Source of the DNA: a virus | Taxonomy: Duplodnaviria; Caudoviricetes | Length of the DNA stretch: 64,000 nucleotides | Reading direction: 5' to 3' (one strand) | IMG/VR virus record: IMGVR_UViG_3300035180_001680 | In this document: positions 1 to 64,000 of the stretch, one piece after another | How positions within the stretch are numbered: position 1 is the stretch's first letter | Layout of the letters: the number at the start of each line of letters is the position of its first letter | Translations under genes and position numbers: made by a program | Notes under the pieces: generated by a model | Told to the model about the DNA's origin: nothing | Databases searched by the model: none | The model's input: only the letters and a program-made list of their open reading frames with translations

Positions 1-2
1 GG

Positions 3-1604
3 GGAATTAGCATTACTGGGACTGCTGCAAACGCAACAAGTTTAGGTGGAACACCAGCAGCGTCTTATGCGTTACTTGCTTCTCCGTCTTTTACGGGAAC
101 TCCTACTGCCCCCACTGCGCCTTCAAATACTAATACAACACAAATTGCCACAACAGCATTTGTCCTTGGTCAAGCAGGCACATCAAATCCAATTATGGAT
201 GGGACAGTTGCAGTTGGAACTTCTTATTTATATTCACGTCAAGACCACATTCACCCAACAGACACTTCTCGTGCCCCAGTTGCAGGTAGTAGTTCAATCG
301 TAACAGTTGGAACAATCACTTCTGGTACCTGGAATGGTTCAACAGTTGCTACTGGTTATGGTGGAACTGGTTTATCCTCAATTGGTTCTGCTTACCAAAT
401 TCTTGGAGTTAACTCTGGAGCTACTGGACTTGAATATAAAACAGTTTCAGTAGGTTCCGGTGTTAGTGTAACAAACGGAACAGGGACATTAACAATAACA
501 AATACTGGTGTAACATCAAACGTTGCAGGTTCCGGTATTGGAGTGTCTAGTACAACTGGAACAGTAACAATTTCAAACACTGGTGTGTTGTCAGCTGTTG
601 CAGGTTCGGGAATTAGTGTTTCAAGTGCAACAGGAAACATAACATTTGGTAACACTGGTGTACTTTCATTTAATACAAGAACTGGTGTAGTAACATTGAC
701 TTCAACAGACGTAACAACAGCTTTGGGTTTCTCCCCAGTCAACAAGGCTGGAGACACAATGACTGGTTTATTGGTTCTTTCTGGAGATCCAACAGTTGCT
801 CTTGGAGCTGCTACAAAACAATACGTTGATAATGCAGTTGCCGGCTTATCTTGGAAAGAATCTGTTAAGGTTGCAACTACAGCAAATATTACCCTTTCTG
901 GAACACAAACAATTGATGGTGTTGCAGTTATAGCTGGAGACCGCGTTCTCGTTAAGAATCAAACAACAGCCTCCCAAAATGGTATCTACGTTGTTGCTGC
1001 TGGTGCTTGGGGTCGTGCTACAGATGCAACAACTTCTGCTCAAGTTGCTGGTATGGCAGTTTATGTCGATCAAGGAACAACTTTAAATAGTACTGGTTGG
1101 ACAGAGTCAGTTTCTGGCCCAATTACAGTAGGAACAACAAACCTTACGTTCTCACAGTTTACTGGAGCTAATACATATACTGCTGGAACAGGTTTAACGT
1201 TAACTGGAAACACATTTAGTATTACAAACACTGCAGTTACTGCAGGTTCTGGGTATAATACATTTAGTGTGAACGCCCAAGGTCAGGTAACTGCTGCATC
1301 CACAACTGCATATTTAACTGGAAATCAAACAATTACTTGTACAGGTGATGCGACTGGTTCTGGAACAACAAGCATTCCGTTAACACTTGCAAATAGTGGT
1401 GTTGTTGCTGGAACGTATAACACAGGTGGCTCAAACCACTATCCAATTACAGTTAATGCTAAAGGTTTAATAACTTCAGTTGGAACTGCAGTGAATATTA
1501 CAGTTCCATTCTCACAAGTTACCACAACTCCAACAACTACTGTTGGTTATGGAATTACAGATGCAATGATCGTTGGACAGGTTATTGACGGAGGAACTTT
1601 TTAG
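3..1604 (+). CDS. Tail fibre / virion fibre protein (5'-partial)
   Basis: Frame is open from base 3; SPSFTGTPTAPT..NTTQIATTAFV fibre repeat, GDTMTG/AATKQYVD motifs, Gly/Thr-rich. Confidence 0.85.
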   Translation, partial: GISITGTAANATSLGGTPAASYALLASPSFTGTPTAPTAPSNTNTTQIATTAFVLGQAGTSNPIMDGTVAVGTSYLYSRQDHIHPTDTSRAPVAGSSSIVTVGTITSGTWNGSTVATGYGGTGLSSIGSAYQILGVNSGATGLEYKTVSVGSGVSVTNGTGTLTITNTGVTSNVAGSGIGVSSTTGTVTISNTGVLSAVAGSGISVSSATGNITFGNTGVLSFNTRTGVVTLTSTDVTTALGFSPVNKAGDTMTGLLVLSGDPTVALGAATKQYVDNAVAGLSWKESVKVATTANITLSGTQTIDGVAVIAGDRVLVKNQTTASQNGIYVVAAGAWGRATDATTSAQVAGMAVYVDQGTTLNSTGWTESVSGPITVGTTNLTFSQFTGANTYTAGTGLTLTGNTFSITNTAVTAGSGYNTFSVNAQGQVTAASTTAYLTGNQTITCTGDATGSGTTSIPLTLANSGVVAGTYNTGGSNHYPITVNAKGLITSVGTAVNITVPFSQVTTTPTTTVGYGITDAMIVGQVIDGGTF

Positions 1605-1615
1605 ACATTTTAATA

Positions 1616-1727
1616 CTATGAATACTTCTTTTATGGAGAAGTATTCATAGAAGACATAAACCGTATGATCATAAAAGGTATATTAAGTAATAAAACCTTG
1701 TATATACAAGGTATTTTCCTATATAGG
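1616..1727. promoter_or_regulatory. 13-bp-stem hairpin plus two perfect palindromes in an intergenic region
   Basis: CTATGAATACTTC..GAAGTATTCATAG (1616-1650), ACCTTGTATATACAAGGT (1695-1712), CCTATATAGG (1718-1727). Confidence 0.45.
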
Positions 1728-1735
1728 AGGGCCAT

Positions 1736-2824
1736 ATGGCTACAAATACAATTTTAATTAAAAGATCAGCAGTTGCAGCGAAGGTTCCATCTACTACTGA
1801 TTTGCAGTTGGGTGAAATTGCCATTAATACGTATGATGGTAAGATGTATATTAAAAAGAACAATGGAACCGATTCTGTTGTTCAAGTTGGACCACCAGAA
1901 GCATTATCTGGATTAACAGATGTTAATCTAACATCACCCACAACTGGACAGGTCTTGTATTACAATGGAAGCGTGTGGGTTAATAATGCCACTACTCCAA
2001 GCTCTTATTCTACTGTAATTTCATCATGGACACTCGTTTCGGGAAACATATATTATGCAGATGTAACTCATAATCTTGGAACACAAAACGTTGTTGTTTC
2101 TTTGTTCGATAATTCCACAAACGCTTTAATTCAGGCGGATAGTGTTGTGTTGACTTCTACAAATACAGTAACTGTTAAAGTTGCAGGAAATACAAGACAG
2201 ATCAGAATCGTTATCGTTGCAAATGGTTTAACTGTCGTTGGCTCTGGAGCCGTAACATCTGTTGCGGGGAAAACGGGTGCAGTTACTCTTGTTCCTTCAG
2301 ATATTACTGGATTAACTTCAATTATTCCACCTCTCAGAACATTTACGTATTTCCCAGCTAGTTTAGATTCACCAAATAATGCAGATTGGGCTGTTAATGC
2401 TCTTGCTCCTACTGTAACCGATCCGAATAATATTGGTTTAAATGTTCGCCAATTTTCAAATACTGTTGAACAGGGAGTTGGGTGTTATGTATCAATTCCA
2501 TTAGGCGCAACAAATTTAACGTTTTATTATAAGGGGAGGGCACAAACTGCTCCAGGAACAACGGCATCCATACAACCCAAACTTTATGTTAGAAGTCTTC
2601 CAAATAATGGACCTATTAGTTCCTGGAATTTAATCTCTACGCTTGGAGTGTTATCTGTTCCAACAAACAACTATTTTCAGTATTATTCGCAAACAGTAAC
2701 ACTAGCGTCTTTATCGCTTACACCTGGAACTCTTTATCAATTTGAGTTTACAAGAAACAATAGTGTTTCAGGAAATCTTGCAAGTAATTGGTTATTATCT
2801 GAAATTAGTTTAGCGTTTACTTAA
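1736..2824 (+). CDS. Virion structural/fibre protein with Mtd_N-like N-terminus
   Basis: ILIKRSAVAAKVP..LQLGEIAINTYDGKMYIK N-terminus; GGAGG RBS. Confidence 0.7.
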   Translation: MATNTILIKRSAVAAKVPSTTDLQLGEIAINTYDGKMYIKKNNGTDSVVQVGPPEALSGLTDVNLTSPTTGQVLYYNGSVWVNNATTPSSYSTVISSWTLVSGNIYYADVTHNLGTQNVVVSLFDNSTNALIQADSVVLTSTNTVTVKVAGNTRQIRIVIVANGLTVVGSGAVTSVAGKTGAVTLVPSDITGLTSIIPPLRTFTYFPASLDSPNNADWAVNALAPTVTDPNNIGLNVRQFSNTVEQGVGCYVSIPLGATNLTFYYKGRAQTAPGTTASIQPKLYVRSLPNNGPISSWNLISTLGVLSVPTNNYFQYYSQTVTLASLSLTPGTLYQFEFTRNNSVSGNLASNWLLSEISLAFT

Positions 2825-2835
2825 TAGGATAAAAT

Positions 2836-3903
2836 ATGGCACTTCAAAATTATATAGCAACCTCCTCAGGAAACGCTTCATTTTTGTCTGCATATCCTTT
2901 AAAAACCACCGGAGTTCCTAATATTCCTGTTGATACAACGGGAGCATATACCATGATGTTTTGGATGAATACGGCTTCTATTGCCGCAACAAGTGGAGGT
3001 GGTGGTACAGCATCAAGTATGGTTGGAGTATATAATGGTTCCCATCAACAACAAAATGGAACAACTACAACTGGTATGCAGATGGGCATGAATCAAGGTG
3101 GCACAGGTTCGACTGCCCCAGGAACGTTAACATGTTGGACATGGGGAGGAGCAAACTTAGTAACTTCAAATGGTGTTGGATTGACAGGGACAATTTCTCC
3201 TACTTTTGTTGTTACTGGTTCCATTTCTGGTAATACTTTAACAGTGACTGGTGTAACAGCTGGAACAGTTGTTGTGGGGAAGGGGATATCCGGAACTAAT
3301 ATTCAAAATGGAACCCAGATTGTTGCACAATTGACTGGTTCAGGAGGAACAGGAACATATGTAGTTCAACCTGCCCAAACTGCAGCTTCTGGTACAATAA
3401 ACGGAAGATATATTTCTCCCATCGATACATGGGTTCATTGTGCATACAGTTGCACAGTTTCATCAAATGGAGTAGGAACAGCCGGGACTCAAATTCATAG
3501 TATTTATATCAATGGACTTCTCAACAACACTGCTTCAAATGCAATTCAGATAGCAGGATTGCCTACGATGATTTATGTAAATGGATACCCTGTAATACCT
3601 GGTTATACAGGTGCTGAATCAAATAATACTAAAGTTGATGATGTTTATTATTTTAATCGTTTGTTGTCTTCTGAAGAAATTCAAACAATTTATACTACTA
3701 AAGGAATGAGTGATGGAATAACATACGGATTAGTGGGAAGATACGATTTTAATGAAAGTCCAGTTGACACAATTGTAACTTCATGTGTTGATTATAGTGG
3801 AAATGGGAACGTTATGTCACTTACAACTACAGGAACAGGATATGTGTCTCCAACGTATGTTCAAGATTATGCTCAGTGTGATACAAGATTTTTACTTGGA
3901 TAA
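2836..3903 (+). CDS. LamG/concanavalin-A-like lectin domain virion protein
   Basis: YTMMFW..WVHCAY..IYING..VDDVYYFNRLLSSEEI pattern. Confidence 0.75.
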   Translation: MALQNYIATSSGNASFLSAYPLKTTGVPNIPVDTTGAYTMMFWMNTASIAATSGGGGTASSMVGVYNGSHQQQNGTTTTGMQMGMNQGGTGSTAPGTLTCWTWGGANLVTSNGVGLTGTISPTFVVTGSISGNTLTVTGVTAGTVVVGKGISGTNIQNGTQIVAQLTGSGGTGTYVVQPAQTAASGTINGRYISPIDTWVHCAYSCTVSSNGVGTAGTQIHSIYINGLLNNTASNAIQIAGLPTMIYVNGYPVIPGYTGAESNNTKVDDVYYFNRLLSSEEIQTIYTTKGMSDGITYGLVGRYDFNESPVDTIVTSCVDYSGNGNVMSLTTTGTGYVSPTYVQDYAQCDTRFLLG

Positions 3904-3905
3904 AA

Positions 3906-3913
3906 TATAAATA
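3906..3913 (+). promoter_or_regulatory. T4-type late promoter TATAAATA
   Basis: Exact motif upstream of a structural gene; recurs at 10824, 15279, 20137, 27343, 57035 (+) and 31511 (-). Confidence 0.65.
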
Positions 3914-3935
3914 CATTTGTTAAAAGGAATTTTAA

Positions 3936-4739
3936 ATGTCAACTCCAGTTTTAGGTTCATATAGTTTTTCAAATACGCCAGACGTTAACGGAAAACTTGT
4001 ATTATTAAATGGTGGTGGGAATCCTCAAATGTCTTCTGGACTTTTATCAGCTCGTCCTTCATTTGGCAATACAGGGAATATTTACATTGCAACAGATGCA
4101 GCAGCAATGTATCAAGATACAGGCACAAGTTGGATATTAATTGGTGGTGTTGATCCAAATCAAGTGTTTTCAGGAACAGGTTCAATTACTGTTCCTGTGG
4201 GAACAACTGCACAACGTCCAGCATCTCCTACATTCGGAATGATTAGAGGAAATACAGATTTAGGAAATTATGAACGATATACAACACAATGGATTCCTTT
4301 CGGTCAGGTTGTTCAGTTAATTACAGGAAATATTCCTAATCAAACAGGAACAGCACAAATTCCTTATGATAATACAACTCCAAGTTCTTCTGGAGGTTTT
4401 CAAATTTGGAGTCAACCATTTACGCCACTTCTCCCTGATTCTACCGTGATGATATTGTTTAGTTTAATGTTGGATAATTCAACGTCCGGTAGAACAATAA
4501 CAACTGCTGTATTTCGTAATACCACGTTAATTGGAGCTACCTCTGCTAACGTTGGAACTGCAGGAAGACCAATTAATACAACAATATCAAGAACAGACAA
4601 ACCTGGTTCAGTTTCAACGGTTACTTATTCCGCAAGACTGGGAGCCAATGGTTCAGGGACATCTTACGTTAATAGAGGTTCAACTGCAAGTCTAGGAGGA
4701 AGTGGAGACAGCAATTATATAATTATTGAATTTAAGTAA
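3936..4739 (+). CDS. Tail fibre-associated structural protein
   Basis: VPVGTTAQRP..GMIR motif, beta-rich C-terminus, fibre-gene context. Confidence 0.65.
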   Translation: MSTPVLGSYSFSNTPDVNGKLVLLNGGGNPQMSSGLLSARPSFGNTGNIYIATDAAAMYQDTGTSWILIGGVDPNQVFSGTGSITVPVGTTAQRPASPTFGMIRGNTDLGNYERYTTQWIPFGQVVQLITGNIPNQTGTAQIPYDNTTPSSSGGFQIWSQPFTPLLPDSTVMILFSLMLDNSTSGRTITTAVFRNTTLIGATSANVGTAGRPINTTISRTDKPGSVSTVTYSARLGANGSGTSYVNRGSTASLGGSGDSNYIIIEFK

Positions 4740-4795
4740 AATTTAAACAATAAGTTAACATTTACCCATAAATACATAAAATTAGGAGATAAAAA

Positions 4796-5257
4796 ATGGC
4801 AATGACGTATATACAAGCAATTGGAATCGGTTTCCCAGCAGTTCAGTGTCACGCACTTGGTGATGGTTCTGTGTATTCTGATCTCGTTTGGGATGCAGGT
4901 TCTCCAATTCCCGATCAAGCAACACTAGATGCATGGATTGGTGCTAACCCAGATGTTACAGTAAATAACACAATAATCACAAAGCTAGCATTTAGAAATC
5001 GTTTCACACAAACAGAAAAAGTTACAATTGATTTAGCGTCAATAGACAACCCCACAGCACCAGCAGCAACAAGACAATTATCTGCAGCCCTTCGGGTAAT
5101 GGCTGCAGATATGTCAAATGCGTCAAATGTAAATCTTGCACGTCCAGACACGATTGCTGGAGTTCAGGCTCTTGAAACGTATGGATTAATTGGACCGGGT
5201 AGAGCAAATACTATTTTAACTGCTCCAATTCAACCAGAAGAAGTTCCGGCGGCATAA
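4796..5257 (+). CDS. Tail fibre assembly-type protein
   Basis: ITKLAFRNRFTQTEK motif; late promoter and AGGAG RBS upstream. Confidence 0.55.
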   Translation: MAMTYIQAIGIGFPAVQCHALGDGSVYSDLVWDAGSPIPDQATLDAWIGANPDVTVNNTIITKLAFRNRFTQTEKVTIDLASIDNPTAPAATRQLSAALRVMAADMSNASNVNLARPDTIAGVQALETYGLIGPGRANTILTAPIQPEEVPAA

Positions 5258-5272
5258 TATAAGGAGAACGTA

Positions 5273-5923
5273 ATGTGGGCAAAAGCAAAATGTGTGTTAA
5301 CAACAACGTGGAATAATATAAAAAATTTCATTTCGACTACAATTGGAAAAATTAATTGGGTTACTAAAAAAACGTTAACTCCAGAAGAATTTGACGAAAT
5401 TCGAAAATTGTTAGTAGATAACTATTACATAATTGCTTCAAGACACGATGGACACTTGTCCACTTACGCCATAGAAATTGCTCATTGTGTGTTAACTGGA
5501 AAAAGAGGGTATTACGGTCATGTATTCATGAACCTTGAAGATACAGTAGAATCGGATGATAGTTATAGGTTTATCGAAGCTACGGGAACTGGTGTTCATT
5601 ATTCAGGATTTAGTACTGTATTTGATAATCAAACTAGTTCAGTTGCATTATTAAAACCCAAATATATGCCTTTATCAGATTGGACAGCAGTTTTAGACGC
5701 ATCGAAAACATATCTGGGACGTCCTTATGATACTTTATTCAATCTTGCAGATGACAACGCTCTTTCTTGTGTGGAGTTGATTCGTGATGCTTTGAAAGGC
5801 GACCCAGATTATTTAACAAACTTTGCAAACTTTGAAGCAATGATTTCAGCAGACGGAAATTTGGACCCACAAATGTTTTTAGAATGTCCAGACTTTGAAG
5901 TGGTTTGGGAAAAAAGACATTAA
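5273..5923 (+). CDS. Permuted papain-like amidase (YiiX/YaeF, peptidase C92 family)
   Basis: YGHV..FIEA..GV then YLGRPYD..SCVELI (His before Cys). Confidence 0.75.
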   Translation: MWAKAKCVLTTTWNNIKNFISTTIGKINWVTKKTLTPEEFDEIRKLLVDNYYIIASRHDGHLSTYAIEIAHCVLTGKRGYYGHVFMNLEDTVESDDSYRFIEATGTGVHYSGFSTVFDNQTSSVALLKPKYMPLSDWTAVLDASKTYLGRPYDTLFNLADDNALSCVELIRDALKGDPDYLTNFANFEAMISADGNLDPQMFLECPDFEVVWEKRH

Positions 5924-6103
5924 TTTATTGGTGTCTGTTGAGGGGAACATCATAAATACTCATGTGATAAGATATTGAAATATATTTTATCATAACCCTT
6001 GATGTGAATTAAAATAATTTGTATTATATTAGAAGTGAAAACTAAAAAGAAGAAAAACTACTTAAATGTAGATATAACGAGAAAAGCGAAAAGGAGAACA
6101 ACA

Positions 6104-7048
6104 ATGGCTCAACTCTCAATGGAGGCCCTACGGGCACAATTCAAAAAAGCAGATACAAACGAAGGTGGTAGTGGTCAAAATAATTATTACCCATTCTGGA
6201 ATATGGAAATTGGTGAACAATCAATAGTTCGTATTCTCCCAGACAAGAATGAAGACAATCCAAGAGGATTTTTAGTTGAAAAAATGATGCATTCATTAGA
6301 AATTAATGGAGAAAAGAAATCCGTCCCATGCTTAAAAATGTATGGAGAAGATTGTCCGATTTGTAAGGTTTCTACAGCATTTTATAAGAAAGACGATAAA
6401 GATAATGGAAAGAAATACTATCGCAAGAAACAGTATCTCGCTCAGGCTCTCATAATTAGTGATCCACTTCCGGTCGATAAAGATACCGGAGAAACACACG
6501 AAGGGAAGGTTCGTTATCTGGCTCTTGGTAACAAACTTTATGAATCTATTAAGGATGCGTTTGAAAGTGGTGATCTTGAATATCCTCCTTATCTATACGA
6601 AAATGGAACAAACTTTATAATTAAGAAACGCCAGTCTGGTGATTATGCTGATTATTCGCGCAGCTCGTTTGCAAAAAATCCAAGCGATTTGGATGAAGAC
6701 ACAGTTGAACATGTGTCGTCGTCTATCATCGATCTTTCAACTCTTCTTCCAAAACACCCAGGTGTTGATAAAGTTGAGGCTATGTTAAAGGCTGCAATGA
6801 CAGGCGAGGAATATAACATTGGTGATAGTTCGGATAGCGATAGATACGACTCTAGTGACGAAGATGACGTTCTTACTGAAAAAGTTGGCTCTGTAAAAGA
6901 AGCTGCGTCAAAGTCAACGAAAGCAAAGACTCCAGAACCAGTTCAAACAAAAGAAGAACCAGTAAGCAGTTCTGATGGTGATTCTGAAGAAGATCCAGAA
7001 GCTATTCTAGCACGTTTGCGCGCTCGTCGTAAAACAAAAGCAGAATAA
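6104..7048 (+). CDS. Single-stranded DNA-binding protein, T4 gp32-like
   Basis: YYPFW..VRILP, CPIC Zn site, acidic tail; start chosen after AAGGAG RBS; next to uvsX. Confidence 0.85.
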   Translation: MAQLSMEALRAQFKKADTNEGGSGQNNYYPFWNMEIGEQSIVRILPDKNEDNPRGFLVEKMMHSLEINGEKKSVPCLKMYGEDCPICKVSTAFYKKDDKDNGKKYYRKKQYLAQALIISDPLPVDKDTGETHEGKVRYLALGNKLYESIKDAFESGDLEYPPYLYENGTNFIIKKRQSGDYADYSRSSFAKNPSDLDEDTVEHVSSSIIDLSTLLPKHPGVDKVEAMLKAAMTGEEYNIGDSSDSDRYDSSDEDDVLTEKVGSVKEAASKSTKAKTPEPVQTKEEPVSSSDGDSEEDPEAILARLRARRKTKAE

Positions 7049-7060
7049 TTTTTGAGTTAC

Positions 7061-7081
7061 GGGGTGCTTTTTAGGCACCCC
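7061..7081 (+). terminator. GC-rich stem-loop between ssb and uvsX
   Basis: GGGGTGC-TTTTTAG-GCACCCC; no clear U-tract follows. Confidence 0.5.
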
Positions 7082-7102
7082 AATTCACTACTGGAGATTT
7101 TT

Positions 7103-8188
7103 ATGTTAAAATTTAGAAAAGAATTTGAAAAAGATATGGAGAAGGCTGGAATAGATTTAGGAGATTCCGATCCTCCCCGCTATTGGTTTTCAACAGGAAA
7201 TTATGCTTTAAACAAAACAATATCAGGAAGTTTTTTTAGAGGAATTCCACAAGGAAGAGTTGTGTGTTTTGCTGGTCCTTCTGGTTCTGGAAAAACATTT
7301 ACTTTGTGTAATTGTATGAGAGAAGCACAGAAAGAAGATATTTTTGTAGTTGTTGGGGACAGTGAACACGCATTGGATAACAGTTTTGTTTCAAAAATTG
7401 GAGTTGATGTAAGCGAAGACTCATATTTGTATGGTGAATTAGATACAATCCCACAAATGCAGAAATATATCTCATCTTTCCTTAAATCGTACGAAAAAGA
7501 ATATGGTATTGGTAATCCAGATGCACCCAAAGTTCTCATAGTTGTTGACAGTTTGGATATGTTAATGACAGAAACAGAAGAAGAAAACTTTGATAGAGGT
7601 GTATTAAAAGGTGACCAAGGTCAACGTAGCAAACAGATAAAATCTGTGTTAAGGCAATTTGTACACGCCATTAAACACCAAAATGTAAGCATTATAGTGA
7701 CTCACCAAGTGTACAGAAATCAGGATATAACGAACGGTGAAGGGGTGTGGATTGTGAATGAAGCTGTTAAGTATTCATTATCACAAATTACGCTGTTGAC
7801 CAAATTGAAACTTAAAGGTGATGTTGCTGGTGAGGTCCGTGGAATTAGGATGAAGTGTGAAGGTTATAAAACTCGTTTTACACAACCATTTCAGACAGTA
7901 ACAATTGAAGTTCCTTATGAAACTGGAATGGACCCATTCAATGGTTTAATGGATGCCGCAGAAGCATTGGGGGTTCTCACGAAAAAAGGTGCTTGGTATT
8001 ACTTTGGAGAGAAAAATTTTCAATCAAAAGATTTTGGTAGTGTAGCCGTTGATGTATTAATGGCTTGTGAAGCAAAGTCTGATGCGTTCCTTCAGGTAGA
8101 ACTCAAGGAAGGTGAAAAGGAAGATCTGAGTGGTAAATCATCAAAGAGTAAAAGAGTCGCAAAAGCACTAGGAGAACAAAATGAATAA
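7103..8188 (+). CDS. uvsX: RecA-like recombinase UvsX
   Basis: STGNYALN..GIPQGR..AGPSGSGKT, VVDSLDML, KKGAWY. Confidence 0.92.
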   Translation: MLKFRKEFEKDMEKAGIDLGDSDPPRYWFSTGNYALNKTISGSFFRGIPQGRVVCFAGPSGSGKTFTLCNCMREAQKEDIFVVVGDSEHALDNSFVSKIGVDVSEDSYLYGELDTIPQMQKYISSFLKSYEKEYGIGNPDAPKVLIVVDSLDMLMTETEEENFDRGVLKGDQGQRSKQIKSVLRQFVHAIKHQNVSIIVTHQVYRNQDITNGEGVWIVNEAVKYSLSQITLLTKLKLKGDVAGEVRGIRMKCEGYKTRFTQPFQTVTIEVPYETGMDPFNGLMDAAEALGVLTKKGAWYYFGEKNFQSKDFGSVAVDVLMACEAKSDAFLQVELKEGEKEDLSGKSSKSKRVAKALGEQNE

Positions 8189-8214
8189 ATCGAATAAATC
8201 AAGTAGAGGTGATA

Positions 8215-8555
8215 TATTTTATAGGATTCTCAGTTTGGGATGATAAAAATAATTGTTTAAGTTGGAACGATACAATTGAATGGTTCAACATACTTGAAAT
8301 TCAACACGTTCCAGCGATATACGATGGAATATACAACGAAAAAGTGTTCGTTCTGTTGTAGCTGATAATGACTGGTCTAGTCATGAAGGTTATGTTATTA
8401 GAATAGCAGATAGTTTCTCTTATGGAAACTTTCGCAACAATGTTGGGAAAGTTGTCCGGAAGGGACACGTGCAAACAGCAGCACACCACTGGGACTATCA
8501 AAGAATAACACCAAATCTTTTAAAGGTAAAACAATGGACCAAAGAAAAGTTTTAG
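8215..8555 (+). pseudogene. C-terminal remnant of an RNA ligase family gene, frameshifted
   Basis: YFIGFSVWDD..WFNILEIQHVPAIYDG, then after a 1-nt shift HEGYVIRIADSF..KVVRKGHVQT; N-terminal half absent. Confidence 0.65.
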
Positions 8556-9079
8556 AACGAAATAAAATTGTTGAAATGTATGCAGGCTCACGAGCATACG
8601 GAACAAGTCTTCCTACGTCTGATATTGACATTCGAGGAATTTTTGTTGGGGATCCTGTGAGTATTCGAACACCTTTCTTTCATGTAGATGAAGTGGAACT
8701 TCCAGAAAATGATATTAAATTTTTTGAGTTAAATAAATTTATAAAGTTAGTTGTAGACCAAAATCCAAATGTTGTTGAATTGTTGTGGACAAGTGGACCT
8801 GACATCATCATGTCATCTCCTGCGTACGAATTGCTCCGGCAAGCTAGAGGCAACCTGCTAACATCCAAGGTTGCATTCGCAACTTCTGGATATGCATTTT
8901 CTCAACTTTCCAGAATGAAAAATTCCAAAAAAAATGTAAACAGTTTAGAACCATTAAATGACCTTTGTTCTCTGTTAAAACGAGCTGTCGAAGATGGTAA
9001 TATTGATAAAAACTTTATCGAAGAACACTGTGGAAATAACGTTTTAAATTATATGTTAGAAAATAAATACTTAGTATAA
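8534..9079 (+). CDS. Pol-beta-superfamily nucleotidyltransferase (PF10127/RlaP-like), N-terminal part
   Basis: AGSRAYGT..SDIDIRG, ELNKFIKL..NPNVVELL..GYAFSQL. Confidence 0.85.
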   Translation: MDQRKVLERNKIVEMYAGSRAYGTSLPTSDIDIRGIFVGDPVSIRTPFFHVDEVELPENDIKFFELNKFIKLVVDQNPNVVELLWTSGPDIIMSSPAYELLRQARGNLLTSKVAFATSGYAFSQLSRMKNSKKNVNSLEPLNDLCSLLKRAVEDGNIDKNFIEEHCGNNVLNYMLENKYLV

Positions 9080-9115
9080 ATGCTCTTATGCAACTTAAAG
9101 GCATGGACGGTCATA

Positions 9116-10150
9116 ATGGAAGATATTAACAATAATTTTATTGAGCGAATTAAAAATAGCTCCCTGATACGGAAAGATGGAAAAATTAATTCTCCAGCTA
9201 TAAAAAGTGTGCGTAATACACAATTAATTCAAGAAATAATACAAAGTACTAACTACCTTAACAACGATATTTCTTTTTCTCAGAGATGGTGGCATATACA
9301 AAACGGAAAAAATGTTCCTACATGCACAGAATGTAATAAAGAATTGATGTGGAATACCCGCTTATGTAAGTATCTTCGCTTTTGTAGTCAAAAATGTGCT
9401 GTAACTTCTGAGGAGGCATCGGACCGAACCAGTAAACATTTTATGGGACAAAAATTGACAAAAGAACAAGTACAAAAAAGAAAACAAAAAAGAAAACAAA
9501 ACGGATATTATGTGAACAGAGAAAAAACGATTGAATTATTAAGTCAACAAAAACAAGGAGAAAAAAATCCTCAATATGGAAAAACACCATGGAATTTTGG
9601 ATTGTGTGGGGAATTAAATCCTAACTTCGGAAAAAGGCGACCTGGAACTGGTTTAAAGGGAGAAAAAAATCCTCAATATGGGAAATCCCCATCCAAACAA
9701 GCAGGGAGGGGGATTAATGGAAAATTTAACAATTTACACTTTCGTAGTAGTTTAGAAATGTTATATTTAATGTATTGGTATGAAAACAATGTTAATGTTG
9801 TCAGTGCTGAAAACATTAAGTTTCGGGTCAAGTATATTAATTCCAGTGGAGTTAAACGAACATATTCACCTGATTTTTTTATAAATGAAACTAACACGTT
9901 GGTGGAAATTAAACCAGAAAATCTTCACACAAACGTAGAAGTATTGCAAAAATTTAATACCCTAAAAGAAACTCATACACAATTGGTTTGTGAGTTGGTG
10001 GGGTTTAAACAAATTAGTAATTTTATTCAAACAATTATTAAACAAAACAAGATTGATTATTATATAAAATCTGGTATATTAGAAATTTCTTTATTTCAAC
10101 TTGAAAGGCTAAAACACAATTATGGTGACATCATTAGAGCAACTCTTTAA
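9116..10150 (+). mobile_element. Free-standing homing endonuclease: Zn-binding motif, NUMOD3-like repeats, PD-(D/E)xK nuclease
   Basis: CTEC..FCSQKC, 2x GEKNPQYGK, FRSSLE..YSPDF..LVEIKP; lies inside the NTase gene. Confidence 0.8.
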
Positions 10151-10799
10151 AACATATCAAGTTGAAGCGACAAAAGCGGAACAAATGAAACGCGTATGTA
10201 AGCCAAGCCAAGCAACACACACCAACATTTATTTAACTCAGTCTCTAAACCCATTTCGTGTTAACTTTGATGTAAACTTGGAGGGATACATACTTCAACA
10301 CAGATTTTCAACTTCTTTTGATATAGTAAAAAGTACCAACAAACGAAGTACTATATTTACACGAAGTGGTGATTTAAATGTTGGTGATGGAAAATCCAAT
10401 GGGACAATAATCGGTATATTGTTCTTTGATGAACCATCTTACCAACACGCTAAATCAAATTATGATAAATTTTGGGAATGGAAACTTAATCGAAATTCAT
10501 CTCGATCAGCATTAGAGGAACAATTTGGATACGATACTAAACATGCAATGCATCTTGTGCGTTTGTTGCGGATGGGTCACGAAGCATTAACAGAAGGTGT
10601 GATTAGAGTTCGACGCCCTGATGCTCAAGAATTACTATCAATTCGAGCTGGCGCTTGGACATATGAGCAAGTCGTGGAATATGCAGAACACATGAACGCA
10701 GAAGTGGATAAAGCGCTGAAAACATCGCAACTTCGAAAAGATGTAGATTTAATTCAAGTTACAAAGCTGATTATGGATGTGCAAAATTCGGTCTGGTAA
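10122..10799 (+). CDS. Nucleotidyltransferase, C-terminal part
   Basis: WEWKLNRN..LEEQFGYDTKHAMHLVRLLRMG..VRRPDAQELLSIR. Confidence 0.85.
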   Translation: MVTSLEQLFKTYQVEATKAEQMKRVCKPSQATHTNIYLTQSLNPFRVNFDVNLEGYILQHRFSTSFDIVKSTNKRSTIFTRSGDLNVGDGKSNGTIIGILFFDEPSYQHAKSNYDKFWEWKLNRNSSRSALEEQFGYDTKHAMHLVRLLRMGHEALTEGVIRVRRPDAQELLSIRAGAWTYEQVVEYAEHMNAEVDKALKTSQLRKDVDLIQVTKLIMDVQNSVW

Positions 10800-10857
10800 A
10801 ATGTGTAGCTTCCTTGTTCTTTTTATAAATAACTTTGAAGAACAAGGAATTACTTTT

Positions 10858-11343
10858 ATGGTCGAAACATCTAAAGATTTTTTAATTGAAATCATAGATA
10901 CGTTAAACAAGCGTAATTTTGTATATCAACGTGTTACAAACGGTATCGCTAAAAAAATAGATTTTGTTTTTGAAGCAATCATTGAACATTTAAATCAGAA
11001 CGCCCATGAGATGGAATGGGAAAGCATTGAAGTGTCTGATGATTTACTTGTCGTCGTCGCAAAAATTCCAGGTGAAACAGCCAAACAACAAAACGTGTTG
11101 TCTGTTGGAGTTCCTCTTGAAGTTATAAAAACACAATCAAAGGAAAAAGTTTTAGAGTTTTTTGTACAAGCTGAAGCTTTAAGAGTGACAAGAGAAAAAG
11201 AATTAATGGAACTTATTAAGAATTATACAGAAGACATTTCAATGGTTTATGATTCTTTTGATGATGTTGACAATTTAGAAGAAGACGGTGATAATGATAT
11301 GGAAATAGAGAAAAAATCTGTTCCCAAACGAACATTACACTGA
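10858..11343 (+). CDS. Hypothetical protein
   Basis: ORF with AAGGA RBS and TATAAATA upstream. Confidence 0.7.
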   Translation: MVETSKDFLIEIIDTLNKRNFVYQRVTNGIAKKIDFVFEAIIEHLNQNAHEMEWESIEVSDDLLVVVAKIPGETAKQQNVLSVGVPLEVIKTQSKEKVLEFFVQAEALRVTREKELMELIKNYTEDISMVYDSFDDVDNLEEDGDNDMEIEKKSVPKRTLH

Positions 11344-11344
11344 A

Positions 11345-11809
11345 ATGCAACGACCATTAGAATTATTACACGAAAACGTTACAAACATTGTCCGCATACT
11401 CGATGTGTATGAACAATACCTAGACAATTACAAAGACCACCTTCGACTTCAAGGTAAAAATTTAGTTGTAGCAAATAATGAACAACCTGGGTGGTTAGTT
11501 TATTATGATTCCAGACGTTCAGAATTAAAATCTGCTTTAGAATATATGGAAGTTCAAGTTCAGAAAGTTCGAGGGAAATTATGGAAAGATTACACAGAAA
11601 ATTACTCTAGAGAACTTCAAGCAAAAGACAAAGAACAATACATAAACCATGAACCAACATACCTTGATACGTATGAATTATATCTCGAACTAAAAGACTT
11701 ATACGAACAATACGTTTCTGTAGTCGATGCATTTAAGGCTCGGGGATATGCATTAAATAACATTACAAGAATAGTCAGTTCAGACATGGCTGATTATATG
11801 ATAGATTGA
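11345..11809 (+). CDS. uvsY: Recombination mediator UvsY-like
   Basis: Helical 154 aa, KDKEQYIN..DAFKARGYALNNI, directly before uvsW. Confidence 0.7.
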   Translation: MQRPLELLHENVTNIVRILDVYEQYLDNYKDHLRLQGKNLVVANNEQPGWLVYYDSRRSELKSALEYMEVQVQKVRGKLWKDYTENYSRELQAKDKEQYINHEPTYLDTYELYLELKDLYEQYVSVVDAFKARGYALNNITRIVSSDMADYMID

Positions 11810-13317
11810 TGGACATAAAACACTTTGTTGAGCAAACATACGCCAAGTCAGTCACGATAACACTAAAAAACGAAGTTCAGTGTATTGTGTCTGGTCTTCA
11901 TCCTGACGATTCAAAATATTTTGAGGATCAATTCGCCTATTTGTCTGAAGGGTATTTTTTTAAACCAAAATATAAGCTAGGTGTGTGGGATGGCAAAGTT
12001 CGTTTCTTTACATCAGCTGGTAACACCTATAATCATTTATTAGATCAAATAATTCCAACAATAAAATCATTTGGATATAAAATCAAATTAAATGATAAAC
12101 GTGTTGGTGTATTTGAGGAAGTCGATCCTATAGACAAAGACTATTTTCAACACATTACAAATCCAAAGACCAATGAACCATATCAGATTAGACCATATCA
12201 GATAGAAGCTGTTAATAAATTAACAGCTGATGGTGGAGGGATCGTTGTTGCAGCAACTTCGGCAGGAAAAACTACAATAAATGCAGCCCTTGTTGACTTG
12301 TACGGTAAAAAGGGTTTACGCTCAATTACGGTAGTTCCCAATATTTCTCTTGTATCTCAAACAACCAAAGCGTTCCGAGCTTTTGAGTTAGACGTGGGAG
12401 AATATAGTGGTGATTTAAAAGACACCAATCACCTCCACGTTGTGTCAACGTGGCAAGCGTTACAATATAATCCAAAAATGGTAAGTGAGTTTGATGTCCT
12501 TGTAATAGATGAATGTCAAGGTGCTAAAGCAAATGTTATTGGAACTTTAATTAAAGAATATGGCAAAAATATTGCTCATCGGTTCGGTTTAACAGGAACA
12601 TTTCCAAAAAATAAAGCTGATGCAATGACCATTAACACAAGTCTTGGATTTATAAAGTATACTATTCCAGCAGAAGTGTTAATAAAAGATGGATGGTTGG
12701 CGACCCCTAATATTACTATAATTCAGCTCGATGACCAAGATCGTTTTAATCAATTATTACGAGAAACAAGCAAACCTAACAATGATACGGAAAAATTTAC
12801 TTACGATAACGAAACTGCGTTTCTCCAACAAGATAAAGTTCGATTGCAGTGGATTGCAGATTTTGTTATCGAAAAAGGTTCTGCTTATAAAGGAAATGTC
12901 TTGTGTTTGGTTAATTCCATTAAGATAGGAAAAAAATTATCGAAGATTATTCCAAGTTCGAAGTTTTTGTATGGTAAAGATAAACAAAAAGTTAGACAAG
13001 CAGTTTATGATTTATTTGAGACGTTTAATGACCTTATAGTAATTGCTACAGTGCAAATTGCAGGGGTAGGGTTAAGTATTGATAGAATCTTTAATTTAAT
13101 ATTCATTGATGGTGGAAAATCTTTCGTTCGTGTTATCCAAGCAATAGGAAGGGGGCTTCGTATAGGAAAAGATAAGGACAGTGTTGACATAATTGATATA
13201 TGTGGAAACCTCGAATATTCTCGACGGCATTTATCAGCTCGAATAAAATATTACAAAGAAGCTAAATATAAACACAAAAAAATTGTTGTAAATTACAATG
13301 AACTTGTTGATGTTTGA
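11806..13317 (+). CDS. uvsW: SF2 DNA helicase UvsW-like
   Basis: IRPYQ, ATSAGKT, DECQ, GLTGT, QAIGRGLR. Confidence 0.9.
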   Translation: MMDIKHFVEQTYAKSVTITLKNEVQCIVSGLHPDDSKYFEDQFAYLSEGYFFKPKYKLGVWDGKVRFFTSAGNTYNHLLDQIIPTIKSFGYKIKLNDKRVGVFEEVDPIDKDYFQHITNPKTNEPYQIRPYQIEAVNKLTADGGGIVVAATSAGKTTINAALVDLYGKKGLRSITVVPNISLVSQTTKAFRAFELDVGEYSGDLKDTNHLHVVSTWQALQYNPKMVSEFDVLVIDECQGAKANVIGTLIKEYGKNIAHRFGLTGTFPKNKADAMTINTSLGFIKYTIPAEVLIKDGWLATPNITIIQLDDQDRFNQLLRETSKPNNDTEKFTYDNETAFLQQDKVRLQWIADFVIEKGSAYKGNVLCLVNSIKIGKKLSKIIPSSKFLYGKDKQKVRQAVYDLFETFNDLIVIATVQIAGVGLSIDRIFNLIFIDGGKSFVRVIQAIGRGLRIGKDKDSVDIIDICGNLEYSRRHLSARIKYYKEAKYKHKKIVVNYNELVDV

Positions 13318-13364
13318 CCATTATTGAGTTATAATGTGTATTAACGATTATAATAAGGAAAATT

Positions 13365-13850
13365 ATGTTAATATATAATGACCAAACAGAACCAATGTTT
13401 ATTGAAAGTATTCACACTCCTCTCGATTCAACACACATGTGGGTTTTAGATGTAGAGTTGTATGATTATACATTAGCACCAATTTTAATGCTTGAGGAAA
13501 TTTATTCACCAGCAATAACTCTTGATGTGTTGGGTTTTCAATTTACTCTCCCATCAAACTGGTTTGTAGTAGTTTATGATTTAGAAACAACACAATTAGA
13601 CGTTGTACAGATTTCAGAGTTAACAGGACAAGTTCACACAATTTTAGGTGGTGGACCAAACATAACAAGAGCTGTCCCGATTTATGCCACTCCCGTTGAT
13701 TATAAACCATTATTTAAACACGTTGGTCCATCTCTCAATAAACACCAACTGTTGTGTCATCCAGTTGCCCCTGGGTATTGGATTAATGTATCCCCCATTG
13801 ATACATATAGTAAATATCTAAAAGAATCTATTGTGGGTGATTTGTGTTAA
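13365..13850 (+). CDS. Hypothetical protein
   Basis: 161-aa ORF with AAGGA RBS. Confidence 0.7.
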   Translation: MLIYNDQTEPMFIESIHTPLDSTHMWVLDVELYDYTLAPILMLEEIYSPAITLDVLGFQFTLPSNWFVVVYDLETTQLDVVQISELTGQVHTILGGGPNITRAVPIYATPVDYKPLFKHVGPSLNKHQLLCHPVAPGYWINVSPIDTYSKYLKESIVGDLC

Positions 13851-13862
13851 GGAGACAAACAA

Positions 13863-14372
13863 ATGCTAATTTATGATCCAAATTCTAATATTTCTGAACA
13901 TTTTAAAATGTATGAGGTAATGCAATCGAGCGTTGCTTCTAGGAATAATATCGACAACATTCCAACTTCACCAATTTTGGAAGCTGCTACTTTAACTGCA
14001 AAAAAAGTACTTGAACCAATTCGGAATTACTTCGGAATCCCATTTTCACCAAATTCTTGGTATAGAGGTGAATTGTTGGAAAAGTTTATTAATGAGATTC
14101 CATACAAACAGTGGTGTAATAGAAAAGGGTTAAGTGTTAACAAAGACTCGTGGCAACAATATTTTGTTTTAAAAAGTCATCCAAGGGGTGAAGCTGTAGA
14201 CATAAAAATTCCAGGAATAAAAAATGATGATTTGTTAAAATGGATTGCAGATAATATTGAATATGACCAATTAATTCGTGAATTTCCAAAACCGAATGAT
14301 CCTCATTCTGGTTGGGTTCATGTTAGTTTCTCCTCAACCCACAACAGACACGAACTTTTCACAATAGTTTAA
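13863..14372 (+). CDS. Peptidase M15 (Zn D-Ala-D-Ala type), possible lysin
   Basis: SWYR..SH..GEAVDI..YDQLI.E..WVHVS. Confidence 0.85.
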   Translation: MLIYDPNSNISEHFKMYEVMQSSVASRNNIDNIPTSPILEAATLTAKKVLEPIRNYFGIPFSPNSWYRGELLEKFINEIPYKQWCNRKGLSVNKDSWQQYFVLKSHPRGEAVDIKIPGIKNDDLLKWIADNIEYDQLIREFPKPNDPHSGWVHVSFSSTHNRHELFTIV

Positions 14373-14382
14373 GGAACACATT

Positions 14383-14748
14383 ATGTCGGAACAAAAAGAA
14401 GATACCATTTCATTAAAGGATTTTAAGTCTTGGCTCCAGGGAGTTGAGGATATGCAAGAGGATGATTGGATTCCTAATGCAGTACAGTGGAAAAAAATAA
14501 GATCGAAAATTAATTTACTTGATGATGCGCAACAAGCACCATATAGACAAAACAACTCACCTGTTGTGAATACCCCTCAATATATGAGTCCTATGCCTAT
14601 GCCTATGCCTATGCCATCCCCCTCACAGGGATTCAGTAGTGCTTTTGATACGTATATTCCACCACCTGCAGGTCCTTCGATTTTAGCATCACCCAAAACT
14701 CCAGATATTGATACTTCAGATGGCAGTTATCAAACAAGCTACCTGTAA
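14383..14748 (+). CDS. Hypothetical protein with (MP)n tract
   Basis: ORF; (CCTATG)4 at 14590-14613. Confidence 0.7.
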   Translation: MSEQKEDTISLKDFKSWLQGVEDMQEDDWIPNAVQWKKIRSKINLLDDAQQAPYRQNNSPVVNTPQYMSPMPMPMPMPSPSQGFSSAFDTYIPPPAGPSILASPKTPDIDTSDGSYQTSYL

Positions 14749-15277
14749 AACAAGATTAAAAGATAGAGATTTGTGGTTTGATGGAGACATTTCCGTGTCT
14801 CCCGAATTGCTTGTATCTATGTTAATGAAAGGAATCGATATAAATTCTCTGTTTACAACAGAGATTACACCAGATATTCGTCAATATAACAATCTTGCAA
14901 CTAGACAAATATCAGTTAAGGAAGGAATTAATTCGTTAAACTTTGAGTGGAATTTCGGTAAATCATATCAACAAATCGATATAGAAGACTTTGTTTTAGA
15001 GTGTTTAGAACAAGAGATTCAACATTTTTCAAAAAGTGAACAAAGTGTTCGTATTAAACGAACGATAAAAGAGTTAGAACTGTTTAAACAACACTCGTTT
15101 ATGACTGTTTTGAAATTGATGGTTTTTATAATCGATGTATTTGAACAACAAAATGTTGTGTGGGGAGTTGGACGAGGAAGTAGTGTATCATCATATGTTT
15201 TATATTTAATTGGTGTTCATGATATAGACAGTGTAGAATATAATCTTCCAATTGAAGATTTTTTCCATTATCACTAA
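14720..15277 (+). CDS. DNA polymerase III alpha (DnaE)-like, N-terminal fragment
   Basis: WGVGRGSSVSSYVLYLIGVHDIDSVEYNL resembles the DnaE GRGS motif. Confidence 0.8.
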   Translation: MAVIKQATCKTRLKDRDLWFDGDISVSPELLVSMLMKGIDINSLFTTEITPDIRQYNNLATRQISVKEGINSLNFEWNFGKSYQQIDIEDFVLECLEQEIQHFSKSEQSVRIKRTIKELELFKQHSFMTVLKLMVFIIDVFEQQNVVWGVGRGSSVSSYVLYLIGVHDIDSVEYNLPIEDFFHYH

Positions 15278-15310
15278 TTATAAATAAACTGTTAACAGAG
15301 GAGATAAGTT

Positions 15311-15532
15311 ATGGCAAAGCGTATTAGAAGTGCAAAAGGAGAAATGGTTGATTTTGATATTTTAACAATTAAACAACAGATTGCTGCTGGGAAAAGTAAA
15401 GCTGTCGTTGAACCAATTGTTGAAGTAAAGAGACAAGAGAATTTTATTGATAAGAGAAACAAACGTCGCATTGCGAAGGTTGTTAATAAACAACCCGATG
15501 ATGTTACAGAAACCGAACCAACAACTGAATAG
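15311..15532 (+). CDS. Hypothetical protein
   Basis: Late promoter and GAGGAG RBS upstream. Confidence 0.65.
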   Translation: MAKRIRSAKGEMVDFDILTIKQQIAAGKSKAVVEPIVEVKRQENFIDKRNKRRIAKVVNKQPDDVTETEPTTE

Positions 15533-15542
15533 TGGAGAAAAT

Positions 15543-15830
15543 ATGTTACGACCAATTGGAGATTCAATTATTTTTATATTTGAAGATGATGTAGATGAAA
15601 AAGGTTTTACCAATAAGACATCTGGTGGACTCATTTATAAGTCGTTTGATGTGGATGTTAAATCACCTCGTTGGGGGAAAGTAATTTCAGTTGGAGATAA
15701 AGTTGAAGAAATTCAACCAGGGATGACTGTTTTGATTGAACCACTACGTTGGACTGACGGGTTTAAACATGAAGATGTTAAATATTGGAAGACAGTAGAA
15801 AAAGAGATTATGGCTATAAGAGAAGAGTAA
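15543..15830 (+). CDS. groES: Co-chaperonin GroES-like
   Basis: MLRPIGD..TSGGLI..GKVISVG..G.TVL. Confidence 0.8.
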   Translation: MLRPIGDSIIFIFEDDVDEKGFTNKTSGGLIYKSFDVDVKSPRWGKVISVGDKVEEIQPGMTVLIEPLRWTDGFKHEDVKYWKTVEKEIMAIREE

Positions 15831-15831
15831 C

Positions 15832-16095
15832 ATGGAAAATTTGAATATGATTAACCAACGAACTTGGGAAGAATTCAGAGAAACCAAACTATTGTGGTGG
15901 ATAAATCGTTTGTTACATACTTTCGGTTGGGCTATTGTATATGATTTTGATTCGGACGGTCAACTTTTTTCAGTGTTTCCTGCTCGAGTCGACCCCCGTG
16001 GGTTTACTGAAAAGAGTGAAACAGAAGGTTTTATTGGATTGACTCAGTATATCAAAGACAATATATATACTTTAAATACTAAATGTATGGAATAA
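15832..16095 (+). CDS. Hypothetical protein
   Basis: Tightly packed ORF. Confidence 0.6.
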   Translation: MENLNMINQRTWEEFRETKLLWWINRLLHTFGWAIVYDFDSDGQLFSVFPARVDPRGFTEKSETEGFIGLTQYIKDNIYTLNTKCME

Positions 16096-16096
16096 T

Positions 16097-16984
16097 ATGT
16101 TTTTTATCGCAATTTTGTTTATTACTACGTTATCTATAGCTGGGACCGCAGCGTTTTTCAGTGTATATGGATTAGCACAGTTATTCCAGGGTATGATGAT
16201 CCCAGTTATGATTATGGGGGCATCACTAGAAGCAGGTAAACTTGTAACTGCTTCTTTTTTATATAGGTATTGGAATAAACTAAAGATTGGATTTCGGATA
16301 TATCTTGTAACAGCTGTTATAGTGTTAATGGCTGTTACTTCGATGGGTATATTTGGGATGTTGTCGTTGGGATATCAAGCTGATACTCTTCCGTTAAAAC
16401 AAGTCAATTCACAAATTAAATTATTGAATGAAGAGCAAATTCAACTAGCAACTCGTAAACAAGAGATTGATAAACAAATTGAATCACTTCCGGCAGATTA
16501 TGTAAAAGGTCGCCAGAAATTGATGAAAACGTTTGCCCCTGAATTAACTAGAATTAACAATCGGTTACCAGAAATTACAACCGAAACACAAAAATTAAAC
16601 ACACAATTGTTAACAACACAAGCACACGTTGGTCCCATCATATACATTGCTGAGGCGTTTGGTCAAGACGTTGATGATGCTACTAAGTATGTAATTTTAT
16701 TAATTATTGGTGTGTTCGATCCACTTGCAGTTGCATTAACAATCGGTGTTAACGTGGCAATTAGAATTCGAAAAGAAGAAAAACTTGAAGAAAAAATCGA
16801 AGACCAGATTATTGAAACTACAACTGAATCATCACCAACTTATAATGGGTTAACTTCTGATGAAATTAGGTTGTTGGTTGAAGATGAAATTAAAAAATCC
16901 CACCAAGAACAACCTACCAATCATCACCTTGACTCTCTTGCCAAAAAACAACAAATAGTTTCTGATTTAAGGTCATTTTCTTAA
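16097..16984 (+). CDS. Membrane protein with coiled coil
   Basis: Three N-terminal hydrophobic segments, coiled coil, later FDPLAV hydrophobic segment. Confidence 0.75.
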   Translation: MFFIAILFITTLSIAGTAAFFSVYGLAQLFQGMMIPVMIMGASLEAGKLVTASFLYRYWNKLKIGFRIYLVTAVIVLMAVTSMGIFGMLSLGYQADTLPLKQVNSQIKLLNEEQIQLATRKQEIDKQIESLPADYVKGRQKLMKTFAPELTRINNRLPEITTETQKLNTQLLTTQAHVGPIIYIAEAFGQDVDDATKYVILLIIGVFDPLAVALTIGVNVAIRIRKEEKLEEKIEDQIIETTTESSPTYNGLTSDEIRLLVEDEIKKSHQEQPTNHHLDSLAKKQQIVSDLRSFS

Positions 16985-16988
16985 TTTC

Positions 16989-17017
16989 TTGTCATTATTT
17001 AATTCTATGAGTATAAT
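16989..17017 (+). promoter_or_regulatory. Sigma70-type promoter
   Basis: TTGTCA-N17-TATAAT. Confidence 0.75.
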
Positions 17018-17038
17018 TATAGAATAATTACAGGAATA

Positions 17039-17971
17039 ATGTTTATGGCACTGGAAAAATTGTGGGTTGAAAAATACAGACCTCAAGTTCTCAAAGAATA
17101 TGTTTTTCATGACGAAAAACAACAACAAGCCTTTTCAAAGATGGTGGAACAAAAATCAATCCCACATCTGCTTTTGTCTGGAGTTCAAGGAACAGGTAAA
17201 ACTACTATTGCCCGAATTTTAATAAACGAATGTGATGTAGAAGAAACAGATATTCTTATTATTAATGCATCTGATGAAAACAGTGTAGATGTTATTCGAG
17301 ACAAGATTAAAGGATTTATTACAACTTACGCTTTGGGGGATTTTAAAGTTATTCTTCTTGAAGAAGCGGACTATATTACTCCAAACGGACAAGCTGTTCT
17401 TCGTGTTTTAATGGAAGAATATTCAAATGAAGCTAGATTTATTTTAACATGCAATTATGAAAACAAAATTATTCCAGCTATTCGTTCCAGGTGTCAACAT
17501 TTTAGATTTAAAGCCGGAGATAGAGATGACATTTCTGAATATGTAGCAACAATTTTAATACACGAAAAAGTAAAATTTGACCTACAAACCCTTGATAAAT
17601 TCATTTCAATTGGATATCCAGACATTCGAAAAATTGTTAACACAATGCAGCAACACACTCATAGTGGTGTTTTAACAATCCCCAGTTCCCAGGGAGAAGT
17701 TGGTGATTACAAATATGAGTTGTTGGATTTGATACAATTAGATAAATGGGTCAAAATGAGAGAAATTGTGTGTGGAAATGTTTCAGGAGAAGAATGGGAA
17801 GACTTATATAGATTTTTATATGAGAATCTTCACAGAGCACCAAAATTTGAAAACACACAAAGGTGGGAAGAAGGGATTATTATTGTAGCTGACCATCTAT
17901 ACAAACACACATTATCTGCAGACCCGGAAATAAATGCAGCTGCAATGTTTATAAAACTTGGACAATTATAA
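17039..17971 (+). CDS. Clamp loader AAA+ subunit (gp44/RFC-like)
   Basis: LWVEKYRP, GVQGTGKT, NASDE, EEAD, AIRSRC. Confidence 0.92.
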   Translation: MFMALEKLWVEKYRPQVLKEYVFHDEKQQQAFSKMVEQKSIPHLLLSGVQGTGKTTIARILINECDVEETDILIINASDENSVDVIRDKIKGFITTYALGDFKVILLEEADYITPNGQAVLRVLMEEYSNEARFILTCNYENKIIPAIRSRCQHFRFKAGDRDDISEYVATILIHEKVKFDLQTLDKFISIGYPDIRKIVNTMQQHTHSGVLTIPSSQGEVGDYKYELLDLIQLDKWVKMREIVCGNVSGEEWEDLYRFLYENLHRAPKFENTQRWEEGIIIVADHLYKHTLSADPEINAAAMFIKLGQL

Positions 17972-17982
17972 GGAGAGTAAAA

Positions 17983-18618
17983 ATGAATAAACCATTAACA
18001 ATAAAAGATATTAAAAGTCTAATGTCTACGTCTAGTATTGACGAGATAACTGCCAATATTGAAAATCGTGAATTTAACGATTTTTATAATAAGTGGTCTG
18101 ATATTACATTTGATAAAAAACAAGAAATGTATGAACAAACAAGCAAACAATCTTTTAGAGATTGTATTGCATCAAGACCTAAAACTGCTGCTAGACCGAT
18201 AACAAGACAAAATACTACATCATCTCATCCGGTGGTGACCAGTGGAACAAGTACAACAGGTAGTTTTTCGTATGAAGATTTTCAACTAGATTTTCAACAA
18301 AGTGTTAAGTATATTGATAACTTTAATCCTTTTGAAGTATCGTATGTTCCACCATCAACAACAAAAGACTTTTTCATTACTTCTCATTCCAATAGTTGGG
18401 GTTCACAAGTAGAAACTCTTCTAAAGGGTCAAACTAAAGATGATAACATTATTCATATTAAAAGTGAAGCAGCACAAGAATTGGATGAATTGCGAACTAT
18501 GCTAAACATCCCACAGGGTGAGTCTGTAGTTTCTTTTATAAAAGAAAAATTTTGTCCAGATTACGAAAAACTACGTTCTGATCCTGAAATTATTTCTTCA
18601 ATAATGAAAACTTTTTAA
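17983..18618 (+). CDS. Hypothetical protein
   Basis: ORF with AAGGAG RBS. Confidence 0.65.
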   Translation: MNKPLTIKDIKSLMSTSSIDEITANIENREFNDFYNKWSDITFDKKQEMYEQTSKQSFRDCIASRPKTAARPITRQNTTSSHPVVTSGTSTTGSFSYEDFQLDFQQSVKYIDNFNPFEVSYVPPSTTKDFFITSHSNSWGSQVETLLKGQTKDDNIIHIKSEAAQELDELRTMLNIPQGESVVSFIKEKFCPDYEKLRSDPEIISSIMKTF

Positions 18619-18629
18619 TAGGAAATATA

Positions 18630-19019
18630 ATGTCAAGAATGAAAAAGCCCGAAAATGAGACAGAAGAACAAGTTAAGATTCGACATATTTTTGAATCTGT
18701 TTCCAATCATGCGACTCGTAGCGAGAAAACCGCTTGGGAGCGCAAACGGACCAACATGGATAAGTTAATTAAACAATTGAGTCCACTGGAAGACAAGATT
18801 ATGGAGATACGGGCAAAAATGGAACCCATCTATGATGAAATTGCTGAACTTCGAACGTTAATGGTTGAAGAGTGTATTCATCCGTTTGATATGTTGCTGT
18901 ATAATGATGACCAAACTATTCGTTGTAAATTTTGTGAGAAATTGTTAAAACCAACAGAAACAACCGAACGAATAACCGAAACAGCATTGGATATTCCAAA
19001 TGGAACCAAAAAAGTATAA
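18630..19019 (+). CDS. Hypothetical coiled-coil protein with CxH..CxxC
   Basis: ORF. Confidence 0.65.
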   Translation: MSRMKKPENETEEQVKIRHIFESVSNHATRSEKTAWERKRTNMDKLIKQLSPLEDKIMEIRAKMEPIYDEIAELRTLMVEECIHPFDMLLYNDDQTIRCKFCEKLLKPTETTERITETALDIPNGTKKV

Positions 19020-19467
19020 ACTTGATATCTTTACTACGTTACAACAGATAAATCTCAAACGAGTATTCTTTTATAATGATTTAACTGATGAAGAACGAAA
19101 AGGATTTCAACCATTAGTAACAATGAGGTGGATGTCTGGAACGAAGTCTTCGTTCCAGATTATTCTGTTGAATGAATTGGTTAATCCTTTCGTGTTTTCA
19201 TTATCTAATCATAAAGAGTTGTTGTATAAATTAATGACCATCTGTGCAACCAAACCACAACATTACAGTTGGTTAAAGATGCAAGATAAACAACACAAAT
19301 ATAAACAGAGCTTGAGTCTTATAAGTAAACAATATGGCTACAGTTCTACACAGGCTAAAGAGGTGTTTCCATTGTTTTCAACGGAAGATATCCTCGATAT
19401 GGCCGAAACTCAAGGATTACAAAAAGAAGAATTAGTTAAACTAAAAGCAGAACTAAAGACGCGATGA
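19000..19467 (+). CDS. Probable second clamp-loader subunit (gp62-like)
   Basis: Small helical protein LDIF..FQPLVTMRWMS close to the gp44-like gene; family recalled, not verified. Confidence 0.5.
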   Translation: MEPKKYKLDIFTTLQQINLKRVFFYNDLTDEERKGFQPLVTMRWMSGTKSSFQIILLNELVNPFVFSLSNHKELLYKLMTICATKPQHYSWLKMQDKQHKYKQSLSLISKQYGYSSTQAKEVFPLFSTEDILDMAETQGLQKEELVKLKAELKTR

Positions 19468-20141
19468 AAGAAAAACCCTTTGAATGTTCGTTTTGTGGAG
19501 CTTCATTCGTTCACGAGACAAGGTATCTGAAACATAAGTGTGAGAAGATGCAACGTCATGAAGATATTAAAAGTACAATCGGGCAAAGTGCATACATGCT
19601 TTATCAAATGTGGTTTACAACAAAAAAGAAAACTGCCCCATCTATTGAGTCTTTCATAAATTCAAGGTATTACAAACCATTTGTGAGATTTGCAGAGTTC
19701 GTAAAACGTGTTCGTTTACCTGAACCCGAATTATACATTAAATTAATGAATGAAAACGGTGTATCACCTTCCATGTGGACTATGAATGAGATGTATGGAC
19801 AGTTCCTTGAATTTCTTGACCGGAAATTATCTCCCAAAAAACAAGCTGGTATTACTATCCGAACTATGGAAAAAGTTGCGGATGCTGCAGAATGTGAAAT
19901 ATATCAAATATTTGACGTATTAACTGGTTCGGATATTATCCAATTAATCAGAGAACGGAAATTATCTCCTTGGGTTTTATTGAGAAGTAGGAAGTTTATG
20001 GTTAAGGTTGAATTGATGTCTAAGGAAGAACAACAAATTGTTGAAAGCCTAATTCGTGTAGATTATTGGAAACAAAAGTTTCAAAACAGACAACCCGAAA
20101 AAGCTTATATGGATAAATTAGTTAAAGAGTTGGACTTATAA
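19464..20141 (+). CDS. Hypothetical protein with N-terminal Zn finger
   Basis: FECSFC..F..E..YLKHKC. Confidence 0.7.
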   Translation: MKEKPFECSFCGASFVHETRYLKHKCEKMQRHEDIKSTIGQSAYMLYQMWFTTKKKTAPSIESFINSRYYKPFVRFAEFVKRVRLPEPELYIKLMNENGVSPSMWTMNEMYGQFLEFLDRKLSPKKQAGITIRTMEKVADAAECEIYQIFDVLTGSDIIQLIRERKLSPWVLLRSRKFMVKVELMSKEEQQIVESLIRVDYWKQKFQNRQPEKAYMDKLVKELDL

Positions 20142-20182
20142 ATAGTAAATATGATATGCAGCAATTAATGTGAGGAATTCAA

Positions 20183-21709
20183 ATGGCTGGAACTATTTAC
20201 ACAATCGATTTTACTAATTCATCTGTAGACCCAACAAAAGCACCGTTTCAAATAAACCCTGGTGGCTTTGATGGACCAGCAGGTACAAATACTCACACAT
20301 CTCTTAATTTGTTTGGCGAAGGCTTCCTTCAATATGGGCAACGAGCAAATGAGAATTTTTTGTGGCTTTTGGAAAATTTTGCAAGTCCAGGTTGGCCACC
20401 AAATCCCACTATCGGACAACTTTGGTTTGACACAAGTGTAAATTTATTAAAAGTTTTTGACATGAGTCATAGTTGGAGTGTTGTCGCCGGTGGTGTTCCT
20501 CCTCCTAAAACATTCCTTATTGTTAGTGCAAACACTGGAACGTCTACATTCTACGTAAGCGGTGACGCAACACCGTATTTAACAGCTGGAGGACAGTTTA
20601 TAGTTCAAGGCGGAGCAAATGCTGGAACGTACACTATTTCATCTGCTGTGGGGTCGGTAACATATATCTCGGGGACAGATCAAACAGCGATTGTTGTAAC
20701 CTCAACAGTTCCTTCTTCTGCTGGTGGTGGAACGATCGTTTCTGCACCCTCTCCAACATCTCCAGTTACAGGTGAACTTTGGTTCAACGTGATTGAAGGT
20801 TCGTTGTATGTATATACAGGAGCTGCCTGGTCTAAGATTTTTTCAGGAAATGCAACTGGTGATATTGATATGTTAAACACACATAAAGTTATCAACCTTC
20901 CAGATCCAACAAATACCGATGATGCTGCTAACAAGAATTATGTTGATACACAAATATCAACATTATCATCTTCACTTTCATCTAGCAATCTGGGACTTCA
21001 GTCTCAAATAGATCAAAAGGTTACCAAAACAGGTGACACTATGACGGGGACTTTGGTGTTTTCTTCTGGTGGAATTAGTTTAAACAACGCAACGAATATT
21101 AATTTGATTGGTGGTAGTTTGGCTGTTAGTAATAATGGCAGCGTTTCCTTGTCAGTTGGTTCTATATTGACACTCGGCCAAGATCCTTCTTCACCATTGG
21201 AAGCTGCAACAAAACAATATGTCGATAGTCGACTTTATTCTTTACCCCAAGCAACGACTTCTGCGATAGGTGGAGTTGTATTAGCGACAGGAAGTGAAGC
21301 CATAGCCGGAACAAACACACAAAAAGCTATAACCCCTGTAGCTTTACAATCAGTTACAAATTTAATAACAACAGAGATTACATCTCGGGTGCCTTACGAT
21401 TTGTTAGTAGTTCCTTATTCTTCTTCGATTTCTTTCGACTTTGCAACTTCAAGAAACTTTTCTATAACTTTAACAGGACAAGTATCTATTCTCAGTCCAA
21501 CAAACCTAATAACAGGACAATCTGGGGTCATTTATATTATTCAAGATGGAACTGGAAGTAGAATGGCTTCTTTTTCAACAAGCACATGGAAGTTTGAAAA
21601 CGGAACAGTTCCAGCACTTTCAACAGCGGCTGGATCAATTGATGTGTTAGTGTATGAAGTCTACAACACTAACACAATTGTAGCTTCATTACTTAAAAAG
21701 GTTAGTTAA
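20183..21709 (+). CDS. Tail fibre protein 1 with C-terminal adaptor domain
   Basis: LLENFA..P.IGQLWFD anchor domain, AATKQYVD repeats, late promoter at 20137. Confidence 0.8.
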   Translation: MAGTIYTIDFTNSSVDPTKAPFQINPGGFDGPAGTNTHTSLNLFGEGFLQYGQRANENFLWLLENFASPGWPPNPTIGQLWFDTSVNLLKVFDMSHSWSVVAGGVPPPKTFLIVSANTGTSTFYVSGDATPYLTAGGQFIVQGGANAGTYTISSAVGSVTYISGTDQTAIVVTSTVPSSAGGGTIVSAPSPTSPVTGELWFNVIEGSLYVYTGAAWSKIFSGNATGDIDMLNTHKVINLPDPTNTDDAANKNYVDTQISTLSSSLSSSNLGLQSQIDQKVTKTGDTMTGTLVFSSGGISLNNATNINLIGGSLAVSNNGSVSLSVGSILTLGQDPSSPLEAATKQYVDSRLYSLPQATTSAIGGVVLATGSEAIAGTNTQKAITPVALQSVTNLITTEITSRVPYDLLVVPYSSSISFDFATSRNFSITLTGQVSILSPTNLITGQSGVIYIIQDGTGSRMASFSTSTWKFENGTVPALSTAAGSIDVLVYEVYNTNTIVASLLKKVS

Positions 21710-21710
21710 T

Positions 21711-22199
21711 ATGAGATATGCTTTTATTGAAAACAACAAAATTGCCCAGGTATTTGAGACTGGTCAGGCATTCACGTTAAATGGTTTTGGCTATCCACCC
21801 AATTGGTTAGATTTATCTACGTATTCGGAAAAAACAGAAATTGGTTTAGTTGAACTTACAGAATCAGTTCGTCCTAATCCAACATACCATTCTTGTTCAG
21901 AGAGTTTTGACATAGTAAATGGAGTTCCTTCTTCGGTTTGGGTGTGTACTGATTTGGATGTTACCACATTAAAAACAGAATTAACGAATATTGTAGATAA
22001 AGTGATGTTTAATTTACTATCACCAACAGATTGGTATGTAACTAGATTTACTGAAGTTGGAACCGCGATCCCACCAGAGATAACTGCAAATCGAGCTGCT
22101 ATTCGTTCTGAGTATGCTTCACTTAAACAGCAAATCGCTTCTTCAGTAACTATATCTGACCTTGAAACCGTTTGTGTAAATTTACCTACAATATTATGA
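21711..22199 (+). CDS. Tail fibre assembly-type protein A
   Basis: YPPNWL..TDWYVTRF.E.GT.IP; paralog of 24701..25174. Confidence 0.65.
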   Translation: MRYAFIENNKIAQVFETGQAFTLNGFGYPPNWLDLSTYSEKTEIGLVELTESVRPNPTYHSCSESFDIVNGVPSSVWVCTDLDVTTLKTELTNIVDKVMFNLLSPTDWYVTRFTEVGTAIPPEITANRAAIRSEYASLKQQIASSVTISDLETVCVNLPTIL

Positions 22200-22597
22200 A
22201 AAAATTATTACTTCGTCGTCATTCCACGTTAATTGCTGGAGGACCATTGATTTATACATATACAATCCCCAATAACGCTGGGGGAACAGGTGAGGGGTTT
22301 TATAGAACCATTGCTTCTTGGACGAATTCGACTGGTTTATCGGGGCACGTGAATGTAAATGGAACTTTTGCTCCAGCTACATGCGAAAAGGTTGTTGATT
22401 GGCAGATATTAGTTGATGGTGTATCTCAAGGTGCTCATCAAGTATATAACAGCGGGAGCTGTACTGCCGCTGCTTGGTCATTCAACCAAGATGTTCCTGT
22501 ATTGGACACGAGTGTTGTTGTTCTTCAGGTATACATATGGGGAGCTTATAATTCAGATCGTATCGGTTCTGGAATATTTAACATAAACGCTCACTAA
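22196..22597 (+). CDS. Putative fibre-tip adhesin A
   Basis: MKKLLL N-terminus, beta-rich; positional analog of 25171..25809. Confidence 0.5.
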   Translation: MKKLLLRRHSTLIAGGPLIYTYTIPNNAGGTGEGFYRTIASWTNSTGLSGHVNVNGTFAPATCEKVVDWQILVDGVSQGAHQVYNSGSCTAAAWSFNQDVPVLDTSVVVLQVYIWGAYNSDRIGSGIFNINAH

Positions 22598-22649
22598 TTA
22601 AAATAGTTCCCATAAATACTTTAAATTAATACAAAAAAGGAACGATTTT

Positions 22650-24287
22650 ATGGCACATTTAATTAATTTCACGGATTCGTCTATTGCTCCGGAAAAATCA
22701 GCCTTCGCCATACCAGAATATAAAACGGAAGGTCCTACCTCTCCACTTAACTCAACGCCAAATTCAGGAACACCTCCGTTTAATTCTGCAAAGGCATCTA
22801 CGACACTATTGTTAGTCGGTAAAGGTGTTCCTAACTACGGTGAAATCATTCAAAATAATTTAGTTCATCTTCTTGAGAATTTTGCAAGTAATGGAGTACC
22901 TCCTGTGTATCCCACAATTGGACAATTGTGGTATAATTATCAAACAAAAGAACTTTCTCTTTATAAAAATACGAATGTTTGGGATGGAATATTGAGTTTG
23001 TCGGGTGGAATTATGACAGGGCCCTTACATTTATCAGGTTCTCCTGTTACTGACGACCAAGCAGTTAATAAAAAATATGTGGACAATCTCGCCTCTTTAT
23101 ATGTTTTGTTGGATGGAACAAATTCAATGACAGGTCTTTTAACGTTAAGTGGTGATCCAACAACAAACTTACAGGCAGCTACGAAACAATATGTTGATAA
23201 TAGTTTGATATCTCACGAGAGCGATCTTGCGTTACATTTAACACCAACCGAGAACGTGTGGATCGATTCGATTACTGCAACATCAGCAGAAGTAAATTAC
23301 TTATCGGGGTCAACAAGCAACATTCAATTTCAGTTAAATCAAAAAGTTGCAAAAACAGGAGACACAATGACGGGATTATTAGTCTTGTCGGGTAATCCTG
23401 TTGACAATTTAGGTGCGGCGCCTAAACAATATGTTGATACTTCTTTAACAACTGCTTTATCTCAATATTTGCCGTTATCTGGTGGAATCCAAATGACAGG
23501 ATTTTTTGATTTAGTTGGGAATCCCGTAAGTGCACTACAGCCTGCTACAAAGCAATATGTAGACGCTGTTGCAGGAGGGGGAGGAGGGGGAGATGGTGTT
23601 GTTACAGGAGGTTCAATGGATCCACCAACGGGTATTCTTACTCTATCACGTAGTGTTGGTGGAAATGTTTTAATAAATAACATTGCTGCCTTTACTCATA
23701 CACACACTGCATCCGATGTTTCATATGTTATTTTATCAAATACGGGAATTTTAAACTATTCTTACAGTGTTTCACCGAATTATCCAAACATAACGGTTTT
23801 GGATGCTTTGTCGAGTTTTGATCGATATGCAGCAAGCACAATATCACCTACATTCTCAGGTACAGTTACTCTTGGTCAAGATCCAGTTTTACCTCTTGAA
23901 GCAGCTACGAAACAATATGTTGATACTTCTTTAACAACTACTTTATCTCAATATTTGCCGTTATCTGGTGGAATCCAAATGACAGGATTTTTTGATTTAG
24001 TTGGGAATCCCGTAAGTGCACTACAGCCTGCTACAAAGCAATATACCGACAACAAAACGACGATTCAACGAACTCTTATAACTTCAACTGGACAAACGGT
24101 ATTTGATTTTACTACATCATCACCTAACATATCATATGTTGTTGGTTCAAACAATTTGTGGGTCTTTGTTAATGGAATTAAAGCATACATAACCGATTCA
24201 TATTTAGAAACATCAACGACTTCAGTAACGTTTACTTATACTGTTCCTGTGGGAGTAAATGTTGAGTTCCTGGTTTTTGGAATATAA
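22650..24287 (+). CDS. Tail fibre protein 2
   Basis: N-terminal domain paralogous to 20183; many MTG..ATKQYVD repeats. Confidence 0.8.
   Translation: MAHLINFTDSSIAPEKSAFAIPEYKTEGPTSPLNSTPNSGTPPFNSAKASTTLLLVGKGVPNYGEIIQNNLVHLLENFASNGVPPVYPTIGQLWYNYQTKELSLYKNTNVWDGILSLSGGIMTGPLHLSGSPVTDDQAVNKKYVDNLASLYVLLDGTNSMTGLLTLSGDPTTNLQAATKQYVDNSLISHESDLALHLTPTENVWIDSITATSAEVNYLSGSTSNIQFQLNQKVAKTGDTMTGLLVLSGNPVDNLGAAPKQYVDTSLTTALSQYLPLSGGIQMTGFFDLVGNPVSALQPATKQYVDAVAGGGGGGDGVVTGGSMDPPTGILTLSRSVGGNVLINNIAAFTHTHTASDVSYVILSNTGILNYSYSVSPNYPNITVLDALSSFDRYAASTISPTFSGTVTLGQDPVLPLEAATKQYVDTSLTTTLSQYLPLSGGIQMTGFFDLVGNPVSALQPATKQYTDNKTTIQRTLITSTGQTVFDFTTSSPNISYVVGSNNLWVFVNGIKAYITDSYLETSTTSVTFTYTVPVGVNVEFLVFGI
23424..23558 (+). 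repeat. 135-bp direct repeat, copy 1
   Basis: Identical to 23910..24044 except one G/A. Confidence 0.9.
23910..24044 (+). repeat. 135-bp direct repeat, copy 2
   Basis: See copy 1. Confidence 0.9.
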
Positions 24288-24303
24288 CAAGGAGTTTTAA
24301 TAA

Positions 24304-24699
24304 ATGACTATTGCAACAATAAAAGCATTTCAAGTAGACACAAATGAAATAGTTGATGTTCCAACGTTTAACTCTCGAGTTCCTTGGAATATGTTAACAT
24401 TACCGTATTCAACTTTATTGGTTCCTGATTTTACATTGTCACGCAACTTTATCGTAACATTGACAGGAAATACAACATTTGATAATCCATTAAATGTTAC
24501 CCCTGGACAGTCGGGAGTAATTTATATTGTTCAAGATGAAGTTGGAAGTCGTTCTGCGGCATTTAATAGTTTTTGGAGTTTTGAGGAGGGGGTTGCACCC
24601 ACGTTGTCAACACTTCCTGGTGTAGTCGACGTATTAGTATATGAAGTTTACACTACTACCAGAGTAGTAGCAACGCTGTTAAGAAGGGTTGGAGGTTAA
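24304..24699 (+). CDS. Stand-alone fibre adaptor domain
   Basis: Paralog of the C-terminal ~105 aa of 20183..21709 (SRNF.TLTG..GQSGVIYI.QD..DVLVYEVY). Confidence 0.75.
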   Translation: MTIATIKAFQVDTNEIVDVPTFNSRVPWNMLTLPYSTLLVPDFTLSRNFIVTLTGNTTFDNPLNVTPGQSGVIYIVQDEVGSRSAAFNSFWSFEEGVAPTLSTLPGVVDVLVYEVYTTTRVVATLLRRVGG

Positions 24700-24700
24700 T

Positions 24701-25174
24701 ATGAATTATGTCGTAATTGAAAATGGTGTTATTGTAATGGAACTTATTAGTGGTGTTCCGTTTACACTTCACGGTATTCAGTACCCAAACAATTGGCTTG
24801 AACTTTCAACTGATCTTGAAAAAACAGATCGGGGAATTGTTCTTGTCAATGAAGTTGCTCAACCTAACACCTTTTTCTATGATGTATCAGGATCAGTTCA
24901 ATTAATTGGAGGAGTTCCAACGCGTGTGTGGCAAACAACAGATAAAGATCTGGTAACGTTACAACAACAGTTAACTGAAATTGTAAAAAATAAAGCAAAC
25001 ACTGATTTGCGTTCTACTGATTGGTATGTTACTAGATTTGTTGAAATGGGAACATCCATTCCAAGTGATATATCTAATCAACGAAACAATATTCGAACAA
25101 CCTTAAATAACAATGAAACTAATATTACAAATGCAACATCGGTTAGCATTCTTGAAAGCTTGAATTTAGTATGA
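24701..25174 (+). CDS. Tail fibre assembly-type protein B
   Basis: YPNNWL..TDWYVTRFVEMGTSIP; GGAGG RBS. Confidence 0.65.
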   Translation: MNYVVIENGVIVMELISGVPFTLHGIQYPNNWLELSTDLEKTDRGIVLVNEVAQPNTFFYDVSGSVQLIGGVPTRVWQTTDKDLVTLQQQLTEIVKNKANTDLRSTDWYVTRFVEMGTSIPSDISNQRNNIRTTLNNNETNITNATSVSILESLNLV

Positions 25175-25809
25175 GAAAATTATTACTTCATTCCCCGAGA
25201 AGATTAATTTATATTGGAACGGATTCAACAACAAGTGATTTATCTACATATTCATTTACATTTGTGATTCCGTATGGTGGATTGGTAATAGCCACAATGG
25301 CAATTGGGATATTGACAGGAGATGGTTCACAAGAGTTTACACAAACGACTATCGGTGGTGTTCCAGTTACCCCCTTGGTGAATTTTTCAAGTACAGAACC
25401 AACAACAATATTTACTAGAAGAATAATATCTGGTGGTTCAGTTACTGTTACAGGAACTGTTCCTGTAACAGGTGTTAGGTCTTCCGTAGGAATATTTTTA
25501 TTGTCTAATAACAACAGTGATGTTCCAGTGTTTACAGGTTCTAATATAACACCAGGAACTTCTGTTTCTTTAACAACTTCTGCGTCTGGTGTTGGAGTAT
25601 TTTTCTCCACCTCGGATAATCTAGCAGAAACCATTAATTGGACACCAAACGTAACAGAACAATATGAACATCTTTTAACAGATGGGACGGGATTCAGTTC
25701 TCATGCAGCGGCTACAACAAACGGAATCATGCCAACAGGTAATGTTGTAACAGCAAGTGGAACTGGATCTACTCATACTAGAAATTTGGTTGGAGCTATT
25801 TGGATCTAA
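25171..25809 (+). CDS. Putative fibre-tip adhesin B
   Basis: MRKLLL N-terminus, Ser/Thr/Gly beta-rich. Confidence 0.5.
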   Translation: MRKLLLHSPRRLIYIGTDSTTSDLSTYSFTFVIPYGGLVIATMAIGILTGDGSQEFTQTTIGGVPVTPLVNFSSTEPTTIFTRRIISGGSVTVTGTVPVTGVRSSVGIFLLSNNNSDVPVFTGSNITPGTSVSLTTSASGVGVFFSTSDNLAETINWTPNVTEQYEHLLTDGTGFSSHAAATTNGIMPTGNVVTASGTGSTHTRNLVGAIWI

Positions 25810-25824
25810 TAACCTGGAGAAAAG

Positions 25825-26187
25825 TTGGTGTTTGTTGAAAACGAAATTCAAAATTTGAAATTCTATGATATGTTTGGTGGTTCCACTAGAATTAACTCAA
25901 ATGATATTATATTCAAATTTGTGTGTGTTCGAAAATTTTCTTTGTTGAATAATGTGGATGGTTCAATGGCTATTATTGATGAATTAACCACGTCCCCTTT
26001 TGTTGTTAGCCTTCAGAAGAATGGTTATCAATTTGCAACAATTACCTTTAATTCCAATTCACAAGCGGGGGTGTTTGAAGGTATACCCGTGAGTTTTGAA
26101 ATTGGTGACATTTTATCTGTTGTTGCTCCTGTATTATACGAATCAACAAATTCAGGAATTTGGTTTACTATTTCTGGAGTATTATAA
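25825..26187 (+). CDS. Hypothetical structural protein
   Basis: GTG start after GGAG. Confidence 0.55.
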   Translation: MVFVENEIQNLKFYDMFGGSTRINSNDIIFKFVCVRKFSLLNNVDGSMAIIDELTTSPFVVSLQKNGYQFATITFNSNSQAGVFEGIPVSFEIGDILSVVAPVLYESTNSGIWFTISGVL

Positions 26188-26726
26188 TGCGATATATAAT
26201 AACAAAAAATAATACTATCCTACAAATCCTTCAAAAAGAACCTTTGTTTATTCCATCCACCACAACTTGTTTAGTTTATAATGGAAGCGAACTTGATGAA
26301 AGTTTATTCGTTGAAGACAATCAAATTAAAATAAAAGAATTTAAAATACAGCAGTATCAACATGAACAATTTGAACTTATACAAACCAGAATAGATGAGT
26401 TGCGTTCTTTATTTGCCTCTGTTATTTCGAGTCAAAATGATGTTTATTGGGAAAAAACACAGGAAGCAATAGATTATGCATCGTTAGGGTTCCCCGAAGA
26501 TATCTCAAATTATCCATTTATTGCCGTTGATATCGAATTAACAGGTAAAACAGGAAAAGAGGTAACACAGAATATTTTAACTAAACGAAAACAGTGGTTA
26601 AGTATAGCTGCACAAACAGAAAAAATTAGAAAACAAGCGTATAGCAAAATTTTTGTTTGTGAAACTAAAGAATGTGTCGATAATGTTATACAAAATATAT
26701 TTTTACAATTAGATAGTCTTTCTTGA
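26187..26726 (+). CDS. Hypothetical (tail assembly-like) protein
   Basis: TAATG coupling; VYWEKTQEA motif. Confidence 0.55.
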   Translation: MRYIITKNNTILQILQKEPLFIPSTTTCLVYNGSELDESLFVEDNQIKIKEFKIQQYQHEQFELIQTRIDELRSLFASVISSQNDVYWEKTQEAIDYASLGFPEDISNYPFIAVDIELTGKTGKEVTQNILTKRKQWLSIAAQTEKIRKQAYSKIFVCETKECVDNVIQNIFLQLDSLS

Positions 26727-26751
26727 CAATTTTTTCAATATCAGGTATAAT
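26723..26751 (+). promoter_or_regulatory. Consensus sigma70 promoter
   Basis: TTGACA-N17-TATAAT directly before the second DnaE-like fragment. Confidence 0.85.
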
Positions 26752-26757
26752 TAAAAT

Positions 26758-27342
26758 ATGCCTGATATTGATATTGATACTCAAACCTCATTCGACGCAC
26801 AGAGTGTTTTTAAAACTTCTGTTGCTGCTTCTATGGTAAAAAATGAAGAACTTGTACGACATCCAGTTGGAACGTATTTTCAAGAAATTCCGAAAGATAA
26901 AGTAACAGGTTTATCAGCTATACCATATAAAGATGCTGAAGACTTGGGATATTTTAAAGTTGATTTCTTGCACCTGTCATTACTTGATTATTTTGAAAAC
27001 AAGAATGAAATTAGAGTGTTATTGAAAAAAGAACCAAATTGGGATTTATTGAAGATTCCATCTGTTGTTAGTAAACTGTTTCACTTATCGAACCACTATG
27101 ATGTTGTTTCTAGAATTGCCCCAAGGTCCATCCAAGAGTTGGCTGACGTTCTCGCTTTAATTCGTCCTGGGAAAAAATACTTGTTAGAAGCTTATATTAA
27201 AGACAGAGATATTGTTCGCGATGAGTTGTATAAAACACCAACTAAAAAGAATGCCATTTGGTTTAAAAGAAGTCATTCTGTTGCTTACGCCCACAATATT
27301 GTACTCCAACTCCATTTAATAAACGTAGGAATTGAAATTTAG
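26758..27342 (+). CDS. DNA polymerase III alpha (DnaE)-like, catalytic fragment
   Basis: MPDIDID, RHPVG, GYFKVDFL, LALIRPG, FKRSHSVAYA. Confidence 0.85.
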   Translation: MPDIDIDTQTSFDAQSVFKTSVAASMVKNEELVRHPVGTYFQEIPKDKVTGLSAIPYKDAEDLGYFKVDFLHLSLLDYFENKNEIRVLLKKEPNWDLLKIPSVVSKLFHLSNHYDVVSRIAPRSIQELADVLALIRPGKKYLLEAYIKDRDIVRDELYKTPTKKNAIWFKRSHSVAYAHNIVLQLHLINVGIEI

Positions 27343-27359
27343 TATAAATATATTAAATC

Positions 27360-27761
27360 TTGGAGAATATAATGCGTGTCATGCCAACGGTTAACTTAAC
27401 CAATCACCAAAAAATGCTACTTGCTAAAATAGCAAATGCACCAGAATCCCCTAATGGTGGAAAAAAAATTCATATTGATAGTGATAAATTGAGTAGTGCA
27501 AAAGAATTTTTGTTGAAACTTAATTTAATTACATTTGATACAGAAACCGAATTAATGAATCTTACAGATACAGCAATAGTTCTAATGCAAGAGGAAGGCA
27601 TTTTGGATGAAACAGGACAACTTACAGATATAGGTAAACAATATGCAAAAGGAGAAACTCCTTCCACCACTGAAGAATCTGCTTCTCCTCAAAATCAACA
27701 ATTGTCAAACGAAACTTTTCACATTTCGTTTAAAAATTATCTTATGTTGCTCGAAAGGTAA
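27360..27761 (+). CDS. Hypothetical late protein
   Basis: TATAAATA at 27343. Confidence 0.65.
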   Translation: MENIMRVMPTVNLTNHQKMLLAKIANAPESPNGGKKIHIDSDKLSSAKEFLLKLNLITFDTETELMNLTDTAIVLMQEEGILDETGQLTDIGKQYAKGETPSTTEESASPQNQQLSNETFHISFKNYLMLLER

Positions 27762-28143
27762 TAATGTTACTCGGGGAAACTCTTCGTTTCCTACGAATCT
27801 TTTGAATGTTATCCATATCAAAGGAAGGAATTGGGCCAATAACTCGGGACACGGAATCCACAGCATACGAACGATATATTTTGGATGCTTCGGATGTTAA
27901 TCCTTTTTTTGCAAACTCTATTGATACAGGATATGGAGGATTTTTACTATTCCACCACTCATTTGCAACATTAATAATTTCAATTTCATCTACGTTTGCT
28001 ACTTCACAAAAGTCCAATACATATGCTTTTATTGTTTTTTTGTCACAATTGTCGATTATTGTTAATAAATGTTTTTCGTTAAACTGAATCAGTGTGATGA
28101 ATGAATAACCGTTATACTCTTCTGGATGTGTTTCTACTATCAT
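27742..28143 (-). CDS. Hypothetical protein
   Basis: 133-aa ORF. Confidence 0.65.
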   Translation of the reverse strand: MIVETHPEEYNGYSFITLIQFNEKHLLTIIDNCDKKTIKAYVLDFCEVANVDEIEIINVANEWWNSKNPPYPVSIEFAKKGLTSEASKIYRSYAVDSVSRVIGPIPSFDMDNIQKIRRKRRVSPSNIITFRAT

Positions 28144-28231
28144 GTTGTTCTCTGTAATTGTTCTTCACGGGTTATTTATAGTGTAGGAACGAATAGTGAT
28201 AAATAAATATAATAAATTGAAAAGAAAAAAT

Positions 28232-28762
28232 ATGCCTCTAACCTTTAAAGACTATTTGAGCAAAAACTCTATTACTAATCCTATTAATCGAAATCAAGCA
28301 AACGCTGGTTCTGGTTATTATGCTGGTTATAATAATCCACACAATAAACAACAGATTGGTGATGTTGTGGGTGGTTCTATATCTTCAACATTACCAGACG
28401 AAGACAATGAAGAAAATGATGATTTATTACAGTTAGATGTAGAAAATACTGAAGATCAAGATCAGATGGACCCACAACAAACGACAGTAGATGAACAAGA
28501 TCCTAATAGACAGGGAGCCATCCGTGTTGTTAAAGGTGCTCACCTGGTGTATAAACGTGAGTCAGAAGATGGAACTTTTTCAGAATTGTGGGTATATAAG
28601 ATTGGTGACCAACGAACAGATGAATTTAAAATTCGAAAAAATATACTGGCTGGAACAGATATTCCAATTGATAATACAGCATCAGAAGATGGAACACAAA
28701 CATATTCTTTGTGGACTTCCGGAAACGTTCAGATGATAAAAATTGAAGGATTACCAAATTAA
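28232..28762 (+). CDS. Hypothetical acidic late protein
   Basis: MPLTFKDYL start, ATAAATA upstream. Confidence 0.65.
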   Translation: MPLTFKDYLSKNSITNPINRNQANAGSGYYAGYNNPHNKQQIGDVVGGSISSTLPDEDNEENDDLLQLDVENTEDQDQMDPQQTTVDEQDPNRQGAIRVVKGAHLVYKRESEDGTFSELWVYKIGDQRTDEFKIRKNILAGTDIPIDNTASEDGTQTYSLWTSGNVQMIKIEGLPN

Positions 28763-28821
28763 TCGTAGATTTGTTTTTGTCTTTATTGTATAATATATGT
28801 TATATTTTGAAGAGGCAAAAC

Positions 28822-29160
28822 ATGAATGATAAACCTTCTATCATTGAAAATGATGAGTTTTCCTATGAATTAATAAGCGACTCCATTCAAGAATCTGTGG
28901 AAACAACAGATAAGTTAACAGTTGAAGAACAAGTTGAAACTGAAATAATGTCAATGCTTAAACAAGTTGTCGAATATAGATCAAAGTTCAGTGAAGCGAA
29001 GACGTCAGCTAAACGAAAGTATTTTTCAAAGAAAATTCAACACATTACACCAATAATCGAACAAGCATTATCATTCTATGAACGATTCAAAGTTCAAAAA
29101 CAAGCTGCTGTTGAAAAAAAGTTAGCTGAAATAAAAGAAGAATTAGTAGAGGTGGAATAA
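28822..29160 (+). CDS. Hypothetical protein
   Basis: ORF with GAGG RBS. Confidence 0.6.
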   Translation: MNDKPSIIENDEFSYELISDSIQESVETTDKLTVEEQVETEIMSMLKQVVEYRSKFSEAKTSAKRKYFSKKIQHITPIIEQALSFYERFKVQKQAAVEKKLAEIKEELVEVE

Positions 29161-29771
29161 TGCTAATTGCTATTTCCGGGAGTCAAGGTAGTGGCAAATC
29201 TACCATTATTAATGAGTTAGTGAAACGAGAGTTCCATGATGGACAAGAATATGTTCACGCAAAAACGATTGATAGAAAAACTTCGCGGTCTATTCTCTCT
29301 GAATGGAATGTCACTCTAGAAGAAGTTAATAACAACCCTGATCTTACGCTTAAATTTCAAGACGAGATTATTCTTCGTAAATATAACGATGAATGTGATG
29401 CAGTTAATTCTTCCCAGTTGTATTATGGAGAACGGACGTATGCGGATTTATTTACATATGCGCTTATTTCTTTGGGAAAAGACAACAAATATTCAGACTG
29501 GTTAAATGAGTATTACAAAAGATGTATGTTGTTTCAACAACATTACGAGCATGTTTATTACTTACGTGCAGGATATTTTAATGTTGTAAGCGATGGGGTT
29601 CGTGGGGCAGGTAAACATTACAGTCGAATGGTTGATTTGGTTATGTTAGATTATACTCAACAGATGACGATGAGTAGTAAGATCAACACCATTCAAACAC
29701 CAGATTTGGAAGAACGTATTAATATAATTGCAACACAAAGTGAATATAATTGGAAAAATAAGACAAAATAA
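29160..29771 (+). CDS. P-loop nucleotide kinase-like protein (AAA_28/NMP-kinase type)
   Basis: IAISGSQGSGKST, ERTYAD. Confidence 0.75.
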   Translation: MLIAISGSQGSGKSTIINELVKREFHDGQEYVHAKTIDRKTSRSILSEWNVTLEEVNNNPDLTLKFQDEIILRKYNDECDAVNSSQLYYGERTYADLFTYALISLGKDNKYSDWLNEYYKRCMLFQQHYEHVYYLRAGYFNVVSDGVRGAGKHYSRMVDLVMLDYTQQMTMSSKINTIQTPDLEERINIIATQSEYNWKNKTK

Positions 29772-29784
29772 TAAGGAGAAATAT

Positions 29785-30777
29785 ATGTCATGTAGCGAAG
29801 GAACAGGATGCTGTGGTAATTGTGTGGATTCATCAACTGAAACCAATCTTTCAGATATTCAACATCAAAAGTCGCAACTTAAATCGTTTGATTGGGATTT
29901 AAAAGTTACAAAAGATGATATTCCAGATCCACAAAATTTACATTTTAATGAACACGCCCAAGTTAGGATTCCAAAAGTTGGAATTAAGAGTTTGGTGCTT
30001 CCACTAAACGTTAAGCGTCGTGCTGGAGATGTTATTACTGTTAAGGGTGATATAAGTGCTTACGTATCATTAGACGATGTTCATGCTCGGGGTATTAATA
30101 TGTCACGGTTAGCACGTTGTTTTTATGACCATGTAGACGGGAAAGGAAGTATTGAATTACTTGATTTGATTAAAGTCGTCGAAGATTATAAGGAAAAGTT
30201 ACCAGCAGTGGAAGGATATTTGAAAGTTCGCTTTGATTATCCATATAAACAGAAACACTGGCGTGAAGAACATTCCGGTTGGTTATACTATCCAACTGAA
30301 TTCGAAATTCAAGACGTTGACGGTGTACTGAAAACATACATAACTATCGTTTACACATATAACAGTGCCTGTCCATGTTCATATGAATTGGCACGTTATT
30401 CTCGTGAACAACTGGATACACCAGCAATTTCTCATTCACAACGAAGTGAAGCAACTATTAAGATTGAATTTGATCCATATTGTAATGATTTATTGTGGAT
30501 TGAGGATATTGTTGATCTTTGTCGTAAAATTCAACCATCAGAAGTATTATCGGGTATTGTAACTCGTGTTGGTGAATTTAGTATGGCTCAAATGGTTGGT
30601 AGTAATGACGCAATCGGGTTTATTGAAGATTTGTTGAGAAAGTTCTGGAAAGGTCTCAATGATGAACCAAGAATCACGGATTTTTCAGTAGGATTATGTC
30701 ACTTTGAAGCACTGAATGCTAACTTCGCGGTAGGATTTATTAATAAATCTCTGAAGTCAGGTGTTGGGTTGAGTTAA
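29785..30777 (+). CDS. folE2: GTP cyclohydrolase IB (FolE2)
   Basis: KVGI..RGINMSR..SACPCS..HSQRS. Confidence 0.88.
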   Translation: MSCSEGTGCCGNCVDSSTETNLSDIQHQKSQLKSFDWDLKVTKDDIPDPQNLHFNEHAQVRIPKVGIKSLVLPLNVKRRAGDVITVKGDISAYVSLDDVHARGINMSRLARCFYDHVDGKGSIELLDLIKVVEDYKEKLPAVEGYLKVRFDYPYKQKHWREEHSGWLYYPTEFEIQDVDGVLKTYITIVYTYNSACPCSYELARYSREQLDTPAISHSQRSEATIKIEFDPYCNDLLWIEDIVDLCRKIQPSEVLSGIVTRVGEFSMAQMVGSNDAIGFIEDLLRKFWKGLNDEPRITDFSVGLCHFEALNANFAVGFINKSLKSGVGLS

Positions 30778-30778
30778 T

Positions 30779-30802
30779 AAAAAGGGGCCTAGGCCCCTTT
30801 TT
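30779..30802. terminator. Bidirectional intrinsic terminator at the strand switch
   Basis: AAAAAGGGGCCTAGGCCCCTTTTT. Confidence 0.85.
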
Positions 30803-31376
30803 AACTATGCAGTCTACTGGTTTCTGGAACATTCTGCATTAAATATTCCATCTGGTCAGCCAGAATCTTTCTGTTTGCAAGAATCAAAAATTCACTCTTT
30901 ACGGGGACATATGGAACATACAACAATTCCATGTTTGCACCTTGAGGAGTTCTGTCAGCCTTCCTATGGTTACAACTTTTGCAAGCGGATACCAAATTCA
31001 TCCACGTGTCTTTTCCATGCATCCGTTGGGGGATGATATGGTCACGAGTTAAACTATCTTCCGAGAAAGGACGTCCACAGTACGCACAGATGTGGCGATC
31101 TCGACGAAAAATTAATTTACTTGACAATGGTGGTTCCTTTGCAACTCTTTTCCATGTTTTCCCAACGTCCATACCATCAACAGCAATGATGCTTTGTGTT
31201 GAAATTTTGGAACGTTCTCCTGTCATACGTGAAGTTCCACCCATAAAGGTATAGTCACTCTGGCCATGTTGCCAAGCAACAAGACCTTTTGCATGATAAA
31301 CAATTGCATCTTGCCACGTAACCCACTGTCGCGGCATTCCTGATGTGTCCAAAGTTAAGATCAACGGTGCGCTCAA
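30801..31376 (-). CDS. HNH endonuclease
   Basis: RDRHICAYCG..TRDHIIP..W.NLVSACKSCNHRK. Confidence 0.9.
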   Translation of the reverse strand: MSAPLILTLDTSGMPRQWVTWQDAIVYHAKGLVAWQHGQSDYTFMGGTSRMTGERSKISTQSIIAVDGMDVGKTWKRVAKEPPLSSKLIFRRDRHICAYCGRPFSEDSLTRDHIIPQRMHGKDTWMNLVSACKSCNHRKADRTPQGANMELLYVPYVPVKSEFLILANRKILADQMEYLMQNVPETSRLHS

Positions 31377-31414
31377 TTTACTTCTCCAATATTAAATAAA
31401 GTTGTTCCGGAGGG

Positions 31415-31502
31415 CGGTGAATAGAGGAATTGAACCCCAACCTGTTTTTCAAGATCGATCTGTTTTCGAAACAGCCCCCAAGACCACAAGGGATTATTCA
31501 CC
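31415..31502 (-). tRNA. tRNA-Ser(CGA)
   Basis: Cloverleaf, loop TTCGAAA, long variable arm, G73; late promoter at 31511-31518. Confidence 0.75.
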
Positions 31503-31547
31503 ATAATATCTATTTATAGTAGCCCTTTTTGGGGGAAAGATCAACAG

Positions 31548-31883
31548 TTAATTTTGAGGAATTGGAAGAGTTTGCATTTCACGTTTATATCTATCCAACA
31601 ATGCTTTGTCAAGTGGAGTAGCTTGTTTAGTTTGAACTTTATATTCATACGTGAAAATGTAGTCGTCAAGTTGTTTCCGTCTCATCTCAATTCCTACGGA
31701 CCTTACTTGTTTTTGTATTTCGATCTGCTTTTGATCTTCTTGTTGGAATTGTTTGCTGACGTCAGTTGCATGAGCATATCTATCATCCACTGTATTAACA
31801 GCTACAAAAACACCCACCACTGAAACTAACATGCTTCCAGTAAGTTTCAATAAGTTCATCTTTTTTATGCTTTCTGTTATCAT
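31548..31883 (-). CDS. Small membrane-anchored protein
   Basis: Single hydrophobic segment followed by coiled coil. Confidence 0.6.
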   Translation of the reverse strand: MITESIKKMNLLKLTGSMLVSVVGVFVAVNTVDDRYAHATDVSKQFQQEDQKQIEIQKQVRSVGIEMRRKQLDDYIFTYEYKVQTKQATPLDKALLDRYKREMQTLPIPQN

Positions 31884-31891
31884 AATATTTC

Positions 31892-32287
31892 CTATAGAAC
31901 TGCGATAATAACAACTTTTCCTGTATAAGTTTTAGTGAAATCAATTTGAATGTTGTTAGCGTCTATTACAGTAATTGATAAGGGGGAAATTATTACTTGA
32001 GAAGCCCCATCGTCCACATATACCGTAAATTGTAAGTTTGAGTTGTTTAAATTATGATTAATAGACCATGAAGAAGAAGGTGTTGTTACGGTCCCCACAA
32101 ATCCAGTAGTGTTTCCTGAAACGACTTGATTCCAGTTTGTTCCGTCGTGGAAATATAATCCAGCACCGCTTCCAGTCTTGAAAAATAATTCCCCAACATT
32201 TGGTGTTCCAGGGAAAGCTGAATTGTGGTCAATCGTTAAATTGACAACGTCCGACCCTTCAGCAATTTCAATACCATAATGTTTCAT
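31892..32287 (-). CDS. Small virion structural protein
   Basis: FP..P.VGELFF, W.INHNL motifs; ATAAATA upstream. Confidence 0.6.
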   Translation of the reverse strand: MKHYGIEIAEGSDVVNLTIDHNSAFPGTPNVGELFFKTGSGAGLYFHDGTNWNQVVSGNTTGFVGTVTTPSSSWSINHNLNNSNLQFTVYVDDGASQVIISPLSITVIDANNIQIDFTKTYTGKVVIIAVL

Positions 32288-32317
32288 ATAATAACCCCAA
32301 TATTAAAGTTATTTATG

Positions 32318-32353
32318 AAAATAGTGAAATCCCCGAAGGGATTTCACTATTTT
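32318..32353. terminator. Intrinsic terminator after the bS21 gene
   Basis: AAAATAGTGAAATCCC-CGAA-GGGATTTCACTATTTT. Confidence 0.85.
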
Positions 32354-32361
32354 GTGAAACA

Positions 32362-32571
32362 TCAATACAATTTTTTGATTAACTGGTGTTTTTGGAGTTC
32401 ACGAAGTTGTCTGCTTACCGCCGCCGCTTTTTTTCGTTTACGTTCAACTGTTGGTTTTTCATAAGATTCTCTCGCTCGAAGTTCTTTGAGTAAACCAGAT
32501 TGATCTACAACTCTCTTAAAACGTTGAATGGCGCGATCGATGTTTTCATTTTCTTTTACATAAACTTTCAT
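32362..32571 (-). CDS. rpsU: Ribosomal protein bS21
   Basis: [36 protein letters not shown]. Confidence 0.93.
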
Positions 32572-32593
32572 ACTGTTTCCTTTTTATTAGTTG

Positions 32594-33169
32594 TTAAACT
32601 TCTTTTTCGAATGGAAATACCACCCATCCAAAATCTTTGGGGATTATGTGTCCTACATAATCTGGGGCGAATACTGCTGATTCTTTATGATACAAAGCAG
32701 CTGTAGTAACTTCAAATTTTTGTGACTTTAAAATATCAACGATTTCTTTAAACGTGTGTCCACTATCAACAATATCATCAACCAGAAGAACTTTTGTTGG
32801 TTTGAGATTATATTTATTGTGTAATATCCATTTTGGTATATTATTTAATGACTGTTTTCCACCTTGTCCTTTTTTTGATGAGTATTCCAGTGGTTTAAAT
32901 GGGATACCAAATTGATGAGAAATTATAACACCTGGAAGTAGTCCTCCTCTTGATAACCCAACAATCAAATCAAAATTCGTTTTTTGTGTTTGAATATCAT
33001 CCCATATTTTAATACTTAATGCGTGAATGTAATCATATGTTGGATGAGATAGAATTAAAGGTACATTTTCATTCTGTTTTCTTTTGTGATATGCCAATGC
33101 ACCTTCATACTTACCATCATTAACCAAAGTACAGTTCCCAGGTTTTTTATCTTGATATATTTTTTCCAT
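32594..33169 (-). CDS. Type I phosphoribosyltransferase (purine PRT-like)
   Basis: GLSRGGLLPG, VLLVDDIVDSGHT, WVVFPFE. Confidence 0.88.
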   Translation of the reverse strand: MEKIYQDKKPGNCTLVNDGKYEGALAYHKRKQNENVPLILSHPTYDYIHALSIKIWDDIQTQKTNFDLIVGLSRGGLLPGVIISHQFGIPFKPLEYSSKKGQGGKQSLNNIPKWILHNKYNLKPTKVLLVDDIVDSGHTFKEIVDILKSQKFEVTTAALYHKESAVFAPDYVGHIIPKDFGWVVFPFEKEV

Positions 33170-33172
33170 ATG

Positions 33173-33787
33173 TTAATCTTCCAAAAATGATCTACATAGT
33201 GTTTTTGCTGTTCTCACTACAGCCAGTGAAGCTTTTGCATCTTCAAGAGCGTTGTGTGCTGCTCTTTGAACACCTACAAGTTCAAACACGTCATCAGAAT
33301 TAAAACAATCAAATACTGTCCATCCCACTGTACTGGTATCAATAAACCTGTTTCCACTTGTAAATTCAAGATCAAATTTTCGGAATAGTTGACGCATAAA
33401 CCAAATATCAAATGTAGCTACATTATGCCCCAAACATCTAACAGATCGCTGAGAACTGAATTCGGATTTGGGGTCCCAATATTTATAAACGAAATTTGCA
33501 ATTTGAACAAGTGCATCTTCTTCAGATAGTCCGAAAGTATCTAAATGTTGTTTCGTTAAACCGTGAATGGCTTCCGCCGTTTTGTTCCACTTTGATTCAC
33601 CATTCCACTTGATTTCAACATAGAGTTCGTCAATTTGTTTCAGCGTGGAAGCATCTGCTACTACCAATCCCCAAGACACAGCTTGATAGCCTATTGACGG
33701 GTCATCGCTATTAACAGCTAACCCACTTGTTTCACAGTCCATTGCAAGAACTTTTCCAAAATATCCTTTTGTTGATGCGTTACTCAT
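33173..33787 (-). CDS. DEDDh 3'-5' exonuclease
   Basis: MDCETSG, GHNVATFD, HNALEDA. Confidence 0.88.
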   Translation of the reverse strand: MSNASTKGYFGKVLAMDCETSGLAVNSDDPSIGYQAVSWGLVVADASTLKQIDELYVEIKWNGESKWNKTAEAIHGLTKQHLDTFGLSEEDALVQIANFVYKYWDPKSEFSSQRSVRCLGHNVATFDIWFMRQLFRKFDLEFTSGNRFIDTSTVGWTVFDCFNSDDVFELVGVQRAAHNALEDAKASLAVVRTAKTLCRSFLED

Positions 33788-33805
33788 TCCTTGTGTCCTT
33801 TATAA

Positions 33806-34966
33806 TTATACACCTATGTGTGGAGTATATATTTCTCCACCAATTTTTACATTAATTTGATGAATTTCTTCTACACTTAAGTCCATTGATTCACTGTGAT
33901 CCCAATAATTTTGGACACCTCGTGATATAACAACCAGTTTAGTTTTTTCAACATTCGTGGTGTTTATTGATACTAATTGAAATCTGGCTCCTGTATACCC
34001 AAATGCTGGTTTGATAGCGTAATATTGCCTTGTGATAAAAATAGGAATACGGAATTTTTCATAAAATTCTTGAACGCGTTCCTTTCCAACGGGTTGGAAT
34101 ATAACTTCTATATTATTTCGCTTAACTGGTTTATCCGTGATAAAATACACAAGTGTATAACGATCTTTTTCAATAAAAAGGTTTAATTCTTTTAAGGGAG
34201 GCTGCTTTGGTGTTTGGATTTTTGTAATAATTTCTGAAACGCTTAAATCAGAATAAAATTCAAAAACCGGATCACCCTTTTTAATGTTATTATAGTTCCA
34301 TACGTTAGTTGGGTCAACGATTCGTTTTATACAGAACTTTCGTTTTACGTTACACAAATCTGTGGTGGACATACGGCCTGATTTCTCGTCTGTGGAAACC
34401 AAATTATATGCACCGACGTATTCACATTCTAATCCACTGTGAAGTAAAATAATATCACCGATGTTAATATCTTTAATTGGGACTCGCGTCTTAACACGTT
34501 TTGTGTTCACTATAGCTTGTTCGTATGGTTCTGAATTAATTGGAAGTAAAACATTTTGAGCTTTATCTCTACCCCAAACACACTCCATCTTGATTTCACC
34601 GTTTTCTATGGTCGTGCAGTCAATAATTTTTGCAAAGTTTGACGAAGAAATTTCTAATTCGAATCCACGAGGGTCGACGATTCTCCAAACAACATTTCCT
34701 CCACCCCAATAAACACGGCGAACACTTTCTGCAATCTTAAAACCTGCTACAGGTGTGTTGTTAATAATAACGGGGTTTATAGAATCAGGTGTGGTTCCCC
34801 GGGTATTGAAGTTTGCCCACCTGTCAACAGTCTCTTTTCTTTTTTCGTATGCTTTCGTTCCTGGTTCGTGTGGAGTAGCAAATCCAAGAGGCAAAGACGA
34901 TTCGGCTTTATGTTGTTGTTTTAAACCTACATAAAATTGGTCGGGAATTTTAATTGAGATGCTCAT
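33806..34966 (-). CDS. Hypothetical protein
   Basis: 386-aa ORF, IVDPRGFELEISSSN. Confidence 0.75.
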   Translation of the reverse strand: MSISIKIPDQFYVGLKQQHKAESSLPLGFATPHEPGTKAYEKRKETVDRWANFNTRGTTPDSINPVIINNTPVAGFKIAESVRRVYWGGGNVVWRIVDPRGFELEISSSNFAKIIDCTTIENGEIKMECVWGRDKAQNVLLPINSEPYEQAIVNTKRVKTRVPIKDINIGDIILLHSGLECEYVGAYNLVSTDEKSGRMSTTDLCNVKRKFCIKRIVDPTNVWNYNNIKKGDPVFEFYSDLSVSEIITKIQTPKQPPLKELNLFIEKDRYTLVYFITDKPVKRNNIEVIFQPVGKERVQEFYEKFRIPIFITRQYYAIKPAFGYTGARFQLVSINTTNVEKTKLVVISRGVQNYWDHSESMDLSVEEIHQINVKIGGEIYTPHIGV

Positions 34967-35029
34967 TTAATATCATTCAGATGTCAGTATATTTTATATA
35001 TTACACTATATGTTTGTTGAAATCAACGC

Positions 35030-35305
35030 TCATTCATCTTCATCAACAATTCCAATGTGTTTTCGTCGAATAATTGCTCTTAAAGCGACTCCAAACGTGA
35101 AGCCTTTCATGAATTCTTCTTGTCTGTTTTGATCTTCATCAGGACAAGCTTCTGGGGGATTCGGCTTTTTGTTCGCTTCTCGGAATGCCGAATTGAACCC
35201 ATCTATATAATAATCAGAAGCTTTTGATAACAACTGTTGAAGTTCATCATGAAGTTGAGTTGCAATGAGAAAAATTTCCGTTTGGGAGGCTGTTGAATAT
35301 TTCAT
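35030..35305 (-). CDS. Hypothetical protein
   Basis: ORF in operon. Confidence 0.55.
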   Translation of the reverse strand: MKYSTASQTEIFLIATQLHDELQQLLSKASDYYIDGFNSAFREANKKPNPPEACPDEDQNRQEEFMKGFTFGVALRAIIRRKHIGIVDEDE

Positions 35306-35307
35306 AT

Positions 35308-35823
35308 TTATTTGTGGTATTTCTGTTCCATGGTTTTTGGAGTTCCGTCTTCGTTGAAACCGTAATCTCCATTATATTGAGATAATGCTTCTGCTTCCCA
35401 TAATAACATTTGACCTACTCTTGTTCCCGGTTTGATTTTCATTGGTCCACCATGAACATGTAAACATCCAGCCATTGAACCATTGTACCCACTATCATAA
35501 TTTCCTGATGTAATGAATACACCATTACGGTTTAGTGTTGATCGTGTAATAACAAAACCGGCTTCTGTTTCACCCATTTTGATAATATGATTGGTTGTAA
35601 TTTCGTAAGTTCCAGGTTCAAGAAACCAATAACCTTCTTCATCCAACGCTACTTCTTCTGTCTCACGATGTATTTTTGATTCTTCGTCAATTACGAATAA
35701 CGTCGGCTTGATTCGGCGAACTGTTTTTAATCGAAGATCAACAGCGTTTTGTTGAATACAATCTGCGTCTAAATTTGTTAATTCCGTTTTACTTTTTGAT
35801 GATGCAGCATGAACCATACTCAT
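35308..35823 (-). CDS. dCTP deaminase / trimeric dUTPase family protein
   Basis: NAVDLR, RSTLNRNG, YDSGYNG, G.RVGQ. Confidence 0.85.
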   Translation of the reverse strand: MSMVHAASSKSKTELTNLDADCIQQNAVDLRLKTVRRIKPTLFVIDEESKIHRETEEVALDEEGYWFLEPGTYEITTNHIIKMGETEAGFVITRSTLNRNGVFITSGNYDSGYNGSMAGCLHVHGGPMKIKPGTRVGQMLLWEAEALSQYNGDYGFNEDGTPKTMEQKYHK

Positions 35824-35874
35824 AACTTAACTCCTTTTTATTATTGTTATTATACTTCTGTAAACCTTTTCTTA

Positions 35875-36054
35875 TTATTCTCGAATCCAGGTCATAAGTG
35901 TCCACATACTTATAGATCCAAGAAAGACCCCTAAAGCATACACAACTGACGTTTCTGTATTTAACGGCCCACCATACAACCCAAAGAACCCCACACTCCC
36001 GAATACCAAAGAAACACCAAGTGCAGTTAAACCACACATATCATTCTTGTGCAT
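35875..36054 (-). CDS. Small two-TM membrane protein
   Basis: Two hydrophobic segments; start uncertain. Confidence 0.45.
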   Translation of the reverse strand: MHKNDMCGLTALGVSLVFGSVGFFGLYGGPLNTETSVVYALGVFLGSISMWTLMTWIRE

Positions 36055-36895
36055 ACCAAACTCCACTGTCTTGCACTGTATCAAATAAACCAATAGTCAT
36101 TTTTACATTATGTTCAATTCTTTTTAAAGTTTCTTTGTCTTTTGTTAAAGGATAATCAAATTTAACAGGCATCTTTAACTTCTTTGTTGCCATATAACTA
36201 TCGGAATTTGTTGTATATTCATGACCGAGAATTGCAGCCCACACAGGTCCAGACGAATCAATCGTATCTAATGCTTGCATTCTCATTAGTGTGGGAATTT
36301 CCAATGCTGGTCCAGAATTTAATCCAAGATAATGGTGGTGTTTGTTGAAATTAAACAACCCTCTGTCAATCAACATTTGAGTCATTACGACTCTTGAGTA
36401 AGATGGGTCACACCAAGGAATAGCGTTTGGAACACCAAGAATAGACATTCCAATAATGTCAACATCGGAATTGTTAGCAGCCCAATCATATGAGGCGATC
36501 CAATCCGCCGTATCTCCGGTTACAGATTGTGGAACGAAGAAAGTTCCAAATCCAGCATCTTTGAATAATGGAATAAATTCTCTTGCAGCATCAATCGTTT
36601 TCGAAGAATGTTGAAAAGGATAATCTGGAAGAACTATAACATCAGCCCCACACTCGTGTCCCAATTCAATTAATTTTTCAGGTGAATATGGTTCTTTGAG
36701 TTCATAGGCTGAGTTGTCCATGATAATTAAGTCGTCTGATTCACTGAAATTTTTGTAGATTGATGCATACGTTTTGTCTTTTTCTACGAGATGAGCTAAC
36801 ACCAAATGTGTAGATGACAAAGCTGACATTTCAATATAATTAGTTGGAGCTATAAAACAGAATGATGGGGTGTAATCTTTTAATTGTTTTTTCAT
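36041..36895 (-). CDS. tRNA-guanine transglycosylase-like (DpdA-type) TIM-barrel protein
   Basis: IIMDNSAYE, ADVIVLPD, HHYLG, DTIDSS resemble TGT/DpdA motifs; adjacent to the DpdL-like gene. Confidence 0.6.
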   Translation of the reverse strand: MKKQLKDYTPSFCFIAPTNYIEMSALSSTHLVLAHLVEKDKTYASIYKNFSESDDLIIMDNSAYELKEPYSPEKLIELGHECGADVIVLPDYPFQHSSKTIDAAREFIPLFKDAGFGTFFVPQSVTGDTADWIASYDWAANNSDVDIIGMSILGVPNAIPWCDPSYSRVVMTQMLIDRGLFNFNKHHHYLGLNSGPALEIPTLMRMQALDTIDSSGPVWAAILGHEYTTNSDSYMATKKLKMPVKFDYPLTKDKETLKRIEHNVKMTIGLFDTVQDSGVWYAQE

Positions 36896-36904
36896 GTATA
36901 ATCC

Positions 36905-37309
36905 TTATATGGAGTCTCGAACGTATTTAATAATTGCCCCATTTTCGTTATCTTCACTTACATTAACATGCACGGTTCGATCAAATCCGTACTCATTTTG
37001 AATGTGTTTTAGTAATTCGTGGGCGAGCATCTCACAACTTTTATAATCCAAATCAAGTGTTTTCTGGTCATAAAGTCTTTCAATCCAACGTTTAAATTGG
37101 ATAAATTCGATATCCCTGTCTGCGTGGTAAACTTCTATGGTTACTTCAATATGGAAAATGTGCCTATGTAAGTGTCCTAAAAAACTTACATCTTTCCAAG
37201 CATTCTCGGGGTCATCCTTTGTGTTGAGTAAAGGATCTGTTAACGCTGCTGGATAACAGTGTATTCCTTCTTTTTGAGTTTTTACATAGATGAATGATTT
37301 TATTCCCAT
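36905..37309 (-). CDS. QueD-like T-fold protein, DpdL-type (candidate CDG decarboxylase)
   Basis: LGHLHRHIF fits the recalled LxxxHRHxF signature; DIEFIQFK; SCEMLA; VSEDNENG. Confidence 0.7.
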   Translation of the reverse strand: MGIKSFIYVKTQKEGIHCYPAALTDPLLNTKDDPENAWKDVSFLGHLHRHIFHIEVTIEVYHADRDIEFIQFKRWIERLYDQKTLDLDYKSCEMLAHELLKHIQNEYGFDRTVHVNVSEDNENGAIIKYVRDSI

Positions 37310-37364
37310 ATAATATCCTTTACATTTTAGATAGTATATGGGATTTTGAATAAAAATTCAACTA

Positions 37365-37859
37365 TTAATTTGTTGATAAGGAAAGACTGGTTTCGACGGG
37401 AATAAGAGAACCAACTGGAATATTTTCTGTAGATGTAACTGTATTTAATTTCCCATGTGAACGAACTGTTAGCACATAACCAATAATAACTGTATCTCCA
37501 GGAATCATGTTACAATGAACAACTGGTTGGGGTGAGTAAGGAGTTTGTGGACTTGCCAGTTCTTGCCCAGTGACTGTTCCAACGGCAGCACCAACACCCG
37601 TTGCAATCAATTTTCCACTACCTCCACCAATTGAGTGTCCAATAACACCACCAGCAATTGCTCCAAGAACTGCTCCAATATTTGAATTTTGTTGGATGTA
37701 TTGTTGTGGTGCTTTTCCTGTTTGATAATCATTGACGCATACTTGTCTCATACCTGTAGTTCCAAATTGAGGTTTTGAGGCGAGAACGTGAACGTATTCT
37801 GTTTCCGCATAACACAAACTACTCGACAGTAACAACACGCTTAATAGAATACTTTTCAT
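37365..37859 (-). CDS. Secreted glycine-zipper 2TM protein
   Basis: Signal peptide, GAVLGAIAGGVIGHSIGGGSGKLIATGVGA. Confidence 0.8.
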   Translation of the reverse strand: MKSILLSVLLLSSSLCYAETEYVHVLASKPQFGTTGMRQVCVNDYQTGKAPQQYIQQNSNIGAVLGAIAGGVIGHSIGGGSGKLIATGVGAAVGTVTGQELASPQTPYSPQPVVHCNMIPGDTVIIGYVLTVRSHGKLNTVTSTENIPVGSLIPVETSLSLSTN

Positions 37860-37930
37860 TTTTCAATCTCCTAATAGAAAATGGGGTTAATAACCCCATT
37901 ATCCCACTTTACCTTAAAAAGTCAACCGAA

Positions 37931-38917
37931 TTATAAGTCCAGATATTGCTTTAACGTCTCAACTCGCGAGGAAGATTCGTTTTCAAGTTCCGCCCAGCGT
38001 AGTATTCTTTTAATACCAGTTGCTTTATCTCTAAATTTCACCAAATGTGAACTTGTTAAGTCGTTGAACAATTTAACAAGTTCACCATTGGTTAAATTAT
38101 TCAGTTTGTTTTCAATTTGTTTAATATCTCTACGGTCTCCAGATTGTTTAGTTGGATACACACTTTTTTCAAAAACATCTTGTTTGTGGGCTGTTACAGA
38201 ATCAACTTCTCCATAAACTTCATATTTCCAACAACGTCCTTTAGTGTTGTTGTAGTCCCTCGGAATAGATACGACATCTGCTGGGTTGATTTTAACTAAA
38301 ACAACTCTTGTATAATTAGGATTACCACCGTAATTTTCGAGGTATGATTGAGAACAGAAGTGTAATCCTTTTGAGCAGGTATTATTTCGATTGTCGTCAA
38401 CTTGGTCCCTTGACATCTCACATATACTTCCTACAGAATTGTCAAAAGTTCCAGAGTATATATCTTTATAATCTAATCCAACTTTTTTGTAAGCAAGAAA
38501 ACAACCATCTTCAGTAATTGGCATATTTCCAGATTCCAAAAAATCATATAATTCATTAACGGCCGTTGAACTTGGATTTTGTAATAAATTTGCTAAAAAC
38601 TCCACCATTGGTTTAACATCAAAACCATCTTTCCACATTTTAAAAATTCGGGAAGTGAGTGTATTGTGAATCGTTTTACCACCATACGTAACGACTTCAT
38701 AGTCAAAATCTATGTAAAGTAAATTATTTTGTTGTTGGTTCATTTGTTTGTCAAACCAAGTTTTAATATTAAGAAGTGATTCAATGTTTTCCCAATCTTG
38801 GTTGCGAATAGCGTTATAGACTTCAGTGAAATTCCGGTGAGTCTGGTCAATTGTGTACGCTTTTGAATCAATCGTAATTGATATAAACGTGTCTGTCATA
38901 ATATAAGGGTAAGCCAT
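37931..38917 (-). CDS. rIIB: rIIB-like protein
   Basis: PITEDGCFLAYK..DDNRNNTCSKGLH..INPADVVSIP. Confidence 0.88.
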   Translation of the reverse strand: MAYPYIMTDTFISITIDSKAYTIDQTHRNFTEVYNAIRNQDWENIESLLNIKTWFDKQMNQQQNNLLYIDFDYEVVTYGGKTIHNTLTSRIFKMWKDGFDVKPMVEFLANLLQNPSSTAVNELYDFLESGNMPITEDGCFLAYKKVGLDYKDIYSGTFDNSVGSICEMSRDQVDDNRNNTCSKGLHFCSQSYLENYGGNPNYTRVVLVKINPADVVSIPRDYNNTKGRCWKYEVYGEVDSVTAHKQDVFEKSVYPTKQSGDRRDIKQIENKLNNLTNGELVKLFNDLTSSHLVKFRDKATGIKRILRWAELENESSSRVETLKQYLDL

Positions 38918-38919
38918 TT

Positions 38920-41064
38920 TTAATCTCCGTTAATAAATTGTATGAAATCATTATCAAAATTCTCATTTATCATTTGTTCAAAATCTAAATATTTTAATAT
39001 TGGGTATTTAATGATAATATTATCCCATAATTTTTGGTAAAAGTCTACTTTGGATTTTCCCACTTTATAAATATTTTCCTTTGAATCAGTTTTTGCTTGA
39101 ACTGTATTTCCCAACCGGCTCCAATAAGATATTGTATCATAGTTATATTGATGTTCTTGTGATAAAGATGTAAAGAATTCTTTTACATTTTCATCCTTTA
39201 TATCCACTGAAAACTGTTTGAAAGATTTTTGTTTTTCGACAAGACCAAGTCTTAAAAAGAGTTTGAGTAGGGGAAGTGACTGTGCCCTGAGTTGATCATA
39301 CACCATCTTGGTGTATATCATTTTTTTAGCACTTGGATCTTCACAAGATCGTTGGGCTAATTCGACTAAATTGACCCAATGTTTTTCTTTCTTGAGTTGT
39401 TTCAAAACTCTTGGCCCTACACCATAGACTGTTATGTTTGGTTTAATGAGGTTAAGGCGTGACATTAATTGCACTAGGTCATCAATGTTAGCTGTTGAAC
39501 CAGAATCTTTGATTGCAACACCAAACCTATCTAGTTCAACATAATACCCACCATCCTTTATATCAACAGAAACAGAATTCCACATGTCCCGTTTGGTAAC
39601 CCGCATTCTGCCATTCCGTTGATAACAATTTATCGTTCCTGGCTGATTAACAACTCTAACCTTCGTCGTTTGTGTGACAACGGGGAGCGGCAACTCATCA
39701 ACGTTTTTTATTGGAGGGTTTCCTAGTAAATCAATTAATTCATCATATGCTCGTTTTGCCTCGTCTGAATTCGAATCCAGAGAAATTAGATACAGTTCTC
39801 CTGGTTGTTTCTTTGCGTGTTCTTTAATTCGAATTCCCGCACCCTTTGAACTATTATTAAGAAAAAAGTGAGAATTGGAATATTCTCCGCGTACTTCATT
39901 TGATAAATATTTTCCAGTTCGGTGTCCTCGTCGGTTTGCAAACACTTTTATTGTAATATGTGTCGTTATAGTTAAAGATTGTTTAAAATTAAACTGAACA
40001 TCTAATGCTTTACCATTTTTCCATTTTAAGTTGTGGGGGAGAATGCTTCCAAACGAACGGAAAAGTGCAGTGAACTGTTTGCAGGCTTCCCAAAAGGTGG
40101 GTAGAGCGTCTAAATCTTTAACCATTTTGTCGACAATTTCATTTTGAGTTGAAACGAGAGTCTTTTTTAATTGTTCGCACGTGTAAGCATCATAAGAAAG
40201 TGCTTCACGTGACAATGCAACGTCTAGATTTCCACGTTCATTGTTATCATCAAACATATCAAAATAAAAATCTATTGGAGAATTTATCAGTGAGCTAACA
40301 CAGTCTGGAATATCTTGTTTGTATACTGAATTAAAATTAACTGGGTAAAAAACCCCACCTTGAATTACTCGTGGACCTCCAAATCGTTTTGTTCTCAATC
40401 CCCAGTTTGTTCCTCTTATAAGATATTCATGACTGTCGAACGCAACTCGTTCAGGTGCAAGTCCCTTTATGTTTGGTAAAGGAGTAAAATATTGTAATAC
40501 AGAAAAAACCTTGAGTTGAAATACATTAAAATCGTATTGTTTAATTGGAACGATTACTTCCAAACCAGAAGGTTCGTCGTTCGGTTCTTCGTTTATTAGA
40601 GCAAGAACCGGGATTCCTTCTTCGCCAATATAAGCAGTGTATGTTCGTTTAAATTGTTCGATTCGGGACACGATTGTAAAATTATCTGTATACGCAAACG
40701 GACTCTTCGCACCAACCCCAAAAGCTCCAATTTCTCTGTTGGATGAATTTTTAGTACTCTCCGAATATGTAGTATAGATGTCAAACATTTCCGTGTGAGT
40801 TAAACCTTTTCCATAATCACGAACAGAGAAGTGAGGATACATTTCATTCGGAACATGAATGTCAAAAGGAATATTTTCTTTTCCTGCTACTGTATGAGCA
40901 TCTTTTGCGTTACTTGCAAGCTCTCGTATTACAGCTCCTGTTTTATCGGCATATATTTTATCTGATAAAAGGTTAAACATTTTAGCGTCAGCTTTAATAG
41001 TAAAAGCTTTTTCAGTAAAATTGCCGCCACGTTCAACAGTTTTCTGAATTACTTCCTGTTTCAT
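38920..41064 (-). CDS. rIIA: rIIA-like protein (N-terminal GHKL ATPase)
   Basis: LSDKIY..VIRELASNAKD, DYGKG, GAFGVGAKSPFAY. Confidence 0.88.
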   Translation of the reverse strand: MKQEVIQKTVERGGNFTEKAFTIKADAKMFNLLSDKIYADKTGAVIRELASNAKDAHTVAGKENIPFDIHVPNEMYPHFSVRDYGKGLTHTEMFDIYTTYSESTKNSSNREIGAFGVGAKSPFAYTDNFTIVSRIEQFKRTYTAYIGEEGIPVLALINEEPNDEPSGLEVIVPIKQYDFNVFQLKVFSVLQYFTPLPNIKGLAPERVAFDSHEYLIRGTNWGLRTKRFGGPRVIQGGVFYPVNFNSVYKQDIPDCVSSLINSPIDFYFDMFDDNNERGNLDVALSREALSYDAYTCEQLKKTLVSTQNEIVDKMVKDLDALPTFWEACKQFTALFRSFGSILPHNLKWKNGKALDVQFNFKQSLTITTHITIKVFANRRGHRTGKYLSNEVRGEYSNSHFFLNNSSKGAGIRIKEHAKKQPGELYLISLDSNSDEAKRAYDELIDLLGNPPIKNVDELPLPVVTQTTKVRVVNQPGTINCYQRNGRMRVTKRDMWNSVSVDIKDGGYYVELDRFGVAIKDSGSTANIDDLVQLMSRLNLIKPNITVYGVGPRVLKQLKKEKHWVNLVELAQRSCEDPSAKKMIYTKMVYDQLRAQSLPLLKLFLRLGLVEKQKSFKQFSVDIKDENVKEFFTSLSQEHQYNYDTISYWSRLGNTVQAKTDSKENIYKVGKSKVDFYQKLWDNIIIKYPILKYLDFEQMINENFDNDFIQFINGD

Positions 41065-41227
41065 TTATTCTCCAATTCTTTAAGTTCTTTATCTTTCAAC
41101 CTTTTGTAGTCAACCTTTTATAGTCAAGCACAACATCTATAGGTAAAGCGTAATATCGTTCTTTGTAGATAATACAACCCCTACCCATTCTCGTTTTTTT
41201 TCGTAATAAAGTCAACTTTTATGTCGT

Positions 41228-41641
41228 TCACACCATTCTCCCAAAAGTAATATGCATATTGTTAATTGGTTTGAATCCAAGTTCTTTTCTATAGTCGTTT
41301 AATTTTTTGCTACGAACAGGAAGTGCGAAGAATTTCCAATGTTGTTCAAATTCAACATTGTATTCGAACGTGATGATTTCACCAGCATGAGCTTTCCACG
41401 TGTTTCGAAATTCAGGCTTAACTGGATACCGTCCATCAAGAACTGTGACATGAGCTTTCCACGCTGGAAGTTGAAGTCGAAGCCCCCACATTCTTTCAAC
41501 CCACCAATTGTAATAATTTGCAATACGGGGGTCCGTTTCGACGATTAACCACCAATCATCGTTTTGGCGAGTTTTCCGAAGTTCTGGACGTTTTGGTTCA
41601 TATACAAGTTTCCCTGTTGCTTTAACCCAATTAGTCGTCAT
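41228..41641 (-). CDS. 2H phosphoesterase family protein
   Basis: Two HxT motifs: AHVTV and MHITF. Confidence 0.7.
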   Translation of the reverse strand: MTTNWVKATGKLVYEPKRPELRKTRQNDDWWLIVETDPRIANYYNWWVERMWGLRLQLPAWKAHVTVLDGRYPVKPEFRNTWKAHAGEIITFEYNVEFEQHWKFFALPVRSKKLNDYRKELGFKPINNMHITFGRMV

Positions 41642-41704
41642 GATGTAAACCCCAAATTTTATATCAAATATAATTATACATCATGAAGACATAAGGGTCA
41701 ACAA

Positions 41705-41917
41705 CTACATTACTAGTTTTTTTGGAAACTTCTTTTTTCGTAATTTTTCCACGACCGCCCAACATGTAATAGCTTGTTCTTCACTTACAGTTACATCATC
41801 AGGCCACAGACCAAATTCATCCATCGCATATAACGCTTCGGAGAGATCACCGACTAACTCGGGGTCATCTTGTTCAAAAAACTTTGATACTTGTTCTCGG
41901 TGTTCTTCATATTCCAT
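41705..41917 (-). CDS. Hypothetical protein
   Basis: Acidic ORF. Confidence 0.55.
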   Translation of the reverse strand: MEYEEHREQVSKFFEQDDPELVGDLSEALYAMDEFGLWPDDVTVSEEQAITCWAVVEKLRKKKFPKKLVM

Positions 41918-41918
41918 T

Positions 41919-42095
41919 TTATTTCCCTTCATCTAAATCAATACCGTCGTCAATTGAAACAGGTATTTGATATCTGTGGTAACAGATTGGACATTTAATG
42001 ATAACATTAATAGATTGTTCATCTGTTGTATACGTATTAACTGTTAAGTTATTGTTCCTAAAAACAAACGCAGCTCCACAATTAGGACATTTCAT
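41919..42095 (-). CDS. Small Zn-ribbon protein (58 aa, not in the ORF track)
   Basis: MKCPNC..KCPIC, translated by hand. Confidence 0.6.
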   Translation of the reverse strand: MKCPNCGAAFVFRNNNLTVNTYTTDEQSINVIIKCPICYHRYQIPVSIDDGIDLDEGK

Positions 42096-42139
42096 TTTAT
42101 TCGGTTAATACTAAATTTGTGTTTTTTTCATTATTCTTC

Positions 42140-42784
42140 CTAATCAATCCCAACGATTTTTTCAATTTCAACCCGAACGCGTTCGGCTGCGACACTGGTG
42201 TATGCTTCGTTGAACATTTCTCGACAAGCCTTTAAAGATTTCGGGTCTGGAGTAAATCCACGGCCAACAAATCTGTAAAAACGGATTACCCTCAAGTAGT
42301 CTTCTTTGATACGGTCTTTGGGTTTTCCAACAAAACGTAACGTTCTCGTTTTAATATCGTCCATTCCCATACCAGTTGGGTCAATAAGCTCCATCGTTTT
42401 GGTGTTAATGTATAATGCGTTTACGGTAAAATCGCGACGGTGAGCATCATCATCGATTGTTCCCAATTCAACTTCCGCGTGGCGACCATCACATACCACA
42501 TCTTTTCGGAAATTGCTGACTTCAACGGTATAACTACTGAAATGGACGTTAAGCACAAAGTGTGCGACACCAGTCAAAGACACTTCAAATCCACCGTCTT
42601 CAAACAGTTCGATTAACCGTTTCATTGGGATATCCGTAACGATGTCGTAATCATTTGGAGTTTTTTCCATCAACAAATCACGAGTCGCTCCCCCCACAAC
42701 GTAATTGTTGTCAGAAAATGCGTTTAGTACTGTAATAATTGGGAATAACTTAATTGGGCACGTTCTTTTAAAATCAATTTTCAT
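42140..42784 (-). CDS. cca: Class II tRNA nucleotidyltransferase (CCA-adding/poly(A) polymerase family), short form
   Basis: VVGGATRD..DYDI, RRDFTVNALY, EDYLRVIRFYRF, ERV. Confidence 0.85.
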   Translation of the reverse strand: MKIDFKRTCPIKLFPIITVLNAFSDNNYVVGGATRDLLMEKTPNDYDIVTDIPMKRLIELFEDGGFEVSLTGVAHFVLNVHFSSYTVEVSNFRKDVVCDGRHAEVELGTIDDDAHRRDFTVNALYINTKTMELIDPTGMGMDDIKTRTLRFVGKPKDRIKEDYLRVIRFYRFVGRGFTPDPKSLKACREMFNEAYTSVAAERVRVEIEKIVGID

Positions 42785-43100
42785 CAAAGATCCTTTTTGC
42801 AGCAAAATCCAGTGTTGATAATAAAACTGGTAATGTAGTATCAAGAACACGTATACCTTGTTGTAACCAGTGTAGTATCGTGTGTTGTTCGTAAGATGTT
42901 GTGGGTATTGGTTTAATTCGTTCTGTTAATAAAAGTTGTTGATCCATATCAAGAGACGCGTTAGTCTCTTTGAGAACACAACCAATAAAGGCCCGTGCTG
43001 CCCAAGGATGGGCTTCAACGATTGTTTCTACAAAACCGGGTGTGAACGTAAGAATTTTACGCCCTGGTGTTTTTGATTTTCGTAATGTGTGGGTTTTCAT
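42774..43100 (-). CDS. Hypothetical protein
   Basis: ORF. Confidence 0.5.
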   Translation of the reverse strand: MKTHTLRKSKTPGRKILTFTPGFVETIVEAHPWAARAFIGCVLKETNASLDMDQQLLLTERIKPIPTTSYEQHTILHWLQQGIRVLDTTLPVLLSTLDFAAKRIFDEN

Positions 43101-43158
43101 AAAGAGTATTATCATAGTTAATAATGCGATAATACCTTACCCCTCAAACGAAGAAATG

Positions 43159-43407
43159 TCAACTGCTAATTTGTATACCCTTATATTTTTGGAGGAGATA
43201 ATCGAAAGTGTCGTCAAACGCATATGAATATACCATAGAACTTGGAGCTTCAAAGTATCCCCATGCTTCACGAAGACCGTTTAACTCAACTGGACCAATA
43301 TATCGTGCCAGTTCATTGAACTTTCGTGATTTTGTCATATAATCGTCGTTGTTCTTGATAGACTCAATTAAGTCTGTGATTAAGTCTGTTAATAGGCGTG
43401 TGTTCAT
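43159..43407 (-). CDS. Hypothetical protein
   Basis: ORF. Confidence 0.5.
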   Translation of the reverse strand: MNTRLLTDLITDLIESIKNNDDYMTKSRKFNELARYIGPVELNGLREAWGYFEAPSSMVYSYAFDDTFDYLLQKYKGIQISS

Positions 43408-43455
43408 GTTTGCTTTGTTTGTCGTTGAATGTATTTACAAACAAAAAATGAACAG

Positions 43456-44241
43456 TTAACTATTCATTTTTTGTTCATGTTGTGCAATTTTCTTTTTGAT
43501 TATTTCGTGAGCAGGAGTTCCAGGCTTTGTTTTTGATAAAGCCGTTTTGTGAACTTCTAATTCCTTTTTGAGTCGTTCTTGTTCCGCCGCTCTTCTACTG
43601 TCTTGCATTTGTTTAATTACACGTTGTTCTACTTCTTCTCTTGATTCTTTCCGGCGTAGTGTTACTCTATCGTTCATATCAGACCAAGCACGGTATTCTG
43701 AATTTCGTTGTTCGATTAGCATAGATGATTGTAATTTCATAAATGTGTCTTCATTAGCTAATTGCATAGGCATTAACTGTATATATTCTTCGAAATTATT
43801 TGTCCGAATTGCTTCTCTTACATCTGTTGCGGATGTAATTCGGGGTGTTTGTTTTACTTGAATATTCAATCCTGTCTTTTTGTTACTCTCTTCAACAATT
43901 TCTCTATATCGCTTAATTCTGTCTTCACCAGCATAAATTGCACGAATTTGTTTTCCTTCGTTTTTTAAATGAAACAACATTCCATTTAAGTTAGCGTTCA
44001 TTACTTCGATTACAATTGCAGAAGGAAATACTTCATGTATTAACGATTTTTGTTGTTTAAACGATAATGGATTGTTAACTTTATCTTCTGAAGAGTTTTT
44101 GCCTTTAACAACTGCGATTATAGGATTCTTCATAGATTCAATTATAGAAGCGTGCCCTTTGTGGAACGGTTGGAATCGTCCCACAAATAAATCATATTCT
44201 TGTCCTTCTTCAATGAGATACTGTTTAAACGTCTTTGTCAT
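43456..44241 (-). CDS. Cytidylyl/adenylyltransferase (HxGH) protein
   Basis: FVGRFQPFHKGH, GEDR, ITSATDVR. Confidence 0.82.
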   Translation of the reverse strand: MTKTFKQYLIEEGQEYDLFVGRFQPFHKGHASIIESMKNPIIAVVKGKNSSEDKVNNPLSFKQQKSLIHEVFPSAIVIEVMNANLNGMLFHLKNEGKQIRAIYAGEDRIKRYREIVEESNKKTGLNIQVKQTPRITSATDVREAIRTNNFEEYIQLMPMQLANEDTFMKLQSSMLIEQRNSEYRAWSDMNDRVTLRRKESREEVEQRVIKQMQDSRRAAEQERLKKELEVHKTALSKTKPGTPAHEIIKKKIAQHEQKMNS

Positions 44242-45359
44242 TTCACTATTCCTTGTTCACGAAGCACTGAAACTATTCTATTAATAGTTTCTTTTCGCTC
44301 TTGTGTTAACCCTTGTTTTATATTTATTCTTTTCTTTTCTTTTTGTAAAAGATTGGCAAGAGTGATGTATAATTCTTCAGCCCACCAATGATAATTATTA
44401 ATTAATGGACCCATAAACAACGGAAGAAGTGAATACGTTATGTTAGAAAAACGTTGCTCTTTTTGAACTAACATAAATTGGTTAAGGTTTTTAAGTTCTT
44501 CACTGTGTATCATACACATTAACAATGTTAATCTTGATATAAAGTAAATGAAAGTGTCATCTGTGGTTTCGTCTAGTGAGAATGTGGTATGTTTTATATA
44601 TAGATCCACGTCCTCTTCTAAATGTTGAAATATAATATCCGTTAACAGTTTCTTAAAGTCACTCATTTCATTATATCGTTCTTCTTGTTTATCTGAAGTA
44701 AACAGTGGGTCCACAAGTTTTGCAGAACATTTATTGTTTTCAAAGTAAAATACAAGCCCCTCATATCCCCCTTCGTGTAACCAACTTAAGTGTTCTGGTG
44801 TTTTGAATATAGACATAATATATTCAATAAACTCTTTTCCGCCATATTTGTGTTTTCGTTCTTCTGCTGACGTTATAACAAATGATTTAATTTGTTTTTT
44901 CTGGTTTTCTGATAATTTTCCACTGAACAACACAGGAGGTTCAGAAATGTCTAATAGAGATGCAATACGTTTATTTTCAGGGTTAGTTGGTAATAGTGTA
45001 GAACCACTCTGATTAATATATGACAATATTAAGTTGTTTTTGGGTTTAGTTGAATATTGGACTTTAGTTTTTAGTTTTTCGTTAAACAATTCCAAATATA
45101 TTTCAGAATTATCTGGAATTTTGTTGGATAAAAGAGGCTCAATATGATGAATGCAATCTTCATAAATGTCCATCGTTGAACGTTTTATGTTATTAATTTC
45201 CCCACGACCTTCTCTTCCGTGGTAAGAAAATATTCCATCATTCTTCTTAATTACAAATGCACACTGGTCAATCTTCACGTTGATAACCACAGTATCATTC
45301 AAAAGATTATCCAAATAGGTGTCACCTTTTTTGGTATAAATGTCGTGTAAATGTTCCAC
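44238..45359 (-). CDS. Divergent ATP-dependent ligase-fold protein (RNA-ligase-like)
   Basis: VKIDQ (KxDG variant), IYLEL, PPVLFSG, EGLVF, KLVD. Confidence 0.5.
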   Translation of the reverse strand: MEHLHDIYTKKGDTYLDNLLNDTVVINVKIDQCAFVIKKNDGIFSYHGREGRGEINNIKRSTMDIYEDCIHHIEPLLSNKIPDNSEIYLELFNEKLKTKVQYSTKPKNNLILSYINQSGSTLLPTNPENKRIASLLDISEPPVLFSGKLSENQKKQIKSFVITSAEERKHKYGGKEFIEYIMSIFKTPEHLSWLHEGGYEGLVFYFENNKCSAKLVDPLFTSDKQEERYNEMSDFKKLLTDIIFQHLEEDVDLYIKHTTFSLDETTDDTFIYFISRLTLLMCMIHSEELKNLNQFMLVQKEQRFSNITYSLLPLFMGPLINNYHWWAEELYITLANLLQKEKKRINIKQGLTQERKETINRIVSVLREQGIVK

Positions 45360-45366
45360 TTTTAAT

Positions 45367-45936
45367 TTATATTTGATATGTTAATTTTGGTAATCCTTGA
45401 TGGGAAAAATCCACGTTTAGTAGGTTACAAGCCCGAGCGTGGTGTTCCAATGTCAAGCCAATCTCATACTGTATATAAAGTAGATGTGATTCAATATCAG
45501 GTATTAATATGGAAGCAGACGGACTTATTAAGTCAGGGTCATCATCAACGATGATGAAATTGTCAACATAATGAACATCCAACCAACGTTTTATTTCTTC
45601 AGTTCTCCCACCATCACCGGCTCTTGGTGTGTGCCAATTTTGGTGTAACTGAATTTTCAAATTGTTGTTTTTGAATGTCAGTTCAATTTGTTCTCGAGAC
45701 GCATAATGAAACCAGTTTGATGAAATAACTCCAACAACATCATTGTTCTCTGTCCACACGTTAAAGAAACTGACGGCAATTGGGTCAAATTTAACAATGT
45801 TGTGTAAATCCTTGTGTCCAAAGGGATGATTTCCAGATTTTCGGGATTCATTTAAAAGTTGAATATTTTCAGGTAGACACCAAGCTCTACGTGGAAGTAG
45901 TGGTCCGTCGATGTCTATAAATATGATTTGTGACAT
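45367..45936 (-). CDS. HAD phosphatase (RNA-repair HAD type)
   Basis: IFIDIDGPL, ISSNW, IIVDDD. Confidence 0.8.
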   Translation of the reverse strand: MSQIIFIDIDGPLLPRRAWCLPENIQLLNESRKSGNHPFGHKDLHNIVKFDPIAVSFFNVWTENNDVVGVISSNWFHYASREQIELTFKNNNLKIQLHQNWHTPRAGDGGRTEEIKRWLDVHYVDNFIIVDDDPDLISPSASILIPDIESHLLYIQYEIGLTLEHHARACNLLNVDFSHQGLPKLTYQI

Positions 45937-46224
45937 TTACGATTGAGCTTTCCTAATAGCTTTATCTTCAATCCATGTAACTTCTTTGCTGTTCAATTCT
46001 TTTTTCCAATTGAATTTTTTTGCGTGGTTGTTTTTATAAAAAGCGTCTGTAATGTGGACTTGATAATCTGTGGGACTATCACCAGTACCATAACCATCGG
46101 GGGTAATTGTTACTTCAAGTTCAAAAGTAATCTTATCGTTTTCATTTTCAGTTTCGTGGGTGTAATCAATTTCAACTGGTACAGTTTCTGCTCTGTTATT
46201 TTCAAAAAGTTGTTTTAGTTTCAT
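45937..46224 (-). CDS. Hypothetical late protein (MKLKQLFE N-terminus)
   Basis: ATAAATA and AAGGA upstream. Confidence 0.65.
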   Translation of the reverse strand: MKLKQLFENNRAETVPVEIDYTHETENENDKITFELEVTITPDGYGTGDSPTDYQVHITDAFYKNNHAKKFNWKKELNSKEVTWIEDKAIRKAQS

Positions 46225-46257
46225 GGTAGTTTCCTTTGTATGGATAATATATTTATC

Positions 46258-46506
46258 TTACCACGAATCGTAATCTGTGAGATCAATTTCTTCTCCAGTT
46301 ACTGCCTCTTGAACTTTCACAATTATCCCAAGACTGGTTGGAGTAAACTTGTAAGTTAACCCACCTCCAATCGCCCCATAATATGGAGCTCCTTTCATTG
46401 AAAGTCCAGGAGGTAGGTCTGATTGAGAGTTAAAAGCTTTTTCGTACACTTCATCCTGCCACACGTAAAGTCTTTCTAGTTGTTTTTGATCAAGCGCAAA
46501 CATCAT
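46258..46506 (-). CDS. Hypothetical protein
   Basis: YYGAIGGGLTY.FTPTSLG motif. Confidence 0.65.
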   Translation of the reverse strand: MMFALDQKQLERLYVWQDEVYEKAFNSQSDLPPGLSMKGAPYYGAIGGGLTYKFTPTSLGIIVKVQEAVTGEEIDLTDYDSW

Positions 46507-46724
46507 TCTTCATCCTCTTCGAACCAATTTGGGTGTAATTCTTTGAACACTTCTCGAACTAGTGGATTTTCCCAATAATTGCTGTCACTTTCACAGTCCC
46601 AATCCATATCTTCAAGTTCGCTAATTAAATGTCGTAAAAACTGTTTTTTGTCTGTAACAGGATTTTCACCTATTAAAATGTCACAAACCTTATCAAACAC
46701 GATTGTTCCGCCACACCACCCCAT
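46503..46724 (-). CDS. Hypothetical protein
   Basis: MGWCGG..DWDCE. Confidence 0.65.
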   Translation of the reverse strand: MGWCGGTIVFDKVCDILIGENPVTDKKQFLRHLISELEDMDWDCESDSNYWENPLVREVFKELHPNWFEEDEE

Positions 46725-46739
46725 ATTAATTCTCCTTGT

Positions 46740-46928
46740 TCACCAATCGCTGTTAAGCAACTGTTTACTGATAAACACAGGAGAATTTAAAGAACATGAA
46801 TTTCTTGGGTCTTCTGTGTCTGTTGATATCACAGCTTGTATATCATCTTCACCAATTTCTGTTCCTCGAGTTTTGTCGGAAGTCGTAACATATCCTGAAA
46901 AATAGAAAAGGTATTTTGGTTGTTTCAT
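46740..46928 (-). CDS. Hypothetical protein
   Basis: TAGATG coupling to the upstream ORF. Confidence 0.45.
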   Translation of the reverse strand: MKQPKYLFYFSGYVTTSDKTRGTEIGEDDIQAVISTDTEDPRNSCSLNSPVFISKQLLNSDW

Positions 46929-47102
46929 CTATACACATCCTGTTGGTTTTGGTGTTCCAGCATATCTTCCAGCTTGTTTCGCTGGACCAAAAGGGAACAA
47001 ATCAAACAAAAATTTCTTCTCTCCCCACTCATCTCCAATTAAGGCTCCGTACAACCCACCCAGTATCTTATCAGATTGATTAAACCATTCTTCTCGTATC
47101 AA
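46929..47102 (-). CDS. Truncated TusE/DsrC-family sulfur carrier (57 aa from TTG, or a frameshifted remnant)
   Basis: Hand translation ends FLFDLFPFGPAKQAGRYAGTPKPTGCV*, the DsrC/TusE C-terminal signature. Confidence 0.75.
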   Translation of the reverse strand: MIREEWFNQSDKILGGLYGALIGDEWGEKKFLFDLFPFGPAKQAGRYAGTPKPTGCV

Positions 47103-47178
47103 TTTAACATCCTCTCGTGAATATTACTAACATTTAACATTCCTTACATATAAATTATTTTGTTACAATTCAATAAAT

Positions 47179-47207
47179 ATTATACACTATTTAAACATTA
47201 AAGTCAA
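47179..47207 (-). promoter_or_regulatory. Sigma70 promoter
   Basis: TTGACT-N17-TATAAT on the minus strand. Confidence 0.8.
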
Positions 47208-47210
47208 CTT

Positions 47211-47783
47211 ATGAAGAAAACAGTTTTGGACACGACTGTCCACAGTTTATCATTAGCATTAAAGGAACGGGACATCGTTACAGGACTTCATTCTGAACGA
47301 GTGTGTGAACTTGCGAGATTATTAGCACAAGAACTTAAGATTACAAACAAGGATTTTCATGTTCTTAAAATGGGGGCATGTTTTCATGACATTGGAAAAA
47401 TAGGGATACCTGATAGTATTTTATTAAAAACATCTTCATTAACTGAAAAAGAGTGGGAGAAGATGAAAACCCATACAGTTATTGGTCAACAGATTGTCAA
47501 TGCTTTGGGTGTTGAAGGGTGTATTGAAGCAGGAACAATTGTTCGGCATCATCACGAATGGTTTAACGGGGAAGGATACCCCGACCAACTCGTTGGTAAG
47601 GATATCCCGCTAAATTCCCGAATTGTTAGTATAGTTGACGCATATGATGCTTTAGTATCTCATAGAACGTACCATTGTTCATTGACACACGAAGAAGCAA
47701 TTGAAACCTTAAAAACAGAAACTGGAACTAAATTCGATCCTGAAATAATGAAGGTGTTTTTATCAATTACAAAACCGTCTTAA
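47211..47783 (+). CDS. Stand-alone HD-GYP cyclic-dinucleotide phosphodiesterase
   Basis: HSERV, HDIGK, HHEWFNGEGYP, RIVSIVDAYDAL. Confidence 0.92.
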   Translation: MKKTVLDTTVHSLSLALKERDIVTGLHSERVCELARLLAQELKITNKDFHVLKMGACFHDIGKIGIPDSILLKTSSLTEKEWEKMKTHTVIGQQIVNALGVEGCIEAGTIVRHHHEWFNGEGYPDQLVGKDIPLNSRIVSIVDAYDALVSHRTYHCSLTHEEAIETLKTETGTKFDPEIMKVFLSITKPS

Positions 47784-47960
47784 TTACCATCCTCCTGAAG
47801 AACCGCCAACGTCAGTCAAATGACGCACTACTGGAATCCGAATCAAAAGAAGACCAACTACCAGAACTACAAAATTAGTTAGTAGTTGTTGATTTTTACC
47901 TATATCTCAAAATAGTTTCACTGCTGACCTTATAAACGATTAAAGGGTCAACAGATATTT

Positions 47961-48599
47961 TTAATCAGGTTTCCAAATAGGGTCAATTAGAACTAACTGG
48001 GGACCAACAGAAGTTAACCTTGCCATAATGTTTCCTGAATGTAAGTCTAAATCTGCTATAGTACCATACGTGCGTAAGAAATTAACAACTTCTTCAAATT
48101 GAGCATTGCGCTCAATTTTTTTGTTAACAATAGCATCATGATAATAATTAATCAATTGACTCGTTGCAAGACTTTTGGCAAACTGTTCACTCATTCCGAG
48201 TGCCTGAAGTTGGTGAGAAATAGCATCTTTAATTTTAGGAGAATTTAATGGTAATAATTTTTCCATGTCAACAACTCCTGTATTATCATAAACAGAATCT
48301 ATTCTGTTGATGTATATATCAAACTCTTTCCGATACAGACGAATTTTATAAATTCGAGGTAAAAAGGGGTTATTTTGGTGTTTTTGAATAAACCGCAGGA
48401 ATTGAAGATACCCATCTTCTTCTGTGTTAAAACCAAAGACTTTTGTTACCACTCCAGGCTTCTTTATTCTATCAACTACAACAGCCTGAAGGCCAGCTCC
48501 AAGGCGTTTTAATGAATCTGTGTCTGTGTAACCATTTCTAACTTTAACACTATCAGATTTTCGAAGAGCTTCTCCTCCGATAATTTCAAATAACTTCAT
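47961..48599 (-). CDS. Protein-kinase-like fold protein
   Basis: LGAGLQAVV..VTKV, LPRIY, DMEKL, DLHSGNIM, LIDP. Confidence 0.75.
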   Translation of the reverse strand: MKLFEIIGGEALRKSDSVKVRNGYTDTDSLKRLGAGLQAVVVDRIKKPGVVTKVFGFNTEEDGYLQFLRFIQKHQNNPFLPRIYKIRLYRKEFDIYINRIDSVYDNTGVVDMEKLLPLNSPKIKDAISHQLQALGMSEQFAKSLATSQLINYYHDAIVNKKIERNAQFEEVVNFLRTYGTIADLDLHSGNIMARLTSVGPQLVLIDPIWKPD

Positions 48600-48720
48600 A
48601 CAATACTCCGATTTTGAGTATTTATCAACCTCTCAACTAAGAAAACCCCAGATGCTTCTTAAAATATTATAGTTAGAATCGTTTTGATAGTCAACTACCT
48701 CGTTTCCTTGTTATATATGT

Positions 48721-48804
48721 TGGTCCACCCGGAGGGATTCGAACCCTCATAGTCAAAGACGCGAGATTAAAAGTCTCGTACCGTACCAGTTCGGTGTCGG
48801 ATGG
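48721..48804 (-). tRNA. tRNA-Lys(TTT) with 13-nt variable arm
   Basis: CCATCCG/CGGGTGG acceptor, loop CTTTTAA, variable arm CGTCTTTGACTAT, encoded CCA. Confidence 0.85.
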
Positions 48805-48809
48805 AAATA

Positions 48810-48883
48810 TGGTACACCGCCACGGTATTGAGCCGTGTTCTACAGGGTAAGAGCCTATTGCATCACCTTAATGCTTGCGGTGC
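48810..48883 (-). tRNA. tRNA-Lys(CTT)
   Basis: Loop CTCTTAC, encoded CCA. Confidence 0.8.
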
Positions 48884-48892
48884 ATTATATTT

Positions 48893-48967
48893 TGGTAGGG
48901 CGCCTGGAATTCGAATCCAGCCTAAAAGATTAAAAGTCTTCTGTGCTTCCGCTGACACTAACACCCC
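48893..48967 (-). tRNA. tRNA-Lys(TTT)
   Basis: Loop CTTTTAA, short variable loop, encoded CCA. Confidence 0.88.
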
Positions 48968-48982
48968 ATTAAATTCCACTTG

Positions 48983-49067
48983 CTCCGGTCCGAGGAATCG
49001 AACCTCGCCTCCTTTCGGAGCCTTCGCATTAACAGTGCGAGACCTTCACCAAGCCAGTCCGACCGGA
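48983..49067 (-). tRNA. tRNA-Asn(GTT) with 16-nt variable arm
   Basis: Loop CTGTTAA, variable stem CTCC-GAAA-GGAG, G73, no encoded CCA. Confidence 0.85.
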
Positions 49068-49080
49068 GCAAGTGAAACTT

Positions 49081-49154
49081 TGGTAGTCCCTAGAAGAATT
49101 GAACTTCTGTATCTGCCATGTCACGACAGCACTCTACCATTGAGTTAAGGGACT
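49081..49154 (-). tRNA. tRNA-Val(GAC)
   Basis: CTGTC-GTGACAT-GGCAG, encoded CCA. Confidence 0.8.
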
Positions 49155-49174
49155 ATTAAATTTTTAAAGAACAT

Positions 49175-49208
49175 AAAAAAAGCCTCGGGAGATTTCTCTG
49201 CCGAGGCC
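49175..49208 (-). terminator. Attenuator terminator of tRNA array 1
   Basis: GCCTCGG..CCGAGGC followed by T7; 5' arm complementary to GCCGAGGC in the leader ORF. Confidence 0.85.
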
Positions 49209-49227
49209 TATTAACTTTTGTTTACTT

Positions 49228-49329
49228 TCAGATGATTAGTTTGATTTCAACAGTCAATGCCTCGGCGTGTGAACGTTTATTATTAACGTTTACATTATTG
49301 ATAAAAATTGGTTTAGTTGAATCGAACAT
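49228..49329 (-). CDS. Putative leader peptide 1, MFDSTKPIFINNVNVNNKRSHAEALTVEIKLII
   Basis: 33-codon ORF between promoter and terminator; Asn/Val/Lys run. Confidence 0.75.
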   Translation of the reverse strand: MFDSTKPIFINNVNVNNKRSHAEALTVEIKLII

Positions 49330-49365
49330 TTGTAAATTCTTTAAGTTTGTTAAGTTAGTGTTATA

Positions 49366-49394
49366 AGTATATATGACTTATTTATGAAAGTCAA
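49366..49394 (-). promoter_or_regulatory. Sigma70 promoter with embedded late-promoter motif
   Basis: TTGACT-ttcATAAATAagtcata-TATACT. Confidence 0.8.
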
Positions 49395-49592
49395 CAAAAG
49401 TTTACAGATAACTGTTGCAACTTCATAATCTTTAGATTTTTTTCAAATCTTCGTCATCTTTTTCATATCCTTTTTTGAAATCCCTCATACCTCTGTCAAA
49501 TTGTTTTTCAAGCGTACGAAGTCGGCGTGGTTCCTATGTTTTTTTGATAGTTCAGTAAATTCGTCTACTAAATCCGCTTGTGTATCTTCCAC

Positions 49593-49868
49593 TCATTCAG
49601 ACATTAAATGGGTTGCATCTTCACGCAACTGTTTTGTCTTACCTTTTGTGATTTCACTTTCATTCAACTTTTCCATACCACTCTTCGTAATCTTTCCAAC
49701 AATCTTTCCATCTTTCTTTACTTCGACAGGGTATCCCGTCTTTTCAGAATGTTTCTTCATTGTCGAAATCACTTCTGGTGTAAGATTAGCAGCACTCGTG
49801 ATAAATCCATTGGACTTTGAACAATAAAACTTATATAATTCAGTTTCAAATAATTGTTTTAATTTCAT
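49593..49868 (-). CDS. Hypothetical late protein (MKLKQLFE N-terminus)
   Basis: ATAAATA upstream. Confidence 0.6.
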   Translation of the reverse strand: MKLKQLFETELYKFYCSKSNGFITSAANLTPEVISTMKKHSEKTGYPVEVKKDGKIVGKITKSGMEKLNESEITKGKTKQLREDATHLMSE

Positions 49869-50018
49869 TATTTTTCTCGGTTATTCGAGTTATTTATTAT
49901 TAAGCGTGTTGGTTTCCAATAATCATAAAGTGATTGTATAAAACATGATTTTTACCACGTAAAAACCAAATCACGGTTGCCATTGCTCTCAAAGACGTTG
50001 TTTTAATTACCATTTGAC

Positions 50019-50237
50019 TTATCCTTGAAGGCTTTCATGGGCCTTTTCATTTAAAATATACCCATATTTATCGGAAAACTCATTCAATTCATCATCAGAC
50101 ATATTTGACCCATCTTCAAACGTACCTGAACAAAAATAAGCATCACAGAAATCAGGATAATCTAAAGAATCAACTCCATCAACCTCCAACGAATTAACAT
50201 TTACTTCTTTATCATTGATAATAAATTGTTCAGTCAT
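50019..50237 (-). CDS. Hypothetical protein
   Basis: DYPDFCDAY motif. Confidence 0.65.
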   Translation of the reverse strand: MTEQFIINDKEVNVNSLEVDGVDSLDYPDFCDAYFCSGTFEDGSNMSDDELNEFSDKYGYILNEKAHESLQG

Positions 50238-50521
50238 AGTTTTTCATTCCTTTCCAAGATTGGATTAATAGTTACACCAGAAGGGCAATCGTTATTTTCA
50301 AAAAGTTTAAAATTTGTGTATGGGTTACCACAAACAACACATTTTGTATATGGAGTTATTGAAGATCTTTGTCCATTATATAATGTTTGTTGGTCTTCAA
50401 TTGATAGTGTATCGAAATATTCATTAAAAGTGTTAACAATATTTTGAACATATGCCAATGATACACCAAAATGAACCTGTCCACATTTTTTACACGTCGT
50501 ATATCTGATATCGTTGTTCAT
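50234..50521 (-). CDS. Hypothetical Cys-motif protein
   Basis: CKKC..H, CVVC, CP. Confidence 0.65.
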   Translation of the reverse strand: MNNDIRYTTCKKCGQVHFGVSLAYVQNIVNTFNEYFDTLSIEDQQTLYNGQRSSITPYTKCVVCGNPYTNFKLFENNDCPSGVTINPILERNEKL

Positions 50522-50538
50522 TTTTCATCTCCATAAAT

Positions 50539-50614
50539 TGGTCCCGTCGGTCAGATTCGAACTGACAAAATAATAGTTTAGGAAACTATTGCCTTTCCCT
50601 TTGGCTTCGACGAG
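50539..50614 (-). tRNA. tRNA-Arg(CCT)
   Basis: ATAGT-TTCCTAA-ACTAT, encoded CCA. Confidence 0.8.
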
Positions 50615-50622
50615 AAAGAGTC

Positions 50623-50829
50623 TTACTTCTTAACCCTTTTTAAAGCATCTTTGCGCATTAACACTGTTCTATCATTTCCATATTTGTGAACTTGAAGAAA
50701 CTCAACTCCGTCGATTGAACGAATGTCATAGATGTCGTTGCATTCCCACCGCTCCTGATTTATCGGGTTTTCAAAAATCCCTGGAACTGGTACTGGTTTT
50801 ACTGCTTGTTTTACTTTTCGCTTATCCAT
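50623..50829 (-). CDS. Hypothetical protein
   Basis: AAGGA RBS. Confidence 0.55.
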   Translation of the reverse strand: MDKRKVKQAVKPVPVPGIFENPINQERWECNDIYDIRSIDGVEFLQVHKYGNDRTVLMRKDALKRVKK

Positions 50830-50984
50830 TTTTATTCCTTTTTGGTGTCAACTTCAAATTCTTTTTGAAGTTGTTCTAACAATAAACGCCTAGATTCTTT
50901 ATCTTTTCTAAGTTTTTGTAACTTTCGTTCTTTTGCCTTTTGAGCTCGAAGTTGTGCTTTTTTACCCGTTCTACTTCTGCCTCA

Positions 50985-51272
50985 TCACTCAATCTGAATT
51001 TCTTTGAAAATTTGTAATCGTTGTTTTGTGTCCGTTAACCATTCTTTTGATGTAGTATGAGCACCTTCATCGTAATCTTTATCGCCATTGTAAATGCACA
51101 CAACACAATTAGTTGTGACTAATAAAATTTCCCGATGTTCTTCATCGATCTTAATTTCATCAAACGATTCTCCATCAAAAAACACAAAGCAGTCTTCATT
51201 TTCAGAAATAATAGAAATAACCTTTTCAGTGAATTTGCGTGCATTTAACCAACGTTTATCAAAAATGTTCAT
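50985..51272 (-). CDS. Hypothetical protein
   Basis: ORF. Confidence 0.55.
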   Translation of the reverse strand: MNIFDKRWLNARKFTEKVISIISENEDCFVFFDGESFDEIKIDEEHREILLVTTNCVVCIYNGDKDYDEGAHTTSKEWLTDTKQRLQIFKEIQIE

Positions 51273-51371
51273 TCTGGGTCACCTGTTATAGTTAACATAT
51301 CGGTTGTACTTTTGAGCACCATTTAAATTTTCTTTAAGTGTATATTAATACTCTATACTTTCAAGGCGGTC

Positions 51372-51731
51372 TCAAGATGTAATACCTCGAGGCTTTGAAT
51401 TGATATATACAACTCGTTTGCTGCTATATCGTTTTTCAGCAATATCCTTGTCAGTAACGTATGCATCGTCTTCCCAATCAACATATCTTTTGTAAGAATT
51501 TTTCAGTTCTTTAACCTCTTCAGGTGTAAATTGAAAGTTCATGTTATTTTGGTGTCTACCTTCTTCAGATTGACACTGTTTCATGTAATTTTCGAATGTC
51601 ATTCTAACTAAACTTCCTTCAATGAATTTGGAATCGATGTGCATATAATCGCCGACCATGCTATTCCACAACACGACTTCAGGATTACCTTCAAGTTCTG
51701 TTAACATTTTAATCAAGTCATTCTTTCTCAT
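51372..51731 (-). CDS. Hypothetical protein
   Basis: ORF. Confidence 0.6.
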   Translation of the reverse strand: MRKNDLIKMLTELEGNPEVVLWNSMVGDYMHIDSKFIEGSLVRMTFENYMKQCQSEEGRHQNNMNFQFTPEEVKELKNSYKRYVDWEDDAYVTDKDIAEKRYSSKRVVYINSKPRGITS

Positions 51732-52078
51732 TTGATTTTTCCTGGCGTAATAATTATTGTTGCAATGCAGTGTTGGTTCCTTGGAAGGTCTTTTTCACAC
51801 TGAATCACATTCTTGTGAAGCTGCCGCGCCATGGTGTTCAGTGTTGTATTATACACATATAAGTTATATCCAAGCCATCCCAAAGAAAAACTTATCACAC
51901 CAGTCTAGGTATAAAATTCCATAATTACGTAATGGTCACCGACAGGCATCTTTGTCTTTGTACTAACTCACGTTTTAGTTCCTTAGTTCATGATTTATCC
52001 TAAAATTGCTATATCGACATCATACTTACACTAATGTTAAAAGACAACATAAATATTAAATAACGACTGGGACATGAA

Positions 52079-52510
52079 ATGAGATTGAATGAGATTTTTA
52101 ATTCGAGTGTAGAAATACATGTTGACGTTAAAACATATGAGGAATGTAAAATGTTTTTCGTGGTTGGGGAGATGGAATATGTTTTCCATGCTTATGAGAC
52201 ACAAACGAATGATGACAAAGGAAATCAGGTTTGGAACGTTGCATTCCGTGCTCAAAAAGGAAATCAAACGTCACACGGAATAACAGGTTCCGGAAATGCT
52301 TCTCAAGTTATGGCTGCTGTTATCCAGTGTATTAAAAAATGGATTGAATTATATCCAAAAGTTGTTACGTTCTTCTTTTCTGCAAAATTAGATGAACCAT
52401 CCAGAGTAAAATTATACAACCGAATGGCTCAATCTATTAAAGTTCCAGGGTGGAAAATGTATAAGGAAACGTTCAAAACCAAAGAACTATATTATTTTAC
52501 AAAAGGTTAA
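52079..52510 (+). CDS. Hypothetical late protein (MRLNEIF N-terminus)
   Basis: ATAAATA upstream; ITGSGNA..SRVKLY.RM. Confidence 0.65.
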   Translation: MRLNEIFNSSVEIHVDVKTYEECKMFFVVGEMEYVFHAYETQTNDDKGNQVWNVAFRAQKGNQTSHGITGSGNASQVMAAVIQCIKKWIELYPKVVTFFFSAKLDEPSRVKLYNRMAQSIKVPGWKMYKETFKTKELYYFTKG

Positions 52511-52797
52511 TTGTTAATTTTCCCTTGTTCAATATTATCTAAATGTTTTCTAATGTAACGCATAAACAATATTGCTTTGTCAGAATCGTTGAATACTCCA
52601 TCCCCTGTGTCTGATACTGGAACAGGAAATTCAAATCCATTACTTGTTTTATACCATAATTCATTTTGTCTATAAAACTGAAAATGTACAGTTTGGTCTT
52701 TCACTAACTCTTTAACGTTCATGATAAAATTCCTTTTTTGAGGTGGGATATAAAAAGTTGTGGACTTTTTTCTTCGTCTGTTGACTCGTGCTTTCAC
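52507..52797 (-). CDS. Hypothetical protein
   Basis: FEFPVPVSDTGDG..DKAILFMRYIRK; start may be 52722. Confidence 0.65.
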   Translation of the reverse strand: MKARVNRRRKKSTTFYIPPQKRNFIMNVKELVKDQTVHFQFYRQNELWYKTSNGFEFPVPVSDTGDGVFNDSDKAILFMRYIRKHLDNIEQGKINN

Positions 52798-52855
52798 GTT
52801 TACACTAAAATCCCATTGTTGTATTTGTACTACAGAAATACACAGAATTGTGTAT

Positions 52856-52927
52856 TGGTCCCCTTGGCCTGAATCGAACAGGCATAAGGTCGCTTAGAAG
52901 GCGTCCCACCACTCCATTGGCAAGGGG
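52856..52927 (-). tRNA. tRNA-Arg(TCT), atypical D-arm
   Basis: Loop CTTCTAA, T-arm AGGCC/GTTCGATT, encoded CCA. Confidence 0.65.
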
Positions 52928-53084
52928 GAATAAAAGTGCATTACTTTAAAGTGTTTTAATTAAACGAATATTTATAATTTGGCGGCGCAAAAGTTAATGA
53001 AAACGTGTTACTATATTTATGCACAAATATTTTTCACATCATTTCCAACTAGAGACAACCGGTATATCTATCTTGTGTGCCAGG

Positions 53085-53168
53085 CGGAAGACGGAGGAAT
53101 CGGACCCCACCCCTTGCGGAGCGTTTCGTTTAGCAAACGAACCTGAACACCAGAACAGTTCATCTTCC
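53085..53168 (-). tRNA. tRNA-Ser(GCT)
   Basis: Loop TTGCTAA, long variable arm, G73. Confidence 0.8.
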
Positions 53169-53173
53169 AATAA

Positions 53174-53443
53174 TTATTCTATTTCATCAACCAATTTGTT
53201 TAACTTAATTCTTTGTTTCTTTCGTTCTTTCCACTTCATGTATGCTTCAAAGCGTCTTTTGTTTCCATGCCGAGTCCCTGGTTTATTCAAAAAATCGTAT
53301 AATATGTTTAACAGTTCAGGGTTTTCCAATTCTTCTTTACCTATCCAAAACGGGTGTTCGGTAGAGCAATCTGTATCTTCCCGATATTGACGTATTGCTC
53401 TTTTGGATTTATTCTTCTCTTTGTGTCTTAATGTGTTAGACAT
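53174..53443 (-). CDS. Hypothetical basic protein
   Basis: ORF inside the tRNA array. Confidence 0.5.
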   Translation of the reverse strand: MSNTLRHKEKNKSKRAIRQYREDTDCSTEHPFWIGKEELENPELLNILYDFLNKPGTRHGNKRRFEAYMKWKERKKQRIKLNKLVDEIE

Positions 53444-53518
53444 AGTTAATAATCTTTAAAAGTTTGTTCTCTCATTGTATTGAATACAAAGACTAATATC
53501 AACATTTGTTTATGATGT

Positions 53519-53590
53519 TGGCCTCCCATGATCGAGTTGAACGATCCAGAATTGATTCGTAGTCAATAAGCTAGTTCCCCTAGATGAGAG
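53519..53590 (-). tRNA. tRNA-Arg(ACG)
   Basis: ATTGA-CTACGAA-TCAAT, encoded CCA; irregular D-arm. Confidence 0.7.
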
Positions 53591-53598
53591 ATAATTTT

Positions 53599-53678
53599 TG
53601 GCGGGTGTGAAGGGAATTGAACCCTCCTGATTTTCCGAAGTGACAGTCCGGTGACCACGCCATGCAGTCCCCACACCC
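53599..53678 (-). tRNA. tRNA-Asp(GTC)
   Basis: Loop CTGTCAC, G73, encoded CCA. Confidence 0.82.
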
Positions 53679-53773
53679 AAAAGTTAAAACAACACACTAC
53701 TACTGTCAGGTTGTTACACACCCTTTCGTCGTCTTCGGTATAGCAGACCGAATGCTATTTGACGGTGTTGATT

Positions 53774-53858
53774 TGGTACCACCGGTTGGAATCGAACCAA
53801 CTTTGAGGTTTCCCTCCAGGATTATCGGTCCTGTGCCTAACCTATCGGCCACAGTGGT
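53774..53858 (-). tRNA. tRNA-Ile(GAT) with 15-nt variable arm and C33
   Basis: CAGGA-CCGATAA-TCCTG, variable stem GAGG-GAAA-CCTC, A73, encoded CCA. Confidence 0.82.
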
Positions 53859-53864
53859 GTTGTT

Positions 53865-53940
53865 TGGTAGGACCAACCGGGTTCGAACCGATGACAGTCT
53901 GCTTGTAGGGCAGATACTCTACCAACTGAGCTATGGTCCC
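53865..53940 (-). tRNA. tRNA-Val(TAC)
   Basis: TCTGC-CCTACAA-GCAGA, encoded CCA. Confidence 0.9.
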
Positions 53941-53964
53941 ATTGAACGATTTCTCGTCCGTTTG

Positions 53965-54342
53965 TTACTTTCTGTGCCTTCGTTTATATAATCGCAATAC
54001 ATCACGCAATTCATTTTTGAAGGAACCATTTTCGCTGTAATATACACAACGACCCAAAGTACCTTTATTCATTCTATATTCCAACGCTTCTACTGACGTT
54101 TCTTCTGGTTGGAACTGTTCCTCCAAACCATAACACGAACAGTGTGATCCATTAACCTCATACAGTATACCGTTTTTCTCATACAACACAAACGCGGATC
54201 CACTATAATCTTCGTACGAATACCAAGCTAATAAGATCTTTTCACCATCATTCAGTTCTATCTGAAATTTGTGTTCAACGTCTTCTACATCACCAAAATT
54301 TCCTAAAAAGTATTGTTTCATCATCATCTCCTTTGTGGTCAA
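53965..54342 (-). CDS. Hypothetical protein
   Basis: YEDYSG.AFVL..YEVNGSHCSCYGLE. Confidence 0.7.
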   Translation of the reverse strand: MTTKEMMMKQYFLGNFGDVEDVEHKFQIELNDGEKILLAWYSYEDYSGSAFVLYEKNGILYEVNGSHCSCYGLEEQFQPEETSVEALEYRMNKGTLGRCVYYSENGSFKNELRDVLRLYKRRHRK

Positions 54343-54383
54343 AAAATCGTTTAACTCATATTAGAGTTCTGTTATTACAATAC

Positions 54384-54460
54384 TGGTACCCTTGGAGAGA
54401 TTCGAACTCCCGACCTTCTCGTTCGAAGCGAGACAATCTAGTCCACTGATATACAAGGGC
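54384..54460 (-). tRNA. tRNA-Arg(TCG)
   Basis: Loop CTTCGAA, encoded CCA. Confidence 0.88.
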
Positions 54461-54651
54461 ATATCAAATCATTATATCCTCAATTTCTTTCTTAAATCTT
54501 GAATCCTTCTATTATACTCAGAAACGTTAATTTCAGCAACGTTGGAAGACTTTTTTATTAGGGCCATTTTTAATTCTGTTTCTAATCTATTCAACTGCCC
54601 ACGCATTTTTGCTACTTTTTATCTTCTTTGCTCATTTTACTTCGTCCTTTT

Positions 54652-54728
54652 TGGCAACCCCGTCGAGAATCGGACTCGAAAAATCAACAAGGGTCAAAAC
54701 CTTGCGTCATCACTAGATGAACGGGGCA
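54652..54728 (-). tRNA. tRNA-Gln(TTG), divergent copy
   Basis: CAAGG-TTTTGAC-CCTTG, G73, encoded CCA; T-loop TCCGATT, ~8-nt variable loop. Confidence 0.7.
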
Positions 54729-54735
54729 TCTGTTT

Positions 54736-54810
54736 TGGCACCGCCGATGGGACTCGAACCCACCTGAATCTCATAGACAGTGAGATGCTCTCCCCGAGAG
54801 CTACGACGGT
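54736..54810 (-). tRNA. tRNA-Asp(GTC), second copy
   Basis: TCTCA-CTGTCTA-TGAGA, encoded CCA. Confidence 0.8.
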
Positions 54811-54823
54811 ATTATACTTCAAA

Positions 54824-54897
54824 TGGCAAGCCCACCAAGAGTTGAACTTGGACTAGAAGATTCAAAATCTTCTGTGCTACCGCTACACCACGGGCCA
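54824..54897 (-). tRNA. tRNA-Gln(TTG)
   Basis: Loop TTTTGAA, U1, G73, encoded CCA. Confidence 0.88.
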
Positions 54898-54905
54898 ATT
54901 AAAGG

Positions 54906-54978
54906 CTAGGAAGTAGAGAATCGAACTCTATACGAATGCGCTCAGAACGCACCACCTCGACCAATCGGCTTCTTCCCA
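54906..54978 (-). tRNA. tRNA-Gln(CTG)
   Basis: Loop TTCTGAG, G73, CCA not fully encoded. Confidence 0.8.
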
Positions 54979-55009
54979 ATATATTTTCAAATTTTTAATG
55001 AACAGTTGT

Positions 55010-55048
55010 AAAACGAAAAACCCAGTCTCTTTTGGAAACTGGGTTTTT
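55010..55048 (-). terminator. Attenuator terminator of tRNA array 2
   Basis: AAAAACCCAGT..ACTGGGTTTTTCGTTTT; 5' arm complementary to GGCTGGGT at the end of the leader ORF. Confidence 0.85.
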
Positions 55049-55071
55049 CTTTTTAAGAATTTAGCTTTATG

Positions 55072-55167
55072 CTATACCCAGCCTCCAGACATAATAATAT
55101 CACTGTCGCGACGTACTTGGCGTCGGCGAATGATACTAATACTCTGTTGTTGTCTGGTTACGAACAT
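55072..55167 (-). CDS. Putative leader peptide 2, MFVTRQQQSISIIRRRQVRRDSDIIMSGGWV
   Basis: 31-codon ORF with AAGGAG RBS between promoter and terminator; codons match the downstream tRNAs. Confidence 0.85.
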   Translation of the reverse strand: MFVTRQQQSISIIRRRQVRRDSDIIMSGGWV

Positions 55168-55325
55168 TTGTAAAGCTCCTTAAATTAAATGGTGTTTACT
55201 ACTTTATCGTCTGCTTAATATACGCTTCTACGCACCCACATATTTCTATGTTTTGTTAGTACCGGGACGTCCTAGCTTTCAACACCTAACTATTTAGTTA
55301 AGCACTTTGCTCAACTGTTGATACA

Positions 55326-55354
55326 AGTATATATGACTTATTTATAAAAGTCAA
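55326..55354 (-). promoter_or_regulatory. Sigma70 promoter with embedded TATAAATA
   Basis: TTGACT-ttTATAAATAagtcata-TATACT; near-identical to 49366..49394. Confidence 0.8.
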
Positions 55355-55459
55355 CATTTATTTATCAATCTCAAAAACACATCTGGTGCTTGGAACATCA
55401 TATACGTCGTTGACATCTTATGTCTCCTTAAAAGATATAGTATTTTTTAAACTAACGAT

Positions 55460-55762
55460 TTATCTTTTTCTTTTCTTTTTTCGTTCAATGCTTTCATTAG
55501 CACTTACATAATATTCAGGTGGTTTTTTTGTAATCCACTTAACAAACTTTTGGATGTTTTCATACTCCAATAAACGTTCAATCGTGTGATAATAATTAGC
55601 CAATTCACGTTCACTGAATGTGGCGTGGATATATCTATGGCAAACACGGTGGAGCATAACTCCATCTTTCCCTTTAAACGTCTTTGGAATTAAATGGTGG
55701 AAATCCACATTAATGTCACCCAGTGTTCTTCCACACAATGGACATAAATCATTTTCTGCCAT
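55460..55762 (-). CDS. Small HNH endonuclease
   Basis: CPLCGR..HHLIPK..LHRVCHRYIH. Confidence 0.82.
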   Translation of the reverse strand: MAENDLCPLCGRTLGDINVDFHHLIPKTFKGKDGVMLHRVCHRYIHATFSERELANYYHTIERLLEYENIQKFVKWITKKPPEYYVSANESIERKKKRKR

Positions 55763-55905
55763 TTTTATATATTTCTTGAATTGATTTTTCTAATTTAGAA
55801 TAAGTTTCTGATTTCATACTCAACCAAATTTACTCGCCTGTCTTTTGTCTTTTACAGGAATCATTACTTTGTTTGGAAAATGACCATCGTCGCACATTGG
55901 GCAGC

Positions 55906-56217
55906 TCATATTACATCCCTTTTAAGAAATTCACTTCTTCGTCCTTGAACATAAAAAAACATTCTTTTCCTTGTTAACAAACGGTGCGCACTATCTTCAG
56001 AATATAAATGGAGAATTCCTGATGCGTCTCTTGAATATTCACAAGCATTCGGCACTGTTAGAGCTATTCGGAAAGAGAAATCTTTATCTCCGATAAAATC
56101 TTCTAACGCAATCCACAGGGCTACGTCTTTATGAGTTTTAATCAAATTATTACTCATTCTTATGGAATAGAGGAGACCTCTCAATAAAATCTGACGTTCA
56201 GTTTCAGTTATCTCCAT
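55906..56217 (-). CDS. Hypothetical protein
   Basis: ORF. Confidence 0.55.
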   Translation of the reverse strand: MEITETERQILLRGLLYSIRMSNNLIKTHKDVALWIALEDFIGDKDFSFRIALTVPNACEYSRDASGILHLYSEDSAHRLLTRKRMFFYVQGRRSEFLKRDVI

Positions 56218-56358
56218 ATATCTCCGTTCAAGATTGTTAGCAACAAACGCGGATGCTATTGACAGAGATACTAAAAATTCGTTCCAAAACTCATCTGGTC
56301 ATCCCTCATTGTTTAGTTTAACTTTGAACTCATCAATAGCAGAACATGCTTTATTGTG

Positions 56359-56652
56359 TCAGGAGTTTGAGTCGGATACGTTGCTGTCTTGATCATCATC
56401 TCCATCTTCAAATTCATCATCCCACTTATCGTATACAAAATCTTTTTCAATAATGACTTCTTTAGAACACGCAACTTTCATTCGTTCTAGAGTCACAAGA
56501 ATTTCTTCAACACTGTATCCTCCAACTCCGATAGCGTCTTCGGTCATTGCTGTAACATTTCCAGTATTGTTGTAGTATACCTCACGAATTTCAAAGTAAA
56601 CTTCACCACCACTTTCACACTGAACCAATCGATGATTCCAATGACAACTCAT
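56359..56652 (-). CDS. Hypothetical protein
   Basis: WNHR..IREVYY motif. Confidence 0.65.
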   Translation of the reverse strand: MSCHWNHRLVQCESGGEVYFEIREVYYNNTGNVTAMTEDAIGVGGYSVEEILVTLERMKVACSKEVIIEKDFVYDKWDDEFEDGDDDQDSNVSDSNS

Positions 56653-56954
56653 CCGAATACTCCCAAAACGTTAAATCCAGTTCCAGTCATACGACGTTTG
56701 CGTTCTTCTGCTGCATCGTGCCACTCTTGACAATCAACGCAAAATTTTGCTGTTGGATATGCCAACTGTCGTTCAACAGGAATTGGTAATTCACAGTCTT
56801 GACATAATTTGTTTGGGTCGGCCAATTTTGCTGCTTCTTCTTTCGTTCCCTGGAACACCTTTGATCGAATTTCATTTACACCAGACTCGCGTTCTGCTCG
56901 TTCTGTAAATTCAGCCAATTCAGCTTCATCATATACTTCTGTGTTTGTCGTCAT
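56649..56954 (-). CDS. TraR/DksA C4 zinc-finger protein
   Basis: CQDCELPIPVERQLAYPTAKFCVDCQE. Confidence 0.85.
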   Translation of the reverse strand: MTTNTEVYDEAELAEFTERAERESGVNEIRSKVFQGTKEEAAKLADPNKLCQDCELPIPVERQLAYPTAKFCVDCQEWHDAAEERKRRMTGTGFNVLGVFG

Positions 56955-57147
56955 ACATTTTCCTTATTAAATCTTAATTCGAGTGAGTGAATCATACACA
57001 TTCCCCTAATGAAAGTCAACATATTTATTAGTTGTATAAATATAAAATATAAAATATAATTACCATATACTTCAACAGAGGGCTCCAACAAGCCCCTTCT
57101 CATCATCAGATTTTGTGATGATACATTTTCTTAATTAAGGAGAAAAC

Positions 57148-57684
57148 ATGAGAGGGATACTATTGTCCATTTTTTTGTTAGTTACATCTACAGTTTACGC
57201 GGGTTCTGAATACCAAGAAAAACAGAACAATTTACAACAACTTATTGATACAAATAAAAGCTCTATCGATAAACAACGATACTGTTTAGCTGAAACAATA
57301 TATTTTGAAGCTGCAGATTATAAAAAATCACAACTTGCTGTTGCAAACGTAGTAATAAATCGTGTAATAGATTCAGACTATCCTAAAACAGTGTGTGCAG
57401 TTACACATCAAACAACCAAAACTCGGTCCGGAAAGCACGTGTGTCAATTCTCATATCAATGTGATGGGGATAAAGACATAAACACGGAATCTGATAAATG
57501 GGCCAGTGCTCAAGAAATTGCTGCAAGTATTATGCACGCATTTGTAATTCAACAACGTACAGATATAACACACGGTGCTACACATTTTCACGATGAACGA
57601 GTTACACCTTCTTGGGCAGTATCTCCAAGTTTTGTTGAAGTGTTAAAAACAAAGCACCTTACATTTTACAAAGAACGCGATTAA
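57148..57684 (+). CDS. SleB-like cell wall hydrolase (Hydrolase_2)
   Basis: Signal peptide, CLAETIYFEA, VANVVINRV, YPKTVCAV, CQFS, ATHFH. Confidence 0.9.
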   Translation: MRGILLSIFLLVTSTVYAGSEYQEKQNNLQQLIDTNKSSIDKQRYCLAETIYFEAADYKKSQLAVANVVINRVIDSDYPKTVCAVTHQTTKTRSGKHVCQFSYQCDGDKDINTESDKWASAQEIAASIMHAFVIQQRTDITHGATHFHDERVTPSWAVSPSFVEVLKTKHLTFYKERD

Positions 57685-57769
57685 CTACTTGTTTTTAAAG
57701 TCAGTTTCGTAATACCCTTCACCTTTTAGATGAAAGGGTATTCCTTGTGAGATAATTCTCAAAAACGTT
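57652..57769 (+). repeat. 118-bp direct repeat, copy 1
   Basis: Appears identical to 59056..59173. Confidence 0.92.
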
Positions 57770-58171
57770 TTGATGGAATCTGGCCTGGTTGCTGTTGCAT
57801 ACGCACCAGGAACTTGGGTACTGTTCACAGAAGAAGAGGTTACAGAGTAATGGCGCACGACGGTAAGAACGTCCACTGCTTATCGCGTGAACCTCTTGAG
57901 CGGAAGTTTCACGATGAGTGAAAAAAGCATCAGGAACAAAACCATACTCTGGAATACATCCTTTACCGTTGTGTTTTTACCGTTGAAAAAGTGATTGTTG
58001 ACTTTATGGGGTGAATGTGAGATGATTGCTTCATCCTATTATTTTATCTGGAGTATTTGTGATCAAACTTCAACACCTTTCTACACGCGCAATTGCAGAT
58101 GCCAACGTGTTTGCAAACGCATTCGCCACATCACACAGTGACGATTGAAACTTCTTGGGATTGAATTCTAA

Positions 58172-58417
58172 ATGAATGTGTACACTGATAAAACGCTAAC
58201 AGACCTTGCTGAAGTAACGGCGCCTGGTCAGGACACATTAAAGCAATTGGTGAAAGAATTCTTCTACTACCTTGATATGACAGAAGAAAGTGATTCGGGT
58301 AGAGTATTTCACCCAACCATCATAACGTCGTGCAGAGTGCACGACCAACAAGCTATCAATAAAATTCTTAAACAGTTGAAGGCACACGTAACAGACGATC
58401 GGGATTCAACTGAATGA
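58172..58417 (+). CDS. Hypothetical protein in the insert
   Basis: FFYYLD..ESDSGRVFHP. Confidence 0.65.
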   Translation: MNVYTDKTLTDLAEVTAPGQDTLKQLVKEFFYYLDMTEESDSGRVFHPTIITSCRVHDQQAINKILKQLKAHVTDDRDSTE

Positions 58418-58704
58418 CAAAAGACATACGATATAACACGATCTCCGGATTGTTCGAAGATGACACAAGCCTCGTCCCCGTTAGCGTTCACTTTTCTGAA
58501 TGGTGGAACGGCGAAGGATTGACATTCAACTTTGATGATCAAAAACATATTTCACTGCACTCAGATGAAATCCGGGCACTGTGCGTGATTGCGATTGCAA
58601 CGGGTATGGTCAGCGTTGACGATTGCATAGAAGCTGCATACCAGATGAAGAAAGAATCATCTGACCGAGACGAAGCAATTCGCAAGACCAGAGAAGGTGG
58701 TTGA
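58414..58704 (+). CDS. Hypothetical protein in the insert
   Basis: ATGA coupling; SEWWNGEG. Confidence 0.65.
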   Translation: MTKDIRYNTISGLFEDDTSLVPVSVHFSEWWNGEGLTFNFDDQKHISLHSDEIRALCVIAIATGMVSVDDCIEAAYQMKKESSDRDEAIRKTREGG

Positions 58705-59055
58705 CTTTCGCCATCAGTTGGTGGTATAATGACCACATGAAATTAACAGAATTGAATGAATACTTTGAACCATCTCTGTATGAGATGTCAAACTTTTCCT
58801 CCCGCAATACAGGCCTCCCACCAGGAACTGTTCTCTGAGAACCGAGCCTACAGTATTACCTCACTCAAAATACAGAATCAAAATTAGTCACCCACAGAAT
58901 GGTACCGCGGTATTTGCTATTTGGGGAAACCACTTGGACAATTGATTGTGCTGATATTTTAGACAAACCAGCCCACTAAAAACAACGGTAGTAATGGTGT
59001 ATGATCCGACAGAGTATACGGAGTTGATCACGTTCATCTCCGAAGCCATTGAACC

Positions 59056-59173
59056 AAGCACCTTACATTTTACAAAGAACGCGATTAACTACTTGTTTTT
59101 AAAGTCAGTTTCGTAATACCCTTCACCTTTTAGATGAAAGGGTATTCCTTGTGAGATAATTCTCAAAAACGTT
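59056..59173 (+). repeat. 118-bp direct repeat, copy 2
   Basis: See copy 1. Confidence 0.92.
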
Positions 59174-59280
59174 GGTTTTCCACAAGATGGACAAATTTTT
59201 GGTTCATTGGATTCTTGGACTTTTTCGAGCACATCTTCTTTCGAATGACACGATGAACATTGATAAGTATAAAGAGGCAT
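59089..59280 (-). CDS. FmdB-family zinc-ribbon protein
   Basis: MPLYTYQC..C..CPSCG..F.LKG.GYY.TD. Confidence 0.85.
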   Translation of the reverse strand: MPLYTYQCSSCHSKEDVLEKVQESNEPKICPSCGKPTFLRIISQGIPFHLKGEGYYETDFKNK

Positions 59281-59403
59281 TTAACTTTCTTCGTCTTTCT
59301 CAAACCTTAATTTGGGTGCAATTAACCGTATAAATAATAGAAATACCACAATTACCATTCCTTCAGTTTCAAATATGAGAAGTAGTAGTTTTAAGAATTC
59401 CAT
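59281..59403 (-). CDS. 40-aa membrane peptide (not in the ORF track)
   Basis: MEFLKLLLLIFETEGMVIVVFLLFIRLIAPK..., translated by hand. Confidence 0.4.
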   Translation of the reverse strand: MEFLKLLLLIFETEGMVIVVFLLFIRLIAPKLRFEKDEES

Positions 59404-59461
59404 ACGATCACTTCACAAACCATCAAACACATTAGATATTTGAAGATTTTAACTGTCATAA

Positions 59462-60424
59462 TTATAGATGTTCAACAGCACCTTTGGAAAGTCCTTCGCT
59501 AACATAAATTTCTCGTGCTCCAAGGACTTTCAATTTCGTACTATAATATTGCTTAATATACGCAGCTAAAAACTCAACGGTTGTTTCAGTAGGAAGAACT
59601 ACAACTTTATGATAATCAGTGTTCAGTGTCATTTTGAAACGTCCACGCTGTTCGGTTGAATAACCAATCACTATTTCGTTGGGTGTAATTGATAATACGT
59701 TATCTTTACGAACAAACACTGTGTTGTCCAACTCTTTAGCAATTTCACACAATTCATCATATACCAAACTATTATAACTTACGTTATCGGTATGGATAAA
59801 CGAACGATGACCATGAGCAATGTTTTGACAACCAAACGATGTTGAATCTTTTAATCCGTGAACGTAGTGAAATGTGGCTGTAGCAACCATAATGTCAATT
59901 AAATGTTTATCCACATTATTAAAACATTGAACCTTTACATTAATATCTGGATACTTTGTTTGTAGATATGTTTGAACGTGTCGTCGAAAAGCATCACCAA
60001 TATAGTAGACACTGTATTCTGAATTTGTGTTCATTTTTTGTTCTATGACTCGAACAGCGTCTTTTGCCAAAATTAAAGTCATATTTGGTGTTACAATTGT
60101 AACAACATCGTCGGAACTATCATCAATAGAGACAACGTTCGAATATCCTTCAATTATCCACAATTTATGATCAAAACCATTTTTGTGTATATCAAATTCG
60201 TGTTTATCAATAGCAGTTTTAATATCTTTTTTAATAGTGGAAAAGTCTACAACGACTTTTTCTGTTGGGTCAGGACGACCAGATACGATAAAACTGGGAT
60301 TGAAAGACCCACCTTTAACACAGCCTTCGTTATCAATATAGGCGTGATCAACAACGGTTAAATTGTTGAGAAACATTGTTGATGATTCTGGTTCTTTGAA
60401 ACTATCTGGGATTTGTGTTATCAT
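59462..60424 (-). CDS. queD: 6-carboxytetrahydropterin synthase-like (long, two-domain QueD)
   Basis: VVDFSTIKK..GFDHKLW; HGLK..GCQNIAHGHRS; ETTVEFLA. Confidence 0.75.
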   Translation of the reverse strand: MITQIPDSFKEPESSTMFLNNLTVVDHAYIDNEGCVKGGSFNPSFIVSGRPDPTEKVVVDFSTIKKDIKTAIDKHEFDIHKNGFDHKLWIIEGYSNVVSIDDSSDDVVTIVTPNMTLILAKDAVRVIEQKMNTNSEYSVYYIGDAFRRHVQTYLQTKYPDINVKVQCFNNVDKHLIDIMVATATFHYVHGLKDSTSFGCQNIAHGHRSFIHTDNVSYNSLVYDELCEIAKELDNTVFVRKDNVLSITPNEIVIGYSTEQRGRFKMTLNTDYHKVVVLPTETTVEFLAAYIKQYYSTKLKVLGAREIYVSEGLSKGAVEHL

Positions 60425-60474
60425 TTTTTCTCCAATTTAATTGTTGTAGAATTATACAACAATTTTAAAATATT

Positions 60475-61437
60475 TTAAACATATATTTGACTAACAGACT
60501 GCTTGGACCTCATTCTTCGTATAGTTTCTGCAACCAAATCACTAATTGATAATTGTCTGATGTTATTTGGAATATTGCCTATTAGTGGAATTGTATCTGT
60601 TACTACTAATTCGTCTAACACTGAATGAGTTAAATTCTCGTAAGCATTATCTGATAAGACAGGGTGAGTGGCATAAGCGACAACTTTAAGAGCACCATGG
60701 TCCTTTAAAGATTTCGCAGCCTTACATAAAGTTCCAGCTGTATCTACAATATCATCAACCATAATACAAACTTTTCCCTCTACGTCACCGATGATGTTCA
60801 TAACTTCTGATTCACCAGCTCGTGGGCGACGTTTATCAACGATAGCTAATTGAGTGTCACCGTTTAACTGTTCTGCAATTTGTCTAGAACGTAACACTCC
60901 ACCAATATCAGGAGAAACAACCATAAGTGTTTTTTCTTCTTTTTCTTTACGATACATCATTCTGATATCTTTAATGAATTCAACGGAAGCGGAAATGTTA
61001 GTAAAGGGAATCGTAAAAAACCCTTGTTGTTGAAGAGAATGAATATCAACCGATACTAAATGGTCAATACCAGCTGCTTGAATCACATCTGCTACAAGAC
61101 GGGAAGTAATTGGTCCACGGCTAAATCCTGGACGCCTATCTTGTCTGGAATATCCATAATAAGGAACAACCGCAATAATGCGTTTTGCAGCAGCTCTTCT
61201 TAATGCGTCTGTCATTGTCAACAATTCCATTAAATTGTCGTTAACAGGATTGCACGTTGACTGAATAACAAATACAACACTTCCTCTAACTGACTCTTCA
61301 ATTTCAACAGATGTTTCACCGTCTTTGAACTTACTTACTTTAGCCTTACCAAGTGCTAACCCCATCCTACTTGCTATCTTTGTGGCAAATTCAATATTTG
61401 AATTTCCAGCGAAAATCTTAACATTTGAAAGAGACAC
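60475..61437 (-). CDS. prs: Ribose-phosphate pyrophosphokinase
   Basis: F.DGE, PYYGYSRQDR, VSPDIGG, VDKRR, VDDIVDTAGT; GTG start inferred. Confidence 0.95.
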   Translation of the reverse strand: MSLSNVKIFAGNSNIEFATKIASRMGLALGKAKVSKFKDGETSVEIEESVRGSVVFVIQSTCNPVNDNLMELLTMTDALRRAAAKRIIAVVPYYGYSRQDRRPGFSRGPITSRLVADVIQAAGIDHLVSVDIHSLQQQGFFTIPFTNISASVEFIKDIRMMYRKEKEEKTLMVVSPDIGGVLRSRQIAEQLNGDTQLAIVDKRRPRAGESEVMNIIGDVEGKVCIMVDDIVDTAGTLCKAAKSLKDHGALKVVAYATHPVLSDNAYENLTHSVLDELVVTDTIPLIGNIPNNIRQLSISDLVAETIRRMRSKQSVSQIYV

Positions 61438-61551
61438 ATTTTCACCTATATTTGTGTGAGTTGTTTCGTAAAATATCAATACCAACATAAATCAATACTA
61501 CAGAAGGAAGCCTGATAGTTAGTATCAGGACACTCCATATAAGTCACTCAT

Positions 61552-62433
61552 TTAAGTTCCAATTGCATTCTTAAATACAGGAACATGCACTCTATAACAG
61601 AATGTATACCCTTTTTCAATACACATATTAGCAACAGTCGCCGCTATGTTTGTTTGTTGCTCTTCAGTACACGCGGTTGGCATAATTAGAACATTATTTA
61701 GTTGAACAACACCAGCATCCCAATAAACCTTCATCGCTCGTTCAACTTCATCAAAATCTTCTGCATCTGCATCACACACAAATTTGAAATATTGTTCAGC
61801 ACGCTTTACTCTTTGTTGCGCTAACGCGACCTCTGGTTTAATCGCATCTTCCCATTTTTCTCCACTTGCCCGGAGTTTTGGTGAATTGGCAAATGTGATC
61901 TTTCGTCCAGGTTTCCACCACGAATTTAGTAAATTAATGAAATCATCACGTATAGGAACTGAACAATTTGTTTCAATTAATAGATGTTTACAATCGTCCA
62001 TCTTTGGATGATTTAACAAAGCAGAAAGTTGTTTTTGACGGAGAGTTGGTTCTCCACCTGTTAAACTCAAGATGACTGGTTGTCCAGTTACAGGATGAAC
62101 CCAAGATTTGTGGGGAATAGTATCTAATACAGCATCAATTAATTGTTCCTCATTTCCAGACTGCCACAAATGAGCAAAACGATTGTCCCAAGCATAAATG
62201 CTATCACACCCAAGAGTAATTGGTGGTAGTTCTTTTAATGTTTTAAATTTTGTGGGGTCAAATCCTAACCCTGTGTTTGTTTCGGTATCTATGTGGGTTG
62301 GATTATTAAAACCTTTACACATAAAGTTGCACTTTGTGAATCGGATATATGCTGTTGGTACACCAGCATAAGGTCCTTCACCTTCTATTGAAGTAAAAAC
62401 TTCACTCCACTCAAACTTTGCCATTTTCGTCAA
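61552..62433 (-). CDS. queE: 7-carboxy-7-deazaguanine synthase (radical SAM)
   Basis: EVFTSIEGEG..IRFTKCNFMC..CDS, LTGGEP, IETN, SPKL. Confidence 0.88.
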   Translation of the reverse strand: MTKMAKFEWSEVFTSIEGEGPYAGVPTAYIRFTKCNFMCKGFNNPTHIDTETNTGLGFDPTKFKTLKELPPITLGCDSIYAWDNRFAHLWQSGNEEQLIDAVLDTIPHKSWVHPVTGQPVILSLTGGEPTLRQKQLSALLNHPKMDDCKHLLIETNCSVPIRDDFINLLNSWWKPGRKITFANSPKLRASGEKWEDAIKPEVALAQQRVKRAEQYFKFVCDADAEDFDEVERAMKVYWDAGVVQLNNVLIMPTACTEEQQTNIAATVANMCIEKGYTFCYRVHVPVFKNAIGT

Positions 62434-62671
62434 TCTCCTCTTGTAATCGATCTATTTTAGCTTGAAAATAAAAAGTTAAAAACGACAGTATGGGATATAA
62501 TACAGTTACTAACCAAAAAAACCCTGCTATCAACAATTCCACTGTAGTAATTCCTTTAGTACAGTCAATTTCCAAGAACATGAATTTCAAAGAAAGGATA
62601 GATATTATCATTAATAAAACGAATTCAAAGCTGTGACGTTTCCATGTTTGTAAAAAAGCTACTTTCAACAT
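62411..62671 (-). CDS. Small two-TM membrane protein
   Basis: Two hydrophobic segments. Confidence 0.55.
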   Translation of the reverse strand: MLKVAFLQTWKRHSFEFVLLMIISILSLKFMFLEIDCTKGITTVELLIAGFFWLVTVLYPILSFLTFYFQAKIDRLQEEIDENGKV

Positions 62672-62673
62672 TG

Positions 62674-63027
62674 TTATACCCCAATTTCATATAACGCGTG
62701 GCGAATAAAACTAGCAAGTTTTTTGTGGAATACTGATGATTGTACTTGACCTGACAAATCAACATATTCAACAATTAACACCTCATCTTCATCATATACA
62801 ACTTCAGGATTTACTGCTATTAAAATACCAAGTTCGTGATCTGTAACATCAACTGCGATAATTTGTTGGTTAACACCAATGTCTGGAGCTGTAATATATT
62901 CGAGGTTATGGTGTTCCATAGTTGCTATCATATCTCGAACAATTATTAAAATGTCAGAAGATATTTTTTCCACCTTTTCTATCTTTGGTGGTATATCACT
63001 TATTGCTACAAGTTCTTTTATTGACAT
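62674..63027 (-). CDS. Degenerate peptide deformylase-like protein
   Basis: DMIATM..APDIGVNQQIIAVD..NPEV; EGCLS absent and HExxH altered to RHALYE. Confidence 0.65.
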   Translation of the reverse strand: MSIKELVAISDIPPKIEKVEKISSDILIIVRDMIATMEHHNLEYITAPDIGVNQQIIAVDVTDHELGILIAVNPEVVYDEDEVLIVEYVDLSGQVQSSVFHKKLASFIRHALYEIGV

Positions 63028-63176
63028 AATATTGTTCTCCATTATAGTTATATTTGTAAAGTATTTATTATAAGAGATTATACCAGATGTTAAATTTGAA
63101 GACAACTGAATTAAAAGGCTGGAACGTTGGAGAGATACAGGCTCTCAGTTCCGTTACTTTCCTGTAACGTAAAATT

Positions 63177-63250
63177 TGGTGGAACTGCGGGGAATCGAAC
63201 CCCGATAAAAAGCTTGCAAAGCTTCCGTAATCCCTTTATACTACAGCCCC
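63177..63250 (-). tRNA. tRNA-Ala(TGC)
   Basis: G3:U70, loop TTTGCAA, encoded CCA. Confidence 0.85.
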
Positions 63251-63259
63251 AAAATCTAG

Positions 63260-63374
63260 TGTTGTTGGATGGACTCGAACCATCGGCGAACGTTTTATCT
63301 GCAGCGTTGCGGTCCTTTACCGGGGGCTACACCCTCGAGCAGACGTTATCTCTAACCAACTGATATACAACAAC
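63260..63374 (-). tRNA. tRNA-like gene with a 42-nt structured insertion in the anticodon loop
   Basis: GTTGTTG/CAACAAC acceptor, CAGTTGGTTAGAG D-arm, GATGG-TTCGAGT-CCATC T-arm, AACGT/ACGTT anticodon stem enclosing 49 nt. Confidence 0.75.
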
Positions 63375-63403
63375 ACTAATATCAACAAACAATTTGGATT
63401 CGT

Positions 63404-63640
63404 TTAAAATAATCTTTTTGCTTCAGTTCCATTCACAACGATCTTTTCTACACGATCAGTAACATACTCTCCATTCATGTATTTATGTGCTTCACTTGAT
63501 GTGTTAAAAGGTCCGACAAGTGTTGGGTCAACAGTTCTGATAAACACATAATATTTCTCTGGATCAATATTTCCTTTATCTATATCATCAGTTTTATTTA
63601 AATTGTAAACAGTTTCATTTAATAAATCACGAAGTTTCAT
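63404..63640 (-). CDS. Hypothetical late protein (MKLRDLLNE N-terminus)
   Basis: ATAAATA and GGAG upstream. Confidence 0.6.
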   Translation of the reverse strand: MKLRDLLNETVYNLNKTDDIDKGNIDPEKYYVFIRTVDPTLVGPFNTSSEAHKYMNGEYVTDRVEKIVVNGTEAKRLF

Positions 63641-63667
63641 GTTAGATTCTCCAGTTTTTATTATTTA

Positions 63668-63741
63668 TGGTGCCCTCATGCAGAATTGAACTGCATTTCC
63701 TTCTATACCAGAGAAGAGTAATACCAATATACTATAAGGGC
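63668..63741 (-). tRNA. tRNA-Thr(GGT)
   Basis: CTTCT-CTGGTAT-AGAAG, encoded CCA. Confidence 0.85.
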
Positions 63742-63773
63742 GCAACAAGACACGTTTTTGCGTTTTAATGTCT

Positions 63774-63850
63774 TGGTGGTGATGTCCAGAATCGAACTGG
63801 AATGTTCCTCGTTATGAGCAAGGCGGTATTACCTTTTCACCCACATCACC
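63774..63850 (-). tRNA. tRNA(CAT): elongator Met or Ile2
   Basis: Loop CTCATAA, G1-C72, encoded CCA. Confidence 0.82.
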
Positions 63851-63928
63851 AATATTATCTTGCACCATGTGGACCAAAACCTTCTCGATCTATCGCGTAC
63901 AATTCAAATCTATACATTTTCATCCATT

Positions 63929-64000
63929 TGGCAGACCACCAGGGAGTCGAACCCCGGCCTGCGGCTTTGGAGGCCGCTGTGCTACCGTAACACTTGTGGT
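63929..64000 (-). tRNA. tRNA-Trp(CCA), 5' end cut by the window
   Basis: GCGGC-CTCCAAA-GCCGC, G73, encoded CCA. Confidence 0.85.

Follow-up and report, generated by a model that had tools for sequence, protein, structure and literature searches.

Five tRNA genes for Val, Asn and Lys in a phage genome recovered from metagenomes stand behind a short leader element, here named cassette D, which is likely to be a ribosome-mediated leader-peptide transcription attenuator that gates the phage tRNA operon by the speed of decoding. This function is inferred, in the absence of any expression data. What the analysis shows is the anatomy of cassette D and its sister cassettes, their statistical non-randomness, their conservation and their co-variation. 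Transfer RNA genes are regarded as being under growth-rate and stringent-response control and not as being attenuated, and to our knowledge the regulation of phage tRNA genes is essentially undescribed.

Source genome and relatives

The window that was analysed is a stretch of 64,000 nt contained in the IMG/VR virus record IMGVR_UViG_3300035180_001680, which has a length of 178,796 bp, a CheckV completeness of about one half and a sediment metagenome as its source; near-identical DNA is also found in microbial-mat metagenomes. The closest cultured relatives of its UvsW-like helicase are the XacN1-type jumbo phages of Xanthomonas, Stenotrophomonas and Ralstonia, at approximately 43% identity. 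Judged by this helicase and inferred from sequence alone, the record represents an uncultivated giant phage that is a distant relative of the XacN1 type.

Relatives were found by pattern scans with the cassette promoter and comprise three IMG/VR contigs of 56, 135 and 257 kb, of which the 135-kb and 257-kb contigs represent one phage that is present too as a 342-kb metagenome contig. Ten units were compared in total, four in the 178,796-bp record and six in these relatives. A blastn search of the cassette region against GenBank phages returned a 61-nt tRNA-like stretch as its sole match, the neighbouring 212-aa protein used as a query led to distant loci only, none of them with such a cassette before tRNAs, and the promoter scan of metagenomes returned just the G003-type phage together with chance matches. 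Within the 20-kb tRNA region of XacN1, no terminators as scored here were detected before the arrays, and therefore the cassette design is not common to the whole XacN1-type group; promoters, leaders and terminators are nowhere mentioned in the XacN1 paper.

Anatomy of cassette D

The elements of cassette D are all encoded on the minus strand and are listed in Table 1 together with the contents of its sister cassettes. The promoter is of the sigma-70 type with 10/12 consensus matches, and its spacer contains the inverted repeat GACTT-N8-AAGTC. The ribosome-binding site AAAGAA is poor, and the sister cassettes have GGAG or AGGA at equal spacing. The core of the antiterminator strand, GCCGAGGC, spans codon 22 to the second base of codon 24 of the leader and is exactly complementary to GCCTCGGC (49207-49200), which forms the 5' arm of the terminator hairpin. 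This terminator is GC-rich, and its T-run ends 20 nt before tRNA-Val. The small hairpin over codons 12-21 is predicted by folding to leave the antiterminator unsequestered; it is conceivable, as an inference, that it acts as a pause or anti-antiterminator element.

A preliminary description of this region had listed the promoter, a 33-codon ORF with the core NNVNVNNK, a leader segment complementary to the terminator 5' arm, a terminator with T7 and five downstream tRNAs, and all of these elements held. The caveats that it attached held as well: the leader codon GTA is not read by Val-GAC, an AAG codon is absent, and the array has no Ile tRNA.

Table 1. Features of cassette D and its sister cassettes; positions are counted from the first nucleotide of the window.
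Feature	Coordinates	Strand	Remarks
Promoter block of cassette D, 30 nt	49365..49394	-	-35 TTGACT 49394-49389, 17-nt spacer, -10 TATACT 49371-49366
Shine-Dalgarno-like AAAGAA (weak) and conserved spacer TTTACAA	49330..49343	-	directly before ATG
Leader ORF MFDSTKPIFINNVNVNNKRSHAEALTVEIKLII	49228..49329	-	ATG at 49329, 33 sense codons, TGA 49230-49228
Putative sensing run, codons 11-18	49276..49299	-	AAT AAT GTA AAC GTT AAT AAT AAA (NNVNVNNK)
Small hairpin (predicted)	49268..49294	-	from AACGTT...AACGTT codons within sensing run; minimum-free-energy and centroid folds
Antiterminator strand (predicted)	49252..49266	-	core GCCGAGGC 49266-49259, continues through CATTGAC, pairs with 49216-49200
Intrinsic terminator	49175..49207	-	hairpin 49207-49182 (7 bp + inner 3 bp, dG -15.8 kcal/mol), T7 49181-49175
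boxA-like motif TGTTCTTTAAAAATTT, 16 nt	49158..49173	-	between terminator and first tRNA
Putatively regulated tRNA array	48721..49154	-	five tRNAs; ARAGORN
tRNA-Val(GAC)	49154-49081	-	ARAGORN; Rfam tRNA model
tRNA-Asn(GTT)	49067-48982	-	ARAGORN; in Rfam only a sub-threshold tRNA-Sec-model match, 33 bits vs gathering score 47
tRNA-Lys(TTT)	48967-48893	-	ARAGORN; Rfam tRNA model
tRNA-Lys(CTT)	48883-48810	-	ARAGORN; Rfam tRNA model
tRNA-Lys(TTT), second copy	48804-48721	-	ARAGORN; Rfam tRNA model
Cassette A			leader rich in G, L, Y, C, S, I, K; tRNAs Tyr, Cys, Leu, Gly, Ser, Lys, Leu, Ser, Leu, Ile(TAT)
Cassette B			leader rich in F, T, A, P, E, W, H, M; tRNAs Pro, Pro, Ala, Glu, Phe, Thr, His, then Thr, Trp, Met, Thr, Ala
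Cassette C (within the window)	54989..55354	-	leader rich in R, Q, I, V, D, S; tRNAs Gln, Gln, Asp, Arg, Val, Ile, Asp, Arg, Ser(GCT), Arg
Cassette C, promoter block	55354-55325	-	
Cassette C, leader ORF	55167-55072	-	
Cassette C, terminator	about 55043-55016	-	
Cassette C, boxA-like motif	55004-54989	-	
Cassette D			leader rich in N, V, K; tRNAs Val, Asn, Lys, Lys, Lys

Four paralogous cassettes in one genome

The 30-nt promoter block is present in exactly four copies in the 178,796-bp record (at most one mismatch allowed), all of them upstream of tRNA arrays. Downstream of every copy stand the start context TTTACAA(A)ATG, an ORF of 31-33 codons and an intrinsic terminator, and then a boxA-like motif ahead of the tRNA array. 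Since promoter, start context and layout are common to the four cassettes, they are paralogues. Their arrays combined serve all 20 amino acids, and the tRNA-Tyr of cassette A carries a 33-nt intron.

Leader composition and placement of cognate codons

When the residues of each leader are set against each array in a 4 x 4 matrix, the diagonal is dominant for cassettes A-C (0.53, 0.77 and 0.67), and the own-array value of cassette D is 0.34, barely above the off-diagonals (0.31). Comparison of the own-array fraction with 200,000 random same-length windows from the phage's own long ORFs gave empirical p values of 0.015 for A, 3.5e-5 for B, <5e-6 for C and 0.044 for D, the whole-ORF cognate fraction of D being a modest 0.34 vs a background of 0.19. 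The enrichment over the whole ORF is weakest in cassette D because its array serves only three amino acids, and this partly accounts for the narrow margin in the matrix. All nine leader-array pairs tested are enriched for cognate residues.

The placement of the residues in cassette D is uneven. A run of at least eight K, N or V residues was found in none of 100,000 windows of 32 residues drawn at random from the ORFs of the phage itself (p <1e-5), and cognate residues occupy 9/17 positions in codons 2-18 vs 2/15 afterwards; eight of the first 17 codons (F, D, S, T, P, I, F, I) are without a tRNA in their own array. Pooled over nine units, cognate residues concentrate where stalling of a ribosome with a 27-nt footprint (A-15 to A+11) would free the antiterminator (132/169 vs 37/101, Fisher p = 1.4e-11). 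Such a positional bias of cognate codons is predicted by an attenuator and not by mere compositional coincidence.

At the level of synonymous codons, the match to array anticodons is 132 observed vs 123.7 expected from genome usage (z = 1.8), and sensing of tRNA supply and sensing of amino acids are thus inseparable on sequence grounds. Among individual choices, the Lys codon AAG is used in leader A, whose array has only Lys-CTT, the Lys codon AAA in leader D, whose array has two Lys-TTT, and the Val codon GTA in leader C, whose array has Val-TAC.

The terminator and its alternative pairing

An intrinsic terminator is present in 10/10 units (dG -11 to -16, T5-T7), and in all ten the best partner of its 5' arm falls within codons 20-28 of the ORF or overlaps the stop. 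These partners beat dinucleotide shuffles in A, C and D at 0/500 (p <0.002) and in the other units at p = 0.004-0.05; for cassette D the partner has a dG of -19.1 kcal/mol, and none of 500 dinucleotide shuffles of the upstream RNA was equally good. The minimum-free-energy fold of the cassette D RNA taken from codon 10 to the hairpin end (49300-49182) is the antiterminator and not the terminator (-28.8 kcal/mol, z = -3.9), with a predicted helix of 15 bp in which GCCGAGGC is lengthened through CATTGAC. Equilibrium folds that include the U-tract are uninformative, since the terminator is favoured in every case.

A model in which the ribosome footprint is masked from pairing gives a predicted P(terminator) for cassette D of at most 0.08 when the A site is at codons 2-18 and of 0.99 at codons 19-29. 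The last A-site position at which the 27-nt footprint leaves the antiterminator free is K18, the switch boundary being located directly after this codon.

The end of translation is the point where the mechanism is least secure. The cassette D ORF extends 9-10 codons beyond the antiterminator, and in the equilibrium model a footprint at codons 32 to stop frees the antiterminator, so that antitermination is predicted again. Because a ribosome parked at the stop no longer covers the antiterminator, termination after full translation needs timing or steric insulation; we infer that either timing or a ribosome standing between the two strands may provide it. In addition, the equilibrium model never favours the antiterminator in three of the ten units, namely B, the first G003 unit and A'. 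In 9/10 units, 20-28 nt separate the stop codon from the terminator stem, and therefore a terminating ribosome would be found just upstream of the hairpin and would leave it uncovered.

Conservation, co-variation and natural variants

In the relatives, too, a short ORF and a terminator lie between each promoter copy and its tRNA array, and most units also contain a boxA-like motif. Leader composition follows array content in the three IMG/VR relatives: a leader of 18-21 codons with many L, K, S, Y and G residues stands before an array of Gly, Gly, Tyr, Lys, Lys, Leu, Ser and more Leu/Ser tRNAs, and a leader containing N and M precedes an array with Asn and Met tRNAs, which are absent from the cassette C array. 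Leader and array content re-assort jointly between genomes, K/Y going together with Lys/Tyr tRNAs and N/M with Asn/Met. The leader peptides themselves are unconserved except in composition. Compensatory changes are found in the pairing strands, from GAGCC:GGCTC to GAACC:GGTTC between A and A' (G-C to A-T) and from CTGGGT:ACCCAG to CCGGG:CCCGG between C and C' (T-A to C-G).

Two natural variants of cassette D are present on metagenome contigs. One has a synonymous GCC-to-GCT change within the antiterminator, where a G.U pair is retained. The other is a fragment from a divergent, co-occurring strain, with the leader VVKNNVVSNVNNK ahead of a conserved RSHAEA segment; it carries an in-frame 3-nt insertion and a TGA-to-TAA change of the stop, and the antiterminator pairing is retained at -14.8 kcal/mol. 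Frame, stop, pairing and V/N/K richness have therefore been retained during sequence drift.

A boxA-like motif between terminator and tRNAs

The motif TGTTCTTTAAAAATTT has five matches in the genome (at most two mismatches), all of them immediately upstream of tRNAs and four of them directly after attenuator terminators. The boxA-like motifs of the relatives are CGCTCTTTAAAAA and AGTTCTTTAACAA. The boxA of Escherichia coli rrn operons is TGCTCTTTAACAA, and CGCTCTTTAAAAA and AGTTCTTTAACAA are close to that sequence. As in the boxA/Nus antitermination of rrn and tRNA operons, the phage motif opens a long untranslated stable-RNA operon, and it differs from the rrn type in being positioned downstream of a leader-peptide attenuator. 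Polymerases that have passed the attenuator may possibly become Rho-resistant for the untranslated array; this is an inference made without NusB/NusE binding data and with the host unknown.

Proposed mechanism and its significance

The preliminary description had interpreted the locus as a second, independent attenuator responsive to Asn, Val and Lys, with a correspondence between leader and array that argued against chance. Its reading as a leader-peptide attenuator is supported by the four paralogous cassettes, the related contigs, the codon placement, the compensatory changes and the cassette D variant. The claim of a match beyond chance held for the K/N/V run and for the 5'-arm pairing, the enrichment over the whole ORF being modest (p = 0.04), and the claim of independence held for the codon set only, as the cassettes are paralogues. 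The proposed response to Asn, Val and Lys is refined here to the supply of charged cognate tRNA as the likelier, still inferred, signal.

Translation of the leader, direction of the switch and nature of the signal are all three inferred, and none of them has been demonstrated experimentally. In the mechanism that we propose, the host sigma-70 RNA polymerase would start at the conserved promoter and a ribosome would translate the 33-codon leader. When charged cognate tRNA is scarce, slow decoding of the Asn, Val and Lys codons 11-18 would stall the ribosome upstream of GCCGAGGC, and the freed GCCGAGGC would pair with the 5' arm of the emerging terminator and block it. Without the terminator, the polymerase would continue past the boxA-like site and transcribe the Val-Asn-Lys-Lys-Lys array. 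When decoding is fast, the ribosome would cover the antiterminator or separate it from the terminator arm, the hairpin and its U7 would form, and transcription would end 20 nt before the first tRNA.

The test codons are read by the very tRNAs whose genes are putatively regulated, which would make every one of the four cassettes a product-feedback loop on its own tRNA subset. As the output is tRNA and all 20 amino acids are covered, we regard the supply of charged cognate tRNA as a more plausible signal than limitation of the amino acids themselves. A bolder reading, to which we incline by a narrow margin, is that large phages run their tRNA operons as product-feedback loops, each standing behind a translated codon test that gauges in real time the decoding of the codons it serves, and opened only when this decoding fails; depletion of tRNAs by anticodon nucleases would then also switch on production, and the design would have originated repeatedly in unrelated phage lineages.

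If the proposal is true, a leader switch producing tRNA for its own codons is a direct feedback loop on decoding capacity, and it would explain the grouping of phage tRNAs into particular arrays. It would also connect, in a way open to testing, with the arms race over defence systems that cleave tRNAs, and it would provide compact, programmable sensors of codon-specific translation speed.

Alternative explanations

The alternative that survives best retains the same attenuator and changes its signal to host amino-acid starvation sensed through uncharged tRNA, as in trp, his and ilv, so that the phage would raise the transcription of its tRNA genes when Asn, Val or Lys is limiting. In its favour, classical attenuators are known to be triggered by ribosomes that stall at hungry codons, and the match between leaders and arrays is at the level of amino acids, with a synonymous-codon excess of just z = 1.8. 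Against it, extra tRNA cannot relieve a shortage of amino acid, and the loop would therefore have no corrective effect; the coverage of all 20 amino acids is a better fit to a sensor of decoding capacity than to one of nutrients, and some codon choices track the anticodons (leaders A, C and D). We consider this alternative unlikely.

A second alternative assumes the opposite polarity or no sensing at all: the hairpin would be a constitutive partial terminator, or read-through would require successful translation, and the leader composition would merely secure good leader translation once phage tRNAs exist. This is supported by B, the first G003 unit and A', which fold to the terminator at equilibrium whatever the position of the ribosome, and by the ribosome at the stop codon of cassette D, which leaves the antiterminator free. 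However, the stop is 20-28 nt upstream of the terminator stem and a terminating ribosome therefore cannot melt that stem, and a constitutive terminator needs neither a conserved, co-varying antiterminator within the ORF nor cognate codons placed upstream of it. We likewise do not expect this alternative to be correct.

Coincidence, in which a small phage gene of unrelated function would happen to stand with a terminator of its own before a tRNA cluster, is very unlikely: small ORFs abound in phage tRNA regions and the tRNA arrays of the related jumbo phage XacN1 show no such layout, but here the architecture is present four times with a shared promoter, the composition matches are array-specific, and the design is kept in the relatives and in a strain variant.

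Comparison with known attenuators and other tRNA-linked switches

Among known systems, the closest to the phage cassettes are the leader-peptide attenuators of enterobacterial amino-acid operons. The leaders of ilvGMEDA (Ile/Leu/Val) and thr (Thr/Ile) are multivalent attenuators, and trpL, hisL, leuL and pheL belong to the same class. The phage cassettes resemble the ilvGMEDA and thr attenuators in having a short ORF close to the promoter, comparable in length (32 codons in ilvL) and with clustered codons for several amino acids, and an intrinsic terminator with an overlapping alternative pairing that would be governed by the position at which the ribosome stalls. They differ from the enterobacterial attenuators in several respects. 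They are phage-borne and would regulate tRNAs, whereas the classical targets are biosynthetic enzymes; the genes downstream of the cassette D leader are five tRNAs and include neither amino-acid biosynthesis nor aminoacyl-tRNA synthetase genes. Four parallel cassettes divide the 20 amino acids among them, with up to 8-9 per leader. The phage antiterminator is inside the ORF, 0-35 nt before a stop that does not adjoin it, a clear 1:2 anti-antiterminator is lacking, and a boxA-like site follows the terminator. The device belongs to no curated family: the scores of His_leader (RF00514) at 49173-49304 (29.8 bits vs 49) and of Thr_leader (RF00506) on sister cassette C (27.1 bits vs 55) are below the Rfam gathering thresholds.

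The pheM leader controls pheST, encoding phenylalanyl-tRNA synthetase, in E. coli. The phage cassettes share with pheM-pheST a leader-peptide attenuation of the translation apparatus, in which the output raises the decoding capacity for the sensed codons, but the target of pheM is a synthetase for a single amino acid and that of the phage would be the tRNA genes themselves. T-box riboswitches also choose between terminator and antiterminator according to the state of one particular tRNA. In contrast to the phage leaders, a T-box binds uncharged tRNA directly via a specifier codon and the T-box sequence, without translation; a single tRNA is sensed, and the targets are synthetase, amino-acid or transporter genes. 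No match to the T-box model (RF00230) was found at E <=1 within 48500-55500.

Leader-peptide control of tRNA genes, in phages or in cells, was not described in the full-text literature that we searched, which mostly did not cover subscription journals, and an older report is possible. Attenuator-like sequences may exist upstream of E. coli pheU/pheV, a possibility to which we give no weight. What appears to be new are the tRNA genes as targets, which fall outside the classical family definition; the device itself is inferred, with good probability, to work like the known ilvGMEDA and thr attenuators.

A similar layout in Caulobacter phage phiCbK

The Caulobacter phage phiCbK (JX100813) contains the succession of promoter, short ORF, rho-independent terminator and tRNA block, with ORFs enriched in the amino acids of the block. 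The 45-codon ORF gp083, rich in S, L, P and K, together with an annotated terminator precedes Pro, Pro, Lys, Lys, Leu, Leu, Leu, Ser, Ser, and a 32-codon ORF with QFVRQIQVV and a terminator precedes Phe, Val, Ile, Ile, Val, Gln, Gln. The likeness is one of layout and composition, antiterminators being outside the comparison. The phiCbK cassettes differ in that they have no detectable sequence relation to those described here, a GC-rich genome, another promoter and a longer ORF (45 codons in gp083).

Given that XacN1 is without the layout and the more distant phiCbK has it, the design is patchy, and it has probably arisen, or been lost, repeatedly. As phiCbK is cultured and has the same layout, the hypothesis is open to bench testing. 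The leaders of phiCbK are annotated merely as hypothetical protein plus predicted terminators.

Shared promoter and leader elements of the tRNA cassettes

The phage record containing the window carries four tRNA cassettes (A-D; C and D inside the window), each with a promoter, a leader ORF, a terminator and a tRNA array. The 30-nt promoter block is identical in all four copies except for one base, and an inverted repeat, GACTT-N8-AAGTC, lies within its spacer. Judged from sequence alone, this repeat is a putative operator, and it is possible that a dimeric regulator governs all tRNA cassettes jointly. A 5' UTR segment, CAACAGTTGAGCAAAGTRCT, which bears a small AGCA/TGCT hairpin, is conserved in cassettes B and C and in G003-type relatives, and is absent from cassettes A and D. 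The cassette C leader is preceded by approximately 150 nt of additional UTR.

In two cassettes of the related phage contigs G001 and G003 (loci L017 and L021), a protein-coding ORF separates the attenuator terminator from the boxA-like motif and tRNAs (about 800 nt in G001 and 575 nt in G003). The putative attenuator is inferred to gate a mixed mRNA-tRNA operon there.

Features of the cassettes and neighbouring genes (window coordinates unless prefixed G000:C1, the whole 178,796-bp record)
Feature	Location	Strand	Basis or remark
Promoter copies, four	49365-49394; 55325-55354; G000:C1:37148; G000:C1:60898		
5' UTR segment	55200-55320; G000:C1:60928-60975	- (window copy)	
tRNA-Ser(GCT), long variable arm	53083-53168	-	ARAGORN, relaxed threshold; Rfam tRNA-Sec model, 36.7 bits
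Tyr(GTA), 33-nt insert	G000:C1:37395-37513		ARAGORN, introns permitted
Leu(TAA), 235-nt insert	G000:C1:9390-9709		ARAGORN, introns permitted
Ser(CGA), 31-nt insert	G000:C1:66175-66290 (window 63259-63374)		ARAGORN, introns permitted
tRNA, anticodon CTA, solitary	G000:C1:46568-46641		Amber suppressor type; outside window
Promoter-like site, strong	48666-48694	-	TTGACT-17-TATAAT, 11/12; directly past last Lys tRNA
212-aa ORF	48599-47961		No Pfam match
HD-domain phosphohydrolase	47211-47783	+	Pfam; opposite strand, just past array
714-aa protein	38920-41064	-	Pfam, weak GHKL ATPase match
Ribose-phosphate pyrophosphokinase (PRPP synthetase)	60475-61488	-	Pfam
UvsW-like helicase	11806-13317	+	Pfam

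Non-standard tRNA genes

The cassette C leader has three AGT codons, and the tRNA that serves them is the tRNA-Ser(GCT) which ARAGORN did not call at its default threshold. Three tRNA genes are predicted to be interrupted, and the insert of Leu(TAA) is possibly a group I intron. Several further tRNAs (Lys, Asn, Cys, Ile) are of unusual length (84–86 nt). The tRNA with anticodon CTA lies by itself. The annotation of the distantly related jumbo phage XacN1 has two tRNA-Sup. The cassette C leader ends in TAG, and one may speculate that suppression late in infection could carry ribosomes past this stop into the terminator.

Downstream end of the cassette D array

This Val/Asn/Lys array ends without a visible terminator. 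The promoter-like site found there would, as inferred from its sequence, drive the 212-aa ORF. Among the neighbouring genes, the 714-aa protein may be topoisomerase-like.

What the first reader, a model, noticed from the sequence alone, without database searches (positions are those of the whole stretch)
48721..48804. tRNA-Lys(UUU) built on a class-II (long variable arm) body
Seen: canonical Lys loop CUUUUAA, a 13-nt variable arm with a GUC-UUU-GAC stem, a Leu-like D-arm and A73, next to an ordinary tRNA-Lys(UUU). Established: bacterial long variable arms are normally limited to Leu, Ser, Tyr and Sec; bacterial LeuRS relies on A73 and tertiary shape rather than the anticodon; tRNA-Lys(UUU) is a frequent target of defence tRNases such as PrrC. 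Inference: either a nuclease-evading Lys tRNA or a missense (Leu at AAA) tRNA.
Basis: partly seen in the sequence, partly recalled or inferred. Interest (0 to 1): 0.72.

Follow-up and report, generated by a model that had tools for sequence, protein, structure and literature searches.

The report
Phage lysine tRNA with extra arm
This uncultured large phage carries a genuine lysine tRNA gene with an extra hairpin arm that textbooks reserve for leucine, serine and tyrosine tRNAs; it belongs to a large, apparently unpublished family of phage tRNAs that most likely still carry lysine and may use the arm to escape bacterial tRNA-cutting defences.

Summary
Window 48721-48804 (- strand) is an 84-nt tRNA-Lys(UUU): ARAGORN, and Rfam tRNA at 50.5 bits. 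It has loop CUUUUAA, A73, an encoded CCA and a 13-nt variable arm (C-GUC-UUU-GAC-UAU). It sits beside ordinary Lys(CUU) and Lys(UUU) genes.

The "Leu-like class II body" does not hold. The D-arm is class-I type (4-bp stem, 8-nt loop), and the arm has the tRNA-Tyr layout, not the Leu layout.

It is not a one-off:
- One strict pattern found at least 117 viral contigs, giving 102 distinct long-armed Lys(UUU) genes, against about 23 real genes in 185,579 prokaryote genomes.
- Arm stems covary as strongly as T-stems.
- Across long-armed phage tRNAs (Asn, Trp, Cys, Gly, His, Pro, Lys) the discriminator base follows the anticodon's amino acid.
- The Leu-specific A15:U48 pair is not a family feature.
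- AAA is this phage's commonest codon.

So cognate lysine charging is favoured (about 0.8) and Leu/Tyr missense is disfavoured (about 0.05). Nuclease evasion is plausible (about 0.4) but untested. Lys(UUU), Thr(UGU) and Asn(GUU), the published PARIS AriB targets, are common long-armed types.

This scan noted the same family before in many other phage genomes. I found no paper describing it.

The parts
48721..48804 (-). tRNA-Lys(UUU), 84 nt, with long variable arm (the finding)
   Evidence: ARAGORN; Rfam RF00005 50.5 bits
48749..48761 (-). 13-nt variable arm C-GUC-UUU-GAC-UAU: 1 unpaired base, 3-bp stem, 3-nt loop, 3 unpaired 3' bases (tRNA-Tyr layout)
   Evidence: Read from the sequence. Compared with E. 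coli and phage Cronus tRNA-Tyr and Cronus tRNA-Asn. Layout statistics.
48767..48773 (-). Anticodon loop CUUUUAA; anticodon UUU at 48769-48771
48721..48724 (-). Discriminator A73 (48724) and encoded CCA (48721-48723)
48780..48795 (-). D-arm of class-I type: stem ACCG/CGGU, 8-nt loop AACUGGUA (A15, C16, G18 G19; no 20a/20b)
   Evidence: The same D-loop occurs in a class-I phage tRNA-Lys.
48810..48883 (-). Ordinary tRNA-Lys(CUU), 74 nt
   Evidence: Rfam 40.7 bits
48893..48967 (-). Ordinary tRNA-Lys(UUU), 75 nt
   Evidence: Rfam 42.9 bits
48982..49067 (-). Long-armed tRNA-Asn(GUU), 86 nt, G73, 17-nt arm; a second non-canonical long-armed tRNA in the same array
   Evidence: ARAGORN. Not matched by RF00005; best Rfam match is tRNA-Sec at 31 bits, below threshold.
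49081..49154 (-). tRNA-Val(GAC), first gene of the five-tRNA array
49174..49208 (-). Terminator hairpin plus U-run directly upstream of the array
   Evidence: fold; sequence
49227..49329 (-). 33-codon leader ORF containing the run NNVNVNNK; its GCCGAGGC can pair with the terminator's 5' arm
49366..49394 (-). Promoter-like site TTGACT-17-TATACT upstream of the leader and array
   Evidence: 10 of 12 matches; the number of sites is not above chance

Best explanation
This is a working lysine tRNA of the phage. It is probably transcribed with the Val-Asn-Lys-Lys-Lys array. It reads AAA (and AAG by wobble) and is charged by the host lysyl-tRNA synthetase through its UUU anticodon and A73.

Its body is that of a class-I tRNA-Lys into which a tRNA-Tyr-type 13-nt hairpin arm is built. 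It is one member of a large, old, phage-borne family of long-armed tRNAs whose arms are kept paired by selection.

The most likely reason for the arm is that it alters the tRNA's core shape (variable region and D-arm side). Host defence nucleases that read tRNA-Lys(UUU) beyond the anticodon loop would then bind or cut it poorly, while the synthetase, EF-Tu and the ribosome still accept it. The phage keeps an ordinary copy and a disguised copy for its most used codon.

Shown: the gene, its fold, the family, arm covariation, and identity-consistent discriminators.
Inferred: expression, lysine charging (my odds about 0.8), and protection from nucleases (about 0.4).
For: 1. Real tRNA.

2. Family:
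- The pattern CTTTTAATC-N17-28-GGTTCGAATCC hit at least 117 viral contigs, yielding 102 distinct long-armed Lys(UUU) genes with arms of 11-22 nt.
- The same pattern hit only 39 places in 596 Gb of prokaryote genomes. About 23 are real tRNAs, most of them in tRNA arrays on MAG contigs.
- A 317-kb phage has Lys(UUU) and Lys(CUU) on one long-armed body plus a normal Lys(UUU).
- Cultured Caulobacter, Xanthomonas and Rhodobacter phages carry such genes annotated as tRNA-Lys.

3. The arm is selected. In 28 distinct sequences with 15-nt arms, the three stem pairs are paired in 24-27 of them, with 10, 16 and 13 double-sided changes. The covariation score is 0.684 against 0.177 when shuffled (0 of 500 shuffles reach it); slid controls reach at most 0.145.

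4. Cognate identity. Discriminators of long-armed tRNAs follow the anticodon: Asn G 15/16, Trp G 7/7, Cys U 5/5, Gly U 4/4, His C 3/3, Pro A 3/3, Lys(UUU) A 82/103. These mirror the class-I tRNAs of the same contigs. The Lys identity set is anticodon plus A73 (PMC9976931).

5. AAA is the phage's commonest codon, 48.5 per 1000.

6. The array sits behind a leader ORF rich in Asn, Val and Lys codons plus a terminator.

7. Defence context:
- tRNA-Lys(UUU) is cut by PrrC, by PARIS AriB and by a bacterial Schlafen.
- AriB also cuts Thr(UGU) and Asn(GUU). It needs contacts outside the anticodon loop, including D-loop U16.
- Long-armed Asn(GUU), Lys(CUU) and Thr(UGU) are the commonest other long-armed types beside long-armed Lys(UUU).
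- The window tRNA has C16, the change that impairs AriB cutting in E. coli tRNA-Lys.
- The phage also encodes a CCA-adding enzyme and an Rnl2-type RNA ligase.

8. Carriers are large phages: median contig 80 kb against 36 kb for class-I controls (p 6e-6), and a median of 10 against 4 tRNAs per locus.
Against: - There is no expression, charging or cleavage data.
- The anticodon loop is fully canonical and keeps U39 C40 of the AriB site. PrrC is known to accept an anticodon stem-loop alone, so an arm need not protect against it (my own knowledge).
- Other long-armed types (Ile(UAU), Trp, Cys, Gly) are not known nuclease targets.
- The match with the AriB trio comes from loci chosen for long-armed Lys and carries no statistics.
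- 21 of 103 family members have U73, which is not the E. coli Lys determinant, though 7 of 108 class-I phage Lys(UUU) have it too.
- Class II synthetases approach tRNA from the variable-loop side, so an arm could hinder LysRS (my own knowledge).
- The window tRNA has A8 instead of U8 and A15:U48.
- The pattern used fixes the T-loop and positions 39-40, so those positions cannot be assessed in the family.
Confidence: 0.55

Rival explanations
1. Evolutionary leftover. Phage tRNA arrays grow by duplication and anticodon shifts. A Tyr-type (or other class II) arm was carried into Lys, Asn, Thr and other tRNAs, or recombined into them. It is tolerated by the translation machinery and kept paired only so that the tRNA folds. 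The tRNA is a normal lysine tRNA and the arm does nothing special.
For: - The arm layout matches tRNA-Tyr, and the best E. coli match is tRNA-Tyr.
- The arm plus T-arm is 87% identical to the long-armed tRNA-Asn of Erwinia phage Cronus. This implies anticodon shifts or arm exchange between specificities.
- The best non-Lys neighbours of long-armed Lys are other long-armed Thr, Asn and Cys tRNAs, far beyond their numbers.
- The main long-armed anticodons lie one base change apart: GUA-GUU-UUU-UGU/UAU/CUU (read from the anticodons).
Against: - The family is very diverse (65 distinct arm stems, arm lengths 11-22 nt), so the arm has been kept for a long time although a simple deletion would remove it.
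- Ordinary class-I Lys genes are available in the same arrays: in 33 of 116 loci, and here.
- The types are concentrated in large phages with many tRNAs.
Confidence: 0.25
2. Recognition handle. The arm is bound by a phage-encoded protein (a tRNA-modifying, processing, repair or CCA-adding enzyme, or a phage synthetase). This marks phage tRNAs for separate handling from host tRNAs.
For: - The phage encodes a CCA-adding enzyme head domain about 6 kb away, an HD-domain protein and a kinase beside the array, and an Rnl2-type ligase.
- Long arms occur on several specificities in the same genome.
Against: - No partner has been identified.
- Arm sequences and lengths differ widely between and within genomes. 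That argues against one sequence-specific reader.
- Most tRNAs of this phage have no arm.
Confidence: 0.1
3. Missense tRNA. The class II-like features make LeuRS (or TyrRS) charge it, so AAA is partly read as Leu or Tyr, as nematode nev-tRNAs do with Leu.
For: - It has A73, A15:U48 and G18 G19, which are E. coli Leu determinants (PMC9976931).
- It has a Tyr-type arm, A73 and U35.
- nev-tRNAs set a precedent for class II tRNAs with other anticodons being leucylated (PMC3333845).
Against: - There is no A20a or extended D-loop, and the arm layout is not Leu-like.
- A15:U48 is near-universal in phage tRNA-Leu but rare in long-armed Lys, and it also occurs in 29 of 108 class-I Lys(UUU).
- Cronus tRNA-Asn shares the arm and A15:U48 yet has G73.
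- Discriminators of long-armed tRNAs track the anticodon in eight specificities, unlike nev-tRNAs, which keep Leu determinants.
- AAA is the commonest codon, so miscoding it would damage every protein.
- The UUU anticodon alone confers Lys identity in transplant experiments.
Confidence: 0.05
4. Non-translating RNA: a decoy that soaks up a tRNA-Lys-directed nuclease, or a decaying pseudogene.
For: - It is redundant with an ordinary tRNA-Lys(UUU) 90 nt away.
- It has the unusual A8.
Against: - All stems are intact, the T-loop and G18 G19 are canonical, and CCA is encoded.
- No variant letters lie inside the gene in contigs of four metagenome runs, while flanking positions vary. This is a weak signal.
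- A8 occurs in several other tRNAs of this phage.
- The family shows compensatory evolution.
Confidence: 0.05

Closest known systems
Canonical bacterial and phage tRNA-Lys(UUU) (class I shape)
   Same: Loop CUUUUAA, A73, G30-C40/A31-U39 next to the loop, 4-bp D-stem with 8-nt D-loop, T-loop UUCGAAU. The acceptor stem and D-loop are close to class-I Lys tRNAs of other phages.
   Different: A 13-nt hairpin arm instead of a 5-nt variable loop; A8 instead of U8; C1-G72.
Bacterial tRNA-Tyr (E. coli tyrT/tyrU; Erwinia phage Cronus tRNA-Tyr)
   Same: Arm layout of 1 unpaired base, 3-bp GUC/GAC stem, 3-nt loop and 3 unpaired 3' bases; A73; U35. tRNA-Tyr is the best E. coli match of the 3' half.
   Different: Anticodon UUU rather than GUA. 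The D-arm is not the extended Tyr type. Overall similarity is weak (78% over 46 nt, E = 2).
Long-armed tRNA-Asn(GUU) of Erwinia phage Cronus (NC_055743, annotated tRNA-Asn) and other long-armed phage tRNAs
   Same: Same arm and T-arm (87% over 45 nt), class-I type D-arm, A15:U48.
   Different: Anticodon GUU and G73, that is, asparagine identity.
Nuclease-resistant phage tRNAs: T5 tRNA-Lys(UUU), Thr(UGU) and Asn(GUU) against PARIS AriB; T5/SP15 tRNA-Tyr against retron-Eco7; phage tRNA-Lys against PrrC
   Same: A phage-encoded copy of a tRNA that defences destroy. It has C16, as in T5 tRNA-Lys.
   Different: Published escapes rely on point changes (U39A, A41C, U16C) or on overexpression, not on an added arm. 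This tRNA keeps U39 and C40. Resistance is untested.
Nematode nev-tRNAs (class II tRNAs with Gly/Ile anticodons, charged with Leu; PMC3333845)
   Same: A long variable arm on a tRNA whose anticodon is not Leu, Ser or Tyr.
   Different: nev-tRNAs derive from tRNA-Leu and keep LeuRS determinants. Here the body and discriminator fit the anticodon's amino acid.
Bacterial allo-tRNAs (my own knowledge: Mukai et al. 2017)
   Same: A long arm combined with non-Ser anticodons in bacteria.
   Different: allo-tRNAs have 8/4 or 9/3 acceptor/T-stem geometry and serine identity. This tRNA is a standard 7/5.

Membership tests
tRNA (Rfam RF00005) | Cloverleaf scoring above the curated threshold, with T-loop and G18 G19 | tested here: met
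   50.5 bits against a gathering score of 29; no non-standard pair
tRNA-Lys (class IIb LysRS identity set) | Anticodon U34 U35 U36 and discriminator A73 | tested here: met
   Read from the sequence; the rule is taken from PMC9976931
tRNA-Lys (class IIb LysRS identity set) | Actually charged with lysine | not testable with these tools
   Needs an aminoacylation assay
Class II (long-arm) tRNA | Variable region of 10 nt or more forming a stem-loop | tested here: met
   13 nt with a 3-bp stem. Stem covariation is shown in the family; by chance alone a 3-bp hairpin appears in 45% of shuffles.
Class II (long-arm) tRNA | Class II type D-arm (usually a 3-bp stem with a 9-11 nt loop) | tested here: not met
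   4-bp stem and 8-nt loop. Phage Leu, Ser and Tyr genes mostly have 9-11 nt loops.
Bacterial tRNA-Leu identity (E. coli type) | A73, A15:U48, G18 G19 | tested here: met
   Present. But A15:U48 also occurs in 29 of 108 class-I phage Lys(UUU).
Bacterial tRNA-Leu identity (E. coli type) | A20a / extended D-loop, and a Leu-type arm with about 1 unpaired 3' base | tested here: not met
   No position 20a is present, and the arm has 3 unpaired 3' bases. Leu has 1 in 59 of 91 cases.
Bacterial tRNA-Tyr | Arm with a 3-bp stem and 3 unpaired 3' bases; A73 | tested here: met
Bacterial tRNA-Tyr | Anticodon GUA (G34, U35, A36) | tested here: not met
   The anticodon is UUU
nev-tRNA-like missense tRNA | Body and determinants of tRNA-Leu kept despite a foreign anticodon | tested here: not met
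   Family discriminators follow the anticodon, the 15:48 pair is not Leu-like, and the 5' halves are not enriched for Leu neighbours
allo-tRNA | 8/4 or 9/3 acceptor/T-stem | tested here: not met
   7-bp acceptor stem and 5-bp T-stem
Nuclease-resistant phage tRNA variants (AriB escape type) | Changes at U39, A41 or U16 relative to the cleaved host tRNA | tested here: inconclusive
   The tRNA has U39 (unchanged), C40, U41 (not A) and C16 (as in T5). The host and its defences are unknown.
Nuclease-resistant phage tRNA variants (AriB escape type) | Resists cleavage and rescues infection | not testable with these tools
   Needs cleavage and plaque assays

The most novel reading that the evidence does not exclude
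Long-armed Lys, Asn, Thr and other tRNAs are a general phage counter-defence. Grafting a Tyr-type arm onto a tRNA changes the shape of its core. Host tRNA-cutting immune nucleases that read the D-loop and variable region as well as the anticodon stem (PARIS AriB-like, Schlafen-like and others) would then no longer dock, while synthetases, EF-Tu and ribosomes still accept the tRNA. Large phages would thus carry a shape-shifted spare set of exactly the tRNAs that defences destroy.
Probability: 0.33. Interest if true: 0.85.

Novelty: new variant of a known kind. Interest (0 to 1): 0.64.

Why it matters
Textbooks and recent reviews restrict long variable arms in bacteria to Leu, Ser, Tyr and Sec tRNAs. 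Here a lysine tRNA, and in the same phage Asn and Ile (plus Cys and Glu tRNAs outside the window), carry such arms. The design recurs in hundreds of phage contigs with compensatory evolution.

If they are charged with lysine, LysRS and other class IIb synthetases tolerate a large arm on the side from which they approach the tRNA. That is useful for tRNA engineering. If the arm blocks defence nucleases, it is a new structural route of phage counter-defence, beside the published point mutations and overexpression, and it can be tested directly with existing PrrC, PARIS and Schlafen assays. If they were mischarged, it would be programmed miscoding of a phage's commonest codon.

For annotation, it warns that arm length must not be used to infer Leu, Ser or Tyr identity in phage genomes.

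Tried and rejected
- Megablast of 8 kb around the gene against the phage collection: no match.
- Exact 21-mer of the anticodon arm in viral contigs: none.
- Relatives fetched through the neighbouring kinase gene: 17 loci at 25-40% identity, of which only one (L014) held tRNAs.
- Blastn of the tRNA against phages gave only partial matches. No close homologue of this particular gene was found; its best neighbours score 25-27 of 84.
- Sequencing runs: no RNA holder listed. Contigs of four DNA runs from sediment and microbial-mat metagenomes show no variant letter inside the gene. Too few variants overall for a test.
- PF09511 (T4 Rnl1) search of the record: nothing rang, in the control genomes either, so it says nothing.
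- The idea that public records annotate these genes inconsistently (Lys, Ser or Tyr) is rejected. The four hits I checked that were annotated Ser or Tyr are true Ser(UGA/ACU) and Tyr(GUA) tRNAs with similar bodies.
- Nearest-neighbour classing of whole cores and 3' halves is biased, because my search pattern fixes the T-loop in both Lys sets. Only the 5' half result is used.
- The ratio of long-armed to ordinary Lys(UUU) in viral contigs could not be obtained.
- The hairpin significance of the single 13-nt arm is not above chance.
- Stop-codon recoding was considered because a CUA-anticodon tRNA exists. Code 11 gives normal gene density.
- The ARAGORN call of an 84-nt 'Lys(CUU)' at genome 38559-38642 has a mismatched anticodon stem and C37, so I do not count it.

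Full report
**What is there**

ARAGORN finds 19 tRNA genes on the minus strand of the window. One is a tRNA-Lys(UUU) at exactly 48721-48804. Its cloverleaf, read on the minus strand, is:
- a 7-bp acceptor stem (CCAUCCG/CGGGUGG), then A8 C9;
- a 4-bp D-stem (ACCG/CGGU) with the 8-nt loop AACUGGUA;
- anticodon stem CGAGA/UCUCG with loop CUUUUAA;
- a 13-nt variable region C-GUC-UUU-GAC-UAU;
- T-arm GAGGG-UUCGAAU-CCCUC, A73 and an encoded CCA.

The general Rfam tRNA model scores it 50.5 bits (gathering score 29). It shows no non-standard pair and treats 10 nt of the variable region as an insertion. Immediately upstream lie tRNA-Lys(CUU) (74 nt), an ordinary tRNA-Lys(UUU) (75 nt), tRNA-Asn(GUU) (86 nt) and tRNA-Val(GAC).

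**Where the description is wrong**

The D-arm is not Leu-like and the body is not class II.
- The phage's own long tRNA-Leu genes have 11-nt D-loops. This gene has the 8-nt class-I loop.
- The same D-loop and a near-identical acceptor stem occur in class-I tRNA-Lys genes of other phages.
- The arm has the bacterial tRNA-Tyr layout. E. coli tRNA-Tyr reads C-GUC-AUC-GAC-UUC and Erwinia phage Cronus tRNA-Tyr reads U-GUC-AUCGC-GAC-UUC, against C-GUC-UUU-GAC-UAU here.
- In 5,424 of 5,426 E. coli genomes with a match, every row listed is tRNA-Tyr. The similarity is weak: 78% over 46 nt, E = 2.
- Across phage contigs the number of unpaired bases 3' of the arm stem is 1 in Leu (59/91) and Ser (67/90), 3 in Tyr (40/71), and 3-4 in long-armed Lys(UUU) (74/103).

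**Context**

The window lies in a 178,796-bp virus record with 36.5% G+C. CheckV rates it 52% complete, so the phage may be a jumbo phage. It has T4-like genes such as rIIA and UvsW, but only at 25-30% identity to known phages. It comes from sediment or microbial-mat metagenomes.

The record holds 42 tRNA genes by ARAGORN. Further long-armed ones carry non-Leu/Ser/Tyr anticodons:
- Asn(GUU), 86 nt, with G73;
- Ile(GAU), 85 nt, with A73;
- Cys(GCA), 86 nt, with U73;
- Glu(UUC), 87 nt.

There is also a class-I-shaped tRNA-Leu(UAG) of 77 nt. The phage encodes a CCA-adding enzyme head domain, an Rnl2-type RNA ligase, and an HD-domain protein and a kinase next to the array.

**A large phage family**

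A strict pattern (Lys loop plus positions 39-40, 17-28 free bases, then the common T-arm motif) hit at least 117 viral contigs. ARAGORN confirms long-armed Lys(UUU) genes in 116 loci. These give 102 distinct sequences with arms of 11-22 nt (modes 15 and 17) and 65 different arm stems.

The same pattern hit only 39 places in one genome each of 185,579 prokaryote species. About 23 are real tRNAs, and most lie in arrays of 4-21 tRNAs on MAG contigs, which looks like phage DNA.

Carriers are large phages. Their median contig is 80 kb against 36 kb for contigs found with the class-I version of the pattern (p = 6e-6), and 16 against 4 contigs exceed 200 kb. A 317-kb phage holds Lys(UUU) and Lys(CUU) on one long-armed body plus a normal Lys(UUU). 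Cultured Caulobacter (phiCbK group and relatives), Xanthomonas (XacN1) and Rhodobacter phages carry such genes, annotated simply as tRNA-Lys.

**The arm is a selected structure**

For the window's arm alone, a 3-bp hairpin is no better than chance (45% of shuffles). The family gives the evidence. In a gap-free alignment of 28 distinct sequences with 15-nt arms, the three stem pairs are paired in 27, 26 and 24 sequences, with 10, 16 and 13 double-sided changes. The covariation score is 0.684 against 0.177 in shuffles (0 of 500 reach it) and at most 0.145 when partners are slid. This is comparable to the T-stem.

**Which amino acid?**

Four lines point to lysine rather than Leu or Tyr.

- *Discriminators.* Among long-armed phage tRNAs the discriminator base follows the anticodon: Asn G (15/16), Trp G (7/7), Cys U (5/5), Gly U (4/4), His C (3/3), Pro A (3/3), Ile and Met A, Lys A (82/103). 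This mirrors the class-I tRNAs of the same contigs, not the A/G/A of Leu/Ser/Tyr. Nematode nev-tRNAs are the opposite: they keep Leu determinants and are leucylated (PMC3333845).
- *Leu tertiary pair.* A15:U48 is present in 136 of 140 phage tRNA-Leu genes, long or short, but in only 13 of 103 long-armed Lys(UUU). The window gene has it, but so do 29 of 108 class-I Lys(UUU). Cronus tRNA-Asn has it too, together with the same arm and a G73. The gene lacks A20a and the extended Leu D-loop (rule from PMC9976931).
- *Lys identity.* Lys identity rests on the anticodon triplet and A73, and a transplanted UUU anticodon suffices to confer it.
- *Codon usage.* AAA is the phage's most used codon at 48.5 per 1000. 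A miscoding tRNA would hit every protein.

That fits an array whose members serve Asn, Val and Lys codons. It does not by itself tell which amino acid is attached.

**Why an arm?**

This part is inference. tRNA-Lys(UUU) is the repeated target of defence nucleases: PrrC, PARIS AriB and a bacterial Schlafen.

AriB also cuts Thr(UGU) and Asn(GUU), and phage T5 needs its own versions of all three. Cutting depends on U39, A41 and D-loop U16, and on further contacts away from the anticodon loop. In the loci I collected, the commonest long-armed types beside Lys(UUU) are Asn(GUU), Lys(CUU) and Thr(UGU), and the window gene has C16.

This overlap is suggestive only:
- the loci were chosen for long-armed Lys;
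- other long-armed types are not known targets, notably Ile(UAU), which is long in 9 of 15 cases in control loci, and also Trp, Cys and Gly;
- the gene keeps U39 and C40.

The main alternative is that the arm is an inherited passenger of duplication and anticodon shifts. Three observations support it:
- the arm plus T-arm is 87% identical to that of Cronus tRNA-Asn;
- the nearest non-Lys neighbours of long-armed Lys are long-armed Thr, Asn and Cys, far above their share;
- the anticodons involved are single steps apart.

Against a purely neutral passenger stand its long maintenance, its diversity, and its coexistence with ordinary copies.

**Literature and earlier notes**

Six full-text searches and six papers read gave no description of long-armed Lys, Asn or Thr tRNAs in phages. 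Reviews still list only Leu, Ser, Tyr and Sec. The eLife paper on phage tRNA escape does not mention the variable region.

This scan has noted the same family many times on other phage DNA (180 notes in at least 166 genomes, including e1-227686, e1-4047742 and e1-3416748). My results agree with those notes. They add three points: the Tyr-type layout of the arm, the class-I body of this particular member, and the 15:48 and discriminator statistics.

**Verdict**

This is a real, probably functional lysine tRNA with a Tyr-type extra arm, and a new variant of a known kind within a widespread phage family.
- Its "Leu-like body" is wrong.
- The missense reading is unlikely.
- The evasion reading is open and testable.

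Noticed in passing
window 48982-49067 (-): tRNA-Asn(GUU) of 86 nt with a 17-nt hairpin arm, a Ser/Tyr-like D-arm, G73 and no encoded CCA. It is the only Asn tRNA found in the record. It fails the general Rfam tRNA model, and its best match is tRNA-Sec at 31 bits, below threshold.
   Followed up: partly
window 53774-53858 (-) and 53599-53678 (-): tRNA-Ile(GAU) of 85 nt with a 4-bp arm. tRNA-Asp(GUC) of 80 nt with an 11-nt D-loop and a 7-nt variable loop; its D-arm and variable loop nearly match an 80-nt tRNA-Ala(UGC) outside the window (genome 61377-61456), as if one body were reused.
   Followed up: no
window 49174-49394 (-): A promoter-like site, a 33-codon leader ORF (MFDSTKPIFINNVNVNNKRSHAEALTVEIKLII) and a strong terminator hairpin with a U-run lie directly before the Val-Asn-Lys-Lys-Lys array. 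A leader segment can pair with the terminator's 5' arm.
   Followed up: partly
genome C1 37394-37512 (outside the window): tRNA-Tyr(GUA) interrupted by a 33-nt insert in the anticodon loop, found only with ARAGORN's intron mode. Its variable arm is also 13 nt (lead from note e1-5381197).
   Followed up: partly
genome C1 37712-37788 (outside the window); loci L019-L251: Class-I-shaped tRNA-Leu (77 nt, no long arm) in this phage. About a third of tRNA-Leu genes in the sampled phage contigs are short (49 of 140) yet keep A73 and A15:U48. A cellular precedent exists in Streptomyces (PMC6614811, seen).
   Followed up: partly
loci L136-L251 (control viral contigs): tRNA-Ile(UAU) carries a very long arm (median 24 nt) in 9 of 15 distinct genes, with a short D-loop and A73. 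This looks like a separate long-armed phage tRNA family.
   Followed up: no
window, several tRNAs (e.g. 48721-48804, 48810-48883, 50539-50614, 54904-54978, 63929-64002): Position 8 is A instead of the near-universal U in several tRNAs of this phage. Among long-armed Lys(UUU) elsewhere it is A in 8 of 102.
   Followed up: no
genome C1 46568-46641 (outside the window): A tRNA with anticodon CUA (amber suppressor type). The standard code still gives normal gene density, and TAG ends 9 of 123 long ORFs.
   Followed up: partly
window 42335-42703 (-), 43456-44241 (-), 47211-47783 (+), 47961-48599 (-): A CCA-adding enzyme head domain (PF01743, 102 bits), a cytidylyltransferase-like protein, an HD-domain protein (PF13487) and a T7-like protein kinase homologue lie within 6.5 kb of the array. 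An 11/12 sigma-70 promoter match at 48666-48694 lies between the long-armed tRNA and the kinase gene.
   Followed up: partly
L018:5973-6054 (Erwinia phage Cronus, NC_055743): A cultured T4-like phage has an 82-nt tRNA-Asn(GUU), annotated tRNA-Asn. It has the same GUC/GAC arm and T-arm as the window's tRNA-Lys, beside ordinary Lys and Tyr tRNAs.
   Followed up: yes

Follow-up and report, generated by a model that had tools for sequence, protein, structure and literature searches.

The textbook rule is that a long variable arm in bacteria belongs only to the tRNAs for Ser, Leu, Tyr and Sec. Canonical bacterial tRNA-Asn is a class-I molecule with a variable loop of about 5 nt; its determinants are the anticodon and G73, and the U1-A72 pair marks it for GatCAB (PMC9976931). 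Among the closest known counterparts of the gene presented here is the 83-nt tRNA-Asn(GUU) of phage T5 (e.g., LR597659.1, 34162-34244), which has the arm GUC-GAAA-GAC; no other tRNA-Asn was found in the tRNA region of the T5 record. A long arm combined with G73 and an anticodon other than Ser, Leu or Tyr is also found in the allo-tRNAs and other irregular tRNAs of Mukai et al. 2017 (PMC5389517), some of which come from phages; an allo-tRNA is defined by its 8/4 or 9/3 branch, its D arm of Sec type and its identity, which is Ser or in some cases Ala. In Streptomyces coelicolor, type I and type II tRNA-Leu are charged by one LeuRS (PMC6614811); that is to say, the arm can change within one identity, although the change there is a loss and concerns another amino acid. 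As for the flanks, the leader and trailer of bacterial pre-rRNA pair over about two helical turns around the mature RNA and are cut by RNase III (PMC10250234).

The tRNA-Asn(GUU) gene described here resembles the tRNA-Asn of T5, of T5-like phages and of T4-like Aeromonas, Klebsiella and Cronobacter phages in its anticodon GUU, G73, GAAA-capped arm and place in a phage tRNA cluster. However, the T5 gene encodes its CCA, begins with the pair G1-C72 and has 4 bp in the D stem and 3 bp in the arm, whereas the present copy combines U1-A72 and G8G9 with 3 bp in the D stem, 4 bp in the arm and a leader–trailer extension of 13 bp, and lacks an encoded CCA; the two cannot be aligned by BLAST. With canonical tRNA-Asn it shares the three identity elements, the 7/5 acceptor/T branch and the loop CUGUUAA, and it differs in its 17-nt hairpin region, its 3-bp D stem, G8/G14, and C15 with G48. 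It is set apart from the allo-tRNAs by its 7/5 branch and its Asn-type acceptor. The pairing of its flanks is like that of pre-rRNA, but such helices are known for rRNA, not for single tRNAs.

A tRNA-Asn(GUU) with a hairpin variable arm

The window, that is, the whole stretch of 64,000 nucleotides that was analysed, corresponds to bases 65549-129548, read on the reverse strand, in a 178,796-bp IMG/VR virus record belonging to a giant uncultured phage, whose completeness is 52% according to CheckV. ARAGORN finds 42 tRNA genes in the record, of which 19 lie inside the window, all on the minus strand. The gene at 48983-49067 is the sole Asn tRNA within the available 179 kb of this record; because only 52% of the genome is available, a canonical tRNA-Asn or a dedicated synthetase could sit outside it. 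Nearly all of the other 41 tRNAs of the phage have an encoded CCA, and tRNA-Pro(UGG) (C1:61192-61266, outside the window) likewise lacks one. The features of the locus, in the order of transcription and followed by other genes of the window, are:

49228..49329, minus strand: 33-codon leader peptide MFDSTKPIFINNVNVNNKRSHAEALTVEIKLII, with the run INNVNVNNK (Asn, Val and Lys codons)
49173..49215, minus strand: terminator hairpin GGCCUCGGCAGAGAAAUCUCCCGAGGCU, GC-rich, with a U run behind it; His_leader matches here with its terminator part at 28 bits, below the cut-off
49081..49154, minus strand: tRNA-Val(GAC), the first gene of the array (ARAGORN, Rfam)
49068..49080, minus strand: 5′ leader AAGUUUCACUUGC, the entire 13-nt Val–Asn spacer, pairing with the trailer
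48983..49067, minus strand: tRNA-Asn(GUU), from U1 to G73; C74 (48982) is encoded too, C75-A76 is not (ARAGORN, sequence, covariation in 26 homologues)
49031..49033, minus strand: anticodon GUU within the loop CUGUUAA (ARAGORN, sequence)
49008..49024, minus strand: variable region AAGG-CUCC-GAAA-GGAG-G, 17 nt, with a 4-bp stem and GAAA loop at 49020-49009 (sequence, homologue covariation)
48971..48983, minus strand: G73-C74 and trailer AAGUGGAAUUU (11 trailer bases), pairing with the leader and forming, with the acceptor stem, a 20-bp helix
48721..48967, minus strand: three tRNA-Lys genes 3′ of tRNA-Asn, with the anticodons UUU (75 nt), CUU (74 nt) and UUU (84 nt); the variable region of the last is enlarged (ARAGORN)
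42140..42850, minus strand: tRNA nucleotidyltransferase of the CCA-adding type (PF01743, 102 bits; PHROG 2244, E = 1.4e-42)
45367-45936: HAD_SAK_2 RNA-repair domain
47961-48599: T7 gp0.7-like kinase match

A tRNA-Asn(GUU) with the loop CUGUUAA had been proposed for this position by a sequence-only reading, and the gene is genuine: ARAGORN calls it at 48982-49067 on the minus strand (86 nt), its cloverleaf is intact, and the fold covaries in 26 sequences. Read from the 5′ end, it consists of a 7-bp acceptor stem (UCCGGUC/GACCGGA), G8 and G9, a 3-bp D stem ACU/GGU (A10-U, C11-G24, U12.G), an 11-nt D loop GGCUUGGUGAA that includes G18G19 and ends in GGUGAA, C26 between the D arm and the anticodon stem, the anticodon stem UCGCA/UGCGA closing the loop, the variable region, and a T arm with a 5-bp stem (CGAGG-UUCGAUU-CCUCG). 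The long arm CUCC-GAAA-GGAG named in the same reading is present as a 4-bp GAAA-capped stem, and the reported G73 and missing CCA can both be seen, as G73 is followed by CAAG. The hallmarks of a tRNA, namely the U33-GUU-A37 loop, G18G19 and the T loop UUCGAUU, are intact.

The body of the molecule is less usual. U8 and A14 are near-universal in tRNAs; here G8 and G14 stand in their places, and C15 is found with G48. The gene scores below the gathering threshold of the Rfam tRNA model RF00005, which gives no match at permissive thresholds either. It also lacks the short variable loop, 4-bp D stem and U8/A14 of a class-I body. The Asn identity elements (GUU, G73 and U1-A72) sit on a body of class-II-like build, with 3 bp in the D stem, 11 nt in the D loop and a hairpin as variable arm. 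When the tRNA array was compared with cultured phages by BLAST, no match to the Asn gene itself was obtained.

A search with a pattern placed on the anticodon loop and the T arm recovered 6 viral and 29 metagenome loci; once the window copy is added, the set comprises 26 distinct sequences, 84-90 nt in length. They have the form UCC...GG-3-bp D stem-GGCUNGGYGAA...arm...CGAGGUUCGAAUCCUCG, and their full-length alignment has a mean column identity of 80%. Standard pairs fill 98.4% of the structure cells and 17 of the 24 pairs change on both sides; none of 500 shuffles matches these values of pairing and covariation and no slid register comes close, so the fold is not explained by chance. In the arm stem all cells (100%) are paired and three of the four pairs change on both sides, as in CUCC/GGAG, CCCC/GGGG, GCAA/UUGC, CACC/GGUG and CCCG/CGGG. 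The three D-stem pairs also vary and yet stay paired, two with both-side and one with single-side changes. Little or no variation is seen at U1, G8, G9, C11, G13, G14, C15, U16, G18 and G19, nor in the anticodon loop, at the base of the arm or in the T arm; the conservation of the T arm, whose five stem pairs are all invariant, is partly forced by the search pattern. GUU is invariant and G73 nearly so (at least 90% of rows), and at the acceptor end U1-A72 is kept in 25, C2-G71 in 21 and C3-G70 in 23 of the 26 members. Moreover, 20 members encode G73-CCA (end GGA-G-CCA) and have an unpaired leader, which sets the length of the mature acceptor stem at 7 bp and identifies G73 as the discriminator.

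The leader–trailer helix and a possible route to maturation

The Asn-rich leader that had been noticed upstream is real: the open reading frame from 49329 to 49228 encodes MFDSTKPIFINNVNVNNKRSHAEALTVEIKLII and is followed by a terminator hairpin and a U run, and upstream of the terminator, inside the leader frame, lies GCCGAGGC, which can compete for pairing. This arrangement fits an operon that relieves slow decoding of Asn, Val and Lys codons and is silent on the amino acid that the tRNA carries. As the earlier reading suggested, the gene very likely serves Asn decoding, in the sense of reading AAY codons, since it sits behind an Asn/Val/Lys leader peptide. The proposed course of events is as follows: slow reading of AAY, GUN and AAA codons would cause the leader-peptide attenuator to open the Val-Asn-Lys-Lys-Lys operon, and tRNA-Asn would be transcribed second; the two spacers that flank tRNA-Asn would pair in the precursor into a 20-bp stem; the stem would be removed and C75-A76 added by the nucleotidyltransferase of the phage or of the host, probably in this order; and the tRNA would then be charged by host AsnRS, or by a non-discriminating AspRS with GatCAB, and read AAC and AAU.

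With regard to the stem, the flanks had been described as lengthening the acceptor to a 10-bp helix; the pairing holds, and the length has to be corrected, because the flanks contribute 13 consecutive pairs (11 Watson–Crick and two G.U) and the continuous helix reaches 20 bp. For the precursor of 119 nt, the folding energy is −59.1 kcal/mol (z = −6.4), and none of 200 shuffles is as stable. Within the subfamily, one member without CCA (L277) has exactly 13 extra pairs, the sequence of which is unrelated to the 13 of the window copy. The tRNA-Pro(UGG) of this phage, mentioned above for its missing CCA, has a leader–trailer helix of 12 bp.

The same feature was surveyed in 2,149 phage tRNA calls as uninterrupted pairing between the leader and the bases past position 72. 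Extensions of 11-19 pairs occur in 24 of them: 13 Asn, five Pro(UGG), two Met, two Gln, one Arg and one Asp. After removal of duplicates, extensions of at least 8 bp are found in 19 of 972 CCA-less genes as against one of 1,051 CCA-bearing genes (Fisher p = 1e-5), and their lengths peak at 12-13 bp. C74 is kept in all 20 genes with such an extension, and 17 of the 20 start with U or C, compared with 30% of the other CCA-less genes. The helix sequences are wholly different between phages, so that the pairing is the conserved property. In a 12-kb locus of the cultured Aeromonas phage phiAS5, for which ARAGORN gives 23 calls, helices are present in exactly the three tRNAs that lack CCA, namely Arg(UCU), Asn and Met. 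The CCA-less tRNAs of T4 show no such helix, and the processing of T4 tRNAs is therefore no model for it.

That helices of 11-19 bp between leader and trailer are almost confined to CCA-less phage tRNAs suggests a separate maturation route. The unusual precursor helix of 20 bp could hinder RNase P. A duplex of about 20 bp is of the size accepted by RNase III, and by analogy with pre-rRNA, cleavage of the tRNA helix by this enzyme may be imagined. The nucleotidyltransferase encoded in the window could complete the CCA-less tRNA-Asn. The phage also encodes an HD protein and, elsewhere in the 178,796-bp record, an RNA ligase of the Rnl2 type; there is no match to RtcB, and a search with T4 Rnl1 gave no match in the record, nor did it in the control genomes, and so carries no weight. 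The link between the missing CCA and the helix is the part that looks new. The literature search found no paper on leader–trailer helices of tRNAs. A missing CCA tied to a covarying helix of about 13 bp offers a testable clue to the way in which tRNAs are processed in phage-infected cells.

Amino acid identity and other readings of the gene

All three Asn determinants, GUU, G73 and U1-A72, are present in the window tRNA. Acceptor ends were compared in 127 unique long-arm tRNA(GUU), 124 ordinary phage tRNA-Asn and 123 phage tRNA-Ser. U1 occurs in 77% of the long-arm tRNA(GUU) and in 74% of ordinary phage tRNA-Asn, and G73 in 89% and 87%, respectively; phage tRNA-Ser have G1 in 85% and the start GGA in 76% of cases, and the latter is absent in the subfamily. 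Arm stems are mostly of 3-4 bp in the long-arm tRNA(GUU), as against 5-6 bp in most phage tRNA-Ser. On these grounds, the window gene is probably a functional Asn tRNA of a widespread structural class that is charged with Asn. The view of the sequence-only reading, that charging is ambiguous between Asn and Ser, is not supported, given the conserved acceptor of Asn type, the 4-bp arm, and the use of the design as the sole tRNA-Asn of T5 and of a Solirubrobacterales genome; a sole tRNA-Asn that was well charged by SerRS would recode all Asn, so both cases argue that an arm of this size fits Asn identity. The T5 tRNA-Asn, moreover, has a part in the rescue of translation in E. coli (PMC12409363). 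A recoding event is not indicated by the window gene, and its serylation may occur at a low level.

A Ser or dual identity, in which SerRS would read the arm and G73, charge serine, and place Ser or a mixture of Ser and Asn at AAY codons, seems improbable on the whole. Recognition by SerRS is most often attributed to G73 and a stem-loop arm, and the window tRNA has both; yet its arm stem is 4 bp, not the 5-6 bp of phage tRNA-Ser, and an arm by itself does not confer Ser identity, as tRNA-Leu and tRNA-Tyr demonstrate. The resemblance to class-II tRNAs extends beyond the hairpin arm and G73 to C11-G24, the 3-bp D stem and the 11-nt D loop ending in GGUGAA, but the acceptor keeps U1-A72, C2-G71 and C3-G70 and is without the G1-C72 and G2-C71 that are typical of tRNA-Ser. 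The nearest relatives within the phage are its tRNA-Leu (identity 0.67-0.69 against a mean of 0.60), and the tRNA-Cys(GCA) of the phage shares its anticodon, variable and T arms with one tRNA-Ser(UGA) (identity 0.73; mean of all pairs 0.60 ± 0.04), which indicates that bodies and anticodons recombine in this genome. Pairwise identity was also tried as a guide to the origin of the body of the window tRNA, and with tRNA-Leu as the nearest it is too weak to decide. Serylation in E. coli has been reported for allo-tRNAs whose anticodon is not one for Ser (PMC5389517); however, where the present design is the only tRNA-Asn, as in T5 and the Solirubrobacterales genome, efficient serylation would recode every Asn.

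As to a dedicated synthetase, the class II core profiles PF00152 and PF00587 have no match in the incomplete 179-kb record, and PF00152 has no match in five further records that bear the subfamily, all of them fragments; the gene directly upstream of tRNA-Asn is not a class IIb synthetase-like one.

Less probable again is that the RNA is tRNA-like and no adaptor, and acts as a decoy or inhibitor of a host tRNA nuclease or as a regulatory RNA that retains the long helix in the mature molecule. The missing CCA and the 20-bp helix would suit such a role, but 20 members of the subfamily encode G73-CCA without any helix, and a CCA-adding enzyme is encoded nearby. The oddities at G8 and G14 and the score under the Rfam threshold point in the same direction; against them stand the intact U33-GUU-A37 loop, G18G19 and T loop UUCGAUU. 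Some over-expressed viral tRNAs possibly act as inhibitors (PMC12409363) and some allo-tRNAs seem inactive in translation, whereas the present RNA is the sole Asn tRNA in the available 179 kb and belongs to an operon gated by Asn codons.

The least probable reading, a Sec-like or allo-tRNA fold (9/4, 8/4 or 9/3) with a sense anticodon, in which the flank pairs G-2/C74 and C-1/G73 would lengthen the mature acceptor, is favoured by the paired flanks and by tRNA-Sec (RF01852) being the best Rfam match, aligned as 9 + 4 bp. Against it, the match reaches 33 bits with a gathering cut-off of 47, the anticodon is GUU and not UCA, the D stem shows mismatches to the model and is not a 6-bp stem with a tetraloop, the 13-bp branch of tRNA-Sec is missing, the CCA-bearing homologues, on whose evidence the fold was rejected, place CCA right after G73 of a 7-bp acceptor stem and have unpaired leaders, and the T stem has 5 bp, all five pairs being invariant in the subfamily (partly forced by the search pattern), so that the branch is 7/5 and neither 8/4 nor 9/3.

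Spread of the design and a possible role of the arm

The tRNA-Asn of the window, read as an Asn tRNA with a class-II-like body, is not a solitary case. With a looser pattern (ACTGTTAAT, 16-40 bases, GGTTCGANTCC), at least 120 loci were found in IMG/VR, and about 110 of the matches listed are ARAGORN tRNA-Asn calls of 80-94 nt. When the spacing was opened to canonical lengths, which gives a sample of IMG/VR unbiased by length, about 15 of 119 loci (about 13%) had the long arm. Among cultured phages, BLAST of two long-arm genes gave 584 and 713 T5-like records (phages of Escherichia, Salmonella, Klebsiella and others), and a third query gave 50 T4-like records of Aeromonas and Stenotrophomonas phages; the matched records mostly annotate the gene simply as tRNA-Asn. 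The window gene is one more copy of a design that is present, largely unremarked, in hundreds of sequenced phages, and the literature search found no paper on long-arm tRNA-Asn in phages.

In bacterial assemblies with one genome per species, 53 of the 120 matches listed for the looser pattern are long tRNA-Asn calls, many of which lie in dense tRNA arrays with a canonical chromosomal copy alongside. In the Solirubrobacterales genome, both copies of tRNA-Asn that were found have the long arm (GUCC-GAAA-GGAC), and no canonical one was found.

Other tRNAs carry arms as well. Three further tRNAs of the present phage combine a GAAA-capped arm with a D stem of 3 bp: tRNA-Ile(GAU), at 53774-53858 of the window, and, elsewhere in the record, tRNA-Cys(GCA) and tRNA-Glu(UUC). 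The variable region is enlarged in two tRNA-Lys, one tRNA-Ala and one tRNA-Asp. In the phage sample, long arms on class-I tRNAs are commonest in Asn(GUU), Ile(UAU), Cys(GCA), Thr(UGU), Met/Ile(CAU) and Lys, and are seen also in Trp and Gln tRNAs; 37% of tRNA-Leu are without a long arm. The long-arm rule is therefore often broken in phages, namely by about one in eight tRNA-Asn and by some Thr, Ile, Lys, Cys and Met tRNAs, and it is broken in at least one bacterial order as well.

The most economical idea for the function of the arm, which is correlative, is that it may hinder host tRNA nucleases acting on the adjacent anticodon stem. [quoted passage not shown] Under depletion of tRNA by PARIS/AriB, the growth of E. 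coli and phage infection are rescued by the tRNA-Lys, tRNA-Thr and tRNA-Asn of T5 together; the arm of the T5 tRNA-Asn is unmentioned in that study (PMC12409363), and the T5 tRNA-Thr(UGU) of 87 nt is also armed. In favour of the idea, the present phage keeps an ordinary and an enlarged-arm copy of both tRNA-Lys(UUU) and tRNA-Lys(CUU). On the other side, the tRNA-Lys of T5 evades AriB through two substitutions and not by an arm, and the armed Cys, Trp and Gln tRNAs are no known targets of AriB. Should defence nucleases indeed be blocked by the arm, a structural escape route would stand beside the known one of point mutation.

Arm and helix may also be joined in a single proposal, which as a whole is rather unlikely: the duplex of about 20 bp would mark a distinct maturation route for a subset of CCA-less phage tRNAs, for the most part ones with U or C as first base (Asn, Gln, Pro, Met and Arg), which would be released by host RNase III or a phage double-strand nuclease and not directly by RNase P, and be finished by the phage CCA enzyme, with the timing under phage control, and the arm beside anticodon-stem positions 40-41 would make Asn, Thr and Lys tRNAs poor substrates for nucleases of the AriB type.

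A search for related loci by way of the kinase-like neighbour led to distant relatives only, one of which has a tRNA array with a canonical tRNA-Asn. Four sequencing runs contain the region, and they are of sediment or microbial-mat DNA, with no RNA run among them. Among the strain-variant contigs that cover it, one turns C51-G56 of the arm stem into U.G, and another has a C.A mismatch inside the leader–trailer helix.

Long-arm and enlarged tRNAs of the phage

Besides the long-arm tRNA-Asn(GUU), a 3-bp D stem and a variable arm capped by GAAA are also found in three other tRNAs of the same phage, two of which lie outside the window in the whole phage record (G000:C1):

Window 53774-53858, - strand: tRNA-Ile(GAU), 85 nt
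G000:C1:37520-37605, outside the window: tRNA-Cys(GCA), 86 nt
G000:C1:61582-61668, outside the window: tRNA-Glu(UUC), 87 nt

All three encode CCA, and the discriminators match the anticodons, namely A73 in tRNA-Ile and U73 in tRNA-Cys. The anticodon stem, the arm and the T arm of tRNA-Cys(GCA) are common to tRNA-Ser(UGA) of the phage (C1:51011-51098), with an identity of 0.73, and by this sequence likeness tRNA-Cys(GCA) looks like a remodelled Ser tRNA.

In addition, four anticodons are each represented by an ordinary copy and a copy with an enlarged form: tRNA-Lys(UUU) (75 and 84 nt) and tRNA-Lys(CUU) (74 and 84 nt), in which the variable region is enlarged, and likewise tRNA-Asp(GUC) (75 and 80 nt) and tRNA-Ala(UGC) (74 and 80 nt). 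The two 80-nt copies have in common an odd D arm, GGGACUGC(A/U)UGGCGUGGUC. Three of the Lys genes are located as follows:

Window 48721-48804, - strand: tRNA-Lys(UUU), 84 nt, enlarged variable region
Window 48893-48967, - strand: tRNA-Lys(UUU), 75 nt, ordinary
G000:C1:38559-38642: tRNA-Lys(CUU), 84 nt, enlarged variable region

Another tRNA of the phage (G000:C1:46568-46641, outside the window), labelled Pyl by ARAGORN, carries CUA, an anticodon of the amber suppressor type, which hints that TAG might be a sense codon in part of the phage's genes.

Leader-trailer helices and genes adjoining the array

The arrangement at the tRNA-Asn(GUU) gene recurs in the phage at a 75-nt tRNA-Pro(UGG) (G000:C1:61192-61266, outside the window), which lacks CCA and whose flanks, GGAUUCGUUUGU and ACAAACGAAUUC, pair into an added 12-bp leader-trailer helix. 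In the 12-kb locus of the cultured T4-like Aeromonas phage phiAS5 (L401; HM452126.1, 189781-201856), 23 tRNAs were called, and leader-trailer helices of 12-14 bp occur in exactly three, which are the three without CCA: Arg-UCU, the long-arm Asn and Met-CAU. phiAS5 is a tractable system for testing a possible maturation route through such helices. Three protein genes adjoin the tRNA array:

Window 45367-45936, - strand: HAD_SAK_2 domain protein, of the RNA-repair 'Swiss Army Knife' type
Window 47211-47783, + strand: stand-alone HD_5 protein
Window 47961-48599, - strand: protein whose PHROG match is that of the T7 gp0.7 kinase

In T7, the gp0.7 kinase is a stimulator of RNase III.

Long-arm tRNA-Asn in bacteria

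Eight loci in assemblies of Solirubrobacterales and related bacteria (L312, L301, L315, L316, L318, L358, L363 and L384) each carry a single chromosomal tRNA-Asn gene, 84-85 nt long, whose arm has 4 bp and is capped by GAAA in seven of the eight. In one genome both tRNA-Asn copies are long-arm and no canonical copy was among the matches; therefore, a bacterial order seems to rely on long-arm tRNA-Asn as its housekeeping species.

Class shifts in T5 and other phages

The 87-nt tRNA-Thr(UGU) of phage T5_ev212 (L246; LR597659.1, 16023-16109) combines a D stem of 3 bp with a hairpin arm; the study that used T5 tRNAs (PMC12409363) makes no mention of this. Among the phage loci sampled (L002-L279), 37% of tRNA-Leu calls have a short variable region, such as the 77-nt tRNA-Leu(UAG) present both in the phage of the window and in T5; therefore, tRNA class shifts in phages go in both directions.
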